Under the pieces are notes generated by a model. That model did not search any database. It was not told the DNA's origin and saw only the letters and a program-made list of their open reading frames with translations. A stretch of 64,000 nucleotides of DNA, from positions 1 to 64,000 of the forward strand of contig CDMY01000346.1 of the NCBI GenBank assembly GCA_001179505.1, read 5' to 3'. Origin of the DNA: Vitrella brassicaformis CCMP3155 (lineage: Eukaryota; Protista; Chromerida). Both the position numbers and the translations under genes were made by a program. Below, in pieces: positions 1 through 64,000 of the stretch. The first letter of the stretch is position 1; each line of letters begins with the position of its first letter.

Positions 1-569
1 TGCGCACTCCGGCAGGTCGCAGCGGGCGGCACCGAAGTCCAGCAGCTTGGCTTCAGTCACCGCCGGGACCGTCACCCTGAAGCCGTCGGGGCTCCACCTC
101 CTTCCAGGCTCGTGCTGATGCCGACGTTCTCGAGCTTGACATCAAGATGGAAGAGTCCTCTGATTGACAAAGACACACAATGCCATAATGTGTGTCGGGT
201 AGTGTGTGTCGGGTGGTGCGGGTATTTGGGTGGCCTACAGCCGGTGCATGTGCGATGTGCCGCACAGGACGCTGCAGCTGATTATGATGACCTCATCCAT
301 GCCTATGGGCACCCCCAGACGCAGCCTGAACGCCACACCACACCACCACACAAAGATAGCTGTGTGTGTGTGCGTGTGTCTGTGTGGGTGGCGGGGGGGG
401 GTTATGTGTTGGTACCTGTCTTCGAGGAAGCGGAGGAGGTCTTTGCCGAGCACGAACTCGCCAATGAGGAAGGCGTGGTCTGCTTTCCAGGCCATGGCGT
501 AGGAGTGAGCGGTCCATGGAGACATGGACCGCCGCTGGGCAGTGAACTCCTCCTTCGCCTACTCACACA

Positions 570-600
<31 letters not shown>

Positions 601-770
601 TTACACACTGTATGTAAGCTTGCGTGGCTCGCCCCCCGTGCAGCCAGTCAGTGGGTACCTCACTCACCCGTTGGATGAGGTATGGTGTGTGGTTCAGGTA
701 CTGAGCCTTGCTGAGCAGCTTGACCACAACCACGTCGCAGCAGTCATGCCACACCTCGTCGACGGCCACC
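1..770 (-). pseudogene. Degenerate Ser/Thr kinase copy A (runs off the window start)
   Basis: Exons read VVVKLLSKAQY..YLIQR, AKEEFTAQRRSMSPW..HAFLIGEFVLGKD, LFHLDVKLENVG and KLLDFGAARCD. The HLDVK and LDFG segments are in different frames (about a 1-nt deletion near 95-105). Confidence 0.75.
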
Positions 771-1180
771 TCCGTGCCGTCGACACTCCACTTTGTCTCC
801 TGCGGAGTGCTGACGCCAACATTCTCAGTCTTCGACAAAGACACACAATGCCATGTTGAGTGTCGGATTGCGTCAGGATTTGAGTGGCCTACAGGGTGCG
901 GTACATGTGCTGTCTTGCGCACAGGACGCTGAAGTGGATCGTCGTGACCTCCTCCATGTCCAGTGGCCCACCAAGGCGCAACCTGAACACCGCACAACAG
1001 ACAGATAGCTGTGGGGGGGAGGGGGGGGGGTATGTGATGTGTGTGAAGGGAGTCATTGATATCCTTGTCGAGGACGAACTCAACAACGAGGAAGGCATGG
1101 TCCTTATTGTGGTCCAACGCGTTCGCATGCGAAGTCCACGGACACGGGCCCGTCGCTGTGTCGTCAACTCCTCCTTCGCC
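770..1180 (-). pseudogene. Truncated, frameshifted kinase copy B
   Basis: Paralogous to copy A (AKEELTTQRR / HAFLVVEFVLDKD). It has 8 nt where copy A has 9 nt before the shared Trp (about 1140-1147). The acceptor and HLDVK motif are deleted, and it joins in frame to the N-lobe exon of copy A. Confidence 0.7.
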
Positions 1181-1443
1181 TACTCACATACACATACACA
1201 CATGTACGTCTCATTCGGACGATAGAGGCTGGTGATTAGGGAGTATGAGTAGCTTACCGATCAAGCAAAATGCCGTGGGTTGTGCAATGGTCGCGGCGAT
1301 AGGATGAGACATGCGAATATAAGATGTAGGCGGCGATGTATAGGCTGAGACACACCCCCAAAACAATCGGCAGGAAAATATCAGAACGTGTCTCGCGTAC
1401 TTGTGAGTGTAGTCGCTCAGCGGACCTACCGATAATGCGCCGG

Positions 1444-3200
1444 TCACTGGCTGTGCTCTTCAGGTGGTTGCGGCGAGGAATGGGACATGCGAATATAAAA
1501 TGTAGGCGGCGATTCGTGGGCTGAGACACACATCCAAAACGATCGGCGGGAGTGCTGCTGCCCCTGCTGGTGTCTAGGAGGGACCTCTGCTGGTGTCTGG
1601 AAAGCGGGCGGAGGCAGGGAGATTTCGCCATAGTTGGGCTCGACGGTGAGCCAGTGCAGGGCTCCCTGCTGGCCGGGGAGTCGGGACTGCTGCTCGAGGA
1701 AGTTGATACACATGTGATGCAGCGCAGCGTCCTCCGACGATCGCTGGTCGCACGCACGATGGAAAATCTCACACAACACCTGAACACACACATACACACA
1801 CACCCGATGAACACACGTTTGCAGGCACCCGCTCACCCATTCACCTACCTTGTCGGGCGTCGGACGATTGGCGGGATTGACCTGCAGGAGGCGTCGCGCG
1901 AACCCCATGAGGGCCCTGAACGCCGGCAGCTCAGCTACCTCCTTGCACTGCGTCATCACCGTCTGGATCTCCTTATCCACCACGGACTGGATGTACTGGT
2001 CCGACAGCTCCCGATGCATGGAGAGGTGGTCGTCCAAGTCCAACCCCAACAATTGATTCTGACGGACCACACACACACACACACACATACATCCATGCGC
2101 ACACAGAGAGGTGAGGTGTGGCGGTCTGCGTTTGGTATGGCGTGCACATGCGTACCAAGTTGAATCGACCGAGTTCTATGAGGTCTGGTCTGTCGTCGAT
2201 GAACTTGGTCCACGCGAGGAGGTCCAGGAGGGTGAACCCGAGGGCCCACGCGTCGCCCTTGGCCGGCAGCTCTGCCCCGGTCCGCGACTCGGGCGCCATC
2301 ATGCCTGGGATGCCACAGATGAGTGGATTCTTGCTGCACAGACACAGACAGAGGGAACGGGTGAGTGTGTGTGTGTGTGTGGGGTTGTGGTCATGTGTGG
2401 TTGTGCGAATCACACTCACTTGAGCTTGTCACATTTGGACCCGCCGTAGTCGATGATCTTGGCGCCCGCCACACGCGGATAACGTACGGCCCTGCCGTCC
2501 TGGTCGGGCTTGGTGTCCATCGCCTCTTCGATGAGTAGGTTCTCGGCCTTGAAATCGCGGTGGTAGCTAGAGCTGAGAGACGCAGACACAAACAATGTGA
2601 CGTGTGTGGTGTGGCGGGTGTGTATGTGTCTATGTGTTTGTCTTGCGTACTGGTTGCGATGCATGTTGTCTAAGGCGAAGGCGCTGCTAAGGAACACATC
2701 GAAACACTCCTGCACGGCCAGTGGGCACCACAGGGCCAGCCTGGGAGCACACCCAAACAACACACACACACACAAGACACACGCACAGACATATGTCACG
2801 TGTGTGTATGGGTCTGTCTGTATGTGCGCACCTCCGCTTGATGAAGAGCCCGAGATGTTGTCCCATCACGTAGTCCATCACTATGAAGGCGTGTGTGTTG
2901 GTGGGGTACATCTGGTGGGCTGTCGGGGTCCACGGGCTCCTCACCCACCTCATGACGGTGTACTCGTTGCGAGCCTGACAAACATGAACCGACAGACGGA
3001 TGTGTACCCCGCTTCCACACCCATGCAATGCAGTCGCTGACCCGCTGGGTCAGGTAGGCGATGGAGTCCTCGTACGTTTCTTTCGCCAGTGCCTTCACAG
3101 CCACGACCGGGAGGTTCTTCCACGGCACTGTCGACGACGGGGCGTCGGGTCGTCTTACGAACAACTGCAGGAAGCCGTAGCCGCCCTCACCGAGGACCTT
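1444..3200 (-). CDS. Ser/Thr protein kinase, multi-exon (5' end unresolved)
   Basis: VLGEGGYG, VVAVK, HRDFKAEN, KIIDYG, GIPGMMAPE, DAWALG and LLQVNPANRPT occur in order across GT-AG introns. Confidence 0.85.
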
Positions 3201-4307
3201 CTGCAACACCACACACCGCAGACGGTCACGCATTGCACGTGTTGAGTTCATGACAGTGAACGTGTTGGCTGACGCGCTTACAGCAGGGGTGTGCGTCGCG
3301 AGGAGCGTCGGTGGCTACTGGATGCCAGTCGCGGGCCTCTCAGCCAGCGGGTGGGTGCGAGCCTCACAGGGAAGACGAGGGAGGCGAACGGAGGGGCGGA
3401 GAGAGGCTTTCGGGACTGTAAGTAGCCATCCGATATGTGTTTGTCCTGTCACGATGAAGAAATTTGGGTTGCCGTCTCCGATCTCGACGTTGCGATCTTG
3501 CAGACAATTGGGACCGCCTTTTCTCTTGCAGGAAGGGCCTCCAGCAGCTGGCGACAGATGGACCGGCTGGGCGTACTGCCGTTTCCTGCAACAGTTGGGC
3601 CGCCCTGATGCGCGCAATGCCCGTGTGCCCGTCCGCCGCCCATATGTGGCCCAGCACCCTGATTCAACACATGGATGCACACACGCGTGGACTTCCTTCG
3701 TGTAGCTCTTGCTTACCGTGCTTCATTGACGACGCTGACGAGCTTCTGTTCCCCTCATCTGCCGCCATCCCACTCGCTGTCGAAAATGAACTGAGACAAC
3801 GGCGTGAGATGGACTCCCTGGTGGAGAGAGATGCAACACATCATGCAAGAGACGAATGCCATTGCTTGCTGTAGCCTTCGCGTCTTCGGGCTGGATGGAG
3901 GGAGCCCCGGAGAAAAGATGGACAGGGAAGAGCGACTGTTGTGCAAATGGAGTCGTACAGGGGCGGAGGGAGGGATTCACGACAACGATACGTGTTTTTC
4001 CCTCTCGGATGAATTTTGAGGCGTCTCCGCTTTTTCTCGACGATCCAATCTCCCTTTGGGACAGAACAATTGGGACCACAGAAAGCTGAAACGGCGCCCC
4101 TCCCTCCGTGATGGCATCCCCTCAGCCCCAGGAGGTGTATGTCCAACAATAGGCACCGCCCGTCGTTCAGCCTCAGGCGGTGTATGGCCAGCCACAGGGA
4201 CAGCTCGTCGTCCAACAGCTTTCCCCCGCCACAGTGTTGGGAGCTTGTCGTTCATGACGTCTGCCTATTCTTGACCCATTCCTCTGTCTGGTCATTGCCG
4301 ATTTCCT

Positions 4308-7300
4308 CTACAGGTGGTGACCATCATTGGGTCCAGCAGCCCACCTTGTGTGGTGTTTGCCTCGCCGTTTGGTGTTTTCCTTGGGGTAGGTAGCAACACT
4401 CACCGGAATGAATGGGTGTGTCGCAATCTGCAGGAATACTCTGCTGTATGCTGATGATGGAGTACCGCTGCAGCAAATGTGGACAATTCCAGCCTGAGAA
4501 TTCTCCCCAAAATTGATGTGAAAACTGTGGCGGACACAATCGAGGCTTTTACTTATCCGTAGACAAATAGTGTTGACACGGGTGCATGTACGAAGTGACA
4601 TGTGATTGTGTTGTGTCAGTATGCCAGGCCGAGGACACATCACTCTTAGTCTCTTGTCTGCCTGATTACTCTGACTCCTTTCGGTCTGGCTTCGTGCACA
4701 CACAGACCGGAGGGCCCCATGCATGGCCAGCCTGACAGACACGAAGAATTGGGATGAAAAATCCTCGTAGGCGCTGCTGATGTGTTCGCTTACAGCGTTG
4801 GTCGCACCCAGCCTGATGGCATAAAAGCTGTTCTCTGTCAGCTGCCCAAATCGCAAAGTCGCCCCCCTCATCGCATCCATCGAGTCACTGAGGTCAATCG
4901 GCCGCTCAGACAGCAGCCCCCCCGTGTCTCTGGCCGTCGCAGCATCCAGCTTCTCTACCAGCAGCTTGGTCGACGGGACCACCATGCCGTCTCGTGTGGA
5001 GTCGCCGCGCTGTGGGCTGCGGTTCCTTATCCAGTCGTCACAATCGAGGATCTGGTTGCGGACATCAGGATGGAGCGAGACATGGATGTGTGGATGTGAG
5101 GTCTCTTTGTGACTGCCGCTTGCCTGCATGACGAGTGCGAGGACCTGCGGCCTTGTCTTCTCGAACTGAGAGATCGTGCCTACAAAAAAGGAGCGGAAGA
5201 CCTTTGGCCATAGCACATTGAGTCGGTATGTGATCCCACATATGAAGGAGTGTGGGTCGTTGGACGCGACCTTCTCCAGCTGCAAGTCCTCACCCGGTGC
5301 AGCTGCCGACAGCGCAGTGACAGAACAGATGCCCAATATGTGTCTCAATCCCTCCTTCCAGATGGATGCTCACTTTCTCCCAGCAATGGAAGCAGGTCAG
5401 CGTGTCCCAGTTCCATGGCTATGCTGTACGGGTCCAACCGATAACTCTGGAGCAGGCAGACATAAACGCATGATCGAGAAACCTTTTCTTGCTCCTTTTG
5501 TTGTTGGCGCACCTCTGCGTCCTGTGGGAAGGCGTTCAACGCCGTCAACAGCTGAAACAAGACAGAAAGGGATGCCCCATTTATTGTCAGCCGGCATATA
5601 CCCGTCTAGGCAGCCACCTTGGTGACAGCGATGGTTCCACCGAGGCAGGCCCGCTGCAGCGCCTGAAGCCCGTACTGATCAATGACATGGAAGGCCGCGC
5701 TGTCGTGGGTGAGGAAGACATTGACGCACTCGGCGTGGTTCTGGCTGATAGCACACGACAGGGGGATGTTCTTGTCGTTGTCCTGGACGTCCACACTTGC
5801 ACCAGCATCCAACAACGCCTGCACACATCCACGACAGGACGCACGTACGATCCAGTGACGTCTACTGCTTCGACTCAGCGACCGACCTGGCAGGCCTTGG
5901 CGCGTCCCTTGTATGCCGCTCTGTGTAAAGCCGTCTGCCCCCTTTCATTGATGGCATTGACCTGGCAGAGCGGCTTGGCCTTGATGGCCGCCACCACACT
6001 GGCAGCACTGCCCCGAGACGAGTGAGAACTCGACGCAGAGGAGCGGCTGCCCGGGCGAGGCTGGCGGCTGGGGGAACGGCCGGGGGAAAGCGGCGATACG
6101 GGACTCGTCTGCAGCAGCATCTGCACAACCTCTGTGTCACCACTGTATGGATGATCGGCACAGACAGACAGACAGACAGACACACGCCCAGTGGTAAGCT
6201 GTCGTATGAATTGCTTTGCTGGGTTACATTTCTGCAGCTGCGTGTAGGGGTGTGTTTCTGAGATGGCCAGCAACATTAGGGTTGCAGCTGTGGCAAAGTA
6301 GCCGCTCCACCAGTGGCGCTGACCGCCGCCTCACGGCCAGATGAAGGGCCGTCTCGTCCATCTGAAATGTACCCCTTCATCCAGCCAGCTTATCTGCGCC
6401 TATGTTGCGTGCGGAAGTATGTGCATACGTACTTTTGTTCGGGCGTTCTTGACATTGAATGATGCGTTGAGGAGCAGCAACTCAGCCACCTCCCTCTGCC
6501 CATGCAGCACCGCCGAGTGCAAAGGTGTGCGGCCACCATTGTCCGTCAGATCCAGCTTGGCGCCGTGCTCCAGCAGCGTCGCCGCCACATCCAGCTCGCC
6601 CAGCTCCGCTGCGAAATGGAGGGGCGTGCGGCCCTTGGGGTCACGCATCTCGATCTTCGCGTAACCTCTGCATGGACAAGCAAAGTGAGCAGGAGACACG
6701 TGGTTGCGGTGGTAATGAGGCTGGTTGCCTGATGAGTGTGAAGCAAGTCTTGACATTTGCCTTGAAGGTTGCGTGGTGCAGCGGCGCCATCCCCTCTGCA
6801 TCCGGTGTGTCCAGGAAGGCCGAACCCCCATGCTCCAGCAACAGATCGAGACACGCCAACCTCTGTCAGTCACACAAACCATCACCTCAGTGTCGGTAGC
6901 TTCAGGCAGCCACTACCTCGGTCGAACAGGCGATGTGGATTGGCGTGTATCCATTGAGTCTGACATTAATGGAGGCATTGGCATGGAGCAGTGTCCGCAG
7001 GACGTTCACATTGCCCCTCTCGATCGCGAGGATGAGCGCCGTCGCCCCGCGGTGATCCTTCGCCTCCAGGTTCGCTCCGCCCTCTATCAGGTGGTTGACC
7101 ACTCGCGAGCTGCCCTCAAGCACGCCAAGATGGAGCGCGGTGCGCCCACGCTTTACATAGACACATATAGTCACGAGCATATACACTGAAGGAAGATGGT
7201 CATTTCTTTGTCACCTGGTCCCTTGCTTCCAGGTCAGCTTTGAGTTCGAGCAGTGCCCGGCAGGTCTCGATCTGCCCGGCGGCCGTCGCCAGGTGCAAAG

Positions 7301-8208
7301 CCGTCTTCTCTGATGGATGGTCAAAGAGACATATGTCACTGACACCAATCGGTAGGTATGTGCACATACTTTCCTTGTCCTGTGCATTGACGTCTGTTCC
7401 GAGCCGCTGCAGCTCGATGATGATGTCTCGGTGGCCACACGACGCCTAACACACAAAAATGACAAACGGGAAGTCCTGTACATGTGCCTGTCTCACTGCA
7501 GACATTCAGACATACCGCCCAGTGCAGTGCCGTTCTCCCATATCTGTCGAGTGACGTCACATCTGCGCCCTGCTTGACCAGACTGTCAGATTACACACAG
7601 ACACACAGAGCACGGGAGCGCCACTTGCTCGTCGTCCATGCATCTCACAGCAGTATCTGTGGCAGCAGCCCAACCCCAGCCAAATCATGCCTGCAGACAA
7701 CACAACCACCAGAGACCAATGCCGACATCCTCTCTGTGTCTTACAGGGCGCTTGTCGCAGCTTCCTCCTTGGCCCCCTCTCTCGCCTTGGTATCTGCCTG
7801 CACAACACACGAGAGAACTGCTGCCAGACACTCACTGGCTGTTGGTTGGTCAGTCACCTTGAAGACAACACCGAGGAACTTCGCCAGCGGTGACGGGGCT
7901 GCAGATCCGTCGCTGCCCTTGTCCTGGGGTGCGCCCTCATCGGCCTGCTTGCCCTCCTCATCTCCAACACCAACATCGCCTTCCTTGCCAGCCCCGGGCC
8001 GTATGTCAGAGAAGAAAACACTCAGCCGCGCCTTTGCAGTGGCGGCTGTCTTGTCGCCCTTGAGAGGGATGAACAGCTCGGACCTCTCTCCTTCCACCGG
8101 GGTCGCCATCAGCACCCACGGTGCGAGCTTAGTACGCAGGAGTCGCGATCTTCGCTTCTTTAAAGAGGATCTGTCAGTCATTAGTGGTTGGTCGTTGTAG
8201 AGAGGCAT
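4308..8208 (-). CDS. Large ankyrin-repeat protein with a possible C-terminal FN3-like segment (ends approximate)
   Basis: About ten ankyrin repeats (GRTALHWA, KTALHLA, GRTALHLG, GMAPLHHA, GRTPLHFA, GRTPLHSA, GQTALHRA) in spliced exons. The last large exon contains FGQLTENSFYAIRLGATNAV. Confidence 0.85.
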
Positions 8209-9461
8209 GCTCGCCCGCGGCGTGTCGGCGTGCGTGAGAAAGATCAGCCCCGGGGCCTCCTCGCTGCTGCTGAGCGGCGGGAGGGCAACACAGAGCAGCG
8301 CCCCGCCCCTACCACACGCCCATCGCACATACAACTACTGGTCAGCATTTTGATGTCACATCGATGCTGCTGTCACATCTTCATTTCTATGTGTGTGTGT
8401 GTGGTTGTGTGTTGGTGCATCCATTCTCATTCAGGGCGAACCAGAAGTTGACCAGGTATGACAACACGGAGACTAAGGCGTGGAAGGAGCAGTTCGCAAA
8501 CCTCGGCAAATACACTGATGACGGTAAAGAGAAGGTGGGGTGGATAGATGCACACACACGGCACGAGTGTGTTGTGTTCGGCCTGTCCGTGTTGCTTTCA
8601 GAGTTGACGGCGTGGCGCAATGCATTTGATCAGGTTTGTGTGCTGAATGAATGCACACCGGGACGGGATCATGCCTGTCCGTGTGTGATTGGTTCGCTCA
8701 TTCATTCATCCATCCCTCCGTCAGTTCGACCCCGATCACGACGGCTACATCAGCCAGGCGGACCTGCAGAAGTTCCCCACCTTCACTGTCGAAAAGGCGC
8801 ATCTCATCAAAGGTGGGCCGGGCCACACAGACAGGCCGGGCCACACAGACAAAGGAACAAACAAAGAGGCAGCCATGTGCTGCATACATGATTGTGCATG
8901 CGTCGTGCAGACTACGATCGGGACCGAAACAATCTGATCGGTACTCACGGACGCCCCCGGCAGCCATCGACACGAGCAGTCCCTCCATTTGCCGGATGTG
9001 TGTGCAGATTTTGGCGAGTTTGTGGACGCCATGTTTGCGGTAGACGTGCAGAGCCTCAAGCTCGACTTCAGCGGATTCGACAGCGTCGACATACAGCTGG
9101 AGTTCGACAAATACGCCGTGCAGGTAGGTGCTCATCGATGAGCGGCGACGAATGCATTCATTATGGCGCGTGAGTGCATGGATTCTTCAATCAGGATTTG
9201 GACAGCGGTGGCCGCAAGCACATATCGCTGGATGGCGTCAAGAGCCTGATGAACGAGAAGGAGTTCACCGTGGTGACCGACAGCGATGCCCACCAGCTCA
9301 TGGCCAATATGGACGTCTCCAAGGACGGTGTTATCGACATTGACGACTTCAAAAACGTAACTAGTTGACAGCAAGGCACAGAGGAAAGAGAGATGAGCAT
9401 CGCACCCTCTCTACCCTCTGTGTGTGTGTTGTGTGTGCAGTGGATCACGGCCAAGGCATGA
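8207..9461 (+). CDS. EF-hand Ca-binding protein with a mitochondrial-type presequence
   Basis: The spliced frame reads MLARGVSACVRKISPG..RTYNYWANQKLTRY. EF loops are FDPDHDGYISQAD, DYDRDRNNLI-DFGEF and MDVSKDGVIDIDDF. TGA at 9459-9461. Confidence 0.8.
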
Positions 9462-10331
9462 CAGAGGGGGATGAGCAGCAGAGCAGAGCACCCAGCTAGA
9501 TGAAGGGCCGTACAGGTCACAGTACACCAGCCACTCGCTTGCTGAGTAGGGAGGGATGGGGAACGCGAGAGGAAGAGTGCGATTCTCGTGTGTCGGAGCG
9601 CTCACCGTGTATGTGTGTTTGTATGTTGCTGACTCTATAGCGAGGGAGGGCCAGATGGATAGAGAGAGAAGACGCGATCCTTCGGCTGCGGTTGTGATGT
9701 GGTGTGTCTTGTACGAGCCTGTCCTGTCTGGCTGTGTGGTGCCTGTCATACGCCGTGTCGTTAGCTGTACAGTACGTACCTCACTGACTGCTCACGCACT
9801 TACTTTCATGTGTGGATGGATGCCGTGTGCTCTGTAGCTGGCGACGGGGATTCTCTCTGTGCTGCATGTAATGCCATTCAATTCACGAAATTTGTGGCAC
9901 CGAACCCTTGACCCCACAAACCCAGAGGTTTGGTAACCATCGCAGGTGTCATCCTTTCTGTTGATGGATTTGAGGCACTGGATCTGAGTCTGTGTCAACC
10001 GGATATCAAGAGAACGATCGAAGATTAGCTCAACAGGGTCATTCGATCAGACAGAGAACGACTCACGTCATATCGTGATTCGGCGTTTATATGGGCTTCA
10101 GAGCTTCAGTGGCTGAAATCATCAAGCAGGTGCGAGGGGGGAGCTTCACATAGGCACAGAGGGAGGCGACAAGCATCGATGGGTATCTCACATCTGGGTG
10201 TGTGTCTTGTGGCCGTTCCTGTGCAGATGAACGCTTGTTGAGGCCGCAACACCCCCCAGAACAAAAAGCGTCGGTTTTCCCCTCACCTCTCTGCTCACAT
10301 TGGGATCTTCGGTGCATTCACTCCCGCAGCG

Positions 10332-12449
10332 ATGGGCAACCGTGTTGGGGTTGACCTGGGTGGCTACATGGCCACCGTAGCAGTCGTCATCGACCCGCAG
10401 ACCCCTGCAGGCGAAGACAGCCGCAGCGGCCCTTCACGCTCGTCCACCTTCTCACAGCCAGATGACGAATCGCCCACTCACGCCACGCAGGATGGCGTCC
10501 CCCTTCCCCTTGTGGACAGCTTCGTGTCGCCCGAGTACGGCGAGTTCCGCTTCTTTGATTTCCTGATCAACGAGGCGGAGTCGTTCAGGGCGACCGAGAG
10601 GGGTCGGTACTTCTGCGAGGAAATTGTCAAGGCGAGGGGGGTGGCTGCGTGCACGGGAGCTGGGGCTGTCAAGTGGAAGAGGGAGATCGAGGCCATGTGG
10701 GACGTCAAAGTGGATGTTCACAGGGAGATTCCGTGCATACTCGCAGGTGGGCTATGGGAATCGTGTGTGTAGGGAGGAAACCATCCATCGCCGACCGCTG
10801 CTTTTGTTCTCCTGTTACAGGAATTGACCTGGTTCTGGGTTGCGTCCCTGACGCGTGCTTCCGTTTCGTCCACAGACCGACGGGAGGCAGCCCCCTCGAA
10901 CAGTCCATCCCCTCCTCGCCAGAGGGCGGCGCGTCCCCAGGGAGCAGTCCCCCACGCCGCCAGCACGTGCTTCAAGTCATCACACCGAAAGATGCCGAAC
11001 CAGGCGCTCAGCCATCGTCACCCCCCCGCCAGTCTTCGCATCTCTTGCACCCGACCGCCGAGCGGCCGGAGCAGCGGCCGTCAGCACTGGGTGTTCGACG
11101 AGCCAGCCTGCACACGCCCATCGTGCCGCCCTCTCGATCGGAGAGGGTCACCCCATTGTCTTCGCCCCTCCCGCCCATCCCCATCAGTGAGGCGCGGCTG
11201 CTCAACCAGGCCAGGAGGGGCCGGGGGCTGCTGCACAAGGGGCACGAGAAGAGGAGAAGACGGTCGTCGGCACCGGCGAACGCCTACCTCAGCGAGCCGG
11301 ACCGACGGTCGTCAGGCGACGATGAATCGCTGCCTTCCCCGATGCTGCCTCCGCTGGCGGAAGGCGCGCAGCCTACCTCTTCCCCGAGGCCTGCTCCCTC
11401 TCCCTCTGCGTGTGTGCGGCATTCCTCCCCGCCCACAGGGGCCAGGTCGACGAAGCGGCGGCCGTCGACTACAGCGTCAATCTACTTCCAGGAGTTCCTG
11501 CAGCCGGAACAGCTGCGCAATGGCATCGGCAACGGCGGCAGCAACAGGGGTTTTTATCCGTTCCTGTTGGTCAACTTCAAGGCGGGTGTGTCGTTCCACT
11601 TCGTCAAGGCGCCCAACGAGAGCTATCGTATCGGTGGGTCCACACTGGGAGGCGGCACGCTCATGGGGCTCAACAGGATGCTCAACGAGGAGGTGAAGCG
11701 GCCCGAGGAAGCTGTGCTCAAGGCAAGCGAAGGTGAGATGGAATGGCCAGACTGTGAGGGACGCACCACCGAATGTCGATCGATGTCAGGTGACAACTCC
11801 AATGTCGACATGCTGGTGGGTGACATATACGGCGGTGACTACGACGCCATCTCCCTCCCAAAGGACCTCATCGCCTCGTCGTTCGGCAAGTGTCAGCGGC
11901 TCTCACATCCCCACATAGTGCCCGGCACACAGTCGACCGATCGCTTCATGGAGGCGGAGGGCCTGTCGGGCAGTGAGGCAGAGGACGAGGAACAACCTGT
12001 CGGTGAGAACGACATCTCTCGCGCCCTTCTGACCATGGTACGGTGCGCTAGCTCATCAAAGGAGCACTCACTCTCTACGACTCTACGTGGGTATGTGGGT
12101 GTAGGTGGCTTTCAATGTGACGCAGCTGGCGTACTTCAACTCGGTGATCTACCAGTGCGACCGTCTGGTGTTTGTGGGTTACTACTTCAAGGATTTCGAG
12201 TTCTTGGCGGCGCTGCAGCACTCCCTCTCCTACTGGAGCGACAACACCAAGGAGGCCATCTTCTTCAAACAAGCGCACTGGCTGGGGGCCATCGGCGCCA
12301 TGGTCAAGGGCTGCAGGGGCCAGCGCACCAAGGAATGGAGCAAAGAGGAGCTGGAGACGGTCGCTGCAGCCATGGCGAATACTATTGAGGGCTTTCCAAC
12401 CATCCCTCGGCAACATGACGAGGACAGCAGAGAGGGTGAGGGCTTGTAG
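10332..12449 (+). CDS. PANK: Type II (eukaryotic) pantothenate kinase with divergent motifs and a low-complexity insert
   Basis: VDLGG, TGAGAVK, YPFLLVN..GVS, RIGGSTLGGGT, VDMLVGDIYGGDY, IASSFGK and WLGAIGA. Confidence 0.92.
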
Positions 12450-12532
12450 GGGGCAGGGCGTGTGTTTGTGAATCAGCGAGGCGTGCTGTTTTCTAAGCGA
12501 TCAGAGGGATGAGATGAGATGAGCACGTTTAT

Positions 12533-13805
12533 ATGATGGAGTGGCGTGATGCTCGCCTGACCCCGATTGTGATTCCTCTCAACGTGTATGTATTGTGTCC
12601 ATTAGAAAGTGGCGAGCCGAAATCTTCTGCTGCTCCGACCTACCAGGACATGATCCAGGTGCACAACACACAACATTGGGAGCCAAATCGCACACACATC
12701 CATCTGTGTCATTGTGTCTGTACATGCAGACGGGCACTTTGCGTGTCCCTGGCGGTGTGCTCCATTTCCATCAGTCAGCTGAGTGGGGCGGGGGGAGCGG
12801 CGGCCGCCTGTGGGAGGCCGGGATCGCCCTCGCACTCTTCTTCGCACACGGAGGTACGGTGACACACAAACGTGACACATCGAGTGGATGCGCCACGCAA
12901 GCTGCGCATCGTTGCGGTCAGGTGTGCCCCTGGATCACTGGAAGGGCCGCAATGTGCTGGAGCTGGGATGTGGAAGCGGCACAGTGGGTCTCACTGTGGC
13001 GATGCTGGGCGCAAACGGTACTCTCACCGCCTCGGAAGGCATGGCTTTGTGCCCGTGGCATGCCATCCGTTGCTTCGTGTGTGCTGCTGTGTGTGCAGTG
13101 ACGTGTACGGATGTGCCAGAGGTTCGTCCAGTGTTTGAAGCCAGCTGTGAAGCCAATGCACAGGTGCCTCGACACCGAAAGCAGAGCCATGCTCGCATGC
13201 ATCGCTCGTCACTCGCTCTCCTTTGATGTGTGTGTGGTTCGTTCAGGTTCTTGCGTGCAGCGGGGCAGGATCGATCGTATTCCAGCCGCTCGACTGGTAC
13301 GCAACATGCACATGGACACACACGCACGCATGTGCCTGCATGTGTGTTCATGTCCTCATGTAAACAGGCACGATGCGGCCGCTCTCCCAGACAGTCACCG
13401 CAGCATCAACACGATCGTGGCATCCGACGTGGTCTTTAATCTCAAGCAGGCGGAGGCCTTCACGGCGTGCATCGGGCGGCTCATGTCGGCCGCTGCCGGC
13501 GACGGCGAGTCCATCGATGTGTGGATCGCCCACAAGCACCGACATGATGACGTACGGCAACCACACGATTGCAATGCGACCATCCATCCACTGACTGTTC
13601 ATGTGTGGCGGGCTTGTCCGTGTGTGTGTCCGTGTGTCAGGTTGACGCTGCGTTTGTGAGTGCTTTGGAGGGCATAGGGCTTGAGGGCGAGGAGATGGAG
13701 GTGTCGGGTGTGCTGCCGCCTACCTTGATACACCCGAGACTATCCATTTGGAGACTCGCCAAGCAGAGATCAGCCAGTGCAGAGAAGAGGGGAGAGAGGA
13801 AATAG
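12533..13805 (+). CDS. METTL21/family-16 protein lysine methyltransferase-like (start uncertain)
   Basis: GGRLWEAGIALA, VLELGCGSGTVGL, VTCTDV, FQPLDW and IVASDVVF motifs in spliced exons. Confidence 0.85.
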
Positions 13806-13919
13806 GCTACTGGCTGTCGCAGGGATTGCATTGATGAGTGCGATACCACACACGACACGCATGCATCGAGTGAATGAATCTCAATTGTGTCTCTTCCCGC
13901 AACAGAGTCAGGCCATCAA

Positions 13920-14553
13920 TCACCCCTCAGCAGCCACCAATTGCCTTGTGAGCTCTGCAAACATCTCGTGTATGCCCCTCCCTGTGGACGCGGACGTCTC
14001 GAAGAACAGAAACCCCTTAGAAGACGCCCATTGTCTGCCCTCCAGCTCCCCCACTGCCCTTGACCGCATGTCGCTCTTGTTGCCGCACACCACATAGACA
14101 ACGTCCTTGCCGCCACACTTAAGCGCTTCCCTCAGCCACAGATCAAGGTTGGTGCTGATGCACACAGGAAAGAACACGTCTAGATATCGGGAGTCCGTTC
14201 GTTGTCTGTCGTCGGTTCAAATCCGCTTACAAGGACTTGCGTGAGGTGATGTCATACATTAGAATCCCCCCGTGGGCGTCCTTGTAGAACTCATTCCTCA
14301 CGTCGAGGAACTCCTCATGGCCAGAGAGGTCCCACAGATTGAGCCGCAGGTCCATGTCCGCAAAGTGGGTCATCGAACTCACTTGGAAGTCGATTCCCAC
14401 GGTGGCGTTGTATGTGGGCGAGAACTGCCCAGTGCAGTAGCGCGAGATGACGGAGGTCTTGCCGACGTAGGCGTCGCCGAACACGATGACTTTCACACGT
14501 GATACCTCGCGGACGAGGGGCTTCACACGCCGACGCTCCACCGATGGGCCCAT
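13920..14553 (-). CDS. RJL: RJL-family small GTPase (RBJ/DNAJC27-like, no J domain)
   Basis: GDAYVGKTS, TVGIDF, WDLSGHEEFLDVRNEFYKD, NKSD and ETSA. The DLSG..VRNEFYK signature is typical of RJL. Confidence 0.85.
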
Positions 14554-15239
14554 CGTGTGCAATGTCGCGAGAAGGACGGGGAAATTGCACTGGCAGTTCT
14601 CGTGGGGGCTGGATGGGGGCGTAGATGTTTTGTCTCAACCGCCGTCGTGTCCCTTCCGTCCCAGTCCACAAATATGTCTCAAGGTCCATACAAGCAAGAC
14701 TTACTCTCTCTACTCACCGAAACCCATCGACTCGACACTCATGGAACAGTGTATGTCCCCGGCAATGCCGTGCACTCAGTCTGCTGCATGTCTGTTGAGT
14801 GTCTCTGTGAATGTGTGACGCCTAGGTGCAGTAGTTGGGCTTCTTGGACTTGTAGGCTTGCACCTTACCGCCTTGCCCAGCTGGACCGAAGAAACCGCCC
14901 TCCTCCGGCTGCACATATGCACAGGGAGATGATGGATGTGAGTACACAGGCATGCATACGTGTTTGTAAGTAGACAGACAGACAGGCAGGCAGGCAGGCG
15001 GACAGTAAGTCACGCAGCAATCCTCACCGTGCATCGGCCGCCCCGGCAGAAGCAGTAGTAACCTGGTCGCAGACAGACAGACATCAACCAAGAAAAAAAC
15101 CGCTGCATCTGCATGTGTCACGTGCACCCTCGACTAACGCACCCGGCGCGGCCTTCCCACACAGATTCCCACCCGCTGCAGGCATGACCAACGCACGCAT
15201 ATCGACAACGAATGTGTGTATGGTATGCAGCGCAAACTA

Positions 15240-15397
15240 GATACATATTGACGGTTGAGAGCGTCTTCCTACCACTCTGCCATTGACATTCTCCGGGGTT
15301 GAAGTCAACACCCTCGAGCTGTGCGGACCCGCAGTAACAGCCTTACACAAGCAGACACACAGACACACACACACACAGACACACAGACACACAGACA

Positions 15398-15434
<37 letters not shown>

Positions 15435-17804
15435 TTGTGAAAATAACGAAAAGGATAGTGTCTGGTCTACGCACTTACTGCGCACTTACTGGGGAAGCGC
15501 GGGGTGTCTGAGATGCGTGTGTGACTGAGTTCAGCGCGGCTGAGACGGAGGAAGCTGGCAGGCGTGCCGAGAGGATTCATGTCTGAAAACACACACATAT
15601 ACCATCGACTCGAGAAACGCTAGCACTATACCGTTTTTCTGGAGGGCCGACTCGAAGACGCTGAGGGAAAGAGGCACACAACAAGCCAGATACATGCATG
15701 TTGAAAACGCTCGGAGGCCTGCACTACGATGCTCCCCGCTCACAAATTGTAGGTGGTGTAAGGACTCACTTTGATGACTGGACACACACACACCGGTTGA
15801 GCCGACATAGACCGGCATAGACCAGGTTGCCCGACGATGAGAGCTTCTTCATGCCGGCAGGGCTGAGCTTCATCTCGCACTTGTCTTCTTTGCATGTGGT
15901 CTTGCCGTCCTTGCATGAGAAGCTTATCTCATAAGGGGCCATGTCGCCCATGGTCTTGAGCATCGCGAGCAGCCCTGCGTGTGCCTTGGTTTTCCCCCAG
16001 CTGTTACAGATGGAGATGGATACTTCCTTGGCCCTCTGCTTGCCCGTCAACGTCTCTTCGATCAGCTCACTGCCATCGAATAGACAAGGAGCACGTGTTT
16101 GGTGTCTGTGTGCTCATGGTGTCTTGCCGACCGCGCAGCCGTTTGAATCGGGTTGGCATACTCCTGACGTGACGCAGATGAGAGCAGGTACGCACAGACA
16201 CATGACCGCTCAATCTTCCCTCCTATGGCTCCATGTCATCGCTCACTGACATGGCTGTCGACCATGCCGCCTGCACACAAAACACAGACCTCTAGGTGTA
16301 CTCGTGTCTTATTGATGGTGGTTGCCACTTGTTGGTCCGCCCACCTGGCAGAGCCCAGTCGCCGCTGTCAGCCCGCTTGATCAGCAGAACCTGCACACAC
16401 AGGCAAGAGAAGCCAGCAAGCGCATCTGCATCCCAGCATTCCTTCCCTCTATGTCTCATTGCTGACGCTGACCTCAAGTGCCATGTCCTTCGGGTTTCTC
16501 CGGAAGAGCTGCATTCATGTATCGATCGACCCGCTCGCATGAATGAGTGTGATTGAAGCTCACGCATATCCCATGTCCTTCACTCTGCTTGCTCACCATG
16601 GCGTCGGCCGCGAAATTCGGGCCCCACTTGCCTGTTCAGGCGAATAACAGAAAGCCACGAGCATCAGGCGCCCTCCGGTCCTGTCTTGTGTGTCGTTGAT
16701 TTGATGCATGACTCACCGAGGCCGCCGCGGCCAATCACACCAGTGCAATGGCGAGGATTCACCTGAAACAGAGCGGAGACAGACACACGAAGCACCCTGT
16801 GCGTGTGTCTCGTCTTAGTCGGTCAGCTACCGGGTATCCGACGGGGAAATCGACGCTCTTGATGTCGAGACCCACTCCTGGGGGCCAAAGGCGGCCCTTC
16901 AGGGTGAAGTCAGGCGCCAGCCCGGCGATTGTCTGCAGACAACAACACACACGACCAAGTTGGTCTGCATTATCCCATCATAAGGCCACGGCAAATAAAA
17001 AAAACAAGGCTTTCCGGCCGCTGGCTTTGTCCAACTCCATTGGCGTGGTCTCCGTGAAGTTGTACAGCGATGTGCATGGCTTGACATCCGGCGGCGCGTG
17101 GGGGCCACTTCCAACAGGGGTGAAGGTCACGCGACGCAGGGCCTCGCCCTTGCTGTTCTTCAGGTGTTCGTCGGGGTTTTTACCCGAGAAGACGTGCAGC
17201 AGCTGGTCCTTGGCCACAACGTCATTGACCGATGCATCGCAGTAAGAGGGTGGATGACCGAGCCACGCCATGACCTGGCACTGGTCGTAGTAGCTGCATA
17301 CATGATCCACACACACACACACACACACAACATGCTTGCAGGATGTGAGCGATTGTGTGGCCGGCTGGCTTACATTGGCTTAGTGGGGTCGGGGGCGGGG
17401 AATGTGCCGAGCTTTTGGCCTCTTTCCTTTGCTTTGGGAGCCACCTTGTCCTTCATCAATGCGTCGAATCTCTTCTCTCTCTGGTTCAGCTGGTCCTTCG
17501 TCTTTACCCCCGTCATTACCTGTCATGGACAACAAGCATTGCAAGTGGGACAAAGGTGAGTCGAATTGTGTGCGACATAGTGTGACAGCACCTTCCAGAA
17601 GCCCGTGTACACGAGTCCGGCCTGTTGGCCCTCCTTCAGTCCCGGAGGCATGTCATGATCTCGATGTGATGTCGACGTGCCAGTGTGCGTGTGGTGTCGG
17701 TGTTTGGGGCGGATAACTGCGATTAGAGTGCTCGAGCGAACAGGAGAGATAATACACGTAACCGCGGTGAACAGCGCCACAAGCAGGGATGTGCGACGCA
17801 GCAT
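15240..17804 (-). CDS. NUDT9: NUDT9-like ADP-ribose pyrophosphatase with a signal peptide and long N-terminal extension (3' end unresolved)
   Basis: Spliced NPRHCTGVIGRGGLGKWGPNFAADAMV, VLLIKRADSGDWALPG and a Nudix box QTAAR|ELIEET split by an intron. The N-terminus is MLRRTSLLVALFTAVTCII. Confidence 0.8.
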
Positions 17805-18342
17805 TGTGAAACGGGATGCGGCGAATCGATTGCTGGTTCGGGTCCAAGGCGGCAGGGGGTCTCAGGAAAGGACGGCAGGGACAATTGCAATGTTGGGATG
17901 ATGCGGGATGCTGTGGGATGTGTAGCCGAGCGAGACGCCCCCACGTGCAGATCTGCGGCTAGGAAAACGGCGGCATGACTCGCAAGATGGGTGTGTTTGG
18001 TCTCACCCTTTGTTTTGTTGTCCACATCGCCGGTAAGCCGTCGTCAGACCTCATCGATGTGTGGATGGATGCATCCCCCCTACTTGTGCGGTGCAGTGGC
18101 AGTTGACACGGAGTCTCTCGTCACGGACGAAGGCGCTGGCGTTTTCATCGAACAAGGTGGATGGGTGGGCAGGGAGGAAGATCTGTGTCTGCAATGGGCA
18201 TGGATGGACGCATCCGATGGATTGGTTGCAGGTGCATCTTCCATGGTAGAGTTGTCGCTGATGCAGGAGCAGCTGAGGGCCTGATGCAGTCGCAATTTGC
18301 CGTGCAGGAATCCACCATCGCCGTGCAGGAGGCCGCACTCAA

Positions 18343-20182
18343 CGCGACTGGCTCCCCCTGTATGGCTGCTCGGGCGGTAGTAGGCAGCCTCTCCGCACAA
18401 GGCAAACTTTAACCGCTTTGAGTGAAGGGTCAAATCGGGTGTATATACCAGGGGTCCATTCGACAAAGTCGAGAATCTCGACGTGCAGGCCCCCAAATGG
18501 CAGTTGACCCACATACATAAAACTGCAGAGAAGCAGCCCACCCAGATGATCAAAAGCAAATGTGAACCGCCCATGTGAGAGCCTCTCACACACCAAGCAG
18601 CAGCTCCTCGCTCGGTCACGTTCATTCACAATGGGCACCCTTCTAACAGCGCTCCGTTCTCAGCAACAAAAGCAGCTGTGACCATCGCGCTGAGCGCATC
18701 TGAACGCTCACTCAAGGGACTGTCAATTCATTTCAAACATCATCAACTCACTCACTCTGGTTCGTGAGATATGATTCACTCAATTCTGTCTGACCAATGA
18801 GTCAGTACATTCATACAGACAATCATTCGCGCTACTAGACCAATCAGATGAGCCTTTGATTGGCACACCTATTCGCGTTAACGTTTGCTACAGCTTTCTC
18901 ACAGTTCTCCCTGAACTGCTGTCCCTTAAACGGGCCAGTAATAAGAAGAACGTCAGGCAGCGGTCTATCGTACTCGTCCGCAGGTATCATCCGTGTCTAG
19001 ATCTCACTTTGCTGTCATAGCTGAGAACGGCACGCCTTGACGTTGTCACCCCCTCCCTTCATCGTGTGATTCTCCTCTATTACATGCGCCTCTCGATTCA
19101 TCGACTCATGGGCCTGCATACATCCCAACAGACCGAAAACTGGGTCTCCCTTGACAAGTGAGACAGCGAGATGAAACAACACGTTGCACTCCAGCAAATG
19201 CATGGACGATTTGTATATGTCCAGCCATTTCAACCTGCAATCGCGAAAAAGCACGTTCATGGACCGAGACACTGAAATTCATCCGTTCACATCTCTCCGC
19301 CTACATCGTCAATCTCACAATCTTCATCTGCCAGACGTCTTCGCGGAAAGCCTCCAGCTCTGCCTTGGTTGATACCGTCGTCCTCAAGCAGAACTGGAAT
19401 GACATGAAGAAACACCAGGCCCGTCTCTGCATCCTGTGGGGACTCATGTCTCCGTTTGCCCCGACCAGTTGGCACAGCAGCAGCAGGAGCAGCGGCAGCG
19501 GCCGGCTGAGGCTGAGGCTGAGGCGGAGCATCAAGCATTTGGTCGGTTGTGTCGGGCTGAATGTTGGACAAGAGACACTGGTGGCTTTATGCTTTCGGGA
19601 ANNNNNNNNNNNNNNNNNNNNNNNNNNNNNNNNNNNNNNNNNNNNNNNNNNNNNNNNNNNNNNNNNNNNNNNNNNNNNNNNNNNNNNNNNNNNNNNNNNN
19701 NNNNNNNNNNNNNNNNNNNNNNNNNNNNNNNNNNNNNNNNNNNNNNNNNNNNNNNNNNNNNNNNNNNNNNNNNNNNNNNNNNNNNNNNNNNNNNNNNNNN
19801 NNNNNNNNNNNNNNNNNNNNNNNNNNNNNNNNNNNNNNNNNNNNNNNNNNNNNNNNNNNNNNNNNNNNNNNNNNNNNNNNNNNNNNNNNNNNNNNNNNNN
19901 NGAACGTGACCGAGCGAGGAGCTGCTGCTTGGTGTGTGAGAGGCTCTCACATGGGCGGTTCACATTTGCTTTTGATCATCTGGGTGGGCTGCTTCTCTGC
20001 AATTTTATGTATGTGGGTCAACTGCCATTTGGGGGCCTGCACGTCGAGATTCTCGACTTTGTCGAATGGACCCCTGGTATATACACCCGATTTGACCCTT
20101 CACTCAAAGCGGTTAAAGTTTGCCTTGTGCGGAGAGGCTGCCTACTACCGCCCGAGCAGCCATACAGGGGGAGCCAGTCGCG
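18343..20182. mobile_element. Putative non-autonomous TIR DNA transposon (281-bp or longer TIRs, 3-bp CAA target duplication)
   Basis: 18343-18623 is the near-perfect reverse complement of 19902-20182 (at least one substitution). CAA flanks both ends (18340-18342, 20183-20185). No transposase is visible, but 300 N are hidden. Confidence 0.75.
19015..19531 (-). CDS. Cargo ORF inside the element: hypothetical signal-peptide protein, probably one intron
   Basis: MLRLSLSLSRPLPLLLLLLCQLVGANG..LTM|LKWLDIYKS..CRSQL*, joined by a phase-2 GT-AG intron. Confidence 0.45.
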
Positions 20183-20735
20183 CAAGGCCATCGACCAGAT
20201 GATGGACATCATGGGCGAGCAAAAGTGCGGTAAGTGAGCGACCAACCGACTGCGCTGGCTGCGCGAGTGAGGATGTTGTGCAGAGAAGTGCAACGACTGG
20301 ATGGATGACCCGATCGTCGCGTACTACCGTGACTGCGAGTACCTCATGGTGGACGACGTGTGCGCCATCAGACTGCCGCAGGATGACGGCCTAGAGGGCT
20401 ACAAGAAATACCGCATGAAGACGTGCAAATGCCGCAAGAAGGACGCATACACACCCAAGAAATGCTGCGTAAGCTGCAATGCACAAACACAACTGATCAA
20501 TGACACAAAGTGTATGCATGTATGTTTGGATGGGTTCATTCATCAGGCGGCCGAGACCAAGATGTTTAAGGACGAGCCGGCCATGAGAGCCGCAGCCAGG
20601 GAGCTGGCCAACGCTCGCAACCCGCCACACAACCTAGAGTATGTCGAAAGGATGGCGCATGATCACTTCTCAACTTGGGTTGGCGGACCCTGAGGCGGTT
20701 GAGAGAGTGGCTCATGTCCGCCCGCCCAGCTGGGT

Positions 20736-20767
<32 letters not shown>

Positions 20768-21196
20768 CTTTCATTCTGCTGCTTTTGCTCATATTGTATG
20801 AATGTATGTGACGGCACCACCGTGTGAGTTTCAAACCATCGGCCGGCTGGCTGTCTGCCTGCCTGCCTGTCTATCTGTACAGACATGCGCATTCGTGTCG
20901 ATGGATGGATGGACGGATGGATGGATGGATGGAGCCTCTTCTTTTTTGACTAACGCACGGGAGGACGGACGCATGCGCATGTACATCGACATCGGAAGAT
21001 CCACTGACATATCTGAGACGTCCCATTTACTTCTTTGTCTTGCCATTCACCAATACTCATTCACCCAACGAACGAGCCACCAGGAAAGCAACACCACACA
21101 ACAGCACCCCCCATGACACTGGATGGATGGATGCGGCAAATTGGGACACCCCTGTCAGCAGCCCACACACAGGTGCATGTCTCTATCCACATTCAT

Positions 21197-24100
21197 TCAT
21201 TGCACAGGTGTGAGAGTCCGCAGCACCTCCCTCAGGTCGTCGGGCAGCGGACAGGTCACCTCCACACGCCGGTCCTGCAGATGCATGCGACACACCCATG
21301 TATGATCGTGTGGGTGACCGCGTGAATGTCCGCAGGCTGACCTGTGTGTCTCTGAATCGCAGACTGTGGAAGTGCAGAAACATCCTCGGACACCACACAC
21401 GGTCGCCTGAACGCACAGTCAGCATACATAAACTTGTGCGTGGCGCGGCTTGGCGTGGTGTGGTGTGGTGTTTTCCCGCACCTGTCTGTCCATTGTCCTT
21501 GCGGCCATATTTCGCGTCACCCACCAATGGGAAGCCTGCATGCGTTCAAAGGTGTGCCTCGTCCATGGTGGGTGCCTGCCTCCGTGTGAGATAGATGGCC
21601 TACCTTTGTGTGCCAGATGGACTCTGATTTGGTGCGTGCGGCCCGTGTGGAGCTTTACGCGCACCAGGCTCATAGTGTCGACCGCCCCATCACCCTCTGG
21701 GCTGCCTTGGGCATCATTCTCTGACGGCTGCCGATGGAAGTGGCCCAGACACTCGAACTCGGTAGCGGCAACGCGGCCGTCGTCTGATGGACGGATGGGT
21801 ACACACACGGACCCTCTGTGCACCGATCTGTGTGTGTCTCTGGTGTGGGCCCACCTCGCACAGACGTGATCAGGTGGTCGGGCCCTTGCTCGGTCTGGGT
21901 GAACAAAACGGAATGCACGCAATGTGCGAATTCTCTCTTCTTGGACTGACTGACTGGCTGACTTTGAGTCGCTCCGTGGCCCATTGAATGCCGGGAGGAA
22001 CACGGCCATGGGTCAGGCACACGTACTCCTTCCCCACCTACTCACACCACACCCACGCACATGTGCACGCGATGTGTTGAGTGCATTGATCCACTTGCCT
22101 GTTGCGCATCGAAGAGCAGCCGCAGATACATCCACATGGCTGGCGACTTGGCCACGAGCAGTGCGCCTGAGGTCTCGCTATCCAGCCGATGGGCAATGCC
22201 GTGCTGATACCTCCCATCCAGCAACACGTCACATGATGACCCCCACACATGACCTGACAGACAGCAATGAAATGCACCCATTTCCATGGTCTCATTCTCC
22301 CTCTGTCTGTCTGCCTGTGTCGGTACCGAGGAACACATGCAGCGGCTGTATGTCACTGCTCGCCACCATCTCCTTCGGCTGGTCCATCCCCTCTCCCTCT
22401 CTCCCACTGTCAATATTTCTCATGAGCCCCGACGGCAGCACCGACCAGTGCGGCGGCTTGTAGACCACCCAGCACTCAGGCGACTCGTACAAGATTCTAG
22501 GCACATCCTTTGCCCTCCGCTCTTCTTCACCCGTCATATCGACAAGGGCAGGACACCCACACAGCGACGAGTCGGTCAGGGGTTGTACAGAAGAGAGTGA
22601 GGATGAGATCGGGGGGCTGCTTGCTGTGTAGTGCCGCGTGGTGACATTTGTCCCACTCTCCAGTACTGGCCCGGCTCGGCGCATCACGTTATCTTTAAGG
22701 GCCTTCCACAAATCCTCACTCAGCCGGCCAGCCCGCCCATACGCCCACGCCAGCCGCGAGACAGACGACCCGTCAAGCGAATCCACCACACGGCCATCCC
22801 CGTCACCATCGCCACCGAGCACAATCTCCTCAATTCGGTCGAGCAGCATCGGCGCCTCACATTCGCTCGCGGCCACGGACCACGCCACGCCCACCAGCTT
22901 GTGCACGGGCAGTGCAGCCCGGTGTTGCGTGATATGTGTGTGGAGCAGCTCGGCGGTGCGGGCGAAGAATGTGGGGCTGCTGAATGAGAGGGCGGCGAAT
23001 GAGTGGAGAAGGATGGCGAGGTCTGTCGGGGGGAGGCAGGGGAGGTGGGGGGTAATCCAGCTGGTGAGCTCGGTGAATAGAGAAGGGTTGCTCACGTTGA
23101 GCGCGCTGTGCGTCCATGCTGGCCGATAGAACAACACACACACACGGAGTGTTGTGGTGGGCGCTGTGTGTGTGTGTGTGTGTACCGAGTGTGGATATGT
23201 CCATAGGGTCAAACTCGTCGAGGGACCTCTCATTGAGGATGTGCTCATCCACAGCACACAGCAGCTGCGACGCCACCAGACGAAAACCGCCCACGCTCAA
23301 CCCGTCCTGACAACAAAGACACACATACACCGACGACGTACACATACACGGCAACGCCCCCGTGCCATACCTGCTCATCTTCACTCTCTCTCTCCATCAT
23401 GACCGCCTCCCCGTATGACGCACGCACATATGCCGACGGCAATGTCACCAGATCGAAGGCGTTGCACCTCGGCAGCACGTCGCCGTGCTTCTCCAGCAGG
23501 TGCTGTGCAATGCCCGACAGGAGCGCCTCCGTGCGGTGTGTGGGTGGGAGGGGGCCGTAGGTGCCGACGAGCTTGGACAGGTCCGTCGGGTGCGTGGCGG
23601 CCACGCGCGGCAGCAGCACACTGTGCAAAAGAGCGTCCAAGAGGGTGTCTGTGTCTGTGTGGGCTTGGTTTGTGTGCGTACGTGGCCAGTGCATCGACAA
23701 GTGGGTGGGGGGCTGGCGCACCCTGCTGCCGCATTCGGACACATCCCGTCGCGAGGCCCACTAGTGACTGATCAACGGAAGAGAGAACAGAGAGAAACCC
23801 ACAACAAACAGCTCCGGGTCGCTCTCTCTCTCTCTATATATAGATATCACTATATATATATATCTCACTTTGGTGTCATATCCCTCCAGCCGCGTGGCTG
23901 CATTCTTGTGCGGATCGGGTGCCATCAGGAAGGCCTCGAGCGCGTCTAAGTACTCCTCATGAACCAGCCTGCAACCCATCAATCCACAACACCACACAGC
24001 GGGACACCACTGCAGCCGTCTTGCTTGCCTCGCCTCCTTCGTGTCTGTCTACCCGGCCTTAGCGAGCGTCCACACCATGGTCACGTTGTCTTTGCTGTTG

Positions 24101-25852
24101 GGGTCGCCCCAGCCCCTCCCTCTCGCCCTGCACTCATTTCTCTCCCCCCTGATGCGCATCGTCGCCTCGCCAGCACCCTCCACATACAGACGGGAGACCG
24201 CATCGTCACCATCATGTCTGTAAGCGTACCCCAGCGATGCATAGCCCCACAGCAAGTTGAGCATCATCTGGTGGTTGAACGTGTGCAGGTTTCCCGCACT
24301 CGCCGCAGCAATCTCGTCGCACACACGGCCCATACTGCCGGCTTTGAGCTGCGCCAGCCGCGTTTCCCCCACCTTGCTGCCGAGGGCCCCCAACGCCCAC
24401 ATCGTGTTGGCTCTGTCTTGCAAATTGCCCACTCTCGAACAAGCTGAATCGTCCGGAAACATCCCTTCAAGCCATTCAGCGATAGCTGAGGGAGACGGGG
24501 GCGATATTGACGCGTCAACGAGTCTGGCCATGGCCCACAGAGCGTTGGAGAGGCTGCGGGGCGCCATGGATGGCGCATGCCGGTTTGCAGCGGCTTGCAG
24601 GGCCGCGATGAGCGAGGCTGGGACGGGGTGCTGGCTGTGGGCGAACGACCTGACGATTGACGGTGGAAGAAAACCTAACGACAGGTGGCTTCGTGCATCC
24701 CCTCAGTGTGTCTGTCATCTCACCACATAAGCGTCACCAGTCTTTTGGTCCCGAACTCGCCAAGGCGCCGCTCGCACGCCGCCATGACGGCCTCGCACAC
24801 CTCTCGCCCACCCTCCCCTCCACACACACACGCCTGCAGCCGCGCCAGGCTCCACGCCAGATCCGTCAGCTGCACCTCGTTGAAGACGTCATCAGCACAC
24901 ATCCGAGGCACAAACGCCGACAGGGACGAGTACAGGCCGTCCAGGCGGTCGGCATCGCCGGGTGCAGAGGGTGAGAGCTTCGCAATGCCGACCATCACGT
25001 TGGACACGTCCAGAGGCTTCATATTCAGTGACGGTGACAATGACTGCCGGCAGGCGTCCGCCGCCCGCTCGATGGCCCATGACTTCACTGCACTGTCAAG
25101 CCGTCCCCACTGCGCCACCCGACCCATTGACCACACCAGATTGGCGACGTCACGACCGTCCCATGATGCTGATGACACCTCAGCAGTTGACTGCAGGCGC
25201 TCGACAATGGCTGCGGTCAGGGGAATCACGCGCGGCGCCCACTCATCTCTCGACGGCATCAGTGAGCTCCCTTGCAGCCTCGCAAGCGCCCATAAGCAGC
25301 GGATCAGAGGGCCGCGGACAGCAGCAGGGTCTTCATTAGTGTTGGTGCTGAGGTGAGCCACCGATGCAGAGAGGGAAGAGAGCAGCGTTGCGAGATCTGC
25401 GTTGCTGTCGGCCTCATCGTCCCGGGATTGCTCCTGTGCGAGAGTGACGAGTCTGTTGAGGGCCGATGCTGCACGGCTGATGGATGCGGCATGAGCTGCA
25501 TGACAGTGTTGATAGTGATTCACCGCTCCCGACAGGATTTGATTCATCGGAGGTGAGAGATCTCCAGTCACTTGCAGAAGGGCAGACCGTTGCGTCCTCA
25601 AAGGAAGGGAAGAGCGTGGTGATGAGATCACGATCTGAAATAATGTGACGTCTTGTGAGTGACGGGAGTGTATGCTACAGGAGTCCACACAACAGGTGAC
25701 CATACAGGCAAGAGCACACAGCCACCAGCCATCCGCACACTCACACACACACACACACGGAAAGCATCCACAGCAGGTAGAGAGCGAGGGTCGCGCTGGG
25801 CTCATGGCATGGATGCTGCCCTCCCGCCAGAGTGGTCTCTCTAAATATCCTG
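21197..25852 (-). CDS. Helical-repeat (HPR/OPR-like) protein fused to a C-terminal RluA-family pseudouridine synthase (5' end unresolved)
   Basis: Repeats: DVANLVWSMGR, QLTDLAWSLARL, SLSNALWAMARL, MLNLLWGYASL, SVSRLAWAYGR. Then VVYKPPHW, HRLDSETSG, LHTGRTHQIRVHLA, PLVGDAKY and RMFLH. Confidence 0.88.
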
Positions 25853-27734
25853 CAAAAGCACAGACACGAGACGGCACCACGAGCCCGACCCCCCTCTCCC
25901 CCTCTCTCCATTCTCCAGGCAGTCAGTCGATTGATTCCACAGACAGCCATTCCGTGAATGTAATTAATGTGTATCTGTGTCGATGATGTACGGGCTTGCG
26001 TAAGTATGTGGGTGTTGGCACTTAAGCATTGCGCACAGAGAGCATGGACGCACACCAGTGCCGCAAGAAAAAAAAAGAGGTCTGTCTGCGTGTCTGTATG
26101 TGTGTGTGGCGGACGTGACACCATGTCTCCTGCCCGCCTCGCGTGGACGGCGAGTGGATGCACGGGATTCTCTCTCTGTCGTGTGATGACAGACAAGAGA
26201 GAGAATCCCGTGCATCCTCTCGCCGAACGGCCACGGACACAGCATCACGCGACGTGTCAGACTGACAGCACAATGGAGGCCATCATGCAGGGTGTCCGTT
26301 TTTTCATCAAGGACCGGAAAGTCGCGCCGAGACAACCGATTCGTCCGTGCGTTGCCGTTTTGGCTCGACGCCAGCGCTTCTGTCTGCTGCCGCAGCCTGG
26401 TGTGCCGCCCGGTGCTGACGGGATGACCAGATCAGTACTGGGTGACGGCGGCTGCTGGTGTAGGAAGGGAAGGAAGGGAAGCAGAGTAGAGATGTCGGCC
26501 AAAAACTGCCCAGAGTCCGCCTGTTTGGATGGATCAAAAACAGTTACAACACTCACTCAGTCACTGTCACTGTCAGTCTGTCTGTCTCTCTGCATCGATG
26601 TGAGCGCTGTCGGTGTCCGTCCCTGTGGGTGGCTGGATACCGACACGATTCAATCCATTCCATTCCATTCAGGTTGGTGTCGGTGTCGGTGCGGCTGGAT
26701 AAGGCAAAATGGGTATGGGAATATGGTACACATGCAGATAGGCAGACTGAGGCCACGCCACGCCACGCACGCTGTGCCAACGCGCTCTGGCACACACACT
26801 TCACGCACACTTCACACACCACACACACGCAGGGCATGCAGGCATCCAGGCAGCCAGCCAGTGAGTAAGCCAGTGGTTTAAGGCGATAGCAGAAACCGCC
26901 AATTAACAGCCGCGCATCTATCATCCGATTGGCAGGCAGGCAAGAGATCCATCCACACAGGCACGGACAGGCATCAGACAGATCGATATGCACAGCAGCT
27001 AGCGCTAAGTCAAGCCAAGCCAAGTGAAGCCAAGTGAGCGGAGCCAAGTGAGCGCACCCCTCTCCCATGTCAGTCAATCAGTGAATGAGTGGGTTAGTCG
27101 GTCGGGCCATGCAGTCGTGCAGCAGACGAGGGAGCCTCGCTCGCCGCCCACCTGCACCTCACATCAGATACACACAGTGATTTCTATCAAGTGTGCGCCC
27201 GACAGACAGACAGACAGACAGACATAGAGAGAGAGAGAGAGCAACAGGGAGAGAGAACGAGAGAAGGACACAACCAGGAAGAAGCCTCCCCCTCCCACAC
27301 CCATACCCCACCCCTCCCTCCATCCATCCATCCATCCATCCATCCATTCGTTGATGGTTCAAACATCCATCCATCCATCCATTCGTTGGTGGTTCAAACA
27401 CCGTCGCCCCCGAACCCAGATAGACAAGCGAGGTCACGAAACTCACTCACTCTTCATTCCCACACCGACCGTCCCGACCCCATCCACCCTTTCAATCAAA
27501 AGCATTCATTTCATCCTCCAGCCCCACCCCAACCTCCCCAGCCAGGCCGACAAATAGCAGCAGCGCCAGCAGCAAGAAAGTCACTCAAGGAGCGAGCGAT
27601 GATCATGACCCCCCCTCCCTCCCCCACACACACGCACTCACGACGGCCAGGCAGAGAGATAGCGATCGGGAGGGAAGGGGTGTGGGGGGCGGGATAGGGT
27701 GTATGGTTTACGCATCCATGCTATGCTTCCTTCG

Positions 27735-29627
<1,893 letters not shown>

Positions 29628-29809
29628 GACGAATCTTCAGCCACTCACAATTCCACACAACCGAAGCACAGCAGGTCAATCAGATATCAGACAAGGGCGA
29701 GTGCCTCAAACAAAGCTGGTGCTGTCTTCGTTTCTGTCGTTTCTTCTCTCTCCCCTGCGAGCTTTGGCGGGAAACGAAATGCGAGCTTAGCGGACTGGGC
29801 GCTTGCCAA

Positions 29810-32575
29810 ATGCAGCCAGAATCACTGCCGTCGTCACCGCCGCCGAGGCCAAACCGTCGCTGTCATGCTGCAGGATGCCCCCCTCCCTCGCCCTCCCCTT
29901 TCCGCCTTCCACTGCTCGCGTGCCTGTTGCCCTGCGTGTCAGCCTTTCTGCTGCAGCCACGGAGCTTCAGGGGCGGCCATCTTGAGTCGAGCTGGAGGCC
30001 GCCATCGTCAGATCTGAGAAGATCGAATGATCCATTATTGCCACGGTGGAGTTGTCTATCTCGGCTACGGCAGCAGCACAAGCAGATGAGGTTGAGGGTA
30101 CGACCGTCGTCATCGTTGCAACAACAACGCGGCGGTGAGGACCCTCGTGTCAACGATCCGAAGAAGTCTGAGGACGATGAGATCCGCGAGTTGTTCAGAG
30201 ATGATCTGGATGAGGAAATCTATGGCCCGTCCGATGAGAGCGACCCCAACGATGACCCGCTGCAGCGCTACCTCGAGTACGACGGCTGGAGCACGTCGGC
30301 CGGTGATGCCGACAGGGCACGGGCGGGGGAGGCCACCATGGCCATGGTGGCTGATGCAGAAGGAGAGGGAGGTTCCGACATCCTTGACTTCAGCAGCTTG
30401 TCTGAGGAGGTGCCGCTGACGCCCTCGGCTCGCCGCCGGTTCCGCGAGCTGGCCAAGACGCTCAAGAGCGCCAATCTGTATGTGCTGGGTGTGCCGTGGG
30501 GGCTGAAGCACTTTGTGGGTCGGGTGCTGGCCAAGCACCTCATGTTTGGGTTTTTTGATCTCGAGGAGGTCAGATAAGATGAGCGGGGCGAGGGCGGCCA
30601 GATGCGTCCATGTGTGGATGTGTGCTGAACGGTGGGTGCAGGTGGTTGCTCGCGGCATCGAGGCTGAGTATGCGATGGGTCTGAACGAGTACAAGAAGAG
30701 GTACGGCCTCGACAGGTACCTCGAGCAGGAGAACAAGGCGCTCAACGACCTCCAGCGACTCTACAAACAGGTACCTCCACACATGCAATACAGCACACAC
30801 CATACCCATCTCACATGCTGGTCACTGTCTGCCTCTGTCTTTCAGGTGATTGTCACAACCGAGGTGACCCCCACCATCCCCCAGAACTGGCGCGAGCTCC
30901 AGACAGGCCTGGTCTTGTGGCTCGACGTCGACCCTTCCCTCTCTGCCGAGTCGATGCGCATCACGGCCGCCAACTGCAATCCCAAAGACAGGGGCCAGTA
31001 CCTCGCGCGGTTTGGGATGTTCCTCAATCACCCGCTGCTGCAGGAGAGCGACCCCGTCAAGGCCATCGCGGCCCGACATGACGAGGTGGAGCCTTACTGT
31101 ATGGAAGCGGATGTGAGGGTGCGTATCAGCAGCCCCTGGAACCCTTACGACGGGGTGGTCGACGTCGTCGATCGGATGCTCCACCACATCGGTCAGTCAG
31201 TCAGGGGAGAGAAAGAAGAGAGTGACACGCGAACGCACACGCACACCGCTCACGTGTGTGTCTGTGTGCATGCCATGCAGAGGAGAATCCCCCCTTGTGG
31301 AAACAGTGGATGGATCAGCAGGGCCTGAAGCTCTCCAGCGAAGAGGAAAGGCGGCAGGACGTCCCCCTCGATACCGATCTTGCCGACTTGGCCAGCCTGG
31401 CGGCAGATGGCAAAGTCGCCCCGCCTCTCGACGAGCATCATCCTGAGACCGACGCAGACGCCGACACAGAGGACAATCCGGAGCGTGTGCTGACTGACGA
31501 GGAGGAGCTGGAGCTGGAGTACATGCTGACGCTGGCCAAGAACGAGGCCTTTGAGTTCGTGCCCCTCCCACCGCCCAGAGGGGAGCAGGAGAAGGCCACT
31601 TCAGAGGCACAGACGACCATGGAGGTCAGTCAGCCACTTGACAGGCAACAGAGAGGAGGGAAGTGGTAAAATCGTCTTGACACGCCACGCCATCCTCCTT
31701 TTCTGTCTTTGTGTGTGCAGGTGAATTTTGCAGACACGCGTCCGTTCACGGATGCGGACATCATCGACGACTTCACGGAGGAGTCGGAGCTGGAGGCGCT
31801 GCTCAAGGACCAGAAGAACAAGAAGGACCTCATCAGCAAAGGGGAGTACGACCCCACATGGCGGAGGGGAGAGACCATCCCGTTCGACTTCCCGCACCTG
31901 GCAGGCAGCGGCAAGTTCATAAGGGGAAAGACCGACAAGTACATGTGGCAGCAGACATATGATCAGGTGCGCGCACAGAATCCCAACACCCGACACACGC
32001 AGAGGACGGTCTGTCCGTCTGTCCGTCTGTCCGTCTGTCTGTCTGTCTGTCTGTCTGCAGGTGTCCATCTATGTGCCGATCGACGACTCCGTCAACCACT
32101 TCAACCGCAACCTCGATGTGGACCTGTCCGTCGTGCGGAAGAACCAGCTGCACAGCCACATGCGTCTGGCAGTCAACAACCAGACCATCATCGACGACAG
32201 GGTCCGCGTAGGCGTCGAGCGGGACAGCTGGTTCTGGACTATCGACTACGGCCCGGGGAAGGACCTGCTCAGCAACGCGCAGAAGTACGTCAGAGTCGAC
32301 ATTGAGAAGAGCAGCAAGGGGCTGGATTGGCGGGATATCGTTCTCACGCAACAGGAGATCGACGCAAACCGAGCCAGGTGCGGCAAATCCACTGTACACC
32401 CACACGTGAGCCATTCTTTTCGTGTCTGTGTGGTGGCTGCAGGCTACCCGTGGCTGCTGGCGGCTCAATGGAGGATGACCATGGTCAGGAAAGCGAGGCT
32501 GCAATGGTTGCTGCCAATCGCAGCGACTTGCCCGTTGCCCAAGGGCCCGTCAAGATGACAGTCGAGCTAGACTGA
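29810..32575 (+). CDS. Plastid-targeted shikimate-kinase-like pseudokinase with a C-terminal CS/p23 domain
   Basis: Leader LPLLACLLPCVSAFLLQ plus a basic transit-like region. SK-like ANLYVLGVPWGLKHFVGRVLAKHLMFGFFD and NWRELQTGLVLWLD. CS-like KYMWQQTYDQVSIYVPI..WFWTID. Confidence 0.75.
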
Positions 32576-33062
32576 CAGAATGGCGGTGTTTTGACCGATC
32601 AATGACTTTTCAACACACACAAGTGCATCTGTCGCTTGAGAGATGGCACTGATGCGATTGCTGCCTGGCTGGGCAGTGGCTGGGCCGCCTGAGTGACGTC
32701 GTATAGTCTTTTAAGTCATCCTGGCGCCCAGCTGATCTGATTGCTTGTGTGGGTGGGTGCGTGTGTGTGTGTACAGAACACTGCTTCTTCACCCCTGGGT
32801 CGTATGGACGGCTGTGTGATGGACTGAGTGAACTCCACGGCGGCAGTTTGCGGACCTCGCAGTTGGCAGCGCCAACAAGCGCGATCCACGAGAGAGAAGG
32901 GGGGGTGGCGTTAACGTTCCGTTAGCGATGACACTACACTGCAATGGGGCGCGATCGCCCGACATGCTCGCTCAGCGTGGAGATCTGGGATGATTTCGAA
33001 GCGTGCCTTCTCCCTCCGTTGGCCAGCGCTTCAGGTGCACCGCAGGGAGGCTCCCCGGTCGC

Positions 33063-34247
33063 ATGCGATCCTCTCTGCCCTTCCTGATCTCGCTGCTCCC
33101 GCTCCTCACCCTCTCCGAACATTCTTCTGCGGCCTGTTCAACTGGCAGAGGCAAGATCCACGCCCCTCTGCGTCGCCTGGCAAGCCAACATCTCCTTGCG
33201 ACACCCCACCGCCTCCCGTCGGCGTTTCTGAGGTTGCGGGGGATCAGGCGAGTCACGAGCAGCACGAGCAGCGCAAGGCACACCCCTGGAGAGGCAGGTT
33301 TGGGCCGCGGAGGCATCCCTGGACGAATCTGGAGTTGGAGTCGGCCAAGGACGGGGGTGAGCATGGCGTATGACCAGGAAAACATCTTCAAGAAGGTACG
33401 TCCTCAAGAGGACACACATCATGGCGTTGCGCACGTGCAGAGCTCACGGGGGTCTGCTTGGTTCGGTTTGGTCAGATCATTGAAGGAGCGGTACCATGCT
33501 TCAAGATATTTGAGGTGTGTGACAGGCAACTGACACACACACGCAGACAGACAGGCAGGGAAGAATGGTGGCGGATCCATGTGCTTGCTCACCTCTGTGT
33601 CTGTGTATGGCCAGACGGATCACTGCATTGCCATACTCGATGCATTTCCAATGGTATCTATCAGTGAACAGCACAGCACAGCACTGTGTGCGGACACGTG
33701 GATCAGATCGGCCCAACCATGGTGCGCGTGTTTGTTTCTGTGTGCAGGTCCGCGGTCATTCTTTACTGATACCGAAGGCAGAGGTCGTCACTTTGATGGA
33801 TCTGCAGCCCGACACGGCTGCCAACGTGCTCAAGGAACTCCCCAGACTCTGCAAGGTGCGGTGCGCACCAGCCGTCAAGACCCATACATAGATAATCCAC
33901 ATCGATTGGCATCGGTGTGTGTGTGTGTCATGACGCAGGCCGTCATGGCGGCCACCAATGCGGATGGCGTGAATGTGTTCCAAAACAACCTCCCCTCTGC
34001 AGGGCAGGGTAACTTCTCAGCCACAGACACACATGTGCTGCGTATGTCTGTCTGTCCTTGTGTGGTTGATGCAGTGGTGATGCATGCCCATTTCCATGTG
34101 GTGCCCCGGTTCACGGGCGACAATCTCATGAGGTTTCCCGGCTCTGCCAAGACCATGATCGACCAGCAGGAGGGCGGCGCTGTGCTGGCACAGATACAGG
34201 CCAAGATGGACGACCAGACGCAGGAGGGCGGCACCGGGGAGACCTGA
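33063..34247 (+). CDS. HINT: HIT-family (HINT-like) hydrolase with a bipartite targeting leader
   Basis: NIFKKII, AILDAFP, GHSLLIPK, QNN..AGQ and HAHFHVVPR. The upstream frame is open to MRSSLPFLISLLPLLTLS. Confidence 0.9.
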
Positions 34248-36063
34248 ACAAATCAGCGGGGGCGGGGCGTGTGTCTGTGTGCGTGTGTGTCCATGGTGTG
34301 AGCCGCTTTATGAAGTGCCCCCTCTTTCTCCCATGTGTGCCTTTCCTTTGTGACTTTACCGCTGTGAGAGTGTGCCGTGTCGTGTTTCGCAAATGCCGCG
34401 CCTCTTTTCGTGCCCCTTTATGTACGTGCGACGCGCTGGCGATTGATGATTTTCAGAGAGAGGTCACGGCGACGCGATAGAACTTTGATAGGGAAGACGT
34501 GCGTGAAGAGGATATGTGCGTGAGTATGAGAGTATGAGAGCCAGGCACTTGACGAGGACAATGCACACACGAAGGAGTAAGAGGTAATCAATCAGTCGAT
34601 CCATCAGTCGATCCATCAGTCGATCGTTGAGCCACGCGAGCCACGCAAACCACGGAGACATGCAGCAGTCAGTAAGAGTCAGTCAGGCGCCGCCACTGCT
34701 TCCCCCTACCCCGATCGACTCGCCCCATAGTCGTCTATTTCTTTGTGGCGTTGCTGCCTAGCTATAGGTTTGCGGGCGGCTGTGTGTGCTGCATTGATGC
34801 AGTCTTTCGCTCGTGGGTTAAGTCGTGCCCTGTCTGTGCGTATGTGTACGTGGGTGTGCGAGAGAGGTCAGTCGACGAGGGAGACCAGTCACCTTAATCG
34901 GGTAGTTCATTTGTTTAAGTAATTCCGCCACAAGCAAACACGCAATGCACCGATCACGTATCGACAACGACAAAAACACTCACTCTGTCAGACACATCCC
35001 ACGGCCAATGCACAGCAGCGTTCTTCTTCCGCACGAACAGCTGCACGAAGCCGCCGCCCCCATCTTCGCGCGAAGATGGGGGCGGCGGTGTCGTTCAGCT
35101 CTTCGTATGGAGGGGGCACGCACACTCATTGGCGGACAGACATCCCCCCGGAAGAAACCCTTCCACACACGACCATACACACAACACCGACTCTCGGGGG
35201 GGTGAGGGTCGTCACATGGCAGTCACCAACACAAAATCGGAGGCGTATCTGGACCGTCCAGACATGCCGTCGATTTGTTGAAGGTCTGACAGGCGAGGAG
35301 CCCCATCGACCACCCATCTCTCTCTCTCTCACCACTAACACCTATCGACAACACAGAAGAACAGCCAGACAAGTCGCACATCGCTCCCCAACACACGCAC
35401 ACTCCTATGCGGACCCCTCCCGTGGTTGCGGTCCAGGTGCTCGCGAAAGAGACCTACAACGAGTCGATCGACCAGACAGGCCTTCGATTCGTTGTCGGCC
35501 TCTTTGGCGAACACCTTACCGCTATGGTACACGGACGAGCGCGTGGATATATCTGAGCAGCTTGAAGTTCAGATCATCACAAGACCACCACAAGCCCGCC
35601 CTCCCGCCTTCGTAGGAGCCCCGGACACTGAGGGAATGGACACCACACACACAGCCAGCGTCGCACATGCATGGGAAAGGAGAGGCCCCTCCCTCCCTCC
35701 GTCGACTCAGTCACCTGCAATGGCTGCGATGCCCAGGAGGGATCCGGGATCTCTCCCTCTTCTCAACGAGCCGCTGCCAGCCAGTCATCCCTTGTCTGCC
35801 GCCTCACTGCTCGTGCGATGTCGTCGTCATCGGCTGCCTTGCCGCCTCCAGATCTTCGAGCTGTGAGAGATGCGGCCGCCTCTTCGATGAAATATGAGTT
35901 AATCTGGCCAACAAACTCGGCTGTAGCAGTCAGTCAACGGTCGTGGTCTCCTCTTTTTCCTCCGCTTCCGCTTGCGAGCTTTCCGTTCCTGAGCTTGCCC
36001 CTTTCTCGGCGTTTTCGCCTTCCCACAGCAGCGTGAGTTCCCTGGGACGCTGGTGCGCCAAGC

Positions 36064-38633
36064 AGATGGACAACGATGATGCATTCATCATCCATCTCCT
36101 CTCTCCGTGTGTCTGCTGTGTCTGTTGTTTGTTGCTTTGTTGTCAGCGGTGTTTGAGTCAGTGGCGCCGAGGAGCAGCTTCATCTGCCACAGGTATGTAA
36201 CCGCACACGGATGGATGGATGGATGGATGGCGTGAATGGCTGCAGTGGGCGTAGCTTGCGAGATGTTTCCGACGACTTAGAGCCGATCATCGCATAGAAA
36301 TCATGTCTGAGAGGGACACACAGGTGAGGCAGCTCAAAGGGGTGATTGTGCCATCGCCTGTTGCTGCCGGTTTCTCAGGGGCAGAGCCGTGGTTTGGCGG
36401 CCTCAGCTGGTGCTGCTGGTGGTAGTGCTGGTGCTGGTGGTGGTGGGGAGGAGGACGAGGACAGTGTAGCTGCGACCGATGGAGAAACGGTGAGACCGAC
36501 CAGAGGCAATGAGTGACAGACAGACACACTCACCGCTCTGCCGCTGCCTGTGTGTTGTGCAGGTGCTCATGTTGGTGACGCCCTTCCTGCCGCTCCACAT
36601 CCTCGTCCCTCTCCCCCTGCGGCGGCCCAACAGCGCCAAGCTGCTGTGGGAAGAGGCGGCAATCAGCCACACACGGCTCTTCATCGACTGCGCAGCCAAA
36701 GCTGACCACCAGTACTGGCATTCGCCGACCGAGGGCCGCAGGTTTTGGCAGCGCATCCCCCTTCCCTCCGTCGAGCGCGTAGCGGCACGGCTCACCGGCC
36801 TCACCGAGATCACCCTCTGCCACCCCGAGTACCGCCGCGTGCGCAGCCCCACCCCTGAGAACCACCCCGTGTGGTGCAGCGACGTGTTGGTCTCTGTCAT
36901 TGAGACCACAGCCGCCCCGCGCGCCCGGCCCGATGGACACGCAGACGCCAGTCGGCTGGAGACCATCGCATTCGAGAAGGTGCGGCTGAGTCGGGCGGAG
37001 CTTCTCGACCTGCGGCCGCAGCGTCCCCGTCTCCCTGATCGCCTCGCCGAGCCCCCCACCCTCCCGTCGCTCAAGGTTGTTACAGGAGCCGTCGAAGATC
37101 TTGATGTCCTGGCCGACAGAGGGTGGAGGGTGCCGTCACTAGAGCGCGTGGAGCAGCAGGGCTGGGGGGCGGACCAGTTGATCCACTTCATCAGCTCGTC
37201 ACGGTCGCTGCAGCACGTCGGCGGGAGTCTGTCGGATGATGGCTGGGCCAGTGTGTTTGAGGGCATGCCCGAGGCCACTGCTGGGCAGAGGGGGCCACTT
37301 GCACGTCTGCAGAGTATCGGCACCATCGAGCTGCACGACAGTCCTGAGGCGGCCCGTGGAGCGATCGCCAGACTGCAGGTACGTAAGCAGCAATGGATGC
37401 CGTTGGTGCAATATAGGTCAGTTTGGATGCCATCTTCCTGTGTATAGGTGGCACTAGCGTCGCGTGGCTGCCGCCGGTCGCTCACTCAGCTGGTCGTGGA
37501 GGGCCTCAACGTCATCAACAGCAGTGTCCTTCCCGTCATGCAGTCCCTCGAGTCGCTACACAAGACGTGCTGCCGAGCCGACGCCCCAGTCGTCTTCGAG
37601 GCCCAAAATGTCCCCACACGTGTCCCCAGACGTGTCGCCAGTGTCGACCTGTCGCTCTTCTACAGCGACGACCTTCCCGCCAACCCCTCGCCCCTCTTCA
37701 AGACGATGATGCAACAACTCGCACGGCAGACGAACAGGGTGAAGTACGTCATCAGCGAGCATGACCTCACCCACCCAGTCGACAGCCCCAGTAAGGCCGC
37801 CATCGGCATCGCCGAGAGCCTCACATTTGACGGTGTGCGCTTCGTGGCGGTCGTTGATGCCCCTGGCTTCGTCCCCCCTCCCGACACCCCATTGCCCCAT
37901 CCCACCATCATAAACCACCTGCAGCAGTTCCCAAATTCCGTGGGATTGCTGGAGATTCGCAGCCGGCTGGGCGGTGAAGCGGGTCGGCTGCTGGCCCAGA
38001 AGATGCCCACTGAGTTGAGGAATGTGGAGTTCGGGAGCGCTGTGAGCGCACAGGACCGACGGGTCGTGTTGGAGGGGCTGGGCAAGGGGAGGCAGGTGGG
38101 CACCGTCAGCGTCGGTGAATGGGCGGAGGGGGTCAGTCTCACGGACGGCCCCTTCGACGGCTGGACGTCGGACAGCTTCCCCTCGATTCACAGCGTAGAG
38201 ATACACCACTTGTGGGGTACGCACACACACGGAGGGTGGTTCAGCTTACGTGTGCATCATCGCCGTGTGTATGTGGTGTTCCTCAGGGCTCGATGAGCTG
38301 TATCCCTCTGCTGCTGCTGAGACCATCCGCGAGGGCATCTCATCCGTTGTCGGTGCCGTGCGAGGCCTGGAGAGTTTCTCAGTGCACGTGAAATGCGTCC
38401 GGTTCGTTCGCGACTCCGTTCGCGTCGCCGTTCGCAAGCTGCTTCCCACCGGCACGATCATCGGCCCCGGTCAAGCCAAGAAGGAGAAGCTCCACTACCT
38501 TCAACCCACCAAGTCGTCGTTAGCGAAGGTGCAACAGGCCAAGAAGAAGGGCACGATGATCGGCCCCAGCTTCACCATCGACACACGGGACCTCGGATTG
38601 TGGATTGAGGTGACTGCAAGGCGTCTCTCTTAG
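36064..38633 (+). CDS. Member of the expanded Vitrella-type hypothetical family (start approximate)
   Basis: Two long exons (PTLPSL..V, GPLARLQSIGTI, RLQ|VALASRGCRRSLTQL) joined by one intron. I recognise the pattern as a lineage-specific family; no function is assigned. Confidence 0.7.
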
Positions 38634-41343
38634 AGGGTGAGGCGGAGCACTGCATCCGTCGCCCTCGCAATACGAGTGCGTGTGTGTGTGTTCAGGCTGT
38701 GTGTCGAGTCGAGCCAGTCGTGACACAAAAGCACCGTGCCGTAGCACTCACATCCTATCCGTCTGTGTGCGCGTCTGTATAGCTGTCTGTCTGTGTGTGT
38801 GCATAGAGGGAGGGTGCATTGGTGCGTTTGCCGCATGGCTGCCTCGTCGATGGATGGACGGATGGATGTGTTCAAACGCGGCGTGCCTGCAGTCCTGCGA
38901 CGTGTCCTGCGTCTGTGTGTCTGTGTGGGCAAAATGTCACCTTTGGGCGGGCAAAATGTGTGTTTATTAGTCCTGCTCGCTTTCTGCTACTCAGTAGCCC
39001 AGCCGACCCTCTCTCTGTCTCTCTGTCTCTGGAAGCAGAGGGCACACGGCCGGCAGACAGACGGACAGACGGGCGGCATGTCGGCGTGATGGGTAGTGTG
39101 TTGAACGGATGGGTATCTACCTGTCTAAGTGGGATTGTGCACATGTCAGTCATCTCATGTCAATGTCGGCAAACCAACGGCACGCATCCCATCAATCGAT
39201 GCACGAGGCTTCATCCATCCAATCATCCAATCGACCGTCAGTCAGTCAGTCAGTCATACGTTCCTTCCCCGCTCGCACACGAGCGCACGCACCCATCCAT
39301 TCATCCATCAATTCATCCATGCACTCTGTGTGCAGTCGGCCATACACACACCGTAAGCCTCTCAGAGAGATGCGCTAGGATAGACCACCCAGCCAACCCT
39401 CTCATCATATGACCGATGCGATGCAGCAATCCACCACCACCACCGTCCCGACAACAGTGTCTGTCATCCTTCTATCTATTTCTACACCCATACTCCCACA
39501 GAGGGCGGCCTCTCTGCCCACACCCTCACTCCTCGATCCCTCTGTCGGTCACTCGTCGTCCTCCTGCGCTTGTTGGGTAAGCTGGCGGTGCTCTCGTTGG
39601 GGCTGTTGTCTAGCTCGTCCATCGACATGTCGTCGATGTCGGGGGTGGCCTCTGCCGCTGCCATGGCGCCCCTCCTCCCCGCGCTTGTCCCGCTCGTCAC
39701 CACTCGTGTGAGCCGATAACAACTGCTGCAGCGCCTCAATCATCGACAGACCTTCACGGCTCCTCTGGCTGGCTGCTCGTTAGAGTGCCTGGGCGCCCGG
39801 GCACCTCTTGAGGTAGGGGTCGGCGCCGCTGCAGCTGCAGCTACTGCCGCTGCTGGGGCAGGGGCGGGGTGGGACGACTGTTGGCATGAAGGGCGGCCTC
39901 TACTCTTGAGCACACGGCGTACGCCCGTGACCGTTGGCCGTTGGGCGAGCAGAAAGGAGAAAACACCGATTTCATTCAGGGCGCTCGAAAGAAGACCGCA
40001 GGCGGCCGGGCGCCGTGCCCATTAAGGAGTGTGTGAATGTCGCGGTTGGTGCTTCTCGGAGTCTTCATCTTTTAATTGCATTCCTTCACAAGTTCACTGA
40101 GGTCCGCCTCCACCATTGATTGCATCGAGTGTAGGAATGCAATGAGTGGCTTGCCAAACGTTAACGAATGCATGAGTGCAGGCAGGGCAGAGAGCAAAGG
40201 AAAACAAAACACCTGTGTCAGTCAATCGGTCAGGTGCATAAGTAGTGGGTGGTACTGCTGGAGGGGCTCAGCAAGTATGGCAGGCACGGCGCATCACTGC
40301 AAACAAGTGACTGTGACTATCGAGCGCGTTGTACAGAGCGGACATTGCGCTGTCAGCGGCAGCTATGAAAATGAAGGACCACACACACACACACACACAT
40401 GAGGTGGCCAAGAACACAAACATACAGAGAGCCAAGTTGTCACGCCAATACTCAAATGGCTGCCGCCGACGGTCGGGATGGGAAAGGGAGAGCGATGCCG
40501 AGTACTGTACAGCGATCGTCATGGCTTGACGATGGCACGCACAATGTCATCCGCGAGGCGCGACCAAGTCACTGCTGTCTGTCAGTCAGTCAGTGAGGTC
40601 ACCTGCTCACTTATATCCACCCACCATAAACACACACACTGCATTCAGGTAAGGTCGGTGGTGTGTGAGTGTGTGTCACCGGTGAGTGAGTGGGATGAGT
40701 GTCGCTAGTGCATGGCATGTAGCCGTCCGAAGTAAGTGTATGGTGTGTGTGTCTGTGTGTGTCTGTCTACACATGAAAACATCTGGCTGGTGCACAGAAA
40801 CAGGAGAAAGTGTTCTCCTCTCTCGGTCGCCTGGCTACAACGCGTCAGGTCGGGTCAGGTCAGGTTAGGGGGGAAAACAAAGACGGGAGAATTGCATGAA
40901 AAGTCATTCACAAATAAGTCAGTCACGCAACCAGAAAGTACCCACCAGAAAATGCCAATCAATGTCTACACCGACCGACACTCAGACATGATGGCGTGCG
41001 TGCTAGCACACCATTTCCCCTCCCCGCCATCCACCCCCTCCTCACGCAGCTCACTCGCCCCCCTCTTCCTTGTACGGCCTGCGTCGCCGGGCTGCTGCTG
41101 CGTGAGGTAAGTCGTCGACAAGGATGCACACACACATCTCACGCACTGCACCCAGCCGCACTCACCCAGGCCCTCCCCGCCACTCACCCATCCATCCATC
41201 CATCCACCCACCATCAGCCGACCTCCCGCCCCCGACAAGCACCACCACCACCACCGCCAACGACAATGTAGACAGACGGGGAATAGACAGCGACACACCG
41301 CACCCACGCACACCGACAAGACGTAATCAACACAGACGAAAAG

Positions 41344-41510
41344 GGAGTGTCCACACCATACCGAGGGACAAAAAGAAAAGGACAAAGCAGTGTCACCACC
41401 ATACGGAGGGACAAAAAGAAAAGGAGAAAACAGTGTCACCACCCTACGGAGGGACAGAAACGAGAAAACAGTGTCACCACCCTACGGAGAGACAGAAAGA
41501 AAAGGAGAAA
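41344..41510 (+). repeat. Minisatellite of about 4 units (~37-43 nt)
   Basis: The core cagtgtcaccacc(a/c)tacggagggaca recurs with A/G-rich linkers. Confidence 0.8.
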
Positions 41511-41619
41511 GGAGAAGAAAAGGCAACGGGTAGGGCTGCTGACTCAAAAGCAATACAATAGAATACACTAATTAACTAACAAAAAATGGCCATCCTCCCC
41601 CGTCTGTCTACATATATGG

Positions 41620-42371
41620 GGGCGCGGGGGCCTCTTCTCGTGGTGGCGGTGGGTGGTGGGTGGGGTGCTTCTCGTCGGCCGGAGAGGGCACAGACGCTGC
41701 GGGCTGGCCGATGGCCGAACGACTTCAGCCCCTCCAGGAGGTCACTGTTGCCGGTGGTGGGTGCTAGTGGCTGAGATGGACGAAGTGCAGCCTCGGTGTG
41801 GATGGACGATCCGCCTTGTTCGGGTGTGGACTGATGGTGCTGCGGTAGTCCTCTATGGGTCGCTCCACATTCCTCCCGATGCCGATGTCGCGCCGCTCCG
41901 CTGCCCGACGTATCGACCACAAGAGATGGGAACTGAGCCATCCTCTCCCTTGACAGCGGTCTATGTGGTGATGCCCGTGACGGAACAACCCGCTGGCCGG
42001 TGAAGAAGAGGTGGATGTCTCCCGTGTAGGTGCGCACTCGCCGGTCGCCGGAGGAGTCGCGGACAGAGACGATGGGCATGTCGGCGAAGGGCTGCCCAGC
42101 TACGCCAGAGGCAGGCTCCTGGCGGAAGGCCAGCTGGTCGGGCACCTGATCGACCATTAAGTCGCTCGAATCGCCCGCAACGGTCGCCCTCCCGGGGGAT
42201 TCTCGTGAATGAACGCCTCCAGTATGTAGTCGCCCGCCTCGTTGACACCAAGTCGAAGAGTTTAGCTGGTTGCGTGTGCCGAACGGACCGACGGTTGAGG
42301 TGCAGCAGCCGCCGCCGGCAGGCTTGAGCAGCGGCATGACGTAGCCCCCACTAATGCCGGTATCAAGTCAT
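41620..42371 (-). pseudogene. Duplicated fragment of an Ig-like repeat gene (copy 1)
   Basis: Apparently identical to 52803-53553. It encodes DQVPDQLAFRQEPASGVAGQPFADMPIVSVRD with frameshifts and ends at a gap. Confidence 0.6.
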
Positions 42372-42752
42372 NNNNNNNNNNNNNNNNNNNNNNNNNNNNN
42401 NNNNNNNNNNNNNNNNNNNNNNNNNNNNNNNNNNNNNNNNNNNNNNNNNNNNNNNNNNNNNNNNNNNNNNNNNNNNNNNNNNNNNNNNNNNNNNNNNNNN
42501 NNNNNNNNNNNNNNNNNNNNNNNNNNNNNNNNNNNNNNNNNNNNNNNNNNNNNNNNNNNNNNNNNNNNNNNNNNNNNNNNNNNNNNNNNNNNNNNNNNNN
42601 NNNNNNNNNNNNNNNNNNNNNNNNNNNNNNNNNNNNNNNNNNNNNNNNNNNNNNNNNNNNNNNNNNNNNNNCACACACACGGAGAGAGAGAGCGATACCC
42701 CTCTCTGTGTGTCGCATGGATGGATGGATGGATGGGTGGGTGTATGCAGAGA

Positions 42753-44482
42753 CACATGACAAGATCAACATGTGCGGGTGCTACATGAGAGAACAAATCC
42801 CCTTCTACAAGGAGGTTGACGACACTGAAGAAGACGCCAAGGACAACAAGGACACCGATGGCGATGATCCAGACCATCCATTCGCCAGGAGGAACGTCAC
42901 AACAGTCCCGGGAAGCGCCCAGCTGATACAAGTACGTGAGTCCATTTACTTGTTGGTTGAGGTATCGCCGCGTGTGCGTCATGACTAGATGTGTGTGCAT
43001 TGCAATGGGTGGATGCCTGCCTGCAGGCCATCCCAAGCAAGTTGATGGGCCCTCGTCAGTGCCAGCTGTTCTGCCAGGCGGAGAACAACTGCACCTACTT
43101 CACCGTCGAATACAGCAAGTGTGTAGGCAATCAAGCGTCTTCATCCCACAAACCCAGGAAGGAACCCATGTGCTGATTTGAGTGTGTGTGTGTGTGTGTG
43201 CAGGTGTTGGCTGTGGGGCAAGATAGAGAGATGGGAGGACAGCTCCAAGCACACCTCGGGGCCTCGTCTGTGCGCCGAGGACAAACTGGCCGTCGGCCTG
43301 CGATGCGACTCAAGTGCGTCAGTGAGGGAGTGAAAGGGAGAGCCAGTGCGAGGGCATGGGCATGGGACCACAATCGATGAGCTGCTGCCTGTGCTATGGC
43401 TGCAGGTTTCTATCGTCAGCGGTACACGGCTCTGTCGCTGTTTGTGTTGAAGGTCAAGAACATCCGTGTGCCGTTCGGGGACGGCTGCCCCGTCGAGATC
43501 AGCTGGGCCTCCCTCTCGTGGATCCTGGCCGTGGCCGTCCTCCTGCTCGCCACACTCATCATCGCCTGCATCTCTCGTGCGCGATACGAGAAGCGCACCA
43601 ATGTCGTGCGGGTAATGATCGCCGCTGTGGCGATGTGGGACTTTTTGACTGACTGCGCGTTCGTGGCGCGCTCCTGGGATAAGACGATGCTATGGGTGTT
43701 TTGGGTTGGGCTCTTCCATCTGGTGCTGGTGGTTCTGGCGAACTCGCTGGCGCTCATTTGGTTTATCAAGGGTGTGGGGAAGCAGGGGACCTACTTCCGG
43801 CGGTGGTTCGACAAGCACCGACGGCACAGCCACATGACCTTCCTGCTCGTCTTCGTGAGCTCGTTTCTGCACCTGGGGGTCCTTCACTTGTTCGCTTCCC
43901 GCCTCTTCGGCTGGAGGCTCTTCTCCCTGCAAGTGCACACCCAAAGCCTGCTGACCCTCGAGATGCTAACACTGGCTGAGGACGTGCCACAAGTCGCTCT
44001 GCAGGTGAGTCGACACATCCAGGATGGGTGGATACTACACTGACGGCATATGGATGGTGTGTGTGTGTGTGTGTGAAGGTGTCCTATGTGCTGCTGAAGC
44101 AGGGTGGGGGCGGCCGTGGGATCCCTTCCGTGACGCTCGTATCGGTGCTCACGTCGGTCTTCCAGGCAAGCTTCGACCCCGACAAACCCACCCCCACACC
44201 GACCGACACCAATGCACTCACTGCACGCACAACTTGTGCTGCCTTGCCTGTCCTGTCCTCGATTCAATTCAGGTGTTGAAGGTGTTGTTATTCGGCCTCA
44301 AGTACATATTGGCGTCCGTCTTCCCTATCGTGGCCGTCAAAAGCGCCAGATCTGAGGCGGCAATCTCTCTCTCTCAGGGTGCTGACATCGCCAAGGAGAC
44401 CAGCAAGCAGTCGACGGCCAAGGCAAACGACGAGAACAGCAGTCAACCGTCTGTGGCCAGGGAGAGCCAGGAGGGGCCGTGA
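42753..44482 (+). CDS. PAN/Apple-domain multipass membrane protein (5' end lost in the gap)
   Basis: CQLFCQAENNCTYFT..CWLW..SGPRLC is Apple-like. It is followed by about 6-7 hydrophobic helices with WDFLTD and EDVPQVALQ. Confidence 0.8.
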
Positions 44483-45976
44483 TGGATAGACTGCAGGCAG
44501 GGAGGGAGGGAGGGAGGGGATGTCTGTCCATCCATAGCATATATGGGTGGGTGCATGAGGGTGGATGGATTTTTCCTCATACGCCTATTTCGCCTATTTG
44601 TCACTCCTTTGCGCGTGTGTGAGCGTGTCTCTCTCTGTGTGGGCGTTGCGTGTGAACATGGCACGTGCAGGTCGATAGAGAAAGAGGGGAGGGAGGATGG
44701 GTGTGGACGTGTGTGCGTCAGCTTCTGAGGATGCAAGTATGGACGGCATGCCATGCATCCTGCTGCTCCATCCGTCAAGTGGATGGGCGTGGAGCACATT
44801 TGGGGCCGGCCGGCATGCCTTTCGTGTGAGAGTGATGTGGCTGGTGTTTGTTCAGACGCCTGTTGTGAGGTTGGTTGTGGTCTTTATTCGTCAGTATCGA
44901 TCGCACCGACTGCTATTCGCATAGACCGACCGATATGCGTGCGTCTTCGTCGTAGCTCGGGTATCTGTCGCTACAAATATTGATTGCCACAGCCGGCCGT
45001 TTCGGATGACGTGTGGTTCAAACGAAGAGAGAAAGCAAAAAGTCCCATCCATCCATCCATCCATCGCGCGTGAGTGGCTGGCGACACCCGATGTGCTGCG
45101 TGCATCCGATAGAGCGACAGCAACACATCCAGTGAGGCTCACACACGTACGTACACACTCACACAGAGGAAAGGAAGGCAGGCCGACCAGAAGAAGCAAC
45201 CCACGTGTACGTAGCTAAGGCAGGAAACTCGGGGCAAGCAAGTATCAGAAAACACCGTGCATATGCAGTTATCTAACTGTGGACATATGCAAGTACATTC
45301 GTCTTTCCCGAGTTAATCGCTCCCTGGTGCACAGACTCGACAACGGGATCAACCAAACAAATACACAGTCCTCTCCGTCGCGCACAACATGCCATGTGCA
45401 TATGTGCACATGGCCAGCCCTCGGAAAAAACTGGGTCTTGCGAAAGCACGGCGACGGGGAGAAAAGAATCACTCACCCGGTCGCTCCTCGGGCCCTTTCT
45501 TACCTGTACTGACAAAACGTGTGCATGATCCAGGGGCGCATACCATAAACGATATGTATCGGTGTCCAGTCCAGCTATGCATCGGTGTAACCAGGAAAGC
45601 CGATATGCATATATGCATTCACACACACAAACACACACGCGTTCACACACACACCAAAGCCCTCCCAGCACCGGCCGCCAAGAGTGGCGGCATTCGGTAC
45701 TACAGGCTAACTGCACGGTCGGCTGTCATCCCTCCCTTCGGCCCTTGAAAACAGACTGTCTGTCTGCCTCTCTGTGTTGGTCGACATGTCTGTACAGCAA
45801 AGGGGGTAGGGCCTCAGACGAAGCGGGAGAAAGACAGGAAATGACACGCACCCATCCCCACACCACACCACACGCACCCGACCCACCCTCCCCCACAGAG
45901 AGACACTGCCCTTTTTTTGGTTTTGGGGTTTTTTATTTTTTGTTTTTCATTTTCTGTGACACAATCACGCCGACAC

Positions 45977-46016
<40 letters not shown>

Positions 46017-48169
46017 TGGTGAAAGGCCTAGCCCTTTCCCTCTGCAAGGAGATGCGATCAATGCATGTGTGATGGTAGCCGTCGGCCTGTCTGTATGTGG
46101 CCACAGCGCAAGCAATGCAAAAATGACGGACGGACGGACGGACGAGCAAATTCGCCTCCTCCATGCATCGATGACACGAATGGTTGTCGGTCGACAGCCA
46201 GTCACAGGCGGCAGTACATCGAAAAAGAGGAGAGCACAAGTCTTAGACAGGAGAGAGATCAAAGGAGAAGGATGCATCCATCGGGGCGGCATACATTACA
46301 GCGATATGGCCCAGCTAGCTATCAACACAGTCGATTAATTCAGTACGTGTCGGATGGGTGGATCTGCCAATCCAGATTTGGCGGGGCAGATCCACCTACC
46401 CTCACCCTCCCTCCCATCAGGTGGGTCACCTCACCCCCCTCTCTCTCCTGACGGATGGATGCTACATGGCATGGCACAGAGAGAGCCGCCGTGTGACACA
46501 TGCATGGCACAGACTCGCTCTCTCGCAATAGATAGTGCAAAAACCTCTGTCTGTGCTGCCTGTGCATTGTCGTAGCACACACGGCACTCAGGCAATGGCA
46601 AGTAAGCATTGATTTGTCTGAAGGAAGGGCAAGTCAGTGCCAAAAAGGCGGCAAAGACCCGTTGTCCGTCGACAACCGGGCAGCCAAGCCGCCGGGTAGG
46701 CAGGCAGGCAGGCAGGGAGGGAGCACTAAGGACGGCAAAGCAGATGAGAGAAGAGATAGGAAAGAAGAGAGGGCAGGACTTTGGTCGGTCAGTCGGTCTT
46801 GACTGACTGACTGTACAAGGCGAAGTACGCCGTCATGCACGCACTCACACACATTCCCGCAGCATCAAGCAGGTGTCCACGCAAAACCCACCCCGCCCAG
46901 CCACCAGCAGCGTGGCAACGTCCACCCGCAGCTACGCATTTACCGATCCATTGATACGTCCGTCCATCAATCAGCCAGCCAGCCAGCCGAATCCCCCCCG
47001 ACAGACGGCAAGGCTGCTCTGTCGCTACGCAAAACCCTCCTCCCTGCTGGCCATGGGCGGGTGCACACGCCGGCAGCATGTATATTCATTCGCACACTCG
47101 ACCGACAAGGGAAGGGAAGAGAAAGCCGCGGCGAGAGAGAGAGTGACCATGGTGAGATCTGACCCACGGGCGCACGGCAAAACCCATCCCCATCCCTCCC
47201 CTGCGACAGGCAGCTAGGTGGCGCGAGTGAATTAATTAATTGGATGTGTGAAGTGACGAGCGGCCGGCAATCCAAGTCAGTCTTCAGGGCCGTGCCGTCC
47301 ATCCACCCCTCCCCCTCCCCCTCCCCCTCCCCTGCACACCACACAACACGGCTCACACAGCAAAGCGTACCAAAAGCCGGCTAGGCTGAGAGAGAGAGAG
47401 AGGAGAGGAGAGAGAGGGGCTTGCTCGAGGCCGTCCGTCTGTCAGTTTGTCTGAAAACCAGCTGGGCTACCTATCATGTCATTCATGTATACCCATCCGC
47501 AGGTATGTAGCCAGTCCACCACACCACATCACACCACACCACACCACATCACATCACAGCCCCCTCCCTCGTCCAGCAAGACAGTATGGACGGACGATGG
47601 CGCCACCAGCACATGCACTGCTGCACCTGGCTGTTGGTGCGACTACCCGTATCTGTGTGAGTATGTGTAGGTGTGTGGGTGGGAGTGTCTGCCCGCTTCT
47701 CGGTCGCTGAGCGGCAGCCGGGCAGGGGGCAGAGAAAGAGAAGACAGAGCAGAGAAGGGCTCGAGGTCATCACTCACACGGACAGGCACAAGCCAGGCAC
47801 CCACCGCAGGTTTGTCAGCGCATATATGCAATGCCGACCATTCCATCCATCCACCCATCCATCCATTGCCTGTCTGTGTGTGTCAATCTGCCAGCCCTCA
47901 CGCTACCTCATGACGGTATGTACCCCGATAATGAGTCGATAGGTATGCACCACCAGATGAAGCAAGTCAGCAGCCAGCTGCACATTCCATGCATTCATGT
48001 AGCTAGCTTCCAGAAAACACCACACGCCCCCCGTAGCGCCCGTACCCTGATACAATCACACACACACACACAGACAGGGGGGGAGGGGGGGGATCGGTCC
48101 ACACGGCCATCTTCATCTGGCTGCTGGGTGCGCACCTGTTGTGTGTGTCGGTGTGTGTGAGTGTATTCG

Positions 48170-51024
48170 TCACACGCGCCGTTTGGGGGCGCTGTTGGTC
48201 TGCGGCGAAGCGGGGTCCACGCGGGTGAGGTGTCTTGCGGGGATCCACTGGAGCTGTCTGGTGGTAGGTATCCACACCTGACCCCTACACCACACACAAA
48301 GGAAGCGGCACACAGGAAGGGACACGTGTGACTCGGTGTGAGTGTATTCATGTCGGTCTGTCGCTCACATGGTAACGCGCCCTTGCGCATCCGTCTTGAT
48401 ATTCTTGACCTGCACCGTCATTCTGTTGAGTCTGACGCCACAGGGCCCCGTGACTCCAGCGATTTTGACCTTCTGGTTGATCTCGAACGGCGGCTGGTAC
48501 GTGCCCTGCTGCTGCTGCTGCTGCGGTGGGCCCTCCTCCGACGACCCCTCGGCTGCGGTGGCGCCGTCAGTCACCTTTGGTGGTGGCTGCTCCGGGCTGC
48601 TGGGGCTGCTACTGCTGGTGCAGGAACGAGAGGGTGGGCTGTGGCTGTCAGGAAACGGCTGCTCCTGAGCCGGTGGCACCGTGCCGCTGCTCGTCGGAAG
48701 AGGGTGTCGTGCGCTGTTGGTGGTGGTGGCCTTGGGTGGCGCGGCCTTGGGTGGCGCGGCCTTGACCACAGTGCGAGTCGTCGAGTCGCCCAATCGTTGC
48801 CCACCACACAACCCACCACCCAAGCCGCCACCGATGCCGCCAGCGGCCGTCAGCGGGGCTGCACTGGGTCCTGCCGTGGGGATGAGGCCCAACAGCGACT
48901 GGAACGAGGTGGCGTCGACGGCGTCGCTCGGTCGCTGGGCGACCATGGGGGGGACCGGTACGGCCTCCTGCGATGGCTCCTCTGCCGTGGGGGACCGTGA
49001 CTGAAGTCCCTCGCTGCTCCCGCCGCTCTCACCCGTCATGTCGGCCTCCCGTGAGGTCGCCAGTGGACGCACCCGAGCGCCCGGGCCTGTTGCTGGCGCC
49101 TTGGGCTTGCCACTGCCGTACTCGCCGGTGGTGGTGGGGCCAGTGGCCGGGGGCGTGCCGAGTAGGGCATCGCCGCGCCCGTCCCTGTTGCCGTTCTTCT
49201 CACCAAACGCCACACGCGAGCTGACAGCGCCAGGCGACCGCACTGCAGCCGGTGGGCGGTGGTCCATGCTGCTGGGGCCGTCGGGGCGAGGATCGGGCGT
49301 CAGAGTACGGTAGTACTGGCCCCTCTCCTCGCGCCGGGCGACGGTGAGGCCGCCGCCGAGTGGGGAAAGGGGTAGGCGGCCGCCAGAGTCGCTGTGGGGG
49401 TGCTGCTTGTTGCGCGAGTGCATGGGGGAGGTCAAGGCCGACTCCTTTTTCCCCATGAGCGGCTTGTCTTTTCGCCTGAGGGCGAGGTAGTTGAGCGGGT
49501 CTCTCTGCGAGGCCGTCGGCGACGGGTCTCTGTGCGAGCTCTGCACCTCGTCCATATCCTTGAGCAGGGAGGAGCTGCGGCGTTCGGCCTCGTCGCCCTT
49601 GCCGACATGCGACACCGCCGTATCTGTCAGCAGGCCGCCAAAGGAGGGGCCAACGGGCGACATGACGGGGCGGTAGCTGAATCTTGACACGGCCTCGGTG
49701 AGCATGGTGACGCCGGCGCGCGCCAGCAGTCCTGGCCCGCTCGACTCGTAGGCGGTGTTGTCGGGTTTTGACGGTCAGCATCCCCGGCTGGTGCGTGAGG
49801 AGCCGGTTGTGCGGCGAGGTGATGGTGAGTCCGTTGAGGTGGTCGTCGGCGTATACGTGGAGGTTGAGGCCCTCGCCGGTCAGGGAGAACTTCTTGACAC
49901 CCTCTACTTCACCGACGAAGCTGCAGCCAACGAGATCACAGAGAGGCGCCACACCAGTGATGGATGCTATGGATGCTCCTCTCACTGGTCTGTCTGTCTG
50001 TCTGTCTGTCTGTGGGAACGTATGTATGTATGTGTGTATGTGTTGTGTGCTCAGGTACCTGACGGCGTGTGGTGGCAGGCCCGGTATGTCATACACCGTA
50101 GCGTGTACCTCGACGATGATGACGTGCCGCTTCTTGACCGCCGGGTCGAGTGCGTCAAGGTTGAGCACCACCTCGGCCATGTCCCCCGCGTTCTTGCCGT
50201 GCGTCTGCAGTTCGACGTACTGAGTCAGGTCGTCCTCGAAAACACGAGGCTCCCCATTGAGCACGTACACAACTCTGTGTGAGCCACACACCACACACCA
50301 CACATCACGCATCACACACATCCATGCGCGCGAACCCGTGTGTTTCCACCCCGTCTGTACTGGCTTACATACCTCAGTTTCCCCGTCGGCAGCTGGACGA
50401 ACCCCTCGGCGGGCACCTTCTCCTGCTGGGTGAGGGCCTGGACGGGGCCACAGTGTGTCGCCAGGTTGAGGAGCAGCACCTTGGTGTCCAGAGTGGATGA
50501 CACAGGGTTTCAAACCCGTAACCCCTGAACCATAGAGCGCGCCACTTGACCCCTTCCCCTCCGCCGGGTGTCACATCTGCCTACCTCGCGGCACTGACAA
50601 TATGCCGAATCACTCTCCTGACGGCGGCTGGCCTGCGTTGCTCAGGGATGTCGGCAAAGTGGGACAGCTCGGGCAGAGGCCATTCAAGCGAACGCAAGGC
50701 CTCGCACGAGCCGTCCTCGTTGAAGATCTTGACACATCCGTAGAGATCATGCCGGATCTCACTGGTGCTGACGTCGATCTCACTGGTGCTGACGTCCAGC
50801 GTCAGGTGGCTGCCGCTGGCAGGAAACTGCCCTCCCGAGATGACTCCATACCGGCAGTTCTGAGGGAGGGGAGGCAGGGCGCCCAACGACGAGATCCCTC
50901 TGCTCTTAAAGATAGGCCGCATCTTGTTCACAGAGAGGGGTTCACTTTTTTTTCTCCACATTTTGGCAGCAGGAGGATTCACGGATTTGCGAGCTCGAAG
51001 ACCCTGGGGGCGAGTCTTGGCCAA
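48170..51024 (-). CDS. Hypothetical protein (globular N-terminus, disordered middle, SH3/KOW-like C-terminus); possibly frameshifted
   Basis: Coding-like exons with GT-AG joins. The C-terminus reads QKVKIAGV..LNRMTVQV..QVWIP..WIPARHL. Frame continuity fails near 50520 and 49760. Confidence 0.5.
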
Positions 51025-51859
51025 AGACGCCCCAGTAAAGACATGATGAGCGTCAGAAGACGGTAGAGACGAAGGTCAGCTCTTCGTACACACGGTTCAC
51101 ATGGACACGCACGCATGCATTTTGCCAAGTCGTTTGCAAACGCAGATCGTGCTGGCAGCGGCAGGCATGAGAGATGAAGGACCACACACAGGTCAGCTTG
51201 CGATAACCAGACACAGACCAGCTTGGTACGTACGGTATCACGAGTATCAAATGGAGAGCGATGGCGAGGATGTATGTGTGGCCGCACGATCAAAAAGCGA
51301 TCGTCATGGTTGCGCATCTGCGGGCGCGGGCAAATCGATGCGATGACAGGGCCGGGCCAGTCAGTACAGCACAGGGCCAGTCAGGTCAGTCATTGCTGTC
51401 AGTCAGTCAGTCAGGTTGGCAAGTTACGTCCACCATATATAGTACACACAGGTGGGTCTACAGGTAGGCGATGTGGGTGTGGTAAGTGTGCAGCCAGGAC
51501 ATACACGCATTCGCAATCGCAGCGGCGGAGGTTGGAAAACGCGGCCAGCGACGAAAAACAGCGGCGGAAAGAGCAGTGCTCCTGCACAGCAGGAGAAGGC
51601 TGTGCATCGGGTGCTCCTGCACAGCAGGAGAAGGCTGTGCATCGGGTGGACATTTGTGTGCTCGTGGTGCGCATGTCTGGTGTGCAGAGGGCCGCACCAA
51701 AACCGCCAAAGCAGGAGAGGAGCAGTGAGTGAGTCTGTGGGTGAGTAAGGTAAGCCTATACATCCATACAGCAGCACATGGTGAGTGGAGTGAGCAAGTC
51801 GCATGAACCGTGGACCAAAAATACTACAATGAATACGCAGTCAGTCAGTCAGTCAGTAA

Positions 51860-52502
51860 GTCGACACGGATGCACACACGCATCTCACGCACTGCAGCCA
51901 GCCGCACTCACCCAGGCCCCTGCCCGACACCATCCATCCATCCACCCACCCTCCACCAACCGACCTCCCGCCCCCGACAAGCACCACCACCACCACCACC
52001 AACCGATCGCTCCCGATGCCGATGTCGCGCCGCTCCGCTGCCCGACGTATCGACCACAAGAGATGGGAACTGAGCCATCCCCTCCCTTGACAGCGGTCTA
52101 TGTGGTGATGCCCGTGACGGAACAACCCGCTGGCCGGTGAAGAAGAGGTGGATGTCTCCCGTGTAGGTGCGCACTCGCCGGTCGCCGGAGGAGTCGCGGA
52201 CAGAGACGATGGGCATGTCGGCGAAGGGCTGCCCAGCTACGCCAGAGGCAGGCTCCTGGCGAAAGGCCAGCTGGTCGGGCACCTGATCGACCATTAAGTC
52301 GCTCGAATCGCCCGCAACGGTCGCCGCTCCCGGGGGATTCTCGTGAATGAACGCCTCCAGTATGTATGTACTCGCCCGCCTCGTTGACACCAAGCCGAAG
52401 AGTTTAGCTGCTTGCGTGTGCCGAACAGACCGAGGTTGAGGTGCAGCCGCCGCCGACGGCAGGCTTGAGCAGCGGCATGACGTAGCCCCCACTAATGCCG
52501 GT
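51860..52502 (-). pseudogene. Diverged, internally deleted copy 2 of the Ig-like fragment
   Basis: 51860-52000 matches 41115-41260 and joins directly to a match of 41875-42362. It carries its own substitutions and a 4-nt cata duplication. Confidence 0.65.
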
Positions 52503-52802
52503 NNNNNNNNNNNNNNNNNNNNNNNNNNNNNNNNNNNNNNNNNNNNNNNNNNNNNNNNNNNNNNNNNNNNNNNNNNNNNNNNNNNNNNNNNNNNNNNNNN
52601 NNNNNNNNNNNNNNNNNNNNNNNNNNNNNNNNNNNNNNNNNNNNNNNNNNNNNNNNNNNNNNNNNNNNNNNNNNNNNNNNNNNNNNNNNNNNNNNNNNNN
52701 NNNNNNNNNNNNNNNNNNNNNNNNNNNNNNNNNNNNNNNNNNNNNNNNNNNNNNNNNNNNNNNNNNNNNNNNNNNNNNNNNNNNNNNNNNNNNNNNNNNN
52801 NN

Positions 52803-53800
52803 GGCGCGGGGGCCTCTTCTCGTGGTGGCGGTGGGTGGTGGGTGGGGTGCTTCTCGTCGGCCGGAGAGGGCACAGACGCTGCGGGCTGGCCGATGGCCGA
52901 ACGACTTCAGCCCCTCCAGGAGGTCACTGTTGCCGGTGGTGGGTGCTAGTGGCTGAGATGGACGAAGTGCAGCCTCGGTGTGGATGGACGATCCGCCTTG
53001 TTCGGGTGTGGACTGATGGTGCTGCGGTAGTCCTCTATGGGTCGCTCCACATTCCTCCCGATGCCGATGTCGCGCCGCTCCGCTGCCCGACGTATCGACC
53101 ACAAGAGATGGGAACTGAGCCATCCTCTCCCTTGACAGCGGTCTATGTGGTGATGCCCGTGACGGAACAACCCGCTGGCCGGTGAAGAAGAGGTGGATGT
53201 CTCCCGTGTAGGTGCGCACTCGCCGGTCGCCGGAGGAGTCGCGGACAGAGACGATGGGCATGTCGGCGAAGGGCTGCCCAGCTACGCCAGAGGCAGGCTC
53301 CTGGCGGAAGGCCAGCTGGTCGGGCACCTGATCGACCATTAAGTCGCTCGAATCGCCCGCAACGGTCGCCCTCCCGGGGGATTCTCGTGAATGAACGCCT
53401 CCAGTATGTAGTCGCCCGCCTCGTTGACACCAAGTCGAAGAGTTTAGCTGGTTGCGTGTGCCGAACGGACCGACGGTTGAGGTGCAGCAGCCGCCGCCGG
53501 CAGGCTTGAGCAGCGGCATGACGTAGCCCCCACTAATGCCGGTATCAAGTCATCCACCATTATGGACCTCCACATCCACGTCTAGGAGCCACCCACGGCC
53601 ACGGACGGAGTGCTCCAGCCTGGTCAACAGATGGAAAGCGGGATGACAGGTGCGTGTGAGTGTGTCTTTTGGCAGACCATACCTGTGTGTTGACGCGATG
53701 AGAAAGGTGGCAAAGGCGACGGCGGGGGGCTCGTCTGGTGTGCCGTCGAGCGCAGCGTCCCTCTCTCTGTCAGTGGTGTTGGTGACGGTGTCGGTGTTTG
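52803..53800 (-). pseudogene. Copy 3 (longest) of the Ig-like repeat pseudogene
   Basis: Same sequence as copy 1, continuing upstream (VEVHNGG*LDTGISGGYV) with an in-frame stop and frameshifts. Confidence 0.55.
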
Positions 53801-54385
53801 GTGTGTGTGGTGCGGCTGCAGCTGTGTGCGATGAGGGACAGCTGGTCGGGCTGACGCAGCACCACCTCTGATGCGAACCACACTATCTCCAGACCTAACA
53901 CGACAGGACAACGTGGGCAGGAGTGCACTCAACTCTCCTGCATTTGTGTGTGCTTCTCGTACCGAGATTGGTCTTGTCCTATCGCCCCCATCACCGCCAT
54001 CCCTAGCGACCTCCCTCAGTGTCATGGCCATCAGCTCCCACACCGACAAAAACCGAAACGGACTGCACGGATCACCACCTCCACCACCATTAGTATCATC
54101 TGGTGCTGCTCTGAAGGGCAGTGCGCTCGTCTTGAGACGAAGTGTCACCGTCTTGAGACGAAGATGAGGAGGTACGGCACACGGCGACACAGGAACGGGG
54201 TCGATGAGAGCCCGTGGACGGGCTTGTCGGACACCGCCTCCCTCACATCGTGGCCGACAGCCGCCTTGTCATAACGCCGGGCAAGAAGGAGAGCACCGCT
54301 ATGCATCCATAAACAGAAAGAGACGATTGCGTGGCCCCCAGCTGCTGATGCCGTCAGTGTGTTTGTGCAGGGAGGGGGGTTCTAA

Positions 54386-57085
54386 TCAATGACGGCGTGC
54401 TGCCCGGCCCCTCAGCTCACCCCTTCCCCCACCACGACGGTCGGCCCGCCCCGCCGTCCCCGTCTCCCTCTCCTCGCGTGGTGCCTGTGGCTGCTCCTGC
54501 TCAGTCACCTCCCCCTCTCCTCCCCTGAGCCGCCTCCTGTAGAGGCGCTTCCACACCGGCTCGCGCCTGTCTTGGGCCGCGGTGATCCTCCTTGTGCCGG
54601 CGCAGACCCACGGCCGCACGTGGGCCGCCGGCGTCTCGACTGCCGACTCCTTCTGGGCGGCACGGAGGGCGTACAGCCGCTCGTGCACCGGCTCCTCCCT
54701 CTGGATGCGGCTGGCTCTGCGGGTCAGGTGTGGCCTGAATGTGCAGCCGGCTGGTGGTGGGGCGAGGGAGGGCTTGGGTGGTGGCTGGGAAGCCTCGTCG
54801 GACGGGGGGAGGGTGCTGGCTGTCGTGGGCTGCTGCTGCAGTGGGGCTCTCGTTGCACCCGCGGCCGTCTGCTGCTCCTGCTGGTCGTCCTCCCTCTCCG
54901 CCTGCCGTGCCGCCTTGAGCAGCTGCTGCGCTGTCGGCCTCTCCCCTCTTGGCTTGGTGATGGCGGCGGTGAGGAGGGCCGACCCCGTGTCGACTCTTGG
55001 CCTGGCCCCCTTGACCATCCCCCCCTCCCACCTGCCCCTCCACTCCCTCTCCTCCCTCTTGATCAGCTCAGCGTGGGTGGGGATGGCCGCCTTCTGGGTG
55101 GGCGGGCGAGAGACCTGCGGGGGCCTTCTGCGGTCGGCTTGGCGTCGCCCTGTCTGTTGTCCAGGAGGTCGCGGGGCCCCTGGCGCTGTCTGCTGCTGTC
55201 CTCCTCTTCCACCAGCCCTGATCTCCTCTCGTCGGTCCTGCTGGGGCCTTTTTGCCATCCGTCGGCACGGCTGCTGCTGCCGGTCCGTTGGGCAGGGGGG
55301 GCGGGAGCCGCCCTGCTGGGTGAGGGAGGCCTGGCGACTGAGGGGGCTGGTGGTGAGCGTGGCGGACTCAGAAACACCACCTGATCGACAAAATATACAC
55401 ACACACACACGTGATGGGGTTGTACGTGGGTGGTGCGCGTGGGTTCGTACAGTGCAGCTGTAGGGGCGGCGGGGGGGCCCTGGGCGTCGCCATGGGTGGC
55501 GTTGCGGCGTCGATGACCGACTGCACCAGTGCCCGGGCGCGCTTGAAGCCCGCCGCCAGGTCCTCCAGGGAGGCACGGTCTTCGTGCCGCCACTGAAGTC
55601 CCTTGGCAGCGGTCTCGCCGATGATGCCCATCCACTCGTCCACCCACTCCAGGCCCGGCAGCTCCTTCAGCCGCTCCAGGGGACAGGTCAGTCTGTGGCT
55701 ACCCAGGGGGCGGCCGTCAGGCGTCATGAAAGGGTGCCAGGAGTGCCGCCACTTCATCACCACCAACATGTTACTCCTCGTGATGTCTTTGCTGGTGGGC
55801 TCCTCACTGACCCAGCATCCCATGTTCCTCTGCATGGTCTCCGTGTTGAGGACGCTGAGGGCGAACATCCCCATGCCCCATGAGATGCTCCTCTCGTCCA
55901 TCCACACCGCCTCGTCCTCCCCCTCGCCCACGAGGATTCCGCTGCCGCGCAGCTCACGGCGGCACTCGTCCACGGCGGCCGTCATCTGGTCCAGCTCGGC
56001 TGGCTGCTGGTGGGGTTGATGCCCAGGTTAACCTCGTAGACGGTGCGGGCGGATGGACGGTCCCTCTTGCCCTCGTAGTCCTCCCTGGCGCCCTCAAGGA
56101 AAACCAGCTCCTGCTCGGGGGGGCAGAATGTGGGGGTCCCATCAGGTGCCTGGTCGACGGCCTCGAGGGCGGCCTTCCGGAGGGGCACGCGGGCATGGGC
56201 AGGGCCGATGAATGCGGGCGCGTCGGGGGATGGCTGGACGAGGGTGGCGTTAGCCAGGTCGATGACCCGGATGGCCTCCTTGACGTCCCTCTCCTGCTGC
56301 GATGCCGACACCCGCAAAGCCGACCTCTTGACAAAAACGTTGTTTTTGTGGTGGTCCGTCAAGAGGAGGCCCTCCTTGGCGGCGTGGATGTGGGCCTCGT
56401 TGATGAGCTCGAGGGCGGTCGTGACGGCGAACAAGTCCTCCGCCACTGACCTGACCCTCTGCTCGGCCGTCTTGCCGCTGCAGCGGTCGACCACGGTTTC
56501 CAGGTTGAGATCTCCCGGGTTGCCCTTCCTATCCCTCAGCAGCAGGTTGCGCTGCTCGGTGAACTCCTCTGCATCAAACAGACATGAATCACACACCACA
56601 GACACAGAGAATGACATGCAGTGGGAGCATTGCACTGCGTGCCCCACCCTCTACAGCCTTACATGAGCCTTACATGCATGTGTACCTGAAACACGAGGCA
56701 TCCCGATCGCCACACACGGCAGTCGCATCTGCCTTCCCGCCTGGCAGACCTCGAACGTGGCGCTGTGTGTGGGGTCGGTGTCCTCAAAGAGGAGTGCGAC
56801 GAAGGGCGGGCTGGCGTCGGGCACCTCGCCGCCGAACCTGCGCATCAGCCTTGCCTCCCTCTGCAGCATGCCCGCGCAGTGGCGCAGGTTCGAGGGGCCG
56901 TCCTGGGCGGCCACCTTGAGCACACTGTCGACCTTGAGGAAGCCGCATCTGTCCTTGGGGTCGGGCATCTGCAGCTCTTTGGTAAGGACGGAGACCCCGT
57001 TGGCACAGTGCAGGTGGGCCTCCACAAGGTCCTTCCACTGGTGGACTTGGCCGTTGGTGCGGAAGAGGGTGCCCTTTCGTAACAT
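54386..57085 (-). pseudogene. Divergent protein kinase with a disordered C-tail; frameshifted near 56012
   Basis: VLKVAA, MLQREARLM, LLTDHHKNNVFV, IRVIDLA, GTPTFCPPEQ and SISWGMG. The frame breaks at INP in a C4 run; C5 would give NPHQQPAELDQM. Confidence 0.7.
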
Positions 57086-57372
57086 TGCTGCTGCTGCTCT
57101 TGCTCTTGCTGCTGTCGCTGCTACTACTGCTGCTGCTGCTGCTGACTGCTGCTGCTCTTGCTGCTGCTCTTGCTGCTGCTGCTGCTGCTGCTGCTGTTGA
57201 GGTGCCACTGGCTGGCGGTGGCAAGCAGCGTAGCTCAGCTCAGAATTTGCAAGCTCAAACGGGGAAAGGAAATAAGCTCGCGCACCAGCGCTTCAAATTC
57301 TGCTTTGCCGCCTTTGTTTCAAGTTCGTAACATAGCACCTTTCACCCTTTGAATATCCACGCCAAAACGGAG

Positions 57373-58342
57373 ATGGAGTCGGCGATTCACGCCGCTGCCA
57401 AGGAGTCGGTCATGCTGCACAAGCACGGTACACACACGGACAGTAACAGACAGGAAGAGCCACAGACGGGTGTGACTGACAGGTGATCAAGGGACTCAAT
57501 CAATGTATGTGTGCCGTTTCGTCGCTCTCCGTCGCGCTGTTCAGGTGCGGTGTTGACGCGAGGTCGCAAGAAGGTGGCCGAGGGGTGCAATGAGGAGCGT
57601 GGTCGTTGGCGGAAGCCTCGTTGGATGCACATGATCGGCAGTGAGGGACGGTCGCCCTCCCACGGATGCAGCCTCCACGCAGAGGTAGCCGTCCTCAAGA
57701 CCTTCCTCAACTCTACCTGCCGGGTGAGAAAGGCGGGGAGCAAGCAAGGCAGGCAGGCAAGAAGGACAGGGTCATGAGCTGCATGAGTGGGCAGCGGAGG
57801 AAGGGAAACGTGCCCCAATTACCGTGGCTGACACTGTGTGTGTGTGTGTGGTGCAGGGTCTATCGAAAGGGTGGCGGGTTAAAGGGCGGCGGGGGCAACA
57901 AGCTCAAACGTAAAACCAAAAAGGTGCGCTGGCCGACCCATGCTCGCTCTCGAACACACACATACAAATCTTCTCTCTGATGCAGTTGACCCTTCATGTC
58001 GGTCGCATCACGTCCGCCGCTGCTTCCGCCGATGGCCACCAGCCCGCCTTCCTCAACTCGATGCCGTGCGCCGTCTGCCTGGCCTTCCTGCACAAGATGC
58101 ACATTCCCAAGATAGCCTACTCCACCAACGATGGAGACTTCTCCGTCATGCGCCTGCGGGAACTCCTCCTCACCGATTCGGCCAAGGACATCCGGCCTTC
58201 GAGGGGCTACCGCACTTTGGCGCTGAAGGGTGTGGGTGCCAACGAGGGGAATGTCAGGCTGAGTGCGGCGCACACGCACATACTGCACGCAAGACAGGCG
58301 GGAGATGGTGGCCCGAACATCACAAACAAACAAGGTCAGTGA
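57373..58342 (+). CDS. Zn-dependent cytidine/dCMP-deaminase-like protein of virus/phage type, 4 exons, with a frame discontinuity in exon 3
   Basis: MESAIHAAAKESVMLHKH|GAVLTRGRKKVAEGCN..SLHAEVAVL..LTLHVGRI..NSMPCAVC..IPKIAYST contains the HxE and PCxxC motifs. Confidence 0.85.
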
Positions 58343-59277
58343 GGGACAAATTCAGGCAGGCAGGCAGGTGTGTGATGAGAGCGATTGAATATTTGCAAGC
58401 CGAGCCCTTCGTGGACGCTGACTTGAACAGTATAACCACTTTACCAAGATCTGTGCTGACACCCGCCTGCTGCATGACATACGCTGCGTGATGCCTGACT
58501 GCACGAATGGACCCACCCATACAAGTGCTCTTTCTCTCTGTGTTGCTGTGTGCTGTGTGCAGGCGGCGCGCGTGTTGTCGACCGAGATGGGGGGCGTGGC
58601 CATGTGTCTGATGAGGGCAGCAATTCATCGGGGAGTGAGGGCGGCAGCAGCATGAGGGCGGCGGCCAGCGCCAAGACACGCAAGGGCAAGAAGTAACCAA
58701 GTGACCGAACGGCCGACGTGCATGAATACAGGAATGTTGGAGAGTGATTAATGAGTGCTTATTGTGGATGGATGGATGGTCTGACTGGCCAACGATGCGT
58801 AGATCAGTCGCTGACCGGTGAATGCATGTACGTGTGTATGGAGCGTCCGCTTGTGGACGTTCTCGTTAATGGATTGACACCCACCACCTCTCGTGCATAG
58901 ATACGTACGAAATGTCCAGGAACATACGCCTGAAAATGCACGTATGTCGTGTCTCTTCTCTCCCTCCCTCCCTGATCTGTGTGTCTTGTTTTGTTCCCTC
59001 CTTGGCGCTCTTCGTTTCCACAGACGCTGTAGAACTGCGTTACAGCGGTTAGCGCTCTTCAGCCTGCGTGCGTGCCGATGGAGCTTTATTCCGTGCATGC
59101 GTCTATTTCATGCACCGCTCAACACAATCGCGGCGAAAGTCGACACCATGAGGATTAACCGAGTCATCCATCCTCAACCAACCATCCGGTTGAGGGGCGA
59201 TGCCATGAAAATGACAAGACAAGAAAATATAAATGTAGGCAGCAATGTATGTCTGTCTATCTGTCTTTTCTTGTCCA

Positions 59278-59990
59278 ACAGGGCGACCGCCAGGCGTCAT
59301 GAAATACTGCCAGGAGTGCTGCCACTTCAATACCACCAACATGTTACTCCTCGTGATGTCTTTGCTGGTGGGCTTCTCACTGACGCAGCTTCCCATGTTC
59401 CTCTGCATGGTCTCCGTGTTGAGGACGCTGAGGGCGAACATTGCCATGCCCCATGAGATGCTCCTTTCGTCCATCCACACCGCCTCGTCCTCCCCCTCGC
59501 CCACGAGAATTCCGCTGCCGCGCAGCTCACGGCGGCACTCGTCCACGGCGGCCGTCATCTGGTCCAGCTCGGCTGGCTGCCTGGTGGGGGTTGATCCCCA
59601 GGTTGACATCGTAGACGGTGCGGGCGGATGGGCGGTCCCTCTTGGTCTCGTAGTCCTCCCTGGCGCCCTCAAGGAAAACCAGCTCCTGCTCGGGGGCAGA
59701 ATGTGGGGGTCCCATCAGGTGCCTGGTCGACGGCCTCGAGGGCGGCCTTCCGGAGGGGCACGCGGGCATGGGCAGGGCCGATGAATGGCGGCGCGTCGGG
59801 GGTCGGTTCCTTGCCAAGGACGGAAAACCCGTTGGCACAGTGCAGGTGCGCCTCCACAAGGTTCTCCCACTGGTGAACTTGGCCGTTGGTGCGGAAGAGG
59901 GTGCCCTTTCGTAACATTGCTGCTGCTGCTGTTGCTACGGCTGCTGCTGCTGCTGCTGCTGCTGTGGTGGTGGCTGGAGGTGGCGAGCAG
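59278..59990 (-). pseudogene. Internally deleted, frameshifted paralogue of the 54-57 kb kinase
   Basis: MLRKGTLFRTNGQVHQW..CANGFSVLGKE joins directly to PTPDAPPFIGPAHARV. It has a G7 to G5 deletion and a +1 G, and homology ends near 59280. Confidence 0.85.
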
Positions 59991-61044
59991 CTGATGGCCT
60001 CTCGAGGATGGGCCGCCTCACTACTGCTGACGAACAGAGATGTCTCGAACTTCTTGTAATAAATGTTGGTTCTTCGTAAAGGTTGGTTCTTACCTTTTGC
60101 GTATGTCCGAATACGCGAACTCTGCACCACAGCGAAAATCAGTGAATGGGTTTTCCCCTTGGTAGTTGTTTGGGGCCTGCAGACCGGTGTACACATGCGT
60201 ATCCCTCCATATTTGTTCACACGCCCAGCCATTGTTCGCTTCGTACCGTCTTCGTTTAGTACGGATATCTCCTCCACTGACCAACTCGCTCGGTCTCCGA
60301 CGCCATCCACTAAATGACAGAGAAATCTGTCTATTCTGGCCGACAGGCAAAATGTGGGGTCTGCAAAGAATCGAAGGCAACAGCGGCCATGATGCGGACG
60401 GTGTCCGAGAGTGTCTGGCGTCCGCATCAATACGGCTCTACAGCTCTCGTTTGGTGGCGTTTGTGACCTTCTTTTACCTTCTTTGAGCCACCGGCCTTGA
60501 AGCTCTTCCCTTGTAGCACCACCCCTCGTGGTAGCGCACTGAGTACCACTTCCGGATCCTCACCCTCGTGTGCATTCAATGGCAGCGTTTCAGTGTGTCT
60601 GCCCGCAGGAAACGCCGCAGGTGAGTTCAGGGGTCTGCGATCACAGTGTCTGAGCAGCTCTTGAGCAACCGAGAGTGGGAGAGAAACGGGAGGAAAAACA
60701 TGCAAATTGCGCGCGCGTCTCCCGTCGAGAATTCTCGACTTTTTGTGAATCCATGCAGTTTTCGGCTGTCGTAAGGGTGAATGGGTCCACTGTCTGGCTG
60801 GCTGGCTGCCTGTCTGTGAAGAATGGGACGGGACAGATTGATGGATGGATTGGATGAATTGATTTTTCTCTTCGTTGCAATGATACGTCATTGTCCGGAA
60901 GATTCTTACAGCCGGGCGTGGTATGGATTTGTGAGCCTATAGAAGTGTCTTGCAGTCACTCCAGCAAGCGTCGCCTCAAGTACAAGCGCACCCATGAACG
61001 CCTTCCCACGCACACACCTTATGTGTGTCACCCATCGGTCAGCC

Positions 61045-63040
61045 TCACTTGGCGCCTCCCTTTTGGTGCCTCTTTTTCCTTGACTTATGTGCCGGCTTGC
61101 CGCTGCCGCTGCCGCTGCTGGTCGAGTGCATCTCAGAGTCGACTTCTCTGAGGGCCTCGAGGACCCTCTCGTGATGCGCCATAGCCATGTCCTCATGCAC
61201 CTCCTGCACACACACACACACACACACACAGAGGTTCACTATGCAAGCTGCCGTGTGGTGTGTGTGTGTCTGTCCGGCAACACACTCACGGTTGTTTCCT
61301 CGAGCTTGTGTCCGAGTGCATGCTCTATCCGCTGGAAGGGCTCGATGTCATACCTGTAATATGCGTGTGTCAGTGTGTCAGCATCGCACAGGACACATAC
61401 ACACACGGACTCACCCCAGCTGCCCGCGTGTGTGCGTGTGTGTAAGTGTGTTGGCTCCTACATACTGGGTGACGAGAGTGATGGCGCGTCCGGTCCTGCC
61501 CGCCCGTGCGGTGCGTCCCACTCGGTGAATGTAGTCTTTGGAGGCCGTGGGGATGTCCATGTTGACGACCACATCGACCGAGGGGATGTCCAGCCCGCGG
61601 CTGCCCACCTCCGTCACCACCAGCACCTTCTTGGCACCGCTCTTGAAGTGGTTCAACGCCCCCAACCGCTGGGACTGACTCATCTTCCCGTGTAAACATA
61701 TCTGATCGACGATCAAGACACACACACATGTGGGGGCATGGGAGTGCATCTGTGCCGCAGGTAGCTGGCCGACCAACCGACCGCTGGGAAGGCGAGTTTC
61801 CTTAGCAGGAGAGCGGTTCGTTGTGCGCCGAGGCAGGTGGCTGCGAAGACCATGGTGACGTAGGCCTCGAGGTGCTTGAGGAGTGCCACGAGGTAGGTGT
61901 GCTTGTACTTGAAGGGGATGAACATGTAGCTCTGCACCAACGTGCTCACCGTTTCGTACTTGGTGCTCACCTCAACCTACAAGACACACGCACAGACACG
62001 GACGGGCACATGTCTGTCTGCCTGTGTGTGTGTGGCGGATGGGCTGACAGACTGACTGGCCGACCTTGACGGGCTTTGTGAGGGACGCCCGCTGCAGCTT
62101 GCTGACTTTGCTCGTCATGGTGGCCGAGAAGAGGTACGTCCGTCGGTCGCCTGATGCAGCCTGCATACGCGTCAACACCCACACACACCCACACACACCC
62201 ACACACACACCTACAATGTGTTCATTCGCTCATTTCCCCATGGGTGTCAGTCATCTGTCTGTCGCCTCGACATGCCTGGATGATCTTGTTGAGGGGTTCC
62301 TCAAAGTCCATCGAGAGCAGCCGGTCGGCCTCGTCCATGACCAGGTACTTGATGCACCGGATGTGGAACCCCTTGGTGTTCTCCAGGTGATCCACCAGCC
62401 GCCCAGGAGACGCCACGATGATGTGCGGCTTCCTCGACAGAGCCATCGCCTGAGTCACCATGTCCAGCCCCCCCACCACCACAGCCACCTCCAGAGCGAT
62501 GCTCGCACCCAGGGCCTGGAACTGCTCCGCTATCTGCACACACAGCTCCCTTGTCGGGGCCAGCACCACGCCGTACACGCGCTGCGGCTGATCGAGCAGT
62601 GACTGCAGGATGGGCAGGGCGAAGGCGCCCGTCTTGCCGGAGCCGGTCTCCGCGAGGCCGATGATGTCCCGCCCCTTGAGGGCCCACGGGATGGCCTTGA
62701 CCTGGATCTTGGTCGGACGCACCCACCCCAGAGCCCGGCACGCCTCGCATAGCTCCGGGCACACACCCAGCTCCTCGAAGCTCTCTGCTGACGACATCGC
62801 AGCGCCGCCTGATCCCGAAACGGCCTCGGAGTGACTCGTGTCTTCTGTGGGCGACGCCTCGTGGTGAGTCAGATCATTGTAGTCTGATGTGCCGAGCTGA
62901 TGAGTGTTGTCGGCATCTGTCTTGCGGCGCTTCTCTGGTCGTGTGTTGTCCGTCGGGCCGGCCTGTCTGTTGGCCTTGGCTTTCTTGTGCTTGAGCCGCG
63001 TCAGCAGGTCCTCCTTGCTCACGCCGCCAGATGGATCCAT
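61045..63040 (-). CDS. RRP3: DEAD-box RNA helicase DDX47/RRP3
   Basis: [47 protein letters not shown] and [13 protein letters not shown]. Confidence 0.95.
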
Positions 63041-63249
63041 CGCACGCACGATAGCACCAGATGCTGCGCGAATGGTGCAAGGGTTTTGTTCGTGGCTTAG
63101 CTCGCAAGTTGCTAGGGTGCTCCCTGAAACCGCTGCTGCTCCAGGAGAAAAGCCATCGAGAAGGGGACCTCGACATTGCGTGAGCATATCTGGTGGAGAG
63201 GAAGATCACAGAGATCAAAAAGTGCGGTTGCAGACATCATCACATCATC

Positions 63250-64000
63250 ATGGCTGAGGGCGGGTGCATGTCCCTGCTGGAAGATCTGCTGAGTGAGAGG
63301 GTGCTCGTGCGGGAGAGGACGCTGGAGAAACTCAGCAGCCAGGTGAGCCGGTCAAAAGAGCAAAGCACAAATGTGATCTCTTCTGTGTGTTTGCGGTTGT
63401 CAGTTGCGCCATGGTGCAGGAGACGTTGCTCAGCTCGAGGATGCGCTGCTTTCGGTGCTCAGGGAGTACTCGACAGCAGCACATGGCGCGGCCAGCAAGG
63501 CATGGGCTCGAGCGCACGGCGGTCTATCGGCTGCCGCACTCGTCATGGATGTCGGCTCGCTGGAGTTCGCCGCCGAGGTGCTCTCCCTGCTGGTCCAGCC
63601 CTCTGACGGAGAGCATCCTACCGGACTGGTCAGCTGCCGATGCACCTGATCGGCTGGCGTGGCATGGATGTGTGTGTGTGTGTCCCTGGATGTGTGTGCG
63701 CAGGCGTTCGATCCAGAGCACCGTGTGCGTGAGGCATGTGCCAAGGCCTCCCTGGGGTGCTTCAAGAGGCTCGGCGTGACCCACTACAATGAGATCAAGA
63801 CCACCCTCATGAGCTACGTCACGGCGCAGCTGCTGAAGGAGACCGCCGAGCCAAACGGCGCACACGCCACAGCAGCCACAAGCTTCGACACATGCGGCCA
63901 TGCAGACCACCCGCAGCACACAGCGGCCCCTGCTGTGCAGTCGGGCCAGCTCGAGACCGCTCTCGACTGCATCAGGGGGGCGGTGAGGGGCATGGTCGAG
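63250..64000 (+). CDS. HEAT/ARM-like helical protein, 5' part (truncated by the window)
   Basis: MAEGG..LEDLLSERVLVRERTLEKL|..DPEHRVREACAKASL, in amphipathic helical exons with canonical introns. Confidence 0.6.

What the first reader, a model, noticed from the sequence alone, without database searches (positions are those of the whole stretch)
57857..57923. Deaminase exon 3 enters in frame 0 but must exit in +1: candidate recoding site or poison exon
Seen: exon 3 is 67 nt (cag|GGT..AAG|gtgcgc) and both flanking introns need phase 0. Frame 0 reads GLSKGWRVKGRRGQQAQT and stops at TAA 57911. The +1 frame gives NKLKRKTKK, which joins LTLHVGRI..PCxxC. The exon holds a tandem aaagggYggcgg motif. 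The two Zn-ligand halves are joined only by a +1 ribosomal shift (for example AAA to AAG), exon skipping or a weak alternative splice site. I have an unverified recollection that viral homologues are often annotated as two ORFs split near this point. If so, this would be a conserved expression switch controlling a mutagenic enzyme.
Basis: partly seen in the sequence, partly recalled or inferred. Interest (0 to 1): 0.72.

Follow-up and report, generated by a model that had tools for sequence, protein, structure and literature searches.

The report
Frame-broken deaminase mRNA in Vitrella
A zinc deaminase gene of the alga Vitrella brassicaformis really is spliced into an mRNA whose two catalytic halves are one base out of frame, but the evidence points to an unproductive splice form or a recent one-base lesion, not to a conserved recoding switch.

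Summary
The window is Vitrella brassicaformis scaffold CDMY01000346.1. The 67-nt exon (57857-57923) enters in frame 0 and stops at TAA 57911. Its +1 frame is open and joins exon 4.

One ends ...STCR-GLSKGWRVKGRRGQQAQT-stop. The other starts at MPCAVC. So the junction 57723|57857 and the G5 run are real in RNA, and this is not an assembly error.

The genome annotation (CEM03633.1) keeps the frame only by using a GTCATG donor at 57770. I found no independent support for that donor.

The +1-frame peptide NKLKRKTKK aligns to an invariant K..RK..K motif of the family, so exon 3 is coding. It is not a pure poison exon.

Relatives are 135-197-aa giant-virus deaminases. All 34 IMG/VR loci are unbroken, so the "conserved switch" and "viral homologues are often split" claims are not supported. 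One metagenomic relative (L041) is split +1 in the same linker, at an A6 run.

Best reading: the dominant splice form is unproductive, and minor in-frame sites (AAG acceptors at 57870 and 57885, donor 57770) or exon skipping rescue the protein. The close rival is a recent 1-nt insertion. +1 frameshifting is not excluded but has no evidence.

The parts
57373..57427 (+). Exon 1 (ATG, MESAIHAAAKESVMLHKH + 1 nt)
   Evidence: Matches the N-terminus of P0002 and P0003. Donor is ACG|gtacac.
57545..57723 (+). Exon 2, with the HAE zinc-ligand/catalytic motif. It ends in phase 0 at the donor CGG|gtgaga.
   Evidence: Translation. Transcript ORF P0003 shows the junctions KHG|AVL and STCR|GLSK. Pfam dCMP_cyt_deam_1 covers residues 1-75.
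57724..57856 (+). Intron 2 as removed in the MMETSP transcript (gtgaga...ctgac...(tg)n...gtgcag)
   Evidence: P0003 reads STCR directly followed by GLSK. The ctgac branch-point candidate at 57828-57832 is my inference from the sequence.
57724..57770 (+). 47-nt stretch that the genome annotation treats as coding (VRKAGSKQGRQARRTG) by using a GTCATG donor at 57771. It contains a (CAGG)n microsatellite.
   Evidence: P0002 sequence. The annotation was made with Augustus plus RNA-seq hints (PMC4501334). GGCAGGCAGGCA lies at 57748-57759. The same repeat occurs at 58355-58366, inside intron 4, which the transcript confirms as an intron. AF2 confidence is low here.
57857..57923 (+). Exon 3 (67 nt), the flagged feature. 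Entered in frame 0 after the CAG acceptor. The conserved coding information lies in the +1 frame.
57866..57893 (+). 15-nt tandem duplication (AAAGGGTGGCGGG / AAAGGGCGGCGGG). Each copy holds an AAG|G candidate acceptor, giving exon starts at 57870 and 57885. Both starts are in the productive frame after donor 57723.
   Evidence: The frame arithmetic comes (57870-57858=12, 57885-57858=27).
57891..57895 (+).
   Evidence: Same length in the window, in L001/L002 and, by translation, in MMETSP ORF P0003.
57897..57923 (+). NKLKRKTKK in the +1 frame. A basic helix before strand beta3, homologous to the family's invariant K..RK..K motif.
   Evidence: Alignment A3 has invariant K92, R95, K96 and K99. 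An HMM built without Vitrella gains 9.5-10.5 bits, and 0 of 200 composition-matched shuffles reach that. The AF2 model has a helix at residues 106-114.
57911..57913 (+). Frame-0 stop codon TAA. In the spliced mRNA it lies 359 nt upstream of the last exon-exon junction.
   Evidence: P0003 ends here. The distance is computed from the exon coordinates.
57924..57985 (+). Intron 3 (62 nt, gtgcgc...gatgcag)
   Evidence: P0002 junction KTKK|LTLHV. P0001 starts at MPCAVC rather than at the intronic ATG 57980, so the intron is removed in the transcript. Introns of 63-68 nt fit the annotated neighbouring genes.
57986..58334 (+). Exon 4: strand beta3 (LTLHVGRI), the PCxxC zinc ligands and the rest of the deaminase core
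   Evidence: All four base differences from another strain (L003) are synonymous.
58563..58696 (+). Exon 5, a low-complexity C-terminal tail ending in stop TAA
   Evidence: The P0001/P0002 junction NKQG|GARVV and C-terminus KGKK. The annotated gene range is 57373-58696.

Best explanation
This is a real, intron-containing nuclear gene of Vitrella brassicaformis for a divergent CDA-fold zinc deaminase. Its relatives are mostly giant-virus proteins annotated as deoxycytidylate deaminase.

The strongest splice sites are donor 57723 (G|GTGAGA) and acceptor 57857 (first CAG after the branch-point candidate). They produce the mRNA that is actually seen. In that mRNA exon 3 is entered one base early, and translation stops at TAA 57911 after 96 codons. 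The central beta3 strand and the PCxxC half are left untranslated.

Exon 3 is nevertheless a genuine coding exon, because its 3' part encodes the family's conserved basic helix in the +1 frame.

Full-length enzyme can therefore come only from a minority of transcripts that use in-frame alternative sites. The candidates are the AAG acceptors at 57870 or 57885 inside the 15-nt tandem repeat, the annotated GTCATG donor at 57770, or skipping of exon 3.

The observed transcript is thus an unproductive form that carries a premature stop. It is either splicing noise or regulation at a locus with competing 3' splice sites 13 and 28 nt apart.

Shown: the frame break in DNA and RNA, the homology of the +1 frame, and the intact catalytic motifs.
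Inferred: that a productive minor isoform exists, and which sites it uses.
For: - Transcript ORFs P0003 and P0001 from one MMETSP transcript reproduce the 57723|57857 junction and the stop. MMETSP is an independent sequencing effort (PMC6668581).
- NKLKRKTKK in the +1 frame matches invariant family positions and adds about 10 bits to an HMM score. 0 of 200 shuffles reach that.
- Codon usage over 57857-57893 favours the +1 frame by about 5.5 bits. AAG is 89% of Lys codons in 1096 training codons.
- With acceptor 57870 the distance from HAE to the beta3 arginine is 40 residues. It is 37-39 in 32 viral loci.
- Exon 4 differs from another strain (L003) at 4 bases in 3 codons, all synonymous, including TCC to AGC. 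This argues that the downstream half is or recently was translated.
- HAE and PCxxC are intact and the core folds confidently as a cytidine-deaminase fold.
Against: - No productive transcript or protein was found. The only full-length version in a collection of about 15 billion proteins is the genome annotation model.
- AAG acceptors and a GTCATG donor are weak by general eukaryotic rules. I could not derive a Vitrella-specific splice-site model.
- I have no junction read counts, so "dominant" rests on a single assembled transcript.
- The same data fit a recent one-base insertion equally well.
Confidence: 0.45

Rival explanations
1. Recent one-base insertion, giving a young pseudogene or null allele in this cultured strain. 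Ancestrally exon 3 was 66 nt, spliced at the same strong sites and read in one frame. A single extra base in one of the G runs between 57856 and 57895 broke the frame. The gene is still transcribed and has had no time to decay.
For: - The only assembled mRNA is frame-broken and no productive isoform is on record.
- The exon is a G-rich tandem repeat, which is prone to indels.
- A microsatellite in the same gene differs in length between strains (8-nt CAGG insertion in L003).
- One base fewer anywhere in 57857-57896 gives phase 0/0 with the strong sites.
- The open +1 frame over the whole exon fits an insertion near its 5' end.
Against: - The differences from another strain in exon 4 are all synonymous. 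This only argues against an old lesion.
- Catalytic motifs and 184 downstream codons are intact.
- The other strain's contig (L003) does not cover exon 3, so the insertion cannot be checked.
Confidence: 0.33
2. Exon 3 is a facultative cassette exon. The functional enzyme comes from the exon-skipped mRNA (57723|57986, in frame). Inclusion of the 67-nt exon shuts expression off.
For: - Skipping is in phase.
- It gives an HAE-to-beta3 distance of 22 residues. Classical-length relatives have similar distances: 21 in L038 and L039, and 23 in P0006.
- (TG)n at 57835-57847 and (CA)n at 57954-57966 flank the exon and could pair to loop it out.
Against: - The exon's +1 frame carries the family's conserved basic motif. 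A pure poison exon would not need that.
- No skipped transcript is on record.
- The flanking-repeat fold is not better than shuffles (z = -0.87).
Confidence: 0.08
3. Programmed +1 ribosomal frameshifting in exon 3 of the observed mRNA. For example, tRNA-Lys slips from AAA to AAG at 57866-57869 or 57881-57884, so that one mRNA yields both a 96-aa truncated product and the full enzyme.
For: - The frame-broken mRNA is the one seen.
- The required shift is +1 and must occur before 57897. Two AAA-G sites lie there in frame 0.
- One distant giant-virus relative (L041) is also split by +1 in the same linker, at tggAAAAAAgga, where AAA to AAG slippage would also work.
Against: - 34 of 34 viral loci and all other full-length relatives are unbroken.
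- The codon after AAA, GGG, is not rare (20% of Gly codons). No stop or other known stimulator sits at the shift site.
- I found no report of nuclear frameshifting in chromerids. The three papers that name both terms are, by title and abstract, about mitochondria or plastids, and I did not read them.
- L041 is a single metagenomic contig with no close relatives to compare, and an A6 run is an indel hotspot.
Confidence: 0.06
4. The annotated model (donor 57770 + acceptor 57857, 276 aa) is simply the main mRNA, and the MMETSP contig is a rare or misassembled isoform.
For: - A species-trained gene finder with RNA-seq intron hints chose this model (PMC4501334).
- GTC donors occur in this gene (intron 4, gtcagt, confirmed by P0001).
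Against: - No transcript-derived protein has the VRKAGSKQGRQARRTG segment.
- That segment contains the (CAGG)n repeat, which is intronic in intron 4. It is low-confidence in the AF2 model.
- It makes the HAE-to-beta3 distance 60 residues against 37-39 in the viral relatives.
- Augustus must output an open frame whatever the evidence.
Confidence: 0.06

Closest known systems
Cytidine/deoxycytidylate deaminase superfamily (Pfam PF00383), specifically a 135-197-aa subfamily in giant-virus metagenome-assembled genomes annotated as deoxycytidylate deaminase
   Same: - KHGAVL...G.N, HAE and PCxxC motifs, and a basic K..RK..K helix before beta3.
- The predicted fold matches tetrameric cytidine deaminases and dCMP deaminases (3dmo, 1r5t, 2w4l).
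   Different: - The Vitrella protein scores below the Pfam gathering cut-off (22.7 against 25 bits).
- It has four introns.
- It has a Gly/Lys-rich low-complexity linker in place of the viral F-I-K-I-H...NPD segment.
- It has a longer loop before PCxxC and a roughly 90-residue disordered tail.
- Its substrate is unknown.
Unproductive alternative splicing: competing 3' splice sites or poison exons that put a premature stop upstream of an exon junction (AS-NMD)
   Same: - The mRNA isoform has a stop 359 nt upstream of the last exon-exon junction.
- Competing acceptors lie 13 and 28 nt downstream in the productive frame.
   Different: - The productive isoform has not been observed, and the unproductive one uses the strongest sites.
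- NMD sensitivity, regulation and conservation are untested.
- The exon is coding in the other frame, not a dedicated poison exon.
Programmed +1 ribosomal frameshifting (antizyme, yeast Ty1/ABP140/EST3, Euplotes AAA-UAA sites; from my own knowledge)
   Same: - A +1 offset lies between two halves of one protein on one mRNA.
- AAA-G sites would let tRNA-Lys re-pair in +1.
   Different: - No slow or stop codon follows the slippery codon.
- The break is not conserved in 34 of 34 sampled relatives.
- There is no product evidence.

Membership tests
CDA-superfamily zinc deaminase (PF00383 dCMP_cyt_deam_1) | H(A/C)E motif (zinc ligand plus catalytic Glu) and PCxxC motif (two zinc ligands) | tested here: met
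   HAE is in exon 2 and PCAVC is in exon 4. Both align with the invariant or nearly invariant columns of the family.
CDA-superfamily zinc deaminase (PF00383 dCMP_cyt_deam_1) | Pfam score at or above the gathering cut-off | tested here: not met
   P0002 scores 22.7 bits, E = 9.2e-5, against a cut-off of 25. 14 of the 15 aligned sequences, P0002 included, match PF00383 at E <= 0.01, best 1.3e-10. The large linker splits the domain.
CDA-superfamily zinc deaminase (PF00383 dCMP_cyt_deam_1) | Cytidine-deaminase fold (beta-sheet core with the two zinc-binding helices) | tested here: met
   The AF2 core has pLDDT above 90. Foldseek top hits are cytidine deaminases 3dmo and 1r5t, with probability 1.00 and target TM about 0.7.
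CDA-superfamily zinc deaminase (PF00383 dCMP_cyt_deam_1) | Deaminase activity and substrate | not testable with these tools
   "Deoxycytidylate deaminase" is only the name given to relatives by their sources.
Programmed +1 ribosomal frameshift site | Frame break conserved among relatives at the same place | tested here: not met
   34 of 34 IMG/VR loci have no stop between the motifs, and the other full-length relatives are unbroken. The one exception is L041. No Vitrella orthologue was available.
Programmed +1 ribosomal frameshift site | Slippery P-site codon followed by a slowly decoded or stop codon | tested here: inconclusive
   AAA-G occurs twice in frame 0, but the following GGG makes up 20% of Gly codons in a sample of 1096 codons.
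Programmed +1 ribosomal frameshift site | Trans-frame protein product | not testable with these tools
   No proteomic or ribosome-profiling data are available here.
Unproductive splice isoform (AS-NMD / poison exon) | An isoform carrying a premature stop exists in RNA | tested here: met
   P0003 and P0001 lie on MMETSP Transcript_39305.
Unproductive splice isoform (AS-NMD / poison exon) | A productive isoform from the same gene co-exists | tested here: inconclusive
   In-frame sites exist at 57870, 57885 and 57770, and skipping is in frame. No such product is in the protein collections. Read-level data were not available.
Unproductive splice isoform (AS-NMD / poison exon) | Stop more than about 50 nt upstream of the last exon junction, and NMD sensitivity | tested here: inconclusive
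   The distance is 359 nt by coordinates, so that part is met. NMD rules in chromerids and the sensitivity of this mRNA cannot be tested here.
Unitary pseudogene by 1-nt indel | Frame break present in genomic DNA and confirmed independently | tested here: met
   The window, L001 and L002 are identical, and the transcript translation agrees.
Unitary pseudogene by 1-nt indel | Relaxed constraint downstream of the break | tested here: not met
   The four base differences from L003 in exon 4 are all synonymous. The sample is small (3 codons) and does not exclude a very recent lesion.

The most novel reading that the evidence does not exclude
The linker between the HAE and PCxxC halves of this deaminase family is a recurrent +1 recoding site. 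Ribosomes would slip from AAA to AAG in the Vitrella mRNA (57866 or 57881) and at the A6 run of the giant-virus relative L041, so that a truncated and a full-length product are made from one message.
Probability: 0.06. Interest if true: 0.8.

Novelty: new member of a known kind. Interest (0 to 1): 0.35.

Why it matters
The public protein model for this gene (CEM03633.1 / A0A0G4EXT8) probably contains 16 residues of translated intron. It was patched to hide a frame break that the transcriptome shows is real. Anyone using this model for chromerid deaminase phylogeny or structure should know that.

The locus is a compact, testable case of a gene whose strongest splice sites give an untranslatable message.

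If junction counts show no productive isoform and the protein is still made, it would be the first nuclear +1 recoding candidate in a chromerid. If not, it is an ordinary unproductive isoform or a fresh pseudogene.

Tried and rejected
- Pfam and NCBIfam scans of single exons gave nothing usable.
- A PDB sequence search with exon 2 gave nothing.
- The word search with the full annotated protein found no relatives of 152-483 aa.
- Exact look-ups of P0003 and P0001 in the assembly index found nothing, so no further transcript contigs were available.
- Logan contigs L001 and L002 are unspliced and identical to the genome. They say nothing about splicing.
- Two metagenome scans for other Vitrella-like copies of exon 3 or of the protein found none.
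- No paper mentions run SRR29906534, the source of the other strain's contig.
- I tried to derive Vitrella splice-site preferences by enumerating exon chains that fit the annotated ranges and product lengths of seven neighbouring genes. Solutions ranged from 2 to 10^15 per gene, which is too ambiguous. It only showed that introns of 63-68 nt fit neighbouring models.
- The RNA fold of the exon with its flanks is no better than shuffles.
- Scans for close relatives of the split viral gene L041 found none. Scans with two more distant relatives added one weak partial match.
- Hits P0008 and P0018 are a repetitive and an unrelated sequence by eye. P0005, whose match covers only residues 152-212, was not examined.
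- The idea that the two ORFs work as a split enzyme is rejected. Neither ORF contains strand beta3 (LTLHVGRI), a core strand in the model.
- Assembly error (G4) is rejected.

Full report
**What the window is.** A 135-aa protein identical to exon 4 and exon 5 came back from the word search. Its cluster holds CEM03633.1 of Vitrella brassicaformis CCMP3155, 276 aa, named "CMP/dCMP-type deaminase domain-containing protein". The exact-protein look-up places that gene at 57373-58696 of CDMY01000346.1 (GCA_001179505.1). This is the window's own coordinate system. The window is about 58% G+C. It contains eukaryotic genes such as a Fumble-type pantothenate kinase and a DEAD-box helicase. It is not human.

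**The observation.**
- Exon 2 ends in phase 0 at 57723 (CGG|gtgaga).
- The 67-nt exon 57857-57923 follows a CAG acceptor.
- Frame 0 reads 18 codons and stops at TAA 57911.
- The frame starting at 57858 is open through the whole exon. It continues in phase into exon 4 (57986), which carries strand beta3 and PCxxC.
- The 15-nt tandem repeat is real and non-random.

**RNA evidence.** The cluster also contains two ORFs predicted on one MMETSP transcript, Transcript_39305.
- P0003 (96 aa) is exon 1 + exon 2 + the frame-0 reading of exon 3, down to the residue before the TAA.
- P0001 (135 aa) starts at the Met in front of PCAVC and runs through the exon 4/5 junction to the annotated C-terminus.
- Upstream of that Met, the +1 frame through exon 3 and back into exon 2 has no ATG after its last stop.
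- A retained intron 3 would have offered an in-frame ATG at 57980 (and the Logan gene call P0004).
- So the transcript has the structure exon 1-2-3-4-5, with junctions 57723|57857 and 57923|57986 and the same G-run lengths as the genome.
- MMETSP is an independent sequencing effort (PMC6668581).
- Two Logan run assemblies are identical to the window over 2.1-2.2 kb.
- The G4 assembly-error explanation is therefore rejected.

**The annotation.** CEM03633.1 keeps the frame by extending exon 2 by 47 nt to a GTCATG donor at 57770.
- The annotation was produced with Augustus and RNA-seq intron hints (PMC4501334). Augustus has to output an open frame.
- The extension contains the (CAGG)n microsatellite. 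The same repeat sits inside intron 4, which the transcript confirms as an intron.
- The extension is low-confidence in the structure model.
- No transcript-derived protein contains it.

**What the protein is.**
- Pfam gives dCMP_cyt_deam_1 just below the cut-off.
- An exhaustive phmmer search found 18 hits at E <= 0.001. Most are 112-220-aa proteins with both motifs.
- A profile search added a coherent subfamily of 182-197 aa.
- These relatives lie on giant-virus metagenome-assembled genomes in IMG/VR. One lies on a 126-kb contig next to genes with dNK, S1-P1 nuclease, Evr1/Alr and ATG8 domains.
- A Cyanophora protein is also a member.
- The AF2 model has a confident cytidine-deaminase core. 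Its best PDB matches are cytidine and dCMP deaminases.
- Nothing ties it to AID/APOBEC-type mutators.

**Is exon 3 coding?** Yes, in the +1 frame.
- In the viral subfamily the segment before beta3 has invariant K92, R95, K96 and K99.
- Vitrella's NKLKRKTKK followed by LTLHVGR matches all four, in register with the invariant Arg of beta3.
- I used HMMs built without the Vitrella sequence and slices of the database protein P0002. Adding the exon-3 peptide raises the score by 9.5-10.5 bits over exon 4 alone. None of 200 composition-matched shuffles reaches that.
- AF2 models these residues as a helix.
- Codon usage over the 5' part of the exon also favours the +1 frame by about 5.5 bits. The sample is small.
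- So the frame must change before 57897, and the exon is not a pure poison exon.

**Ways to join the halves.** All are worked out from coordinates only.
- Acceptor 57870 or 57885. Both are AAG|G, one in each repeat unit, and both are in frame after donor 57723.
- Donor 57770 with acceptor 57857.
- Skipping of exon 3.
- A +1 ribosomal shift.
- One base fewer in the DNA.

The distance from HAE to the beta3 arginine would be 40, 35, 60 and 22 residues for the first four routes. For comparison it is 37-39 in 32 viral loci and 21-23 in short-linker relatives. Length therefore favours the AAG acceptors or skipping over the annotated model, but weakly.

**A step I left out.** I did not build or search any joined exon model of my own (57723|57870, 57723|57885 or exon-skipped), because those sequences have no reference. 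Exons were searched singly by reference. Joined sequences were used only where a database protein (P0001-P0004) already existed.

**Conservation of the break.**
- All 34 IMG/VR loci are free of stops from HAE to PCxxC.
- The short members I checked (P0066, on L042 and L043) are contig-end truncations.
- The claim of a conserved switch, and the recollection that viral homologues are often split, are therefore not supported.
- One exception deserves note. On L041, a contig with an intein-containing Rpb1, the N-terminal half (ORF 1577-1873) and the C-terminal half (P0021, 1713-2051) are offset by +1. They overlap around an A6 run in the same linker.
- L041 has no close relatives in IMG/VR. Error, pseudogene and recoding cannot be told apart.
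- Lys-rich linkers are homopolymer-rich, so coincidence is plausible.

**Constraint.** A contig from another sample (L003, SRR29906534) covers exon 4 to the 3' end.
- Exon 4 differs at four bases in three codons. All are synonymous, including TCC to AGC.
- The intron and the 3' flank carry indels.
- By my rough estimate this pattern has a chance of about 1 in 100 without constraint.
- So the downstream half is, or very recently was, translated.
- L003 stops short of exon 3.

**Verdict.** The finding is real and well observed.
- The most likely mechanism is ordinary. The strongest splice sites give an unproductive mRNA, and full-length enzyme depends on minor in-frame sites (confidence 0.45).
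- A recent one-base insertion in the repeat is nearly as likely (0.33).
- Lower down are exon skipping as the productive form (0.08), the annotated model being dominant (0.06) and +1 frameshifting (0.06).
- Junction read counts, which I could not obtain, would decide between most of these.

Noticed in passing
L041:1577-2051 (JGI 3300041081, Ga0452205_061578): A giant-virus-like relative of the deaminase is split into two overlapping ORFs offset by +1. The overlap includes an A6 run (1784-1789) in the same linker between the HAE helix and the basic motif where the Vitrella break lies.
   Followed up: partly
window 57724-57770: The public protein model CEM03633.1 translates 47 nt that the MMETSP transcript removes as intron. 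The stretch holds a (CAGG)n microsatellite that recurs in the confirmed intron 4 (58355-58366) and five more times in the window (7 matches against 0.03 expected).
   Followed up: partly
window 57835-57847 and 57954-57966: (TG)n upstream and (CA)n downstream of exon 3 form a 13-nt, 92% complementary inverted repeat that could loop the exon out. The fold is not better than shuffles (z = -0.87).
   Followed up: partly
L003 (SRR29906534) vs window 57978-58981: A second Vitrella-like lineage exists in a public run. It is 97% identical by BLAST, with only synonymous changes in exon 4, an 8-nt CAGG insertion in intron 4, and a 15-nt deletion plus clustered changes in the 3' flank. Its contig begins just after exon 3.
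   Followed up: partly
L004:1-20579 and loci L006-L039: The deaminase family is widespread in giant-virus MAGs. On a 126-kb contig it sits among genes with ATG8, S1-P1 nuclease, deoxynucleoside kinase, Evr1/Alr and Laminin_G_3 domains. The intron-bearing Vitrella copy and a Cyanophora protein are the only eukaryotic members I identified, which raises the question of virus-host gene transfer. No tree was built.
   Followed up: no
window 57085-57200: A long imperfect GCT/CTG triplet-repeat tract lies between the deaminase gene and its divergently oriented upstream neighbour.
   Followed up: no
window 59281-59361 and 55708-55788: An 81-nt dispersed repeat at 90% identity flanks the deaminase locus on both sides.
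   Followed up: no
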